Under the pieces are notes generated by a model. The model had not been told where the DNA came from, made no database searches, and was given only the letters and a program-made list of their open reading frames with translations. From the sequence record SRR31156797_7364: a stretch of DNA of 35,722 nucleotides. One strand, 5' to 3'. Numbering within the stretch: the stretch's first letter is position 1; each line of letters opens with the position of its first letter. Below, piece after piece: positions 1 through 35,722 of this stretch. The translations under genes were made by a program, and so were the position numbers.

Positions 1-556
1 CCCGGTGGTCTGCATCAACCGCTTCTACACCGACACCGACGCCGAGTGTGCCATCGTACGCAAGGCTGCCGAGGCGGCTGGTGCCAGATGCGCCGAGAGC
101 AAGCATTGGGAAAAGGGCGGCGAAGGTGCTCTGGAATTCGCCGATGCCGTAATCGACGCCTGTAACGAGGAAAACGATTTCAAATTCCTCTATCCGCTGG
201 AGATGAAACTGCGTGACCGCGTGGCAACCATCGCCAAGGAAGTCTATGGCGCCGACGGTGTGGCCTGGACTCCCGAAGCGGAAGCAAAGGCCAAAATGCT
301 GGAAAACGATCCCAAATACGACGACTTCGCCACCATGATGGTCAAGAGCCACCTGAGTCTGTCCCATGACCCGACCGTCAAGGGCGTGCCCAAGGGGTGG
401 ACCCTCCCCATCCGGGACGTTTTGATCTACTCCGGCGCCAAGTTCCTCTGCCCTTGCGCCGGCGCCATCAGCCTGATGCCTGGAACCGGTTCCAACCCCG
501 CCTTCAGGCGGATTGACGTGGACACGGACACCGGAAAGGTGAGCGGCCTGTTCTAA
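1..556 (+). CDS. fhs: Formate--tetrahydrofolate ligase, C-terminal part (5' end outside window)
   Basis: FTHFS C-terminal motifs: [43 protein letters not shown]...PAF..IDVD...VSGLF. Confidence 0.95.
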
Positions 557-585
557 TCAGGATCTGTTTGTAATATTAATTCAAT

Positions 586-619
586 AAAAAAGGGCGATCT
601 TATGATCGCCCTTTTTTTT
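586..619 (+). terminator. Rho-independent (probably bidirectional) terminator after fhs
   Basis: aaaaaa-GGGCGATC-ttat-GATCGCCC-tttttttt: perfect 8-bp stem between an A-tract and a T-tract. Confidence 0.9.
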
Positions 620-706
620 CCCTATCTTAGGTTTGTGCCATTTGAACGTCCCGGACAAGCGTTTTTGGCATATAACCGCCTAATGACAACCAGACGCGAT
701 CACGGG

Positions 707-1591
707 TCAGGATAACAGCCAGGCGGCAGGGAGGGAATAGAGCGGAACATCGGCATCGAATCGACGTACCATGTCCTCGTTACAGACAACAAGACCCGCG
801 AGCAACGGTTTATCCAGCAGGGCCGTTAGATTTCGCATGTGGCGAAAATCATTCCTGGAGGGGTTTGTGGTCATTTTGCATTCAACGGCAATGAAGCCTT
901 GCGAGGTTTCCAGGAGCAAATCGACTTCTCTGCCGTCCAGTGTCCTCAGATGATATAGGCGGACGGGTAAGTCGGCGGTTTTCACTTGTTTGAAAACCTC
1001 TGCTTGCGACGATCCTCTTCATTATAGTCGGTATGGGTCAGTGCCGGCATGGCGCCCCAGTTCAGATAATATTCCCAGTGCTGTTTGGCGACGGCGTAAC
1101 GTTCGTTGATGGTAAAAATTTCTTCCAGATAGTCCCGAGGATCCTGTCGGGGATTCTCGGACAGCCACCGGATCAAACGGCAGGGACCCGCGGTTTCCGA
1201 CCAATCGGTGGTCATCAATTCGGGCAAGGTAAGCGGATACAATTCTTGAATAGCGGCCCTGCCGGCCAGAGATTCGCGGATACCCTGCAGGAGCATGATC
1301 CGGCTTGATCCCAGTAAAACATAGCGTACGTCAGGGTTCGAATCGTAACAAGCCTTGATGCTATCCATTAAGAAGGGGTAGCGATTGATCCAATCCTTGG
1401 CGGATAGACGCGAAAACTCAGGCCGTACCATGGGATCATCCATTGAAAGCAATAGATGATCATGAAAAACCCTGGATGCCAATGTGGTTTTCCCGGTCTG
1501 CCTGGCCCCGGTGATTACCAGGATCCTGCCCCGCCGTTTTTGATGAACCTGTACTATAATGTTTAGATATAAGCCTATTTTTTAATTTCAT
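707..1591 (-). pseudogene. AAA_14/DUF4143-type ATP-binding protein, degraded
   Basis: Starts MKLKNRLIS at 1591. The Walker A GRILVITGARQTGKTT (~1485-1530) is in another frame, so there is a frameshift. The Walker B (hhDE) appears deleted (RYP|FLMDS). LLGSS...ESLAGR...L.PL is retained. The C-terminal YHLRTLDGREVDLLLE...AVECK nuclease-like part is a separate ORF (707-985) after a large deletion. Confidence 0.8.
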
Positions 1592-1905
1592 AGTTTAGGT
1601 TTTACGTATATAAGCCGTAGTGTCAACCCATAAATCTCCTCCGAAGCTTTGCGCCACCGAACCGTCCCTTTTTTCGGAAAGACACACGATAAGTGGAAGT
1701 CGGCTTTGAATTGACATAAAGCAATGCCTCACATATACAAAGAGATCCTTGCTTTCCACAGGCATTTGTGTGGAAGTCAACTTTATTCGGTTCCGTGTTG
1801 GTGACCATTTGCCAATAAAAGGGATAGCCTGAGAGAACATCTGAAATCCATTCACGCGCTACACCAGCTATTAGGAAGGCACAATTTGAATGATTAGAAT
1901 ATGGG

Positions 1906-2871
1906 ATGATGTCCGATTCTGAGAATATTTCACCTGTTACGATTTGCCTGCTCAGCCACGGAAACCAAGAGGAAACTGCCCGTGCCGTGCGATCTGTCCG
2001 GCGCTTTGATTTGCCCGTCACGGTCGGGCTTACAGCAGGAAGCCTGGATTTGGATATCTTCAAAAATACCCAAATTCATCGGATTCCCTGGGAAGACAAC
2101 TTCGCCAGAATCCGAAATCTCCTGTTAGATCGAGTAGAGAGTCAATTTATTTTGTGGCTGGACAGTGATGAGGTCCTTTTTTCTTTCCCAGAGATGGATG
2201 TTGCTTTCTTTGAAAAGGATATATTCGGCACATATTGTCAAGAAAGTGAACGTTGGACGCCAAGGCTCCAGTTTCGATTTCATCGAAATATTCCGGGTGT
2301 TCATTGGATCGATCCTATCCACGAGAGGCTAACGGCTCATGGCCAACCTATTCTGGATGATTGGGGCTTTGTTCCCGGCATCCTGATTCGGCATTTCGGC
2401 TATGAAGACCCGGAGGTGCTCGAATCCAAAATGGTCAGAAACATGAAAATAGCCAAATCCGGGTTGGAGAAACACATGCCCACTTACGGCGATATTATTG
2501 CCGCAGCCAGAACCAAAACGCATATGGGCCGTTTCAATCCGATGCTGTGGCTAAAATGTTTCAAACACCCAGGCGCACAGTATTATGGACCAAAATTCGA
2601 CTTGCGGTTCGAACCGGCCGAAATGTTGTGTTCCTGTGGCTATACGGCACCGGCCGAATTTCTGCTAAAAAGGAATCCTCTTAATATACGTCTACATCTC
2701 GCTGTAATGGGCGCCCAATTGCGACGCTTGGGCGCGGTGGATCGAAAACGGCTTGAGTTTCTCCATGAATGCCTTTCAAATGGCTTCTTTGATCCGTATT
2801 ACGCCTGGCCAAAGGCGCTAATGGGTTTGTCAGAGCAAGGCCTTCTGGATTTCATTAAGAAGTCCGTTTAA
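1906..2871 (+). CDS. Glycosyltransferase family 2 (SunS/TPR-GT-like), with divergent C-terminal domain
   Basis: WEDNFARIRN, ILWLDSDE (DxD), HWIDPIHE, IRHFGY and SKMVRN match the WxxdFxxaRN / LDADE / IHE / HxGY / KxxRN pattern of this GT-A subfamily. Confidence 0.8.
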   Translation: MMSDSENISPVTICLLSHGNQEETARAVRSVRRFDLPVTVGLTAGSLDLDIFKNTQIHRIPWEDNFARIRNLLLDRVESQFILWLDSDEVLFSFPEMDVAFFEKDIFGTYCQESERWTPRLQFRFHRNIPGVHWIDPIHERLTAHGQPILDDWGFVPGILIRHFGYEDPEVLESKMVRNMKIAKSGLEKHMPTYGDIIAAARTKTHMGRFNPMLWLKCFKHPGAQYYGPKFDLRFEPAEMLCSCGYTAPAEFLLKRNPLNIRLHLAVMGAQLRRLGAVDRKRLEFLHECLSNGFFDPYYAWPKALMGLSEQGLLDFIKKSV

Positions 2872-2960
2872 AGATGTCGTTTTACCTGGGCACCTACCAT
2901 AGCCATAAGAAGAACGTAACATGAAAACCAACGGCAAATCTTGTTGATACGGAGGTTTGA

Positions 2961-3239
2961 ATGAATTTGTTTGAAGGGCGATTCCGCCGGATTGACGCAT
3001 ACGAATCTGGAACTTTTGAAGAGGATCTGTTTGTGATGAATGTTGAAACGCTGGATATCATGGGCTTGAACCCAACCGCGGCAGCGCTTTGGGAAGCGCT
3101 GAAGTGGCCCCAGTCGGTGGAGGATCTCACGGGTTTGCTCACCGAAGTATTCCCTGCGGAAAAAGAAGACGCTTTGAGAGCCCATGTTAGAGAGGTCGTG
3201 GAAACACTGTTATCCCGGAAACTCCTGGTAGAAATCTGA
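2961..3239 (+). CDS. PqqD family protein / stand-alone RiPP recognition element (RRE-1)
   Basis: 92 aa. LNPTAAALWEAL...VEDL..LL.E.F...V.E.VETLLSRKLL is the PqqD winged-helix pattern. GGAGG RBS at 2951-2955. Confidence 0.9.
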   Translation: MNLFEGRFRRIDAYESGTFEEDLFVMNVETLDIMGLNPTAAALWEALKWPQSVEDLTGLLTEVFPAEKEDALRAHVREVVETLLSRKLLVEI

Positions 3240-3240
3240 T

Positions 3241-3257
3241 GGTTTCGTTACGAAACC
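3241..3257. terminator. Short hairpin between converging RRE-1 and kinase genes
   Basis: GGTTTCG-tta-CGAAACC is a perfect 7-bp stem. There is no U-tract, so the function is uncertain. Confidence 0.35.
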
Positions 3258-3298
3258 GGCGTATAGATTGCGACTCAAACGGCAATAGACAAAGCCAC

Positions 3299-4162
3299 CT
3301 AAACCAAGGGGGAAATCGCCAGGGAGAAAGCACCTGCCAAGTCTCCCTCTCCCACTTCCAGTTCATAAATCTTGTTTTGGCGCCAGAGCGTCTCAACAAA
3401 GGGAAGAATTGCCAGTAGCCTATTCTGAATTTTAAAAGTATGGGCCAGGATTTTTCTTAGAACTGTCTCCCGATCGATAGGGATTCGCCGGGTGGACCCG
3501 CTCCGTCGAAGCAAATAGAGTGTTCTGACCGGCAGGCTGATGCCATAGGGAACCATTCTTTTTAGCGACCGGCCCAAAAGCACCCAATGATCGGATTTCC
3601 AGCCTTTTCCAAGACAGTACGGACCGGACTTTCCGAGGGCGGAGGCAAATGGCTCCGGTATTTCCGGTTTCTGGAGGCGCAGGCTGAGTCCCTGGGGAAA
3701 AGGGCGAACCGTAGCGTGAAAAGGCTCAACAGCGGTGCAATCATCGTTTATCACTGAAAAGCCTCTTTCCCAGGCGAGGGCTGCAAGTGAACTTTTTCCT
3801 GTTTGCGATCCGCCGCAGAACAGAATAGCCCCATTATTCACTACACAACTGGATGCATGCAAGACAGGATACGGACATTTTTGGAAAAAAGTCCATGGGA
3901 TTGCTGTAGCGAGAAAATGGGATATTTGTGAAGTATTGGGAATTGAAACCCTGGTCTTCCCCACGGACAAAAGGTAATCTGAGCCTTCAGGCAAGACGGA
4001 AATATTCCCCGGAAGACTGCGATCAACTTCAACTTTTTCTATTGTAAGCCCAAGTAGGTCAGCAGCCCGATGAAGCGAGGGGAAATGACAAACCTCCGCA
4101 ATGGTGCGGGTATCTTCCCATCCGAGGCGGTAACGGTGCATATCAATATTGCCAGAGGCCAT
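3299..4162 (-). CDS. HPr kinase-related (HprK-rel) P-loop peptide/serine kinase
   Basis: LHASSC (catalytic His), Walker A GGSQTGKS, INDD (DD pair), VRPFPQGLSLR. It lacks the N-terminal domain of true HprK. Confidence 0.85.
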   Translation of the reverse strand: MASGNIDMHRYRLGWEDTRTIAEVCHFPSLHRAADLLGLTIEKVEVDRSLPGNISVLPEGSDYLLSVGKTRVSIPNTSQISHFLATAIPWTFFQKCPYPVLHASSCVVNNGAILFCGGSQTGKSSLAALAWERGFSVINDDCTAVEPFHATVRPFPQGLSLRLQKPEIPEPFASALGKSGPYCLGKGWKSDHWVLLGRSLKRMVPYGISLPVRTLYLLRRSGSTRRIPIDRETVLRKILAHTFKIQNRLLAILPFVETLWRQNKIYELEVGEGDLAGAFSLAISPLV

Positions 4163-4185
4163 TTCAGAAAGGACAAATGAAGTCC

Positions 4186-4494
4186 TTATGTGTTCAATTT
4201 GTAATAATGCGCAATCAATCCTCGGGATTGAAGTGTTTTCAGAACCTCTTCAACCTGTCGTTCCAGTGTTTCCCTCGATTGTTCAGGAAAAGCCTCCACC
4301 AGAAGATCCGAGAGATCGTCGATGGTCTGTGGCCATTTGAGGGCTTCCCAAATGGCGGTCGCAGTGGAATTGAGAACGACCGTACCCCTGGTCTCCACAT
4401 GCATGACCATCAAATCCTGCTCAAACGCGCTCTGAAGAAAATCATCAATGCGCTGAAAGCGTTTTCTGCCTAGTTGTAATCCTTTTATTGACAT
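4186..4494 (-). CDS. PqqD family protein / RRE-2
   Basis: LNSTATAIWEALKWPQTIDDL...FP...VEEVLKTLQSRGLI. ATG 4494 is preceded by GGAGG (the ORF track used an upstream start at 4524). Confidence 0.9.
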   Translation of the reverse strand: MSIKGLQLGRKRFQRIDDFLQSAFEQDLMVMHVETRGTVVLNSTATAIWEALKWPQTIDDLSDLLVEAFPEQSRETLERQVEEVLKTLQSRGLIAHYYKLNT

Positions 4495-4604
4495 CCTACG
4501 CCTCCATCCGCGGAAGCATATCACCCAGGAAGTTCCACTAAAACCGATTGATCCGGTTCAGTGTGCTCCGGCAAATACAGAAGGTTTCATCTTAGACAAG
4601 GTTT

Positions 4605-4775
4605 TTATGAGGCATAGGTGAGATTGTCCCCTCCATCCAGCAAAAGCATCGCCGCCGGCGCTACGAAAGCGCAGGTTGCCAACTTCCTCAGAATCCTTCT
4701 GCGTTCCTCGTCTGGCATTGATTCATCCGGAACTTGTCCGCATCCCGTCTCGTTTTTTTTAACCGTTTCATCCAT
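4605..4775 (-). CDS. Putative RiPP precursor peptide, 56 aa: MDETVKKNETGCGQVPDESMPDEERRRILRKLATCAFVAPAAMLLLDGGDNLTYAS
   Basis: Hand-translated, ATG 4775 to TAA 4605. AAGGGAGGT RBS lies ~12 nt upstream. It fills the gap between the NTase and RRE-2 on the same strand. Acidic N-terminus, RRxIL motif, FVAP motif, C-terminal Ser. Confidence 0.75.
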   Translation of the reverse strand: MDETVKKNETGCGQVPDESMPDEERRRILRKLATCAFVAPAAMLLLDGGDNLTYAS

Positions 4776-4836
4776 TTCTTATGTGCTACCTCCCTTTTCT
4801 TCATCAATGAGCTACAAGTCCGGAGCGACAGCCTCT

Positions 4837-5715
4837 TTAATCTTCAGTAGGAATACTTTGCTCACAGACCTTTATGGTTATCCGCCTCAGAACCGTTTCC
4901 ATCCGTTCATTGGATTGAATGAGAAAATTCGTATCCAGTTCGGAAAGAAAAAGCCGATCCTGGGCAGTATTAACAAACGGAATAATACTCTTAAGGAGTT
5001 CATTTCCTGGCAATCTGAGGCAGACATTCTCCAGATAGGCTGTTTGGCTAATCGAAAAAAAGAAGCGAGGGACACGCACCAAGACGCCTTCGGATATCAT
5101 TTCAGCAGTCCCAGCAGCTGTTTCCGCCCAAGCGAGAAGGTCCACGCGTAATCCATTATCCGCGTGAGCACCTATGTGATAAGGTGATCTTTCCTCGAAA
5201 CGGAATCCCTGCCGTCTGAATGCCGACAGGACGACTGGGCGGTGACGTGCGAGGAACACAATATCAACATCGTGGTGTAAACGCGTTAATTTCCCTCTCA
5301 AGGCATCGTAAGCAATGCCGCCGGTAATAAAACACTCCAAATTGTCTTTTCGGATGATTTCGGCAACAGTTTCCGCCAAGGTCAAGACGGCAGCATTTCG
5401 ATATCGTCTGTACCAGTTTGAGTGTCCTAAAAGATCCTCAATTCTGTTGCGAAACGCATTCTCGATCAGGCCTGCCTTTATCAAAAGCTGATCATTAGGC
5501 CTCTTTTTCAGGTTTGTCAATTGGTGCTGTCTCACGGAAAATACGAAAAAAGCTTCTATTCTAACGGATTTAATTAATTCTATTCGCGCTCTTTTTTTTG
5601 GGTGCAGTATATAAAAAACAGACTGTCTGATCAAGAAATTACTCTCTGTCGATCCACGACACAGCAGACTAAAATTCTGGCGAATTTCGGGAACAGTAAA
5701 TGTACTTTCGATCAT
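4837..5715 (-). CDS. Nucleotidyltransferase (Pol-beta fold; ANT(2'')/Lnu/LicD-like domain) with N-terminal region of unknown function
   Basis: FITGGIAYDALRGKLTRLHHDVDIVF (GG + DxD) and a later RVDLL acidic strand. The start is reassigned to ATG 5715 (MIESTF), which overlaps the upstream ORF stop as ATGA. Confidence 0.75.
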   Translation of the reverse strand: MIESTFTVPEIRQNFSLLCRGSTESNFLIRQSVFYILHPKKRARIELIKSVRIEAFFVFSVRQHQLTNLKKRPNDQLLIKAGLIENAFRNRIEDLLGHSNWYRRYRNAAVLTLAETVAEIIRKDNLECFITGGIAYDALRGKLTRLHHDVDIVFLARHRPVVLSAFRRQGFRFEERSPYHIGAHADNGLRVDLLAWAETAAGTAEMISEGVLVRVPRFFFSISQTAYLENVCLRLPGNELLKSIIPFVNTAQDRLFLSELDTNFLIQSNERMETVLRRITIKVCEQSIPTED

Positions 5716-5870
5716 TCCTGGTATTCTTCCTGGTTTTCCACAGCGGCTTTCAAGTTGGAGTCGACAAAATTCACCGGGTCTTCTGCTGCAACAAATGATG
5801 GAAATCCCAACAGTATGACCATAGCCACAAAACCTAACAACAGATTCCTTCTTGTTTTTCTTGCTCCCAT
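5712..5870 (-). CDS. 52-aa small ORF with signal peptide: MGARKTRRNLLLGFVAMVILLGFPSFVAA|EDPVNFVDSNLKAAVENQEEYQE (possibly a truncated secreted LRR protein)
   Basis: GGAGG RBS just upstream of ATG 5870. Basic n-region, hydrophobic h-region and VAA cleavage site. The stop overlaps the NTase start (ATGA). Not in the ORF track (<60 aa). Confidence 0.6.
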   Translation of the reverse strand: MGARKTRRNLLLGFVAMVILLGFPSFVAAEDPVNFVDSNLKAAVENQEEYQE

Positions 5871-6269
5871 TTCTTCCCTCCGATATTAGATGTTTTCGTA
5901 AAGACTCAAAAAGCCTACGATTCCGAACAACGCCTGTGCCCACTCTCTGCTGTTCACCTCCTTTTAATTCCATGGAATTCATATCTTAAATCAGAAATAT
6001 CAAGACCGGTAACTTCTCATAATCGGTTTTCCCAGGTTTCCAATCTCACCAGGTTTTTCAACAAGCACTGTACCGCTTTTGATATCGCGACATGGCTTTA
6101 ATCTAACCATTTGATATATTGTTAAATGTCGGCCATATCCATACTCTTCCCTGGGAAGATTTTTCTTTCGTTGATCCTGTTCAGGCCATAATGGCCAATA
6201 ATTGGATAAATGTCTTTCCATTTATGCCACTTTCATATAAGATTTTTCACTATTACTGGATCACCTGAA

Positions 6270-6931
6270 ATGGGACCTGACATGGAAAACAAGAATGGCT
6301 TCGCGAAAGTCCTGGCCTTCTTTCAGGCCCAACAGGCCGGTGTTCCGGGCGATGCTGACTACAATGCCGCCTTTTGTCATATCTTGTCTGAAGCAGCTTC
6401 CGCCGAGGAGGCCTCCATCTGGCGGTTGGATAATGAAGACAGGTTGCACATGGTTCAGGGTACAAATGTTTCTCAAGAAGAGATTTCAGCGTGACCATTC
6501 GTGAAGGTGAAGGTATCACCGGAGCCGCTGTTTTGTCCCGGCGGACCATTGCAGTCTCTGACGCATGGGTACATCCCCAACACGATCGACGGATAGATAA
6601 ACGGATTGATTTTCGGACCGTTGCGATGATTTCAACACCCATAATTTATGGTGCACCCTATGGAGCGGTGAACATTCTGAATCACCGTACGGGTGGGCCA
6701 TTTCCCGCGCAATGGGAGGAACGAATGTCGGCAGTGGGCATCCTGTATGCTTCGACGCTGGCGGCATCGGGCCGATTGGTTCCCTATAAGTTACCCTGGG
6801 AAGCGGGGCGCTGGAATTTGAGCGCAGCAGCCCGTCAGCTCGGGATTCCGAGAAAGACCTTTTCATATCGTTTAAAAAAATGGGGATCGTCCAATGATTT
6901 TCTTTATCGCGAAATACTCGACCTTCCGTAA
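6270..6931 (+). pseudogene. GAF-domain / Fis-HTH (sigma54-activator-type) regulator remnant
   Basis: The GAF domain is split by a frameshift at ~6485 (ASIWRLD..., GEGITG...V.DA..HP.H...ID..I.F.T...I..P...GAVNILN). It runs straight into WNLSAAARQLGIPRKTFSYRLKKWG (Fis HTH) with no AAA domain between. Confidence 0.75.
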
Positions 6932-6962
6932 ATCAGTTCTTTGACGATTCAGCTAAAGAAGT

Positions 6963-6988
6963 GGGCGATCATATGATCGCCCTTTTTT
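6963..6988 (+). repeat. Second copy of the fhs terminator hairpin (direct repeat of 592-617)
   Basis: GGGCGATCaTATGATCGCCCTTTTTT versus GGGCGATCtTATGATCGCCCTTTTTT: 25/26 identical. Confidence 0.85.
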
Positions 6989-7010
6989 ATGGTCTGAAGA
7001 TAAATTTTTG

Positions 7011-7040
7011 TCTCGTCCATGCTCCGCGTGGCAACGAAGA
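7011..7040. repeat. Degenerate REP-like palindrome
   Basis: tctcgtccatgctccgcgtggcaacgaaga resembles the widespread CTCGTTCCCACGCTCCGCGTGGGAACG-type extragenic palindrome. Confidence 0.35.
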
Positions 7041-7098
7041 AACTTCTCTAACCGCCGTGATTTTCCCCCCGTTGAAGTGCTCAAGGTTACAAGCGAAC

Positions 7099-7323
7099 AT
7101 GGATCGGTTAATTTTCAATTCCCGACTTCCGGCCACTTTCAAAGAATGTGATCGAGCAGTCAAAGAAGCTGTTGCTAAGGATGCTTGGGAAGACGTTGGT
7201 GTCATTGCCCAAACAGATCCGACTGCAAAGCGGCCTGCCGCGTACTATAAGTCTTATGAAACGGAAGTGACACTTTACGGTGAAAGCTATAGAGCAGTGG
7301 TCATTCACTCCAGCGCACACGAT
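7099..7323 (+). mobile_element. IS1634-family transposase internal fragment
   Basis: F.SRLPATFKEC...V..A...W...G......RPAA.Y...E.EVTLYG..YRAVVIHSSAHD is typical of the IS1634 central region. No ends or full DDE domain are present. Confidence 0.7.
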
Positions 7324-7407
7324 GAAAAAATATTCATTGGACTCGCTTTTTTAGCCCTGTCTCATGTAATTTCAAATTCGAAGTTGGTTTCAAGCCTTTT
7401 CATCTCT

Positions 7408-7485
7408 CAGCTGACCATCTTGAAACGCATGAGGACTGCAATAAGACTCTACGAAAATTTGGGGTTCAAGGAAATCTCCCTTTAG
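7408..7485 (+). pseudogene. GNAT acetyltransferase C-terminal remnant
   Basis: LTILKRMRTAIRLYENLGFKEI matches the GNAT motif B (A..LY..LGF). Confidence 0.5.
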
Positions 7486-7943
7486 TCTCGGTTAAGATAT
7501 CTGATTAAATTCAAGCCCTTCATTGTTAACACAACTTCCTTTTTTGATACAGCATCTCGCAAAAGGAGAATAAAATACCGCGATCAGGCTTGCTGCTGGA
7601 AGGAGTGATGCGCAAAGAGAGTTTATCCCCGGGGCGCACCGGTTTAAGCCATCGCAACTCATCCGCGCCCGGACTTCCCAAGCTTGTCTGGCCTGGCAAA
7701 TATTGTTCAACATACAACCTCATGAACAAACTGCAGGTATGCCAACCGCTGGCGATAAGACCCCTGTAAATAGTTTCTTTAGCTCTGTCCGGGTCCGTGT
7801 GAAAAACGTGTGGATCAAACTGCTTACCAAACTTGATGATCTCGTTTTCTGATGGTAATAGACCCGAACTCATATATTGCACCCACCACATAGTCTTCCA
7901 GATATCTATCATCTGGTGCGGTATTGAAACTGCCATTACTCAT
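7482..7943 (-). pseudogene. MaoC-family dehydratase with two frameshifts
   Basis: The N-terminus [30 protein letters not shown] (from 7943) is out of frame with the core FDPHVFHTD...GLIASGWHT...[11 protein letters not shown]. The C-terminus [14 protein letters not shown] is shifted again at an A-run near 7545. Confidence 0.8.
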
Positions 7944-7996
7944 TTGCGTTACTTCATCTGAAAATAAGCCACAGCTTATTTTTTCAGCACAATAAA

Positions 7997-8632
7997 CTAC
8001 TTCCCCATCATCGATTTTGCCGTTTGTATTGCTGATCCCGCGTCAGAGGCATAACCGTCCGCTTTTGCATCCTTAGCAAACTCCGGCGTCACAGGTGCGC
8101 CCCCAACCAGAATCTTACAATTTTCATTTCCGCCGGCGTTCCTGATAAATTCAATCGTCTCAATTACGTTTGGAAGGGTTATGGTAAGGAGTGCGGAGAT
8201 TCCTACGAACTCAGGCGTTTCTCGCTGTATACATTCCAGAAATTTCTCCTTGGGAACATCAATACCCAGATCCACCACATCGAATCCAGCGCCTTTGAAC
8301 ATCATACCAACCAAATTTTTCCCCACATCATGCAAATCGTCTTTGACCGTACCTAAGACTAATTTTCCCATGGAGGTCATGGATTTCCCCACAATATACG
8401 GTTCAATAATCCCCATACCCTCTTTCATGGCACGTGCAGCTACCATCATTTCCGGAAGAAACAGCTCATGCTGTGAAAAGCGAAGCCCTACCTCTTCCAT
8501 GGCTGAATTCATCCCCTTTGAAATAATTTCCTGCGGTGGAATGTTTTCATCCAGTGCTTTTTGAGTATGAATTCGGGTCTCAGGCGATTTTCCTTTCAGT
8601 ATGCTCTGATAAAGAAGTTCCAAAATTTCCAT
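7997..8632 (-). CDS. Corrinoid (B12-binding) methyl-carrier protein, MttC/MtbC-like
   Basis: B12 cap F...ELFLPEMMVAARAMK, plus GTVKDDLHDVGKNLV (DxHxxG), SALLT and VGGAPVT. Confidence 0.95.
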   Translation of the reverse strand: MEILELLYQSILKGKSPETRIHTQKALDENIPPQEIISKGMNSAMEEVGLRFSQHELFLPEMMVAARAMKEGMGIIEPYIVGKSMTSMGKLVLGTVKDDLHDVGKNLVGMMFKGAGFDVVDLGIDVPKEKFLECIQRETPEFVGISALLTITLPNVIETIEFIRNAGGNENCKILVGGAPVTPEFAKDAKADGYASDAGSAIQTAKSMMGK

Positions 8633-8655
8633 TATGCTCTCCCGTCCGAAATAGA

Positions 8656-9513
8656 CTAATGGTTAAAAATAGTTCTGTAAGATTCAAGGAAGTTTACGGC
8701 ATAAGGGTCGAGGTTGGTCATTGCATCCGCAGCCATTACGGTTTCTACCATTTCCGTTGTGTTGGGATTAAGAATAACGGCGCTCAACCCCGCAGAAACG
8801 GCCATCGCCACAAAAGTCCGATTAAACACGTTGCGCATGGGCATGCCAAAACTCACATTGCTCAAGCCGATAATGGTGGATAACCCCTGATCTGAAAGCG
8901 CTTTAATACATTTCAGGCATTCCAGGGCGGCGGTTGGTTCAGCCCCTATAGCCATCGCCATACAGTCCAATACCAAATCTTCTTTGTTAAACCCTACTGT
9001 ATCCGCATATGCTAAAATCCGATCCGCCACTTCAAGCCGGTCCTCAGCCTTGACGGAAACCCCCCTTTCATCATTCAGCATCACCACCAAAGCAACGGGC
9101 CGGTCAACAAAGGCATCCATTAAAGGCTTGTATGAAATGTCTTCCCCGGTACAAGAGCCCACCAAAGGCTTGTAAGGATATATTTCCCGAGCGGCAATCA
9201 GGGCTTCAGGTCGGGACGAATCGATATACAGGGGAAGAGAGGTGATTTCTTCCAATTCCTGTACGGCCCGGACCAGAATATTTTTTTCATCAATTCCATG
9301 CATCCCCACATTGACCCCTAAAACATTAGCACCTGCTGCTTCCTGTTCCCTGGCCAGCGATACTAGAAAGGAAAGATCTCCCTTCATGATGCTTTCTTGT
9401 ATCTTGGGTTTACCCGTAGGATTGATTCGCTCTCCGATCCGAACCGCAGGCAACCCGGGGCCGAAATTCAGCAAATTGTCTTTGGATTCGATTTCGGTCA
9501 TAATCTTAAACAC
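8656..9513 (-). CDS. Methylcorrinoid:tetrahydrofolate methyltransferase (pterin-binding, MetH/AcsE-like)
   Basis: IGERINPTGK, PLYIDSS, GLSNVSFGMP.R...N..F...A..AGL. Confidence 0.9.
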   Translation of the reverse strand: MFKIMTEIESKDNLLNFGPGLPAVRIGERINPTGKPKIQESIMKGDLSFLVSLAREQEAAGANVLGVNVGMHGIDEKNILVRAVQELEEITSLPLYIDSSRPEALIAAREIYPYKPLVGSCTGEDISYKPLMDAFVDRPVALVVMLNDERGVSVKAEDRLEVADRILAYADTVGFNKEDLVLDCMAMAIGAEPTAALECLKCIKALSDQGLSTIIGLSNVSFGMPMRNVFNRTFVAMAVSAGLSAVILNPNTTEMVETVMAADAMTNLDPYAVNFLESYRTIFNH

Positions 9514-9533
9514 TCCTGCTTTACCCAGGGGGG

Positions 9534-10595
9534 TTAATACCCGCCAACTTCCCTGGCATATCGTAACATCTCAATTACAGAATCAGGATGACATCCACTG
9601 TGGATTGAATTACTGTCGGACAAAATATAACGTCCACCCGCCTTGGCCTGATTCATACAACGCTGCACTTCAGCCCGGACCTTTTCGAGATTATTTTGGC
9701 ACAGGATTTCTCCGCAATCCACATTTCCGACGAGGATTAACCGGGAGCCGTAGTCTTTTTTAACCTGGGCAAGATCGACGCCTGCGGTCGGTTCAAGAGA
9801 GTGCACGCCCGCCATCCCCGATTCCAAGGCTGTTTCGAGAACGGGCGTGATAAAACCGTCGGAATGCCATATGACCGGAATTCCCGCTCTTTCCACAATG
9901 TGACGATAGCAGGGCGTCACAAGTTCGTTAAATTCCTTTGGAGGAATGAAAGTACTCCCCTTAAACGCCACATCGTCTCCCATCAAAATGAAATCAGCCC
10001 CAAGTTCCGCTCCATGTCTGGCAACCTCGGCAAACCATTTCGTTCTTTTCCACAGCAATCGATTAATGAATTCCCTGTCATCCATATAGGTGTACAAGAA
10101 ATGTTCAAATCCCATGCTTTCCATTGTCAACCCAAAAGGCCCGGTGTGTGTCGTCAGCGCCCAAGCCTTATCGGGGTGCCTGCTCATGGCTTGCTTTGTC
10201 GCCACGGGATTGGACCTGTCCTCCAGCTTTAGTTCGGGCACATAGCGATCAATATCCTCCTCTGATCGAATCACGCCGCCAACATATGACCCCCTTTTCC
10301 ACATTCGCCCGAATTCATCAATACCGTCCCAGCCAGCATAAGTGCCGCCGGAGGTCTGCATTTCTTTCGGAATATCATTTTTTAAACCGGCCCCCAATGG
10401 TACGCCATTACACCAATTTTGCGAATAGAGGTGGTAAACGTCAAAACCAAGGGTGTTAAACACGTCTTCCATTGAACGAGTCCCAAGTTTCTTCACAAAA
10501 TTTGAGTCGATTCCGAATGTCAATAGCGGAACGCGATCGGGGATCTGTCCGCTCAGCACTGCCGATACACGTTCTTTTGATGTCATTTTCCCCAT
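9534..10595 (-). CDS. Uroporphyrinogen decarboxylase-fold methyltransferase (MtaA/CmuA-like, putative substrate:corrinoid MT)
   Basis: MTSKERV..V....PDRVP, GDDVAF, WHSDG, GNVD, GGRYILS..NSIH. GGAGG precedes ATG 10595. Adjacent to the corrinoid protein and MT2. Confidence 0.85.
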   Translation of the reverse strand: MGKMTSKERVSAVLSGQIPDRVPLLTFGIDSNFVKKLGTRSMEDVFNTLGFDVYHLYSQNWCNGVPLGAGLKNDIPKEMQTSGGTYAGWDGIDEFGRMWKRGSYVGGVIRSEEDIDRYVPELKLEDRSNPVATKQAMSRHPDKAWALTTHTGPFGLTMESMGFEHFLYTYMDDREFINRLLWKRTKWFAEVARHGAELGADFILMGDDVAFKGSTFIPPKEFNELVTPCYRHIVERAGIPVIWHSDGFITPVLETALESGMAGVHSLEPTAGVDLAQVKKDYGSRLILVGNVDCGEILCQNNLEKVRAEVQRCMNQAKAGGRYILSDSNSIHSGCHPDSVIEMLRYAREVGGY

Positions 10596-10632
10596 TGTTT
10601 TCCTCCCATGCGCCAAAAGGTGCGGCAATGCT

Positions 10633-11415
10633 TCATTGCTTTGCGACGCCGGATCCAAGATAGGCACTAATCACCTGCGAATCGTTAAGGACATCTTGAG
10701 GTTCTCCTTCGGCCAGTTTGTGACCAAAGTTCAGCACGACGATTCTGTCTGCAAGATCGGCCACCATCTGCATATCATGTTCAACCCATATCATCGTGAC
10801 TCCGATTTCATACTTGATTCTCAGGATGAAGCGGGCTAGATCTTCCTTTTCCTGACGATTCATGCCGGCGGAAGGCTCGTCCAGAAGCAGGATTTGCGGT
10901 TCCATGGCCAAAGCCCTACCCAGGCCGATGATCTTTTGAAGACCATAGGAAAGACTCAGCGCATCGGCCTTGCGATATTTCTCAAGTTCAAAAAATTCCA
11001 GCACCTCTTCAACGGCTTCACGACTCTCTATTTCTTCCCGCTTTGTCCGTCCCCAGAACAAGCCGTTTGACACGGCGCCGGATCCGATTTTTAAATGACG
11101 ACCCACCAGAAGATTCTCCAGGACCGTCATATGCTGAAACAATTCGTTATGTTGAAAAGTGCGGGCAATGCCGGCCTCAGCAACTTCATGTGCCCTTAAC
11201 CCGCCGATATCCTTATTTTCAAGCAAGACATGCCCTGCGGTGGGCGGATATATGCCGCTGATGCAATTGAGGAGACTGGTTTTACCTGCACCGTTGGGGC
11301 CGATAAGGGCCAACAGCCCTCCTTTATAAGAATTGAGAGAGATATCGGTTAGAATCTGCAAACCTCTCACTTGAAAATCAACCGAATCCAAACACAGATG
11401 AATCGTTTCAGCCAT
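10633..11415 (-). CDS. Liv-type ABC transporter ATP-binding subunit (LivG-like)
   Basis: GPNGAGKT, IARTFQ, LLLDEPSAG, VEHDM, AYLG. Confidence 0.92.
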   Translation of the reverse strand: MAETIHLCLDSVDFQVRGLQILTDISLNSYKGGLLALIGPNGAGKTSLLNCISGIYPPTAGHVLLENKDIGGLRAHEVAEAGIARTFQHNELFQHMTVLENLLVGRHLKIGSGAVSNGLFWGRTKREEIESREAVEEVLEFFELEKYRKADALSLSYGLQKIIGLGRALAMEPQILLLDEPSAGMNRQEKEDLARFILRIKYEIGVTMIWVEHDMQMVADLADRIVVLNFGHKLAEGEPQDVLNDSQVISAYLGSGVAKQ

Positions 11416-12220
11416 ACCATCTCCTGGACCGCCGATATTGCTTCACATCGCGGTAGCTTTTCTGTAAGTCCCGGTCTCCCTGACCTAAATAGAATTCTTG
11501 AATGTCCTGATGATTTTTCAACTTCTCGGAATCTCCCGCAAACACAATGCGGCCGTTTTCCATGATGTAGCCAAACTCTGCAATTTCAAGGGCGGCCACC
11601 GCATTTTGTTCAACCAAAAGAATCGTCACGCCCTGCTCGTCTCGGACCACATTCAGAAGGTTCAGCAATTCGGTTACAATCAATGGCGCAAGGCCCAATG
11701 ACAATTCATCCACCAATAAAAGGATTGGCCCGCAAAGTATGGCGGATGACAGCGCCAGCATTTGGCGTTCTCCACCACTCAGATAGCCTCCCAGGCGATG
11801 CTTCAAATTTTTCAAGACGGGAAAATAGGTATAGACCTGGTGAAGCAACTCTTTTCGGCTCAGACTTCCACCGGTAAGCGGCGTACATACATCCAGATTC
11901 TCCTCTACCGTCAGATTTTCAAATAACTTATCGCGCTCCGGCACCAGAAGTACGCCCTTCGTGCTGATGACGTGGGGTGGCCTGTTTTGAAGGCTTTCCC
12001 CCATGAATTCAATTCTGCCCTCCGATACCTTAGCGTCGTCGATCCCTAAGAATCCGGATATGGCCCTTAGGGTTGTGGTCTTTCCCGCCCCGTTCACCCC
12101 TAAAACGGCAACGATCTGATGTTGCCTTACCTGGAGTGAGACGCCCTGTATGGCAGTGGAGACATTGTGATAAACCACCTCCAACTTCTCCACATTCAGA
12201 AGAGGACCTCCTTTGTTCAT
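11408..12220 (-). CDS. Liv-type ABC transporter ATP-binding subunit (LivF-like)
   Basis: GVNGAGKTT, LSGGERQM, DELSLGLAP, VEQNA, EFYLG. Confidence 0.92.
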   Translation of the reverse strand: MNKGGPLLNVEKLEVVYHNVSTAIQGVSLQVRQHQIVAVLGVNGAGKTTTLRAISGFLGIDDAKVSEGRIEFMGESLQNRPPHVISTKGVLLVPERDKLFENLTVEENLDVCTPLTGGSLSRKELLHQVYTYFPVLKNLKHRLGGYLSGGERQMLALSSAILCGPILLLVDELSLGLAPLIVTELLNLLNVVRDEQGVTILLVEQNAVAALEIAEFGYIMENGRIVFAGDSEKLKNHQDIQEFYLGQGDRDLQKSYRDVKQYRRSRRWYG

Positions 12221-12224
12221 GCGA

Positions 12225-13286
12225 CTACCTCCCCACAGCTTTGTACTTAAAGGGCCACAAAAGAAAGTAATCCCTCAAGCGCTGCCATATTCCTACGAGC
12301 CCTCCGGGCTCCAATACAAGAAAGACGATCATGATGAGCCCGAAACTGCTATATTTTACCGCAAACATATAGGTGCTCAAACGGGCTGGTACGGATAGAA
12401 GGTCTACGGACGCGTCTATCAAGTAAGGTAGAATCACAATAAAGATCGTGCCCATTACTGCCCCAAGAATAGAACCCAAACCCCCTATGCAAATCATGGC
12501 AATGAACTCCATGGTCATAAAGAGGGAAAAAGCCTCAACCGAAACAAATCCTCTGTAATATGCAAATAGGCAGCCGGTGATACTGGTCAAAACCGAACTT
12601 ATAACAAAGGCGATCAGCTTGTACCGAGCGACCTTGATACCGAATGCCTCCGCAGCCACATCCCTGCCCCGAATGGCCATCCAGGCCCTTCCCGTCTTTG
12701 ATCGGACCAAATTGAGCGCAAACAAAATCACAAGAAAGTCCATGATCAACAGGAAGTAATACCAAAGTCGGGCATCTTCTATGATCAAAGGACCGATCTG
12801 TGGCGGGTCCACAAGAATACCCGTGGCAAAACCCCTTTGGGTTTCATATTCAGCCCCCAAATAGATTACGATAAAATGGAGGCTGAGTGTACTCAGCGCC
12901 AAATAAAGGCCTTTCAACCGTAAAGATGGAAGACCGAAAATAAGACCCAGAATTGCGCCCATGAGCCCGGATGCCGGCAGGGTTACCAGGAAAGGGGCGT
13001 TCATTTCTTTAAAAAGGATTGCCGTGGTGAATGCGCCCGCAGCCACCAAGCCGGCATGACCTAAAGAAATCTGACCTGCATAACCCGTAAGCAACATTAA
13101 GGCCACCGCGCCTATCAATGCTAAGAAAACCTGAACGGCTAAATCAATGAGAAATGCCGACGCAACCAACGGAAAAAATACAACGGCGGCAATCAGCAGG
13201 AAGAAGCAGATATAACGGCTTCGGGTCTCAATCAAGCACAAATCTTCAAAGTAGTTTGTTTTGTAGTAGCCGCTAGCGAAGGCCAT
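12225..13286 (-). CDS. Liv-type ABC transporter permease (LivM-like)
   Basis: GYAGQISLGHA, LRLKGLYLAL, GRAWMAIR.RD.AA...GI, GGLGS, EPGGL. Confidence 0.9.
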   Translation of the reverse strand: MAFASGYYKTNYFEDLCLIETRSRYICFFLLIAAVVFFPLVASAFLIDLAVQVFLALIGAVALMLLTGYAGQISLGHAGLVAAGAFTTAILFKEMNAPFLVTLPASGLMGAILGLIFGLPSLRLKGLYLALSTLSLHFIVIYLGAEYETQRGFATGILVDPPQIGPLIIEDARLWYYFLLIMDFLVILFALNLVRSKTGRAWMAIRGRDVAAEAFGIKVARYKLIAFVISSVLTSITGCLFAYYRGFVSVEAFSLFMTMEFIAMICIGGLGSILGAVMGTIFIVILPYLIDASVDLLSVPARLSTYMFAVKYSSFGLIMIVFLVLEPGGLVGIWQRLRDYFLLWPFKYKAVGR

Positions 13287-13288
13287 TT

Positions 13289-14161
13289 TTATACCCTTTC
13301 GAGTTCTTCTTTTGTTCCGAAAAGTCCCCACGGCCGGATCAAAAGCATCCCGAGCAACACCACGAAAGGCGCCACTTCGCTGGCCTGCGGACTGAGATAG
13401 TTGATGGCCAGGATCTCCACCAGCGCCACAATAAACGCTGCGGGAATAACTCCTGCCAAGCTGTCCAGGCCCGCAACCACCACCACTGGAAAAGCCTTTA
13501 GTCCGATGTGGAACATTCCGGGATTCAGACCGGAATCACAGGCTTGAATCATTCCGGCCGCCCCGGCACTAAACGACGCCAGTGCCCATGAAACAGCGTA
13601 ATATCTGTGGAGTTTGATGCCTCGCTGTGAAGCGAACAGAGGATTTTCCCCGACTGCGCGCATCCTGAGCCCCCAACGGGTAAATTTGAGACCCGTAAAC
13701 AGTGCTGCATAGAGCACCACGAAACCGAAAACGGAAATAAGACCGAATGTGGAGACGACCGCCCCCTCCATCAGAGTGTGTGACGTGTTCTCAATTCCAA
13801 GGTATTGCAGAGGATACCAATCCTGTGAAGTCCAGATCAAAGTGGTCAGGCCCCGCAGAAGAATTCCCATGGCAATGGTAACGAGGACAGCAGCAAAAGC
13901 AGACTCTCCAACCATGAATTTCATCAGGAACTGATAGATGATGAGGCCTAACACCAAGCTCATTACAACGGCTAAAACAAATGCGATGAATGGCTGCGGG
14001 CCGAGGCCTACCGCAACGGTAAAAAGAAAGTATGCCCCAAGACTCATGATTTCGCCATGTGCGAGATTCAGAACGCGGCTTGCCCGGTATATGAGAACAT
14101 ATCCGCAACAGATCAGGCAATACAGCGAACCCAGTACAACAATATTGATAATGACTTGCAT
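13289..14161 (-). CDS. Liv-type ABC transporter permease (LivH-like)
   Basis: GYVLIYRASRVLNLAHGE, G..MRA..EN, GLDS..G, RPWGLFG. ATG 14161 has a GGAG RBS. Confidence 0.9.
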   Translation of the reverse strand: MQVIINIVVLGSLYCLICCGYVLIYRASRVLNLAHGEIMSLGAYFLFTVAVGLGPQPFIAFVLAVVMSLVLGLIIYQFLMKFMVGESAFAAVLVTIAMGILLRGLTTLIWTSQDWYPLQYLGIENTSHTLMEGAVVSTFGLISVFGFVVLYAALFTGLKFTRWGLRMRAVGENPLFASQRGIKLHRYYAVSWALASFSAGAAGMIQACDSGLNPGMFHIGLKAFPVVVVAGLDSLAGVIPAAFIVALVEILAINYLSPQASEVAPFVVLLGMLLIRPWGLFGTKEELERV

Positions 14162-14231
14162 AACCAAACTCCATGGGCCTAACACACTAAAAAGTTCTCG
14201 GTCGATTCCGTTTTCGCCCCTCATCAAGAGG

Positions 14232-14258
14232 GGGACTTCACCAAAGCGATGAAATCCC
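14232..14258 (-). terminator. Intercistronic stem-loop downstream of the SBP gene
   Basis: Minus strand GGGAUUUCA...UGAAGUCCC, a 9-bp stem with one G-U pair. The position is typical of structures that raise SBP mRNA relative to the permeases. Confidence 0.5.
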
Positions 14259-14281
14259 TTTATCCTGTTGAAGAAAGAAAT

Positions 14282-15457
14282 TTATTTCACTTCAAGAGGC
14301 GTCCAGTCTTTCACGGTGACAATTTTGTTTTCAGCGGAGTCCCACCTGTACACTCTGTAATAGTTGATGGTCCTGAAATGGTTTCCCTTTGTCCATACCA
14401 GAGACCCGCCTCTCAGTCCTTGGGTCTCTGCTTTGACTTCATTCATGGCAGCGGTTACTTTTTCAGACGTCGGAGGCCACGATACTTTTTTAAGAATTTC
14501 TTCAAGCACCATTGCCGCAATCCACCCCTCCACAAGCTTTGTATATGGATAAATGGTTTTTTCTTTCAAACTGGCTGCTTTGATGACTTTGTGAATGTCC
14601 AGACCATCTGTGAAAAAGGCATTGGTTCCGAAAACATAAAAATTATCGTCTTTCAAACGAGCAAGTTCTTCTTCAGCCTGGATGTGAGAAAATGCCAGAT
14701 ATTTCCCTTTCCATCCTAGTTTTCGCAAAGCTTCCAATGTCTTTACCTCGGTCACCCAGGGTGCCCAGGAATAGACCCAGTTTGCGCCGGAGTTTTTCAA
14801 CTTGGTGGCAAAGGGTGTATAATCAGGGGTCGGAGGCGGAATGGCTTCCTTATCGGTCACCTTGATGCCCATGGTCTTTGCAAGCTCTTCCGCAAAATCG
14901 ATTTCTCCACGTGAAACGGGGATATTCATGGCAACCAGCCCAAGGTTAATGGGGCCTTTACTCTCCTTTTCGATAAATGACAGGGCAAATCGGCTGTCAT
15001 ACTTTGCGGCAAAGCCTGTCGAGCAGAATTGCATCGGGTCCGCGTTTGGCGGGTACACTTCTTTTGGACAAACGGAGCCCGCAAAAAAAATCGGCACCTT
15101 ATACCGCTTGGCAACCTTGATCATCGGTGCAAACGTGCTCGAAAGAGCCGCGTTCATTAATAGGATGACTTTGTCCTGGGTAACGAATTTTTTTGCCTGG
15201 GCCGCTGCTTTTGAGGGTTGTGCGGCATTGTCCTGTATGAGGACCTTTACCGGATGCCCGTTAATCCCGCCCCTGGCATTCACCTCTTTGAAATACACAT
15301 CAAAGGCATCCTTTATGGGTGCATAGATTCCTGAACCTCGGCCTGTCACGGCAACGCTGAAACCAACCACGTACGGATCTTCCGCCAAAGCAGGCGAAAC
15401 GAAGAAAACAACGAAAGTTACACACGCCAAAATTCCTGCCAAAAACTTTCTTTTCAT
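14282..15457 (-). CDS. Liv-type ABC transporter substrate-binding protein
   Basis: Signal peptide MKRKFLAGIL...ALA|E, plus NARGGINGHPV....DN...P. Confidence 0.9.
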   Translation of the reverse strand: MKRKFLAGILACVTFVVFFVSPALAEDPYVVGFSVAVTGRGSGIYAPIKDAFDVYFKEVNARGGINGHPVKVLIQDNAAQPSKAAAQAKKFVTQDKVILLMNAALSSTFAPMIKVAKRYKVPIFFAGSVCPKEVYPPNADPMQFCSTGFAAKYDSRFALSFIEKESKGPINLGLVAMNIPVSRGEIDFAEELAKTMGIKVTDKEAIPPPTPDYTPFATKLKNSGANWVYSWAPWVTEVKTLEALRKLGWKGKYLAFSHIQAEEELARLKDDNFYVFGTNAFFTDGLDIHKVIKAASLKEKTIYPYTKLVEGWIAAMVLEEILKKVSWPPTSEKVTAAMNEVKAETQGLRGGSLVWTKGNHFRTINYYRVYRWDSAENKIVTVKDWTPLEVK

Positions 15458-15492
15458 GATTCCCTCCTTAAATAAATGGTTATTGTAATAGG

Positions 15493-17385
15493 TTAACCCA
15501 GTACATCCCCAATCTCCGAAGCCACTAACCGCTCTTCCTTATCGCTATACATTGATTCCACAAGATCCCTGAACTTTTCATATACCAATTCTCTCTTGAT
15601 TTTACGGGTCGGTGTAATGGGCTCGTCTTCGTCCTCCGGATCCAGTTCTTTGGGTATAATCCGGAAACCTTTGATCTGCTCAACCCTGGCCAAATCTTCA
15701 CTGGCCTTCTTAATGGCGCCGCCGATCAATGATACGATTTCGGGATGCTCCGTCAAACTCGTAAATCCTGTGTAAGCGATATCATTTGACCGTGCCCAAC
15801 CCGATACCGTTTCAAAGTCGATTTCTATGAGTGCTGTCAGATATTTTCTTTGGTGACCGAAAACAACGGCTTCGCTGATGTAAGGGATCGCCCTGAGACA
15901 GTTTTCAACATAGGTGGGGCTGATGGTTTTGCCGCCTGAAGTGACGATAATGTCTCTTGCGCGATCGACAATTTTCAAATTTCCTTCGGGTGTCCACTCA
16001 CCCACATCGCCGGTATGCAACCAACCATTGTTGTCCAAGACCTCGCGGGTCCCTTCGGGATTGTTCAGGTAGCATTCGAACCCATCTTTTCCCTTGGCCA
16101 GAATCTCACCCTCTTCCGATAACTTGACTTCCCACCCCGCAGGTGGAACACCCACATGCCCGGGACGTGGAAAACGTCCTCCCTGAGCGGCTATGATGGC
16201 GCCGCCCGTCTCTGTCTGGCCATAGAACTCGGAAAGGTTCAAGCCATAAATCTGCCAAAGAGCCATCACTTCCGGAGGCAGTGGGGCTCCGGCGGAAAGG
16301 GCGATTTTGATCCTGTTAAAACCGATTTTGTTGAGGATGGGTCTGAAGGCCAATTGATCAAAGATGAAGTACAGAAAAGAACTTGCCGGGTTTCTTTTGC
16401 CGTCCCATAAACCCTTCACATGTTTTTGACCGACTTTTATGGCGGTTCGGTAAATCGATCTTTTGAGTGGACTGGAATTTTCAATTCCTACAATGATGTT
16501 GGATACATATTTTTGAAGATACCGCGGGACGGTGAACAGCACCGTAGGGGCCGTCTCAAAAATAGTTTCAGCCAGACTCTCGATGTCTTCTCCGTAATGG
16601 GGAACGATGGATGTGAGCAGTGGGAGCGTCACGGCAACGTCTTTCCCCAAGACATGACAAAGGGGAAGGTAAACAACGGTTCGGTGTGGGGTCTCTGCCA
16701 GGATGGGATACCGGTCAATAAGGGTGTAAGCTGCCGCCAGATGTTTTCCATGGCTGATAAGAACTCCTTTGGGACTGCCTGTTGTACCAGACGTATAGAC
16801 AATGAAGAGGTCATCTCCGGGGATTACCTTTCGCGCCTCTTCCTCAAAGGCGCCCGTATCGGCATCCAGCACTTTTTGACCTTTACGCGTCAAATCATCG
16901 TAGCTAATCAGGGCTGAATGGTCATACATAAAAGTGCCAGTGGTATCAATTACGATAACATGGCGAAGTTCGGGAAGGTCATCATAGAGTGGCAATATGC
17001 GATCAACATATTCCTGATTTTCAGCCACGAAAATACATGCTTCCCCATCCTTCATCAGGTAGTGAACTTCTTTGGGAGAGGATGTCGGATAGAGGCCGTA
17101 GGTAACAGCGCCAAGGGATTGAGCCGCAAGTTCACAAATAGCATATTCTTCGCACGGGTCTCCCATCAATGCCAACCGGTCGCCCCTCTTGAGTCCCAAA
17201 GCCTTTAATCCCATAGCGGAACTCGCTACTTTTTGCATAAAGGCTTTCCACGTACACTCTTTATAAATGCCTAACTTTTTAGCACGATAGGCGACGTCGT
17301 CAGGAGTACGCTTTGCTCTTTCGAGAAACAGCCCAGGCACACTTTTTCTTCTGAGTTCTTCATATCGTTTTGTGTCAGACATCAT
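15493..17385 (-). CDS. Long-chain acyl-CoA synthetase (AMP-binding)
   Basis: YTSGTTGSPKG, YLPLCH, YGQTE, GWLHTGDVG, ITPTRKIKR. Confidence 0.92.
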   Translation of the reverse strand: MMSDTKRYEELRRKSVPGLFLERAKRTPDDVAYRAKKLGIYKECTWKAFMQKVASSAMGLKALGLKRGDRLALMGDPCEEYAICELAAQSLGAVTYGLYPTSSPKEVHYLMKDGEACIFVAENQEYVDRILPLYDDLPELRHVIVIDTTGTFMYDHSALISYDDLTRKGQKVLDADTGAFEEEARKVIPGDDLFIVYTSGTTGSPKGVLISHGKHLAAAYTLIDRYPILAETPHRTVVYLPLCHVLGKDVAVTLPLLTSIVPHYGEDIESLAETIFETAPTVLFTVPRYLQKYVSNIIVGIENSSPLKRSIYRTAIKVGQKHVKGLWDGKRNPASSFLYFIFDQLAFRPILNKIGFNRIKIALSAGAPLPPEVMALWQIYGLNLSEFYGQTETGGAIIAAQGGRFPRPGHVGVPPAGWEVKLSEEGEILAKGKDGFECYLNNPEGTREVLDNNGWLHTGDVGEWTPEGNLKIVDRARDIIVTSGGKTISPTYVENCLRAIPYISEAVVFGHQRKYLTALIEIDFETVSGWARSNDIAYTGFTSLTEHPEIVSLIGGAIKKASEDLARVEQIKGFRIIPKELDPEDEDEPITPTRKIKRELVYEKFRDLVESMYSDKEERLVASEIGDVLG

Positions 17386-17397
17386 TCAATAAGGCCC

Positions 17398-18012
17398 TTA
17401 TCCGTTTTCCGGCAATTTTTGGAACCCCCAACGCAGGAATCGATACGTCTTTTCCAGACTGTCAAAAAGCGAGTAGGTCATCCCTTTCAGCAGCCAGCGA
17501 ATAACCATATGTTCAATGGTGCCCAATAGGATCGAGCGTGCAACAAAAGGGTCCAGATCTTCCGCCATTTCTCCCGACTCAATTCCTTCTTCGAAAATTT
17601 TGATCAAGCAGGCATAAAAAGTCTTAACGTTGGGATAGGCGATGCTTTCCATGAAGTTTGGGTTGGTCTTAAGAAAGAGAAATACCACTTTTGCGGTCAT
17701 GGGTTCGCTTTGGATATAATGAATATACCACCATAAGAATTTTCTGAGTTTATTGAATGCCCCTTGGATACCCAGCAACTGAACTTCTAATTCTTCAATA
17801 GCTTTAGTGACCCAAACATCAGGTATCGTCAGGAGCAATTCCTCCTTGCCACGAAAGTGGTCGTATATGCTGCCCTCTGCCAAACCAACCTCTTTTGCAA
17901 TTTCAGAAATAGTTGTTTGCTGGTAACCCTGCTCGGCAAAAAGTCTTGTGGCGGCCTCAATGATTCGCAGGGCGGTATTTTCTTTAGATGTGATTTTTGC
18001 TATAGCAGACAT
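17398..18012 (-). CDS. TetR/AcrR family regulator (FadR/YsiA-like)
   Basis: IIEAATRLFAEQGYQQTTISEIAKEVGLAEGSIYDHFRGKEELL N-terminal HTH. Confidence 0.93.
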   Translation of the reverse strand: MSAIAKITSKENTALRIIEAATRLFAEQGYQQTTISEIAKEVGLAEGSIYDHFRGKEELLLTIPDVWVTKAIEELEVQLLGIQGAFNKLRKFLWWYIHYIQSEPMTAKVVFLFLKTNPNFMESIAYPNVKTFYACLIKIFEEGIESGEMAEDLDPFVARSILLGTIEHMVIRWLLKGMTYSLFDSLEKTYRFLRWGFQKLPENG

Positions 18013-18060
18013 GATTATATCTCTTATTGTTTAAGGCATTGCTTTAACGAATATTTTATT

Positions 18061-18110
18061 GAATAACTTTCATTTGACAAGAGCATAAATGAACGATATT
18101 CGGTTGTCAA
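18061..18110 (-). promoter_or_regulatory. Sigma70 promoter of the TetR-ligase-ABC-methyltransferase operon, overlapped by inverted operator-like boxes
   Basis: Minus strand TTGACA (18110-18105), 17 nt, TATGCT (18087-18082). The inverted pair gaataactttcattt (18061-18075) / aaatgaacgatattc (18087-18101) matches at 13/15. Confidence 0.7.
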
Positions 18111-19126
18111 TATATATTTTATAAAAAATTCAATAAAATCAATGCAATCCTTATTATTATAATAAATACATATGTTTACACGCTTCACTCTTTAAATTAC
18201 TTATGGCGCTTCATTATCATACGAATTATGGCTAAATATCCCAATCAATCACCATGCTATAGAATAAATTTTAAGTAAATGTCTGGGAAATACGAATGAC
18301 GTTTATGCTTTTTTTCCGTTTTTAATTCATCTGTTCAAATGCCGTTGATCATGAGAATTGAGTTTTGAATTTCGGTCACGAATAGAGCATAAATGATTAA
18401 ATATTATAATAAAATTTATTTATAGGGTTTTCCCGACATCCTCCCTAATCGGGAATGATAGAATAACTTGCCTGTCAAAAATTGCAGCAAATAGAGGGAT
18501 CGGCAAACGAAAAAAGTCATATTATGAATGCTATTCAGTTGATGGTGAAAATGTTGTACTTTGGTTTGATTTGAACGGTGTAGCCGAGCGGAAGTGTATA
18601 CATAGAGGCGTGTGGTCAAAAAAACCGAAATGGCCACTCAATTTATCGATGGTTTTTATTTATGGTATAAACTGTCCTGACCTATACTTGATTCGACAGC
18701 AGTCTGAAAAAAGCAGAGACTTAAGCTGATAAAATGACCTCCAATTTTTCCTTGGACTGTCAGATTTTCTTCATCTTGACTGGCCAGTCTGTATGGTAAC
18801 GTTCGCCTTTTGACATTTTAAGATAGGATAGTCAACTGCGTGGGAAATATTTTGAAGCGGGTCAACTTGATCTTTTTTCTGGGCGATTTTTATCTCCGGA
18901 AGTTGCTTACCTGCTATTTATTCCAACCGATAGAATGTGTGATATCATCATCAGGGCGGGCGCACCGAAAGTTGAGATATCTCATGGCATTCTCATTTTC
19001 CGGAATAAACCTAAACCTGGCGCCGCCCTTTCGTATATCAGGTGGGTAATGGGTGCCACTCACATCATCGGTTCAAATCTCATCCCATAATATTATAAAA
19101 GAGTGCCACATCTTTTGGCTGAGGTC

Positions 19127-19807
19127 CTAAAGGCCCTCGCCTTCCGTGGTCAACAAAAAAGAGCCATCAACCTCCTGCTCTACCTTCAGGCCGAACATGC
19201 GGATGGTTTCGGTCAGGGGACGACCGAAGAGGAGATCCAGTTCCAGAGGATCAATGCCTAGTTTTTCATGGGTGAGCCGCCGGATATCCTGGTCATATTC
19301 AAGGATCTTTAGAACCTTTTTAACGGCGGTTTCACCCTGTTGTCGGATCTGCTTGACGTAATCGGAGATAACCTGATAATCGCACGTTTTTTCGTGCGCG
19401 GAAATAAGGCGTAACAGGTTTGGATCCCTGATGATATCTTTTCTGGTGGCTTTCGGTCCGGCAAAGACCGCTTGAAATTCGACATCGTCCCAGCAGGCAA
19501 AGGCCCGGCATTGACTGGGGCGTTCATCATAAATGATGCAGGCTTTTTTACCACCGTCATACAGAATACACCCCTTTCCGGTTTCCCGTTCCCTAAGTTT
19601 TATGAGTTCCTGATCGGCAAACTTCAACGCACCATGAATATTGTCCCGAACCAGTTCGCCTTTACGGATGGTATAGAGATGGGTCCTTTGGACTGTGTTG
19701 TCAAAAAAAAGGTCCAGATCTGTTTTCTGAAAGGTCGGACCGGCGGCAAGGCAGCATTCTCCGCAACGGACACAGTGGGTTCTTTCCGTATCAATTTGTG
19801 GTTCCAT
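19127..19807 (-). CDS. YkgJ-family CxxCxxCC cysteine-cluster protein
   Basis: CVRCGECC ... GCILYD....C.IY..RP.QCRAF.C. Confidence 0.88.
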   Translation of the reverse strand: MEPQIDTERTHCVRCGECCLAAGPTFQKTDLDLFFDNTVQRTHLYTIRKGELVRDNIHGALKFADQELIKLRERETGKGCILYDGGKKACIIYDERPSQCRAFACWDDVEFQAVFAGPKATRKDIIRDPNLLRLISAHEKTCDYQVISDYVKQIRQQGETAVKKVLKILEYDQDIRRLTHEKLGIDPLELDLLFGRPLTETIRMFGLKVEQEVDGSFLLTTEGEGL

Positions 19808-19821
19808 ATGACAAAATTATC

Positions 19822-21498
19822 CTATTTGAGCCCTGCAACGGCCTGTGCGATGTTGTAGCAGAAGTCCCCGATTTTCTCGAAAGAGGTGAGCATGTCCACC
19901 AAAATGAGCCCCGGGTCCACCGTGCAGAGGCCGCTTTGAAGCCGCATGATGTAATTCCCCCGCATGTCCTCCCGCATGTTGTCGATGTCGTCTTCCAGCT
20001 GTTGGGCCCGGACCATGATTTCCTTGTCTTCCGTCTTAATGCCCGCGACGATAAGATCCAGGAAATCTTCAACCTTCCTGGCGATCTGCTCATAATCGTG
20101 AATGCCCCCTTCGGAAAGATGGAGGTTTTCTTCGAAGAGCTCCTCTAGGAGTTCGGCAATGTTTTCCACGCCGTCTCCGGCCCGTTCCAGGTTGTTGGCC
20201 ATACGCATTAGAGATGCGATCTCTTTGGATTCCTCGGGGCTGACCCGTTTCTGCATCACATTGATCAAAAACTGGATAATCTCCTTTTGAAGGGAGTCAA
20301 TGATATCTTCCCGCTGCCGCCATTTGGAAAGCTCTTCCAGTTTGCGGTTCTCCATGGAATGAATCACATCGTTATACATGAGCTGGACCGCTTCCCCCAT
20401 TCGAACGATTTCAGCCCGGGCCTGAACAATGGCAACCGACGGGGTATCGATATACTTGGAGTCTATGTATTTGATGCGGCGCAGCTCATCGATGGTTTGC
20501 TCCCCCTTCTTTTCCGGTACCAGCCAGCAGGTAATTCTAACCAGGTAGTGCAGGAATACCAGAAAGAACATGGCGCTGATCACATTAAAGAATGTGTGGG
20601 CGTTGGCAATATATCGACCGATGTTGAGATTCTCTCCGTGAACCAGAAGATCCGGAGGGCCTATATCCATCATATGGTGGGTTATCCAAATAACCATCTT
20701 TAAGAACACCGGGAAAAAGGCAATGATGAGAAGGACCCCCAAAACATTGAAAATGGCATGGGCCCTGGCCGTTCTCCGAGCGTTGATGCTGGATCCGATA
20801 CTGGCCAGCTGGGCGGTGATGGTGGTTCCGATATTATCCCCAAGGATCAGGGCCACGCTGGCTTCAAAATTGAGGAGCCCCTGGCTGGCAAGGGCCATGG
20901 TGACGCCGATGGTGGCACTGGAGCTCTGCAATATCATGGTCAGGACGGTCCCCACGAGAATGCAGAGGGAAATGCTGAGCATGTCGTCGGCATTGAACTG
21001 GGTGAACAGCGCAACAAAGGAAGGATGGTCTTTTAAGGGGGCAAAACCGTCCTTCATGGTGGCCAGTCCGAAAAATATGAGGCCGAAGCCCAAAAGGACA
21101 TCTCCCACATAAATCCATTTTCGACGGCCCAGGAAAAATTTTAGAATAACACCCGCCGCAATGGCGGGCAGGGCATATGCCGTGATTTTAAATGCGATTA
21201 ACTGCGCCGTAACAGTGGTTCCGATATTGGCGCCCAGCACCACGCCGGTGGCCTGGACAAAACTCATGAGTCCCGCATCCACAAAACTCACCAGCATGAC
21301 CGTTGTGGCGCTGGAACTCTGAATGACGCTGGTCACGAGGGCCCCGACACCGCAGCCCACAAACCGGTTGTTGCTGACGATGCCCAGGATTTTGCGCATC
21401 TTGTTGCCGGCCACCTTCTGCAACCCTTCCGACATGATTTTCATGCCGAAAAGAAAAAGCCCCAAACCCCCGAGGGACTGAAAAATAATCATCTTCAT
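19822..21498 (-). CDS. Na/Pi cotransporter family protein with C-terminal PhoU-like domains
   Basis: GGLGLFLFGM, two QSSSAT repeats, GANIGTT/GDNIGTT, LERAGD and EKIGD. The start is ATG 21498 (or TTG 21522). Confidence 0.93.
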   Translation of the reverse strand: MKMIIFQSLGGLGLFLFGMKIMSEGLQKVAGNKMRKILGIVSNNRFVGCGVGALVTSVIQSSSATTVMLVSFVDAGLMSFVQATGVVLGANIGTTVTAQLIAFKITAYALPAIAAGVILKFFLGRRKWIYVGDVLLGFGLIFFGLATMKDGFAPLKDHPSFVALFTQFNADDMLSISLCILVGTVLTMILQSSSATIGVTMALASQGLLNFEASVALILGDNIGTTITAQLASIGSSINARRTARAHAIFNVLGVLLIIAFFPVFLKMVIWITHHMMDIGPPDLLVHGENLNIGRYIANAHTFFNVISAMFFLVFLHYLVRITCWLVPEKKGEQTIDELRRIKYIDSKYIDTPSVAIVQARAEIVRMGEAVQLMYNDVIHSMENRKLEELSKWRQREDIIDSLQKEIIQFLINVMQKRVSPEESKEIASLMRMANNLERAGDGVENIAELLEELFEENLHLSEGGIHDYEQIARKVEDFLDLIVAGIKTEDKEIMVRAQQLEDDIDNMREDMRGNYIMRLQSGLCTVDPGLILVDMLTSFEKIGDFCYNIAQAVAGLK

Positions 21499-21537
21499 GG
21501 AACAAAAAACCTCGATATTCAACCAGACCTGAAACTT

Positions 21538-21578
21538 AAAAAAAGGGCCATCCCCGTTTTCAAGGAATGGCCCTTTTT
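21538..21578 (-). terminator. Rho-independent terminator after thiolase
   Basis: aaaaaaaGGGCCAT.CC...GG.ATGGCCCttttt hairpin with tracts on both sides. Confidence 0.8.
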
Positions 21579-21622
21579 AACAACTGCGACCCGCTAAGGT
21601 CAATACAAGTTTTTCAGGTGGA

Positions 21623-22828
21623 TCAGCCGACTTTAAAGATGATGGCGCCGCCCGTATCTCCCGCCGCGCATCCGGTCCACAGGAAGTAACCGCCGCCCTT
21701 CATGGCGGTTTCTTCAAACCCTTCGACGATATTTCGTCCCGCCGTGGGCCCCTGGGGATGTCCGTAGATCAAAGAAGATCCATAATTGTTAAAGCAGAGA
21801 TCATCGGTCCCCATGGCATCAATGCCGAACTGCTGGGAAAAGTAGAGATCGTTGACCACAAAGGGGTTATGGGTCTTGATGACTTTGATGTCGTTGATGG
21901 TTAGCCCAGCGTTCTTGAGGGCCATTTTTGAGGCCGGTACGGGCGCTGCGGCCATGTGCCCGGGCTCGGTCCGTGAGTATCCATAGGCGATGACCTGGAT
22001 GGGGATGGCGGGATCCGCGCTCAATTCTTTTGCTTTATCCTCGGTTGTGACAATAATGGAGCAGTTGCCGTCCGCCGGGAAAGTCTGGGCGCCAAAGGAC
22101 AATACGCCACCGGGAATGACGGGTCTCAGTTTTGCCAAGCCCTCTTTGGTGGTGGGCATGGGGCCTTCGTCCAGTTCCACCAGTTTGGTCTTTTTCCGGC
22201 TGACCTTTACTTCAGCCGGAAACATGTACCGTTTTTGAAAGGCCCTGTCATCGGCAAGGGCTTCCATGTACTGCTCATACCGCCGGAGGACCAGTTCATC
22301 ACACTGTTCCTTGGTGATCCCGCCCTCTTTGGCCACGTTTTCGGCGGTCTCCACCATTTTCAAGCCCACGTTGGGATCACTGTTAAAATTGTCCATGAGC
22401 CAGTTTTCGGAAAGGACTTCGCCACCGGGGCCATTGGGATTGGGCCATACGGTATGGGGGCCGTTGGAGCAGCGGTCGGTCATCAAGGCGCAGCAATTTT
22501 CATAGAGCCCCGCCTCAACTCCCATTGCGGCGTTAAAAACGCAGGTGGCACTGGTGGTGCAGGCCTGGCCGATGGTGACGCCGGGAATATGTCCGGCACC
22601 CATGATGGCAGCGGCCCAGGTGCTGGCATAGAACTGATGTTTCTGGCTGATGGTAACCCCGAAAACCAGATAATCAAACATGCCCGCGTCCCAGCCTTTC
22701 TGGGCCAGCCACCGTTTTTTGGTGTTCCCCGCCAGAACGATGGAATTTTCGTTGGCCATGCTTCCCTGCCAACGGGTAAAGGGTGTTGAATAGTATCCGC
22801 CGAACGGAACAAATGCTTTTGATAACAT
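21623..22828 (-). CDS. Thiolase family protein (acetyl-CoA acyltransferase), HNPF-motif variant
   Basis: QACTTS nucleophile Cys, L+PV..GG, ADG, KTHNPF, GHPQGPTAG, CAAGDTG. Confidence 0.88.
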   Translation of the reverse strand: MLSKAFVPFGGYYSTPFTRWQGSMANENSIVLAGNTKKRWLAQKGWDAGMFDYLVFGVTISQKHQFYASTWAAAIMGAGHIPGVTIGQACTTSATCVFNAAMGVEAGLYENCCALMTDRCSNGPHTVWPNPNGPGGEVLSENWLMDNFNSDPNVGLKMVETAENVAKEGGITKEQCDELVLRRYEQYMEALADDRAFQKRYMFPAEVKVSRKKTKLVELDEGPMPTTKEGLAKLRPVIPGGVLSFGAQTFPADGNCSIIVTTEDKAKELSADPAIPIQVIAYGYSRTEPGHMAAAPVPASKMALKNAGLTINDIKVIKTHNPFVVNDLYFSQQFGIDAMGTDDLCFNNYGSSLIYGHPQGPTAGRNIVEGFEETAMKGGGYFLWTGCAAGDTGGAIIFKVG

Positions 22829-22909
22829 ACGTTTTTCCTCCAGTTATTTGAAATTTTTTATTTACACCTACCGTTTCCAACTAATGGCTAACCGCTAATA
22901 GCTTCTTCA

Positions 22910-24496
22910 TTATGAATCGCTCCATTTGCCGTATTTTTCCCTCAGAATTCGATGCAGAATTTTTCCCGTGGGCGTTCTCGGCATTTCATCGTCCCTTACA
23001 AAATCGATGGTTTTGGGCCGTTTGAAACCGGCAATTTTGCCGCGTGAAAATTCCATGATGGCCTTGACCGTATCTTCGTTTTCCTCGTAACCGTCATTTA
23101 AAACCACCACCGCTTTGATGGACTCGCCCCATTTTTCATCGGGGATGCCGATGACGGCGATATCCTTGATGGCTTCGTGGGCGCCCACGGCACTTTCGAT
23201 CTCCGATGGGTAAACATTCTCTCCTCCGGTAATGATCATGTTCGCTTTTCGATCCACCAGGGTATAGTAACCGTCTTCGTCTCTTTTAACCATGTCGCCG
23301 GCGGACGACCATTCTCCGATAAAGGCCTCTTCGGTCTTTTCAGGCTCTTTCAGGTATTCCCTAAACAGCATGGGTGTCCGATAGAAGAGTTCACCCACCT
23401 CGCCATCCGGCACTTCATTTCGATCTTCATCCAGGATTTTGATCCGGTCGGTGCCGAAGATTTCCTTGCCGATGGATCCCAGTTTTTTGAACTGATCCTC
23501 GGGCCTGAGCAGGGTCACCAGACCCCCTTCCGAACTGCCGTAGGCCTCCCAGAGTTCGGCGTTCTTGAAATAGTCCATGATGGCCAGTTTGAGATCTTTT
23601 CTGGCCGGCGCCGAAGAAATGAGCAGCTGGCGGATGGAGGATACATCGATACTGTTTTTCACGTCATCGGGAAGTCCCAGCATCATGATGTAGTGGGTGG
23701 GCACCAGGGAGGTGAAGGTAATTTTGTACTCTTCTATGGTCTTGAGGAGATCTTCCGGGTCAAAGCTGACCATGTTGTACACAAAGACGGGGGCCGACAC
23801 CAGGGTATAAGGAAAGGAGTAAAAAATGGAATTCACATGACACATGGGCATCACCAGCATCACTTTATCCGTGGGCCGGACCCCCATGTTGATATCGTTT
23901 AGATAGTACTGGCTGACGTTGGATTCATGGGTTCTCATAACCCCTTTGGGCCTCCCCGTGGTTCCGGATGTGTACATGATGCACCAGATATCGGCACTGT
24001 CCACCATGAGATCCGGCTCTTCCGGGGAGGCGTTGGCCAGGAAATCCTCATAGCCCACGTAACCATCCGGTACGGGCCCATCTCCCATGTAAATGTAGCC
24101 GTTTTCAGGTATGGGCAGGTTTTCCCGGATACTGTCAATGAGTTCCACGAAAGGTGCTTCCACCACAATAGCTTTGCATTCGGAGTGATTGACAATGTAT
24201 TCGATGTCAGGTCCCGCCAGCCGAAACATGATGGGGACCACCATCTGTCCGCCTTTGGCACAACCTGCGTAAATATCCATCCATTCACCACGGTTAAATG
24301 CGATGATGGCAAAGGCATCCTTGTGCCCAACACCGATATCGTGAAGACCGTTGGCAAACCGGCAGGATCTTTCATTCCATTCTTTGAAGGTGAATTCCTG
24401 AGTCTTATCCTGCCATCCCAGCTTGTCAGGATAATTGACGGCGTTCATTTTCAACATGGTACCCGCGTGCATCCATTTGCTTACATTCATGTCCAT
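22910..24496 (-). CDS. Acyl-CoA synthetase (AMP-forming)
   Basis: YTSGTTGRPKG, YGSSE, AGD, VDRK..MIITGGENVYP, MPRTPTGK. Confidence 0.93.
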   Translation of the reverse strand: MDMNVSKWMHAGTMLKMNAVNYPDKLGWQDKTQEFTFKEWNERSCRFANGLHDIGVGHKDAFAIIAFNRGEWMDIYAGCAKGGQMVVPIMFRLAGPDIEYIVNHSECKAIVVEAPFVELIDSIRENLPIPENGYIYMGDGPVPDGYVGYEDFLANASPEEPDLMVDSADIWCIMYTSGTTGRPKGVMRTHESNVSQYYLNDINMGVRPTDKVMLVMPMCHVNSIFYSFPYTLVSAPVFVYNMVSFDPEDLLKTIEEYKITFTSLVPTHYIMMLGLPDDVKNSIDVSSIRQLLISSAPARKDLKLAIMDYFKNAELWEAYGSSEGGLVTLLRPEDQFKKLGSIGKEIFGTDRIKILDEDRNEVPDGEVGELFYRTPMLFREYLKEPEKTEEAFIGEWSSAGDMVKRDEDGYYTLVDRKANMIITGGENVYPSEIESAVGAHEAIKDIAVIGIPDEKWGESIKAVVVLNDGYEENEDTVKAIMEFSRGKIAGFKRPKTIDFVRDDEMPRTPTGKILHRILREKYGKWSDS

Positions 24497-24592
24497 CCCT
24501 CCCCTGATCGCGGACTGCGGATTTTAAAAAATTATTCCAACGGCCGCATTCCGAAATCCATCGCTATTGTTTATTTTAGATTGTCCAAACCT

Positions 24593-25366
24593 CTATTGAT
24601 CTTCCATGGCAAAAAGCGCCGCCCCCACGGCACCGGTCAATTGGGGGTATTCCGGTACCAGAATCTTTTTTCCGGTGGCCTTTTCCACCATTTGAATCAG
24701 ATACGGGTTATGAGCCACCACACCCCCGGTCATGGCAACCGTATGGGTCAGTGAATCCATTTCAAGAACCCGTTTGATGACCGAATAAAAAAGCCCTTTT
24801 ACAATGGCGGCAACCGTCTTTCCCTGCCTGATTTTTTCCAGAACTTCAGTCCCTGAAAAAACCGTACAATAACTGCCCAATTCCACCATTTCTTCCGATT
24901 GGCGGGCAAGTGCGTCCATTTTTTCAAGCGGAATATCGAGACGCATGGCCATCTCTTCCAGGAACGCCCCGGTTCCGGCGGCGCATTTCCGGTTCATTTT
25001 GAAATTGATGCGCCGACCCTTATCATCAACCTTAATGATTTTGTTGTCCTGCCCCCCGATATCAATAATGGTCATGGCCATGGGAAAATAGTGGAAACAC
25101 CCCTTGGCATGGCATCCGATCTCTGTTTTGGTCTCCGAACTGAAAGAAACATTTTTTCGTCCATATCCGGTGGAAACGCAACCGGCCACATCCTTCCTCG
25201 CGGCGCCGGCCATCTTCAAGGAATCGGCCAAACCCATGTCAGCGGTTTTTCCGAAATCCGTCCCCGATTTCCTGACCGAATGACCGATGAGCCGATTATC
25301 CCCGTTAAGAATGGCGACCTTGGTACGGGAGGCGCCGATATCGACGCCGGCATAGAGTTGTTGCAT
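24593..25366 (-). CDS. ATP-dependent 2-hydroxyacyl-CoA dehydratase activase (HgdC/BadF-BadG family)
   Basis: GVDIGASRTK, TGYGR, EIGCHAKG, DIGGQDNK, MNRKCAAGTGAFLE, CTVF, TGGVA.N. Confidence 0.93.
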   Translation of the reverse strand: MQQLYAGVDIGASRTKVAILNGDNRLIGHSVRKSGTDFGKTADMGLADSLKMAGAARKDVAGCVSTGYGRKNVSFSSETKTEIGCHAKGCFHYFPMAMTIIDIGGQDNKIIKVDDKGRRINFKMNRKCAAGTGAFLEEMAMRLDIPLEKMDALARQSEEMVELGSYCTVFSGTEVLEKIRQGKTVAAIVKGLFYSVIKRVLEMDSLTHTVAMTGGVVAHNPYLIQMVEKATGKKILVPEYPQLTGAVGAALFAMEDQ

Positions 25367-25414
25367 TATTTTATTCCGAACCTACTGATTTTTGTATAGA
25401 CCGTGTGTGGAACC

Positions 25415-25450
25415 ATTCCACAATCCGCATTCCGAATTTCCCGATTTCCC
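25415..25450. repeat. Short degenerate ~7-bp intergenic repeats (a related patch lies at ~24510-24560)
   Basis: attccac-aatccgc-attccga-atttccc-gatttccc. The string ccgcattccgaa also occurs at ~24544. Confidence 0.45.
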
Positions 25451-26688
25451 TACTCCTCCAACTGTTCAATGAAGGCTTCAATATTGGTTTTGGCCTGTTC
25501 CTCGGAGTAGCACCTGAGATCACACAGATCCCCGTTGATGGTGAGGACCGGTATTTCCAATTTCCGACTCAATCGCTCCGGCATGCCGTAACGGTTGTTG
25601 GAATTATTGGGGCAGGTCTTGGCGTCATGGAAGAGGATGCCGTCAAATTTGTATTTATCAAAGCAATCGGTGATGTATTTCTCTTTATAAACTTCATCTC
25701 TTACAATAAAAAGTTCCGTGTAGGCCCGGCCCATGCTTTCAAAGGGGGCCGCCGGATCCAGCTGGTCGAATATCCAGCTATTGCAGTAGGTGGATGCCAC
25801 CACACAGGTTTTAAGGGATGTAAATTGATCCGACAGGGGCCGTAGTTTTCCCCAGATGGGCATTCCATCCCAGTAGATCCGGTGCTTTTCCCCGTCTACG
25901 GCGGCCACACCGTCCTTGATCCGTTGCTGCAGTTCCGGCAATAGAAGTTCATAATAGTCCACCGCCTCCTTGGTGCCCCGGGCCACCACGGCCGGTCCCA
26001 TGTGGATGGTGGCGTCAAAAAAGGTCCAGGGCGAGGGGATGGCGCCCGCCGATTCCAGGCAGGCCCGCCAGAGTTGGGAGGTTCTCCTGGAATAGGCCAG
26101 AACCTCTTTAAACCGGTCCATGTCCAGCTTTTCTCCGGTCACACCCTCCAGTTGAGGAACCATATCCTCGATCTGGCTGCCGATGTCCTGGATCTGAACC
26201 GATCCGATGGTCCCGATGTCCCGGTGGGTATGGACCCCCACCAGCGGTACCTTCAGCTCCCTGGCATACCAGGCAAACCAGTCCTGAACATCCCGACACT
26301 GGTTGGTGTTAAACACCAGCACATCGGGTTTGGGAACCGATTCAATGTTATAAACCTTGGTGAGGGGGCTCTTTTTCTGAATATAGCTTCCCACGTCCGA
26401 TGTAAGATAAGAACAGATATCGGGTGAATACCCTTTGGCGTTGGCGTAGGGGATCAGATCCGTGGACATGCGGGTAGCGCCCAGCATGGCGCCGTGGTTT
26501 TCCGGGAAATACACGAGGAAACCCATTCCCCGTAACAGTTCCGCCGGACCCACACTGGTGCACCAGGCAATTTTTCTGGAACCGGTACGAACCGCCTCAT
26601 CCAATTCATAAAAGTGGTCGGCCATGAGCTTTTTGCAAGCTTTGGTCGCTGCGATCTTCTTGAATGACCCTTGTGTTTGTTCTGTCAT
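25450..26688 (-). CDS. 2-hydroxyacyl-CoA dehydratase subunit, alpha-like (HgdA/FldB/BcrB family)
   Basis: PAELL...FPEN, GYSPDICSY, PKPD, NQC, R+YWDG.P.W, DGILFH..KTC, GD..D.R.YSEEQ.KT.IEAF.E. Confidence 0.88.
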   Translation of the reverse strand: MTEQTQGSFKKIAATKACKKLMADHFYELDEAVRTGSRKIAWCTSVGPAELLRGMGFLVYFPENHGAMLGATRMSTDLIPYANAKGYSPDICSYLTSDVGSYIQKKSPLTKVYNIESVPKPDVLVFNTNQCRDVQDWFAWYARELKVPLVGVHTHRDIGTIGSVQIQDIGSQIEDMVPQLEGVTGEKLDMDRFKEVLAYSRRTSQLWRACLESAGAIPSPWTFFDATIHMGPAVVARGTKEAVDYYELLLPELQQRIKDGVAAVDGEKHRIYWDGMPIWGKLRPLSDQFTSLKTCVVASTYCNSWIFDQLDPAAPFESMGRAYTELFIVRDEVYKEKYITDCFDKYKFDGILFHDAKTCPNNSNNRYGMPERLSRKLEIPVLTINGDLCDLRCYSEEQAKTNIEAFIEQLEE

Positions 26689-26701
26689 GAAATGCCTCTT
26701 C

Positions 26702-29302
26702 CTATTTATCCAGCGCTTTTGCCACCATCTCGGTGATATCCATCACCTTCATTTTGCCCCGTTCCTTTTTGGGGATGGCTTTGACGCCCTTTTTCAGATT
26801 GTCTTTACATGCGGCGCAACCGGAAACAAGGATTTCCGCGCCCACCGCCATGGCATCCCGGACCCGTTCCGCGGCCATGGCTGCGGCCAGATCCGGATCA
26901 TTGGCCTGCATGCCGCCGCCGGCACCACAGCAACGGGCTTTAAGGCGGTTGCGACCCATTTCCACATATTCCAGCCCTGGAACGTTTTGAAGGATATTGC
27001 GGGGTTCTTCAAAAATATTGAAGGCACGGCCCAGATCACAGGGATCGTGATAGGTCACCTTTTTCCCCAGATCCCCATTCAGCTTGATCCGGCCGTCGTT
27101 GATCAGTTTTTCCAGATAGTGGACCGAATGGTAAATGGTGATGCCCAAGTCTCCTATTTCGGGATAGAGTTTGGCAAAGGTTTTGTAGCATCCGGCACAG
27201 GGTGTCACCAGTTCGCCGGCGCCCGTGGCCTTGATTTTTTCAATGAGCTTTTCCCCGTTGGCCTTAAATCCTTCACGGTCGCCCATGAGAAACAAAGGAA
27301 ACCCGCAGCAACTCTCGTTGGTGGCCAGGGTGGTGTAGTCCACCCCTGCCGCATCCAGCGGTTTGATGAGGCTGGGTACCATTTTCATGTCCAGGTAGCT
27401 GGGTACGCACCCCATGAACAGGAGGGTTTCCGCCCGGGGTTTGAGTTCTCTACTTTCCACCAGTTTCTTGAGAGCGGGCGGGTAGATGTCGATCCGGTCT
27501 TCCCTGGCGCCGGCATACACATTGCCGGTTTTGCTGATGTTGTCCTGCACCGCAAGAACCGGTTCGGGTGTCAGGCCGTCTTCGTATAGTTTTTCCCGGA
27601 CACTTTCAACGATTTCGTCCACCTTCACCTGGGCCGGACAGAAATAGGTGCAGGACTGGCAGGTGGCGCAGGTGTAAAAGGACTCGACAAATTCCTTGTC
27701 GGGTTCGATGGTGCCGTTTAGATAATTGAAGGCCAGCACATTGCGGCCCCGGGCATTTTTGCTTTCCCTATGCGTTATGCCGAAGGTGGGGCAGCCCAGA
27801 CGGCAGAAGCCGCAGCAGATGCAGGCCAGCAGTTCGTCATCAATGCGTTTTCCATAGGAATTGACGCCTTCCGGATGGTCGATGAGCGGTTGAAAGGCAA
27901 AATAGTCGTAAATGTCGGTTTTTTTCTTCTCCAGCCCCATCTTACCCGGGTTCAGGATATTATTGGGATCCAGGGCCTTCTTGATGGACCGCATCACGTC
28001 CAGGGCCGGCCCCAACTGTTTTTCAATGTACGGGGCACGGGCGAGACCGGTCCCGTGTTCGGCGGTGATGGTGCCCCCCATTTCAAGGGCCAGATCGGCC
28101 AGTTCGTCGGCGGCGGGCCGCAACCGATCCCATTCATCCTTGCTCCGCATGTCGGTGACCATGGTGGTATGGACATTTCCGTCGCCGATATGGCCGAAGG
28201 TGGTCATTAAAAGGTTATGTTTCTGGCTTATCTCCTGGGCGCGCTTGATCACTTCCGGAATTTTGGTGGGGGGGATACCCAGGTCTTCGGAAATGGCCAC
28301 CAGCCGGTGTCCCGGTTTGATCCGGGATAGGGTCGGTACCAGCTTTCCCCGGGCCGCCATGATTTCTTCGGCTTTTACCGGATCATCGGACCAGGTAAAC
28401 TCCTTGACCTGGTGTTTATTACAGATTTCGTTGATCCGTTCCATGTCTTTGACAACGGTTTCCCGAACCCCGTCCGACTCAATAATCAGCATGGCCTCGA
28501 TGCCGGTAATATCTCGTTCAATGGCTTTTTCCACCACCTTGAGGCTGTACTTGTCGAGAATCTCACAGGCGGTGAGCTGAATGCCGCTCCCGATGATATC
28601 GGTGACGGCCGCGCCCGCGGCAAAGAGGTCGTCAAAAATAGCCAGGGCCAGGGCATTGTATTCCGGAAGGACCTGAATTTTGACGGTAATCTCCGTAATA
28701 ACCCCCAGGGTTCCCTCGGCACTGGCAAAAACCCGGTTGAGATCATAACCGAAAGAGGATTTGGGGGTTTTAAAGCCGGTGTCGATGACGGTACCATCAA
28801 CCATGACCACCTTGAGATCCTTCACATAATCCCTTGCGGTTCCATATTTGACCGCCCGGTGACCGCTGGCGTTGGTGGACATCATGCCCCCGATGGTGGC
28901 GATGGCCTCGCTGCCGGGGTTGGGGGGAAACATGAGGTTCTGTTTCCCCAGTTCCATATTGAGTTGAAGACAAATGACACCCGGTTCCACCCGGGCATAG
29001 AAGTTGTCCTTGTCGATTTCCAGGATGTTGTTCATGCGGTGAAGATCCAGGAGGATGCCCCCGTTAACGGGCAAGGACGCCCCGGTGGTGGCGGTTCCCG
29101 AACCCTGCACGGTCACCGGAATCCGATTTTCACTGGCCAGCCCCATGATGGCGGAGACTTGTTCCGTGGTAAAGGCAAAAACCACCGCGTCAGGGACCCC
29201 CTCATGCACGGAAAGATCTCGAGAATAACTCAAGCATTCGACGCGATCGTCAAACACGTTTTCGCGGCCAACAATTTGGATCAGTTCGGGTATGATATCC
29301 AT
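26702..29302 (-). CDS. FAD-linked 2-hydroxyacid dehydrogenase (GlcD-like) fused to a 4Fe-4S + CCG domain (GlcF/HdrD-like)
   Basis: FAD_binding_4 (P.AVV, G.GT..TG, EGTLGVITE), GHIGDGNVH, AEHGTG, LDP..ILNPGK, two CxxCxxCxxxCP motifs, CCG, YHDPC and CCGAGGG. Confidence 0.9.
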   Translation of the reverse strand: MDIIPELIQIVGRENVFDDRVECLSYSRDLSVHEGVPDAVVFAFTTEQVSAIMGLASENRIPVTVQGSGTATTGASLPVNGGILLDLHRMNNILEIDKDNFYARVEPGVICLQLNMELGKQNLMFPPNPGSEAIATIGGMMSTNASGHRAVKYGTARDYVKDLKVVMVDGTVIDTGFKTPKSSFGYDLNRVFASAEGTLGVITEITVKIQVLPEYNALALAIFDDLFAAGAAVTDIIGSGIQLTACEILDKYSLKVVEKAIERDITGIEAMLIIESDGVRETVVKDMERINEICNKHQVKEFTWSDDPVKAEEIMAARGKLVPTLSRIKPGHRLVAISEDLGIPPTKIPEVIKRAQEISQKHNLLMTTFGHIGDGNVHTTMVTDMRSKDEWDRLRPAADELADLALEMGGTITAEHGTGLARAPYIEKQLGPALDVMRSIKKALDPNNILNPGKMGLEKKKTDIYDYFAFQPLIDHPEGVNSYGKRIDDELLACICCGFCRLGCPTFGITHRESKNARGRNVLAFNYLNGTIEPDKEFVESFYTCATCQSCTYFCPAQVKVDEIVESVREKLYEDGLTPEPVLAVQDNISKTGNVYAGAREDRIDIYPPALKKLVESRELKPRAETLLFMGCVPSYLDMKMVPSLIKPLDAAGVDYTTLATNESCCGFPLFLMGDREGFKANGEKLIEKIKATGAGELVTPCAGCYKTFAKLYPEIGDLGITIYHSVHYLEKLINDGRIKLNGDLGKKVTYHDPCDLGRAFNIFEEPRNILQNVPGLEYVEMGRNRLKARCCGAGGGMQANDPDLAAAMAAERVRDAMAVGAEILVSGCAACKDNLKKGVKAIPKKERGKMKVMDITEMVAKALDK

Positions 29303-29404
29303 GACATAACCTCCTGTAAATGTTTGTCCTAAATAGCGGTTGTCATCCTTTTTGAAAAGTGAAAGCAGAAAACCGTGACGGCTATGATTTAGCTACAATG
29401 TAAC

Positions 29405-29433
29405 TAAGTACCAGCCGTTTGAAGGATTGTCAA
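29405..29433 (-). promoter_or_regulatory. Possible sigma70 promoter for the dehydrogenase-dehydratase-ligase-thiolase operon
   Basis: Minus strand TTGACA (29433-29428), 17 nt ending in TGG, then TACTTA (extended -10-like). Confidence 0.4.
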
Positions 29434-29456
29434 GGCAAAAGAGAAACACCCTGATT

Positions 29457-30809
29457 TCAAGGGCCTTTTCCAAAAAGGCCCCTGATTTCCACTCGATCGA
29501 AAAGCCGGAAGGAATGTCTGATCTGACCGAGCCAGCCGGGGGTGTAAATATAATTGACCATGACGCCGCAGGATTCCCGCAGACCCTTGGGCGAAGGGTT
29601 GGCCAGAAAATGCACGTTTTTTTCGGAAACGGTTGCGCCGTTTCCCAGGTGAAAGCCCGCAACGGGATTGAGGGGCTTGTCCCGAGATCTCTTTTCTTCG
29701 GCAATGTAATGGTAAGCGATCTTGCGAAGCGGGCTTTTCAGGTCCTTTTTCAGTTCTTCGTCCCGGGTCCAAGACGCCTCACTTAAAATGGAAAGCAAAA
29801 TTTTGCAAAAATCGACCGAACCGGCGCCATTATTACCGCCGCGTTCCAGAATCTTTGCTGCTCCTTTCTTGGAGAAATAACCTAATATATCATTTTGCTT
29901 AAGGGAGAAAGCATCATCCTCTCCTTCCAGAATCGGTTTCAGGAATCCTTTCCAAAACCCGGGGATGGGACTCAAGGTAATAAAATTTTTAAGTTTTTTA
30001 TTTTCATCTTTGAGATAGGCCACCACTTTTCCGATCAACATCTTGCCCATCCCCAGCCCCACAAGGCCATTCTGGGTATTGTTGATGGAATAAAAAACAG
30101 CCGTATCGGTCCGGATTTCACCCGGTCGATTTTCGGGATCCAGCATGATTTCTCCCATACTGTGGGCAAATCCCCGGGTCAAGGCCACTTCGATAAAGAT
30201 GATGGGTTCATAGGGCATCAAGCGGTGGTAAAGGGCAAAGCAACGTCGGTCCTTACCCAGCCGCTGCCCCATCTCCTCAATGCTGGCCATGGGATGAACC
30301 AGGTCCCGATTTTTGATGAGGGCGATCTGCCTGTAAGCGGAATTCAGTGTGATTTCTTCCAGATAGAGAAATCCCTCTTGAAACCACATTTCAAACAGAA
30401 AGACAATATCCGAATCCAGGGGCCTCAGATCACTATCGGCATGGCGGTTGATGGAGAGCAATTCTCCCCGGAAATCCAGGAGGAATTTCAGCCCTCCCGG
30501 GGAGAGGGAGATTTTTTTGAACAACTCAAGGCGCGGTGAATAGGCCCGGTTTCTCAGTTGTGAAATCAGGCGGGGCCAGGATGGATCATGGGATTTGCAG
30601 TTGATAAGGTCATTTAAAATGGGCCGTAAATCCTCCTGAAGGACTTCCATACGCGCAATGATCGCTTTAAAGAGGTTTTCTTTTTCATTTTTGTCCAGAT
30701 TTTCATAGAGATTTTTGGCTTTTTGAAACAATACGCCCACATCTGCGTCTTTTTGCAGAATGTTTTGAAATACCGCTATTATTGCTTCAATGGGCTTTAG
30801 ATCCGGCAT
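29457..30809 (-). CDS. Malonyl-CoA decarboxylase
   Basis: GGLKFLLDFR, WF..GFL.LE.IT, VHPM, RRCFA.YH...P.EP+IFIEVALT, AVFYSI.NTQ.GL.G, TLSPIPGF, NPVAGFHLGNGA, GVMVNY.Y. Confidence 0.92.
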   Translation of the reverse strand: MPDLKPIEAIIAVFQNILQKDADVGVLFQKAKNLYENLDKNEKENLFKAIIARMEVLQEDLRPILNDLINCKSHDPSWPRLISQLRNRAYSPRLELFKKISLSPGGLKFLLDFRGELLSINRHADSDLRPLDSDIVFLFEMWFQEGFLYLEEITLNSAYRQIALIKNRDLVHPMASIEEMGQRLGKDRRCFALYHRLMPYEPIIFIEVALTRGFAHSMGEIMLDPENRPGEIRTDTAVFYSINNTQNGLVGLGMGKMLIGKVVAYLKDENKKLKNFITLSPIPGFWKGFLKPILEGEDDAFSLKQNDILGYFSKKGAAKILERGGNNGAGSVDFCKILLSILSEASWTRDEELKKDLKSPLRKIAYHYIAEEKRSRDKPLNPVAGFHLGNGATVSEKNVHFLANPSPKGLRESCGVMVNYIYTPGWLGQIRHSFRLFDRVEIRGLFGKGP

Positions 30810-31060
30810 GGGTGGATTCCTTGAAATAAGGTTCAATGTTCAGGAAAAATGTGGGCTCTGAAAGAGCACCCGCTTTTATATCATTTCAAAACCCCCAATG
30901 GCAAGATCAACCCTTTTGAATATCAGGGCGTTTAATGGGGAATTTAAAGACTGTTCAGTTGGAAGCGCACTTTACAATTTTTTTTCCCGGTGCTAGATTT
31001 GATGGCAAATTATCCTTCAAAAATGACCAAAAAAGCGGTTCCGTTTGGGAAGGTTATACC

Positions 31061-32584
31061 ATGATAAAAATTATCTTAGCTCTTTGCATGATTTTTTTAT
31101 GTTTGAACGCCCCGGGAACGGTATTTTCTCAAACCGAAAAGGACACCCTTGTGGTTTGTCTGGGAAAAGCCCAACCGAAAAGCCTGGATCCGGCTGTCAG
31201 TAATACCCGCCAGGTGTTAACCCTCTACCATAACTGGGGGGACACCCTCCTCTATCGAGATCCGGTGAGTGGAAAAATCGTCCCCGGTCTGGCCCTCTCC
31301 TACAGGATCCTGGAAAATGGTGATATGGAACTGACGCTTCGTAAAGGGGTTAAATTCCACAATGGGGAGCCCTTCAATGGGGCGGCCGTCAAGTTCTCTC
31401 TGGATCTTCTCAAGGAAACCGGTTCCCGGGTTTCACGATATCTGGTGGACATAAAAGATGTGATTGTTCTGGACGACCATCACATTCGCATTGAAGTGAT
31501 CAAACCCATCCCGACCCTTGCTCAACTCATTGCCAATGTTTTGTTCATTTATCCTCCGGAGCACTACCGGAAAGCGGGAAGAACAGGTTTCGGCCGATAT
31601 CCCGTGGGAACCGGTCCGTACCGGTTGGTTTCAAATACGGGTTTTTCGGAAATGAATTTTGAAAGAAATCCTCTGTACTTCGGCGGGGCCAAGGGGATGG
31701 CGAAAACACCGAAATTGAAAATCCGGATCATCAAGGAAACGATTCTGCAGATGGAAGCCCTCATTTCCGGGGAAGTGGACCTCATCCGTTCCGGCTGCGT
31801 CAATCCCGAACAGGTGCAGTTTTTGAAACAAGCCGATCAAGTGAAGATCCTCACCACGGATATCCTCCGGGTCTATTTTCTGGTGATGGATGCCGGGGGC
31901 CGAAGCGGAACAACCCCCTTTAAGGACAGAAGAGTGCGCCAGGCGGTAAATCACGCCATCAACCGGGAAGATATTATTCAAAATGCTTTTAGCGGGTTTG
32001 CCGTTTCATTGAACAGTGTGGTAAGCCCCCTTCATTTCGGTCACGAGAACCGTGTGACCCGCTATCCCTATGACCCTGCCAGGGCCAGACGGCTGCTGGC
32101 CGAGGCAGGCTACCCCACAGGTTTTGAAGTGGATTATTATGCCATTAACAACGAGAGTGCGGCTGAGATCATTTTAGAGGACCTTAAGGCCGTGGGAATC
32201 CGGGCAAACCCCAAATGGATGATGGGAAAATGGGATCAGCTCTATCAAAAGTTTCTAAATGGTAGAATCCCCCTGGCCTTCATGACCTGGGGCAGTTATT
32301 CCATTTTCGATGCCGGTGCGCTGTTGAACCATTTTTTTATGGCGGATTCCCGTGCCTGTTACGGAACAACGGCTGAGATCAACCGCCTTTTAGAGCAGGC
32401 AAACGGTGCTCGGGAGTTGGAAGAAAGGGAGAAACTGTTGTCCAAGGCTCAGAAAGGCATTGCCGACCAGGCGTTTTGGGTGCCCATCTGCTCTGTTGAA
32501 GTTATTTGCGCAATGCGGGCGGACATTCGGTTTCAACCGGCCGTGGATGAAATTGATCGATATTTCATGGCCTACAGGCCCTGA
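31061..32584 (+). CDS. ABC substrate-binding protein, family 5 (Dpp/Opp-like); no permease in the window
   Basis: Signal peptide from ATG 31061, SLDP, LRKGVKFHNGEPF, PVGTGPY, VRQAVNHAINRE, YDPARARRLLAEAGYP.GF. Confidence 0.9.
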   Translation: MIKIILALCMIFLCLNAPGTVFSQTEKDTLVVCLGKAQPKSLDPAVSNTRQVLTLYHNWGDTLLYRDPVSGKIVPGLALSYRILENGDMELTLRKGVKFHNGEPFNGAAVKFSLDLLKETGSRVSRYLVDIKDVIVLDDHHIRIEVIKPIPTLAQLIANVLFIYPPEHYRKAGRTGFGRYPVGTGPYRLVSNTGFSEMNFERNPLYFGGAKGMAKTPKLKIRIIKETILQMEALISGEVDLIRSGCVNPEQVQFLKQADQVKILTTDILRVYFLVMDAGGRSGTTPFKDRRVRQAVNHAINREDIIQNAFSGFAVSLNSVVSPLHFGHENRVTRYPYDPARARRLLAEAGYPTGFEVDYYAINNESAAEIILEDLKAVGIRANPKWMMGKWDQLYQKFLNGRIPLAFMTWGSYSIFDAGALLNHFFMADSRACYGTTAEINRLLEQANGARELEEREKLLSKAQKGIADQAFWVPICSVEVICAMRADIRFQPAVDEIDRYFMAYRP

Positions 32585-32605
32585 TCCATTCATTACCGGG
32601 TATAC

Positions 32606-33217
32606 ATGAACATCACCGTACGGAAGATTGTAAGACCGCTTTTTTGCTTAATTTTGATCATGTCCTGGGCCATCCTGCCTCAGGTGTCTCGTTCCTCGGA
32701 ACACCAAAATGCTCAAAAAAAGAAGATCTCGGCCCTTTACCTCTATAACTTTCTCCTTTTCGTGGACTGGCCGAAAAGTGCCCTATCCCATTGCAATACC
32801 ATCAAAGTGGTTATTTATGGTGATCCCCACCTATATGAGGCGCTGAAACCCATGGCAGGCAAGATGATCCGGGGGAAAAAACTGATTGTTGATTTTCTGA
32901 CAAAAAGTGAGGATTTCGATAATTCCTGCCAGGTGCTTTTTGTGGGCCACAAAGAAAAACCAGCCGTGAGGAGATTGCTTCAGAAAGTCAATGGCAAACC
33001 GATTCTGACGGTCAGCGATATGGAAGGATTTGTTCATCTGGGGGGAATGGTCGGTTTCAAAGACGGCGTCGATTCGCGGAAAAACCGAAAAAAGCAGAAA
33101 AGATTTATCATCAATCTGTCTGCTGTTCGTAAATCCCGTCTGAAAATCCGATCAAGACTGCTTCGGATATCCGATGTTGTATATGATACCAGACCCATAA
33201 CCCACATACAGCCATGA
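32606..33217 (+). CDS. YfiR family periplasmic protein (DUF4154)
   Basis: A.YLYNF..FVDWP, CQVLFV, PILTVSD..GF...GGMV.F, F.INL......L.I.SRLLR. Confidence 0.88.
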   Translation: MNITVRKIVRPLFCLILIMSWAILPQVSRSSEHQNAQKKKISALYLYNFLLFVDWPKSALSHCNTIKVVIYGDPHLYEALKPMAGKMIRGKKLIVDFLTKSEDFDNSCQVLFVGHKEKPAVRRLLQKVNGKPILTVSDMEGFVHLGGMVGFKDGVDSRKNRKKQKRFIINLSAVRKSRLKIRSRLLRISDVVYDTRPITHIQP

Positions 33218-33234
33218 AAGGTCTATAAATCGCC

Positions 33235-34911
33235 ATGATGCTTTTCAAAGACCGACCCATCAAACAAAAATTCTTTCTGGTCATCATGACCGTTAATATA
33301 TTGACCCTGCTCTTAGGTTTCACAAGCTTTGTGGTTTATGACCGATGGGAAATTCGTCGAACAGTGGTAAGCCAGACCGCTACCATTGCCGATATCCTGG
33401 CCTACAATTGCACCGCCGCCCTGTTGTTCGATGATACGGAAGATGCCCGGGAGACCCTTGATTTTCTCAGGACAAAACCATCCATTGTTTCCGTTTGGAT
33501 TTTTACGGAACAGGGGGCCCCTTTGGCCCATTATGTTCGAGAAGGTTTTGCTACACCGGAAATGCCGCCACTGATTCAAAAAGACGCTTTCGATTTTAAA
33601 AGCCAGATGTTGAATCTATATAAAACGGTTCGCATGGAAGATAAACCCATCGGAACCGTTTATATACAATCGGATATGCGCCAAATGATGAAACTCATAA
33701 GAGACCATTTCATCATTGCCTCTCTGGGTTTTCTATTTTCCGTATTCATTTCCTTGCTGATCACCATCCGGCTGCAAAAAACCATTGCAAAACCGATTGT
33801 TGATCTGGCGTCTTTGTCCCGGACGGTTTCAAATGAAAAAGATTTCTCGGTGCGGGCACATAAATACGGTGAAGACGAAATCGGTTCTCTGGTGGATGCT
33901 TTTAACGAAATGCTACACCAGATCGACCAACAGAATGTTTCCCTTGTACAGGCCAGGAAAAGCGCTGAAGAATCCGCCGGGGAAGCACTTCGCCTGGCTG
34001 AGCGCGTGACCCACACCAATTTAGAGCTGGAAAATGAGATCCGGATCCGAAAAGATGTGGAAAAAACCCTCCAGAAACATCGCGAGAGCCTGGAGGAACG
34101 GATTCGCGAGAGAACGGCGGAATTGCGTGAGATCAATCAACAGCTTACGGGGGAAATTTCCGAGCGGGTGGCGGCGGAGAAAAAAATTCAGGATTCCCTG
34201 GACGAAAAAGTGCTGCTGTTGGGTGAGATCCATCACCGTGTGAAGAATAACCTGCAGGTGATTTCCAGCCTGATGGATCTGACCCGCCGAAGGACCTTGA
34301 GTGAAGAGGCGAAGACGGTACTGGCCGATGCCCGGTCAAAGATTTATGCCATGAGCCTGGTTCACTCTCAGCTGTACCGCAGCGAGTCTTTCACCCGCAT
34401 CGATATGGCGGTTCATATTCGAAGACTGCTGGCGTCCATGGCCCAGATTTACACCAACAGCTATGGAAGGATTCGTCCCAGGATTGAGTGTGCCCATGTT
34501 TTTCTGTCCGTAACCCAGGCCATTCCCTGTGCCCTGGTATTAAACGAATTGATGTCGAATGTATACAAACACGCCTATCCTGAAGATGCAAAGGGGGAAT
34601 GCCTGATCACCATGGAAGTGATGGATAAAAAACGGATTCATTTTCGTGTACGGGATAAGGGGGTTGGAATTCCGGAGGATATTGATATTGAAGGTACCGA
34701 AACACTCGGTTTGAAATTAATTCGTAACCTGGTCCGAAAACAGCTCAAAGGCGAAGTTTCGTTTAAAAACAATAATGGCATGGATATTGTGGCGGAATTT
34801 CCCGTTGACCATGATGACGTGTTGATTCATGGGGGACCGGACCTCACACCCGACGGACGATTTCCATCCGACCGGAAGGTGCCCGGACAAAACGGCCTCG
34901 GTCAGACGTGA
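33235..34911 (+). CDS. Membrane sensor histidine kinase (periplasmic sensor-HAMP-coiled coil-HisKA_2-HATPase)
   Basis: Two TM helices, AALLFDD (YfiN-type sensor), DEIGSLVDAFNEML (HAMP), EIHHRVKNNLQVISSL, LNELMSNVYKHA, D.GVG, LGL. Confidence 0.9.
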   Translation: MMLFKDRPIKQKFFLVIMTVNILTLLLGFTSFVVYDRWEIRRTVVSQTATIADILAYNCTAALLFDDTEDARETLDFLRTKPSIVSVWIFTEQGAPLAHYVREGFATPEMPPLIQKDAFDFKSQMLNLYKTVRMEDKPIGTVYIQSDMRQMMKLIRDHFIIASLGFLFSVFISLLITIRLQKTIAKPIVDLASLSRTVSNEKDFSVRAHKYGEDEIGSLVDAFNEMLHQIDQQNVSLVQARKSAEESAGEALRLAERVTHTNLELENEIRIRKDVEKTLQKHRESLEERIRERTAELREINQQLTGEISERVAAEKKIQDSLDEKVLLLGEIHHRVKNNLQVISSLMDLTRRRTLSEEAKTVLADARSKIYAMSLVHSQLYRSESFTRIDMAVHIRRLLASMAQIYTNSYGRIRPRIECAHVFLSVTQAIPCALVLNELMSNVYKHAYPEDAKGECLITMEVMDKKRIHFRVRDKGVGIPEDIDIEGTETLGLKLIRNLVRKQLKGEVSFKNNNGMDIVAEFPVDHDDVLIHGGPDLTPDGRFPSDRKVPGQNGLGQT

Positions 34912-34970
34912 CCAAATCACCCGCTTTGATGAAATTCATGGGGCCCTGTGTGTGCCCCCTCAAATGAAAA

Positions 34971-35414
34971 TCAGAAAATACCGAGGGATTTCAGAAACGT
35001 TCCCAAGGCGCCGAGGATGGAGATGCCGATGGCAATGGTGAACATGCGAAGGGTGAAACCCCGCTGCTTTTCGTCCCGGTAGTCCAGTTTGTCCCCCAGC
35101 CGCTCAATGGAAGCGATGATCTGCTCGAAACGTTTGTCTACCTGTTCAAAGCGTTTGTCTACCTGTTCGAAACGCTTGTCCATATCCCCCTTGATGGCAT
35201 CAAAGCGCCTGTCCATGTCGCCTTGCATGGCATCAAAACGCTTATCCACATCGCCCCGGAAATCCTTGAGATCATCGCTGAGACGATCAATCTGCCCCTG
35301 CATATGATCAAATCGGACCTCGAAGTATTTGGATGTGGGTATGATTTGCGCCACCAGCACATCCACGGTCTTCTTGTCCAGGGTCAGGCTGGCTTCTTCT
35401 GGCTGGTCGGTCAT
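34971..35414 (-). CDS. Coiled-coil repeat protein with C-terminal TM anchor (DUF1640/Bdr-like)
   Basis: Repeats DKRFDAMQGDM / DRRFDAIKGDM / DKRFEQV / DKRFEQV / DKRFEQI, and a C-terminal hydrophobic helix. Confidence 0.75.
   Translation of the reverse strand: MTDQPEEASLTLDKKTVDVLVAQIIPTSKYFEVRFDHMQGQIDRLSDDLKDFRGDVDKRFDAMQGDMDRRFDAIKGDMDKRFEQVDKRFEQVDKRFEQIIASIERLGDKLDYRDEKQRGFTLRMFTIAIGISILGALGTFLKSLGIF
35118..35255 (-). repeat. In-frame 21-nt and 33-nt tandem repeats within the coiled-coil gene
   Basis: cgtttgtctacctgttcaaa(g) is repeated, and two 33-nt units contain atggcatcaaa. Confidence 0.8.
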
Positions 35415-35497
35415 GGAAAACCCTAATTACTAGGAAAATACCCCTTGCTCTCATGTTATTCCCCCGAAAGCGGAACTTCGGAGCATCTCGAAATACC

Positions 35498-35575
35498 CCG
35501 GTGAGAGCGGCGTCTCGCCACGATAATCAAGACTGAACCCGCCAAAGCGACGGCGGGTGAAAGCCTCTCTCACGG
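35498..35575. repeat. Degenerate inverted REP-like doublet forming a multi-stem structure
   Basis: gtgagagcggcgtctcgccacgat ... gcgggtgaaagcctctctcac. The two ends pair, and there is an internal perfect stem ACCCGCC/GGCGGGT. Confidence 0.5.
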
Positions 35576-35722
35576 AAAAAAGGGCCTAAAAAGGAAAATC
35601 ATTTTCATGGGAAAAATGATATTTGAAACATTGCCCCATGTCAAGAAAAACGGTAATTTATCTTTTTATTCCGAGGTGTTCTGCTCGGATCTGTTGAAAC
35701 CACCGGCTATATGCCCACATCC

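Follow-up and report, generated by a model that had tools for sequence, protein, structure and literature searches.

Linear polyphosphorylated peptides (LPP), described in Bacillota from lppA-K-B-S-D-N clusters (Popov 2026, Nat Commun; text of PMC13381572), are the closest known system to the cassette analysed here, which lies in a window of 35,722 nucleotides (the whole stretch of DNA analysed, sequence record SRR31156797_7364); they take the place of the lasso peptides that an earlier reading, made from the sequence only, had used as its reference. Both the LPP clusters and the window cassette have a discrete RRE (LppB being the best PDB match of the window protein PqqD1) and an HprK-like kinase, with a nucleotidyltransferase as a tentative further common element; both lack a cyclase, and in both the peptide has a conserved leader with an aromatic-x-x-Pro motif and a variable C-terminus. 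Moreover, the end of the LPP leader (I-x-F-E-T) resembles the [IL]-T-[YF]-A of the window family, and the acceptor Ser3 of LppA, as given in the text of PMC13381572, corresponds to Ser3 of two long-tailed homologs. In contrast, the dedicated SpI peptidase and the MsbA-like exporter of LPP were not found among the 53 scanned window ORFs, and from the LPP leader, YxxPxVLxHQxIxFETxxS, the window family keeps only FxxP and [IL]-T-[YF]-A, with F for Y and HQ absent. The window leader also differs in carrying a twin-arginine box and a hydrophobic stretch, the core has 1-3 residues in most window-family members compared with 45 in LppA, and the predicted cut leaves F37 at -19, three positions farther than the Tyr at -16 in LppA. 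Furthermore, the window cassette has two paralogous RREs in convergent operons and a GT2 glycosyltransferase in two of three loci, and its nucleotidyltransferase is nearer to PF10706, unlike that of LPP. The cassette appears to work in an LPP-like way but is not a formal LPP member, having neither the SpI peptidase, nor the exporter, nor the leader consensus.

Phosphorylated lasso peptides (paeninodin with PadeK, pseudomycoidin with PsmK/PsmN, and Bsf) likewise combine an RRE with an HPr-kinase homolog of the same catalytic motif, an adjoining nucleotidyltransferase and a Ser acceptor, which is the C-terminal Ser for paeninodin-type kinases (available text of PMC8498205) and Ser3 in BsfA (available text of PMC10368454). 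However, the window has no cyclase and no B2 among its scanned ORFs, no ring-forming Asp/Glu in the peptide and no [YW]xxPxL. An Asp/Glu at core positions 7-9 is absent from the window peptide, whose core would be 1-2 residues long, and such a Glu occurs in homolog P0016 alone; the window peptide is not a lasso peptide. The HPr-rel-A system (TIGR04352 kinase, TIGR04353 PqqD) is similar in joining a PqqD, an HprK-related kinase and a nucleotidyltransferase without a core RiPP enzyme, but the window scores far under the cut-offs (23 vs. 200 bits for TIGR04352, 22.6 vs. 35 bits for TIGR04353), and its cassette is not HPr-rel-A. Fosfazinomycin FzmZ, described in the text of a preprint (PMC13622209), sets a precedent: this scaffold peptide gives a product made from its last residue alone, in a system that also has an RRE, kinases and a nucleotidyltransferase and lacks a dedicated peptidase. 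No published description of a Tat-leader RRE precursor was found in the literature searched, which takes in few subscription papers, and the word 'tat' is absent from six supplementary files of the LPP paper (PMC13381572).

The peptide gene and its cassette

The overlooked small gene claimed in the sequence-only reading is real (Table 1), as confirmed by its homologs and by a sequence check: the minus-strand frame gives 56 residues identical to those quoted, and the plus-strand reading carries stops. The claimed ribosome-binding site was also found; a distance of 12 nt to the ATG is rather long against the usual norm. The position of the gene upstream of a PqqD and a kinase on one strand proved right as well (PF05402, E = 1.9e-15; TIGR04352, E = 3.3e-5, the latter far under the 200-bit cut-off). 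The search for homologs proposed in the same reading was successful, and a codon comparison with the ortholog at the metagenome locus L002 found nine differing codons in a 23-codon core, seven of them synonymous (third-position bias, P = 0.008). The antisense frame with common wobble positions (a 177-aa plus-strand ORF at 4618) showed six synonymous changes vs. two; as this is nearly as good, the synonymous-bias test alone cannot settle the strand, which is set by the homologs, the ribosome-binding site and the stop shared with L002. The 177-aa ORF, without a Pfam match, was rejected as the true gene. Positions 1500-7000 of the window were covered with zero differences in one contig of one DNA run, which may be the source.

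Table 1. Features of the cassette, with positions in the window
Feature	Position	Strand	Basis or remark
56-aa precursor-like peptide	4605..4775	- (4775→4605)	Homology, conservation and anatomy; predicted cut site
Shine-Dalgarno-like AAGGGAGGT	4788..4796	-	Ends 12 nt 5' of the peptide ATG
GT2 glycosyltransferase	1906..2871	+	PDB matches; present in L002, other gene in L003
PqqD2	2961..3239	+	Close paralog, ~49% identical to PqqD1; present in L002 and L003
HprK-like kinase	3299..4162	-	BsfK motif spacing; weak PEPCK/HPrK-type fold
PqqD1, stand-alone RRE	4186..4494	-	PF05402; PDB matches LppB (9x8z) and TbiB1
Nucleotidyltransferase	4837..5982	-	PF10706, E = 2e-10; PF14907, E = 8e-4, weak

The minus strand holds, in order, the nucleotidyltransferase, the peptide, PqqD1 and the kinase, on which GT2 and PqqD2 converge from the plus strand; PqqD1 has an ATG at 4494 with GGAGG 6 nt 5' of it, and the ORF tool begins at GTG 4524. 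The same order was found at L002 (peptide→PqqD→kinase←PqqD←GT2), and a further locus, L003, starts within the first PqqD and continues with kinase←PqqD←another gene in place of GT2. This gene (L003 1569-2798, minus strand) encodes a protein of 408 aa or more that looks secreted and has no Pfam match, and it lies upstream of PqqD2 in the GT2 position, so that the slot is variable. Moreover, four of six further close peptides match PqqD-subfamily members in source and exact longest-contig size (1485, 6347, 1843 and 10699), the contig of 10699 also matching a kinase. The peptide gene is linked to the PqqD/kinase pair; beyond the window, the linkage to PqqD comes from two short contigs and from exact contig-size and source matches as a proxy, and none of 14 contig sizes from the wider family matched those of contigs bearing PqqD-subfamily genes. 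The Pfam scan, which took in 53 window ORFs, with smaller and most antisense ORFs outside it, found no lasso cyclase, B2, C39, S24/S26 (SpI) peptidase or MsbA-like exporter, and the ABC genes near the cassette are those of a branched-chain amino-acid importer only.

Kinase residues H102, G117, G122-K123-S124 and D140-D141 show the exact BsfK spacing in 8/8 sequences, as taken from the available text of PMC10368454, according to which the one Gly that is changed is dispensable in BsfK. In fold searches the kinase matched PEPCK folds weakly (E = 0.02; Z = 7.3, rmsd 5.2, 250 aligned), and a genome scan with the kinase found one distant lasso-like locus. GT2 is probably of a protein- or peptide-directed type, its best PDB matches being GmaR (E = 0.0016), then 7msk and SunS (E = 0.08-0.19). 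The nucleotidyltransferase is nearest, at low identity, to ANT(2'')/Lnu enzymes, and thus closer to antibiotic-modifying enzymes than to PF14907; its catalytic domain lies within the last ~190 codons, the start of the ORF is only tentative, and the L002 and L003 contigs stop short of its position. A sigma-70-like site (10/12) was seen at 5491-5520 on the minus strand, within this ORF and just ahead of the catalytic domain; such sites are not above chance in number (5 seen vs. 6.8 expected).

A 52-aa minus-strand ORF at 5712-5870, without a Pfam match, codes for a twin-arginine-like signal peptide and a brief tail, the latter presumably akin to the cap seen in internalin-like repeat proteins. 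Its stop codon shares bases with an ATG lying in the reading frame of the nucleotidyltransferase ORF, and its product may be a secreted protein cut short. Two copies (592-617 and 6963-6988, 96% identical) of a 26-nt palindrome resembling a terminator bracket the whole 6.4-kb cassette and may mark an insertion with duplication. Broken genes lie on both sides (707-1591 on the minus strand, 6210-6931 and 6961-7485 on the plus strand), comprising AAA_14/DUF4143 ATPase pieces, a split GAF/HTH_8 regulator and a weak IS1634-transposase-like remnant. Adjoining the cassette on the minus strand is a demethylation-type operon (7997-15457) with genes for a corrinoid protein, a pterin-binding and a URO-D-family methyltransferase and a branched-chain ABC importer, and the gene content (FTHFS, corrinoid and pterin methyltransferases, HGD-D) suggests that the host is an anaerobe.

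Homologs, leader anatomy and the RRE motif

A word search with the peptide gave three candidates, all homologous (E = 1e-21 to 6e-10), and a profile built from these and the window peptide yielded 24 matches among 1.84 billion proteins: 16 peptides of 45-89 aa, a 124-aa double-leader protein, a 206-aa protein with a similar segment and six long proteins, three of which were inspected and are unrelated repeat proteins. The 124-aa protein (P0020) carries the leader twice in tandem and is perhaps two neighbouring precursor genes read as one. Counts over the 16 peptides omit the frameshifted P0019, P0029 with its divergent tail, the near-duplicates P0013 and P0037-P0042, and the two longer proteins. 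The L002 ortholog (L002 1-246) is frameshifted, being 22 nt shorter after the AP-A-A codons, with the rest of the cassette otherwise intact; its displaced frame reads D-N-I-S-Y-A-S-stop, with Ser and stop codons unlike those of the window, and the frameshift is either a natural loss or an assembly error. In viral contigs, none of 87 pattern matches was confirmed, and tblastn of plasmids with P0001, P0021, P0027 and P0032 found no credible homolog; plasmid matches to the kinase and PqqD sit in lasso-type clusters. The best Bradyrhizobium match was rejected as spurious. Finally, the profile found three matches (E ~3e-4), two with internal stops, in 301 genomes of the phylum holding the distant lasso-like kinase locus, and the 30 protein-atlas clusters nearest to the peptide are unnamed small proteins, the named ones, at 0.86-0.88, being mere leads.

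In Tat signals, as outlined in the available text of PMC7317946, an RR precedes an h-region, the helix is broken 12-17 residues past the RR, and cleavage takes place at small residues. The window peptide runs from a variable acidic n-region through a PDxERRxILxKLA twin-arginine box, a hydrophobic stretch with F37-x-x-P40 and a polar DGGDNLTYA to its S56 tail, and the pattern over the 16 peptides is an acidic variable start, P-D-x-E-R-R-[RKQ]-[ILV]-[LI]-K, a hydrophobic part with a central Pro and a D-G-x-x-N-x-x-x-[AG] end. RR is present in 16/16, partly by construction, as the alignment was anchored on it; the Pro lies 14 residues past its second Arg, the consensus-F position is hydrophobic in 16/16, and the stop falls 31-34 residues after RR in 13/16. 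As in Tat signal peptides, there is an RR n-region, an h-region with a helix-breaking Pro and a polar c-region with a small-residue end, and, as in formate_TAT mini-proteins (TIGR02811), the whole is a small, stand-alone protein. In contrast to both, the family has E-R-R-x-[ILV]-[LI]-K for S-R-R-x-F-L-K (E and I/L/V stand where the consensus has S and F, with S/T or F never at those positions), an acidic c-region and almost no passenger, and its neighbours are RiPP-type enzymes, whereas those of formate_TAT are formate dehydrogenase. Matches to TIGR02811 were weak (12/19 aligned members, and 1/19 for TIGR01409), the best (E = 0.0029) remaining far below the cut-off. Judged by its residues, the whole peptide appears to have the anatomy of a Tat signal with a signal-peptidase-type end and a predicted cut after A55.

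Conservation in the close homologs reaches T-Y-[AG] and ends there, being followed by S, GTT, Y, GD or, in two homologs, a related 23-residue G-R-S-G… tail after the same leader. The stretch DGGDNLTYAS, which the sequence-only reading took as the core, is instead the conserved end of the leader, with variation only past T-Y-[AG]. Its suggested release after GG, and with it a double-glycine leader RiPP, was discarded, as GG is missing in the wider family and no C39 transporter occurs among the 53 scanned window ORFs, and a lasso-like cut after T53-Y54 fared no better, with no B2 or cyclase in the same set; of the two Cys pointed out, close homologs keep C35 but not C12. [TS]-Y is common to 8/8 close homologs, which differ in their last residue; in the wider family GG, T, Y and C are gone, but a terminal hydroxyl is still there, as is A/G just before the predicted cut (-1). 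S, T or Y appears among the last two residues in 14/16 peptides (14/17 with P0029), an enrichment with a binomial P of 5e-8, kinship ignored. Ser and Thr are frequent after signal-peptide cuts in general. A cut after T-Y-A would set Ser at +3 in both long-tailed members, as in LppA and BsfA.

The proposal that FVAP is the RRE site is plausible, FxxP being present in 8/8 close homologs and the pocket residues fitting it. In a fixed register, F at Pro-3 was found in 1/10 wider-family peptides; Y or W at this position occurs in no short member, and neither does the HQ motif. Hydrophobic substitutions occur in YxxP (PMC12710340); the main text of that paper contains neither FxxP nor 'twin', and its supplements may list such motifs. 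Both window PqqD proteins exceed the PF05402 cut-off, and the two paralog types split in a tree without strong support (67/79). The best PDB match of PqqD1, 9x8z (E = 8e-4), is LppB, in which N33 fixes the Pro kink and D70 binds the Tyr hydroxyl (as given in the text of PMC13381572). In an alignment read by eye, N33 corresponds to N42 of PqqD1, an Asn invariant in 22/22 rows, and D70 to Q80, a position with Gln in 10/11 PqqD1-type rows and Asp in 0/22. This Asp-to-Gln pocket change would fit the replacement of Tyr by Phe in the peptide motif.

Weighing the readings of the peptide

We lean towards reading the peptide as an LPP-like phosphorylation precursor, nearly all of it a leader that doubles as a Tat-type export signal, a reading we hold to be somewhat probable. 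Its observed part is the gene, its conservation, the PqqD/kinase linkage, the intact kinase motif and the boundary between conserved and variable residues. In this scheme PqqD1 would dock on FxxP and hand the chain over to the HprK-like kinase for phosphorylation of a Ser/Thr just past the leader (S56 in the window, S3 in both long-tailed relatives). Further decoration of the phosphopeptide may come from the nucleotidyltransferase and GT2, and during Tat export the cut after T-Y-A would be made by a housekeeping signal peptidase I. S56 would then be the sole core residue left, a C-terminal Ser as for paeninodin-type kinases. The L002 gene order, the contig matches, the LppB match, the pocket residues, the BsfK spacing and the Tat anatomy argue for this reading, as do the nearly constant distance from RR to the end, the terminal S/T/Y and the Ser at +3 in the long members. 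It is weakened by the wider family (the rarity of F at Pro-3 and the lack of contig matches), by F37 at -19, by a Tat box without S/T or F and Tat matches far below cut-off, and by the Y, Y and GD endings of three close homologs, which have no Ser/Thr past the predicted cut, since Tyr is not accepted by LppK (text of PMC13381572) or BsfK (text of PMC10368454). Further points against it are that the window has no SpI or MsbA-like exporter, that the L002 copy is frameshifted, that the nucleotidyltransferase is more like antibiotic-modifying enzymes, and that the peptide folded alone was predicted, at low confidence (pTM 0.30), as a single helix over 22-49, whereas RRE binding requires an extended chain.

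The constancy of [TS]-Y beside a varying last residue would also suit a substrate left uncut after TYA, which is modified on T53/Y54 (or C35) and persists whole as a membrane-anchored phospho- or glycopeptide, or else is released at GG. An invariant C35 in the close homologs, a GT2 weakly like SunS-type S-glycosyltransferases and a cassette encoding no peptidase among the scanned ORFs point the same way, but we consider this unlikely, given that the wider family loses GG, T, Y and C while keeping the -1 A/G and the terminal hydroxyl, that the window has no C39 transporter and that L003 is without GT2. A one-residue core is hard to picture as a product, the tail varies in identity (S, Y, GD, GTT) and the cassette has two RRE paralogs for one peptide, all of which would favour a leader-only adaptor or decoy that tethers the RRE and the kinase to the membrane or the Tat translocon, or titrates them, the true substrates being other Tat-leader proteins from elsewhere in the genome. 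This seems distinctly unlikely in view of the related 23-residue tail on the same leader in two homologs, the enriched terminal S/T/Y, and the L002 ortholog, which retains Ser-stop in a shifted frame with another Ser codon.

It is very unlikely that the peptide is what remains of the signal peptide of a secreted protein now lost, or of a long precursor that has eroded, with its function gone: the stop is held 31-34 residues past RR in 13/16 divergent homologs, the all-length profile search (24 matches) turned up the 124-aa tandem and the 206-aa protein but no large secreted protein that carries this leader, and there is a synonymous bias in the comparison with L002. Such decay would nevertheless agree with the broken genes flanking the cassette (707-1591 and 6210-7485), the second truncated signal-peptide ORF (5712-5870) and the frameshifted L002 copy. 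Finally, a lasso precursor, with a B2 peptidase encoded elsewhere cutting it after T53-Y54, is highly improbable. The lasso-type RRE and kinase, the Thr two positions ahead of Ala and the Glu that P0016 would carry at core position 8 speak for it, but the window core would be Ala-Ser, with the ring acceptor absent, P0003 is without Asp/Glu at 7-9, and neither the scanned ORFs of the window nor the short L002 and L003 contigs yielded a B2 or a cyclase.

Cassettes of PqqD, HprK and nucleotidyltransferase genes in which neither a precursor nor a peptidase can be seen are difficult to make sense of, and the window gives a small candidate substrate with a specific prediction, namely a phosphate on S56 and a cut after A55. 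Special to the window are the near-absent core, the FxxP motif with a matching change in the RRE pocket and the paired RRE paralogs. If the reading as an LPP-like precursor is true, LPP chemistry would reach past its Bacillota design, with one leader used both to recruit enzymes and for general export, and FxxP paired with a Gln-for-Asp pocket would join the known RRE recognition codes. It is possible, if doubtful, that the peptide represents a RiPP class in which the leader is both RRE address and working Tat signal and leaves as product one modified amino acid or a di- or tripeptide, for example a glycosylated or nucleotidylated phosphoserine, which the housekeeping signal peptidase sets free outside the cell. 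The variable tail of 1-3 residues (S, Y, GD, GTT, SP, TP) would then set the product, and a one-residue core would rank among the smallest RiPP products.
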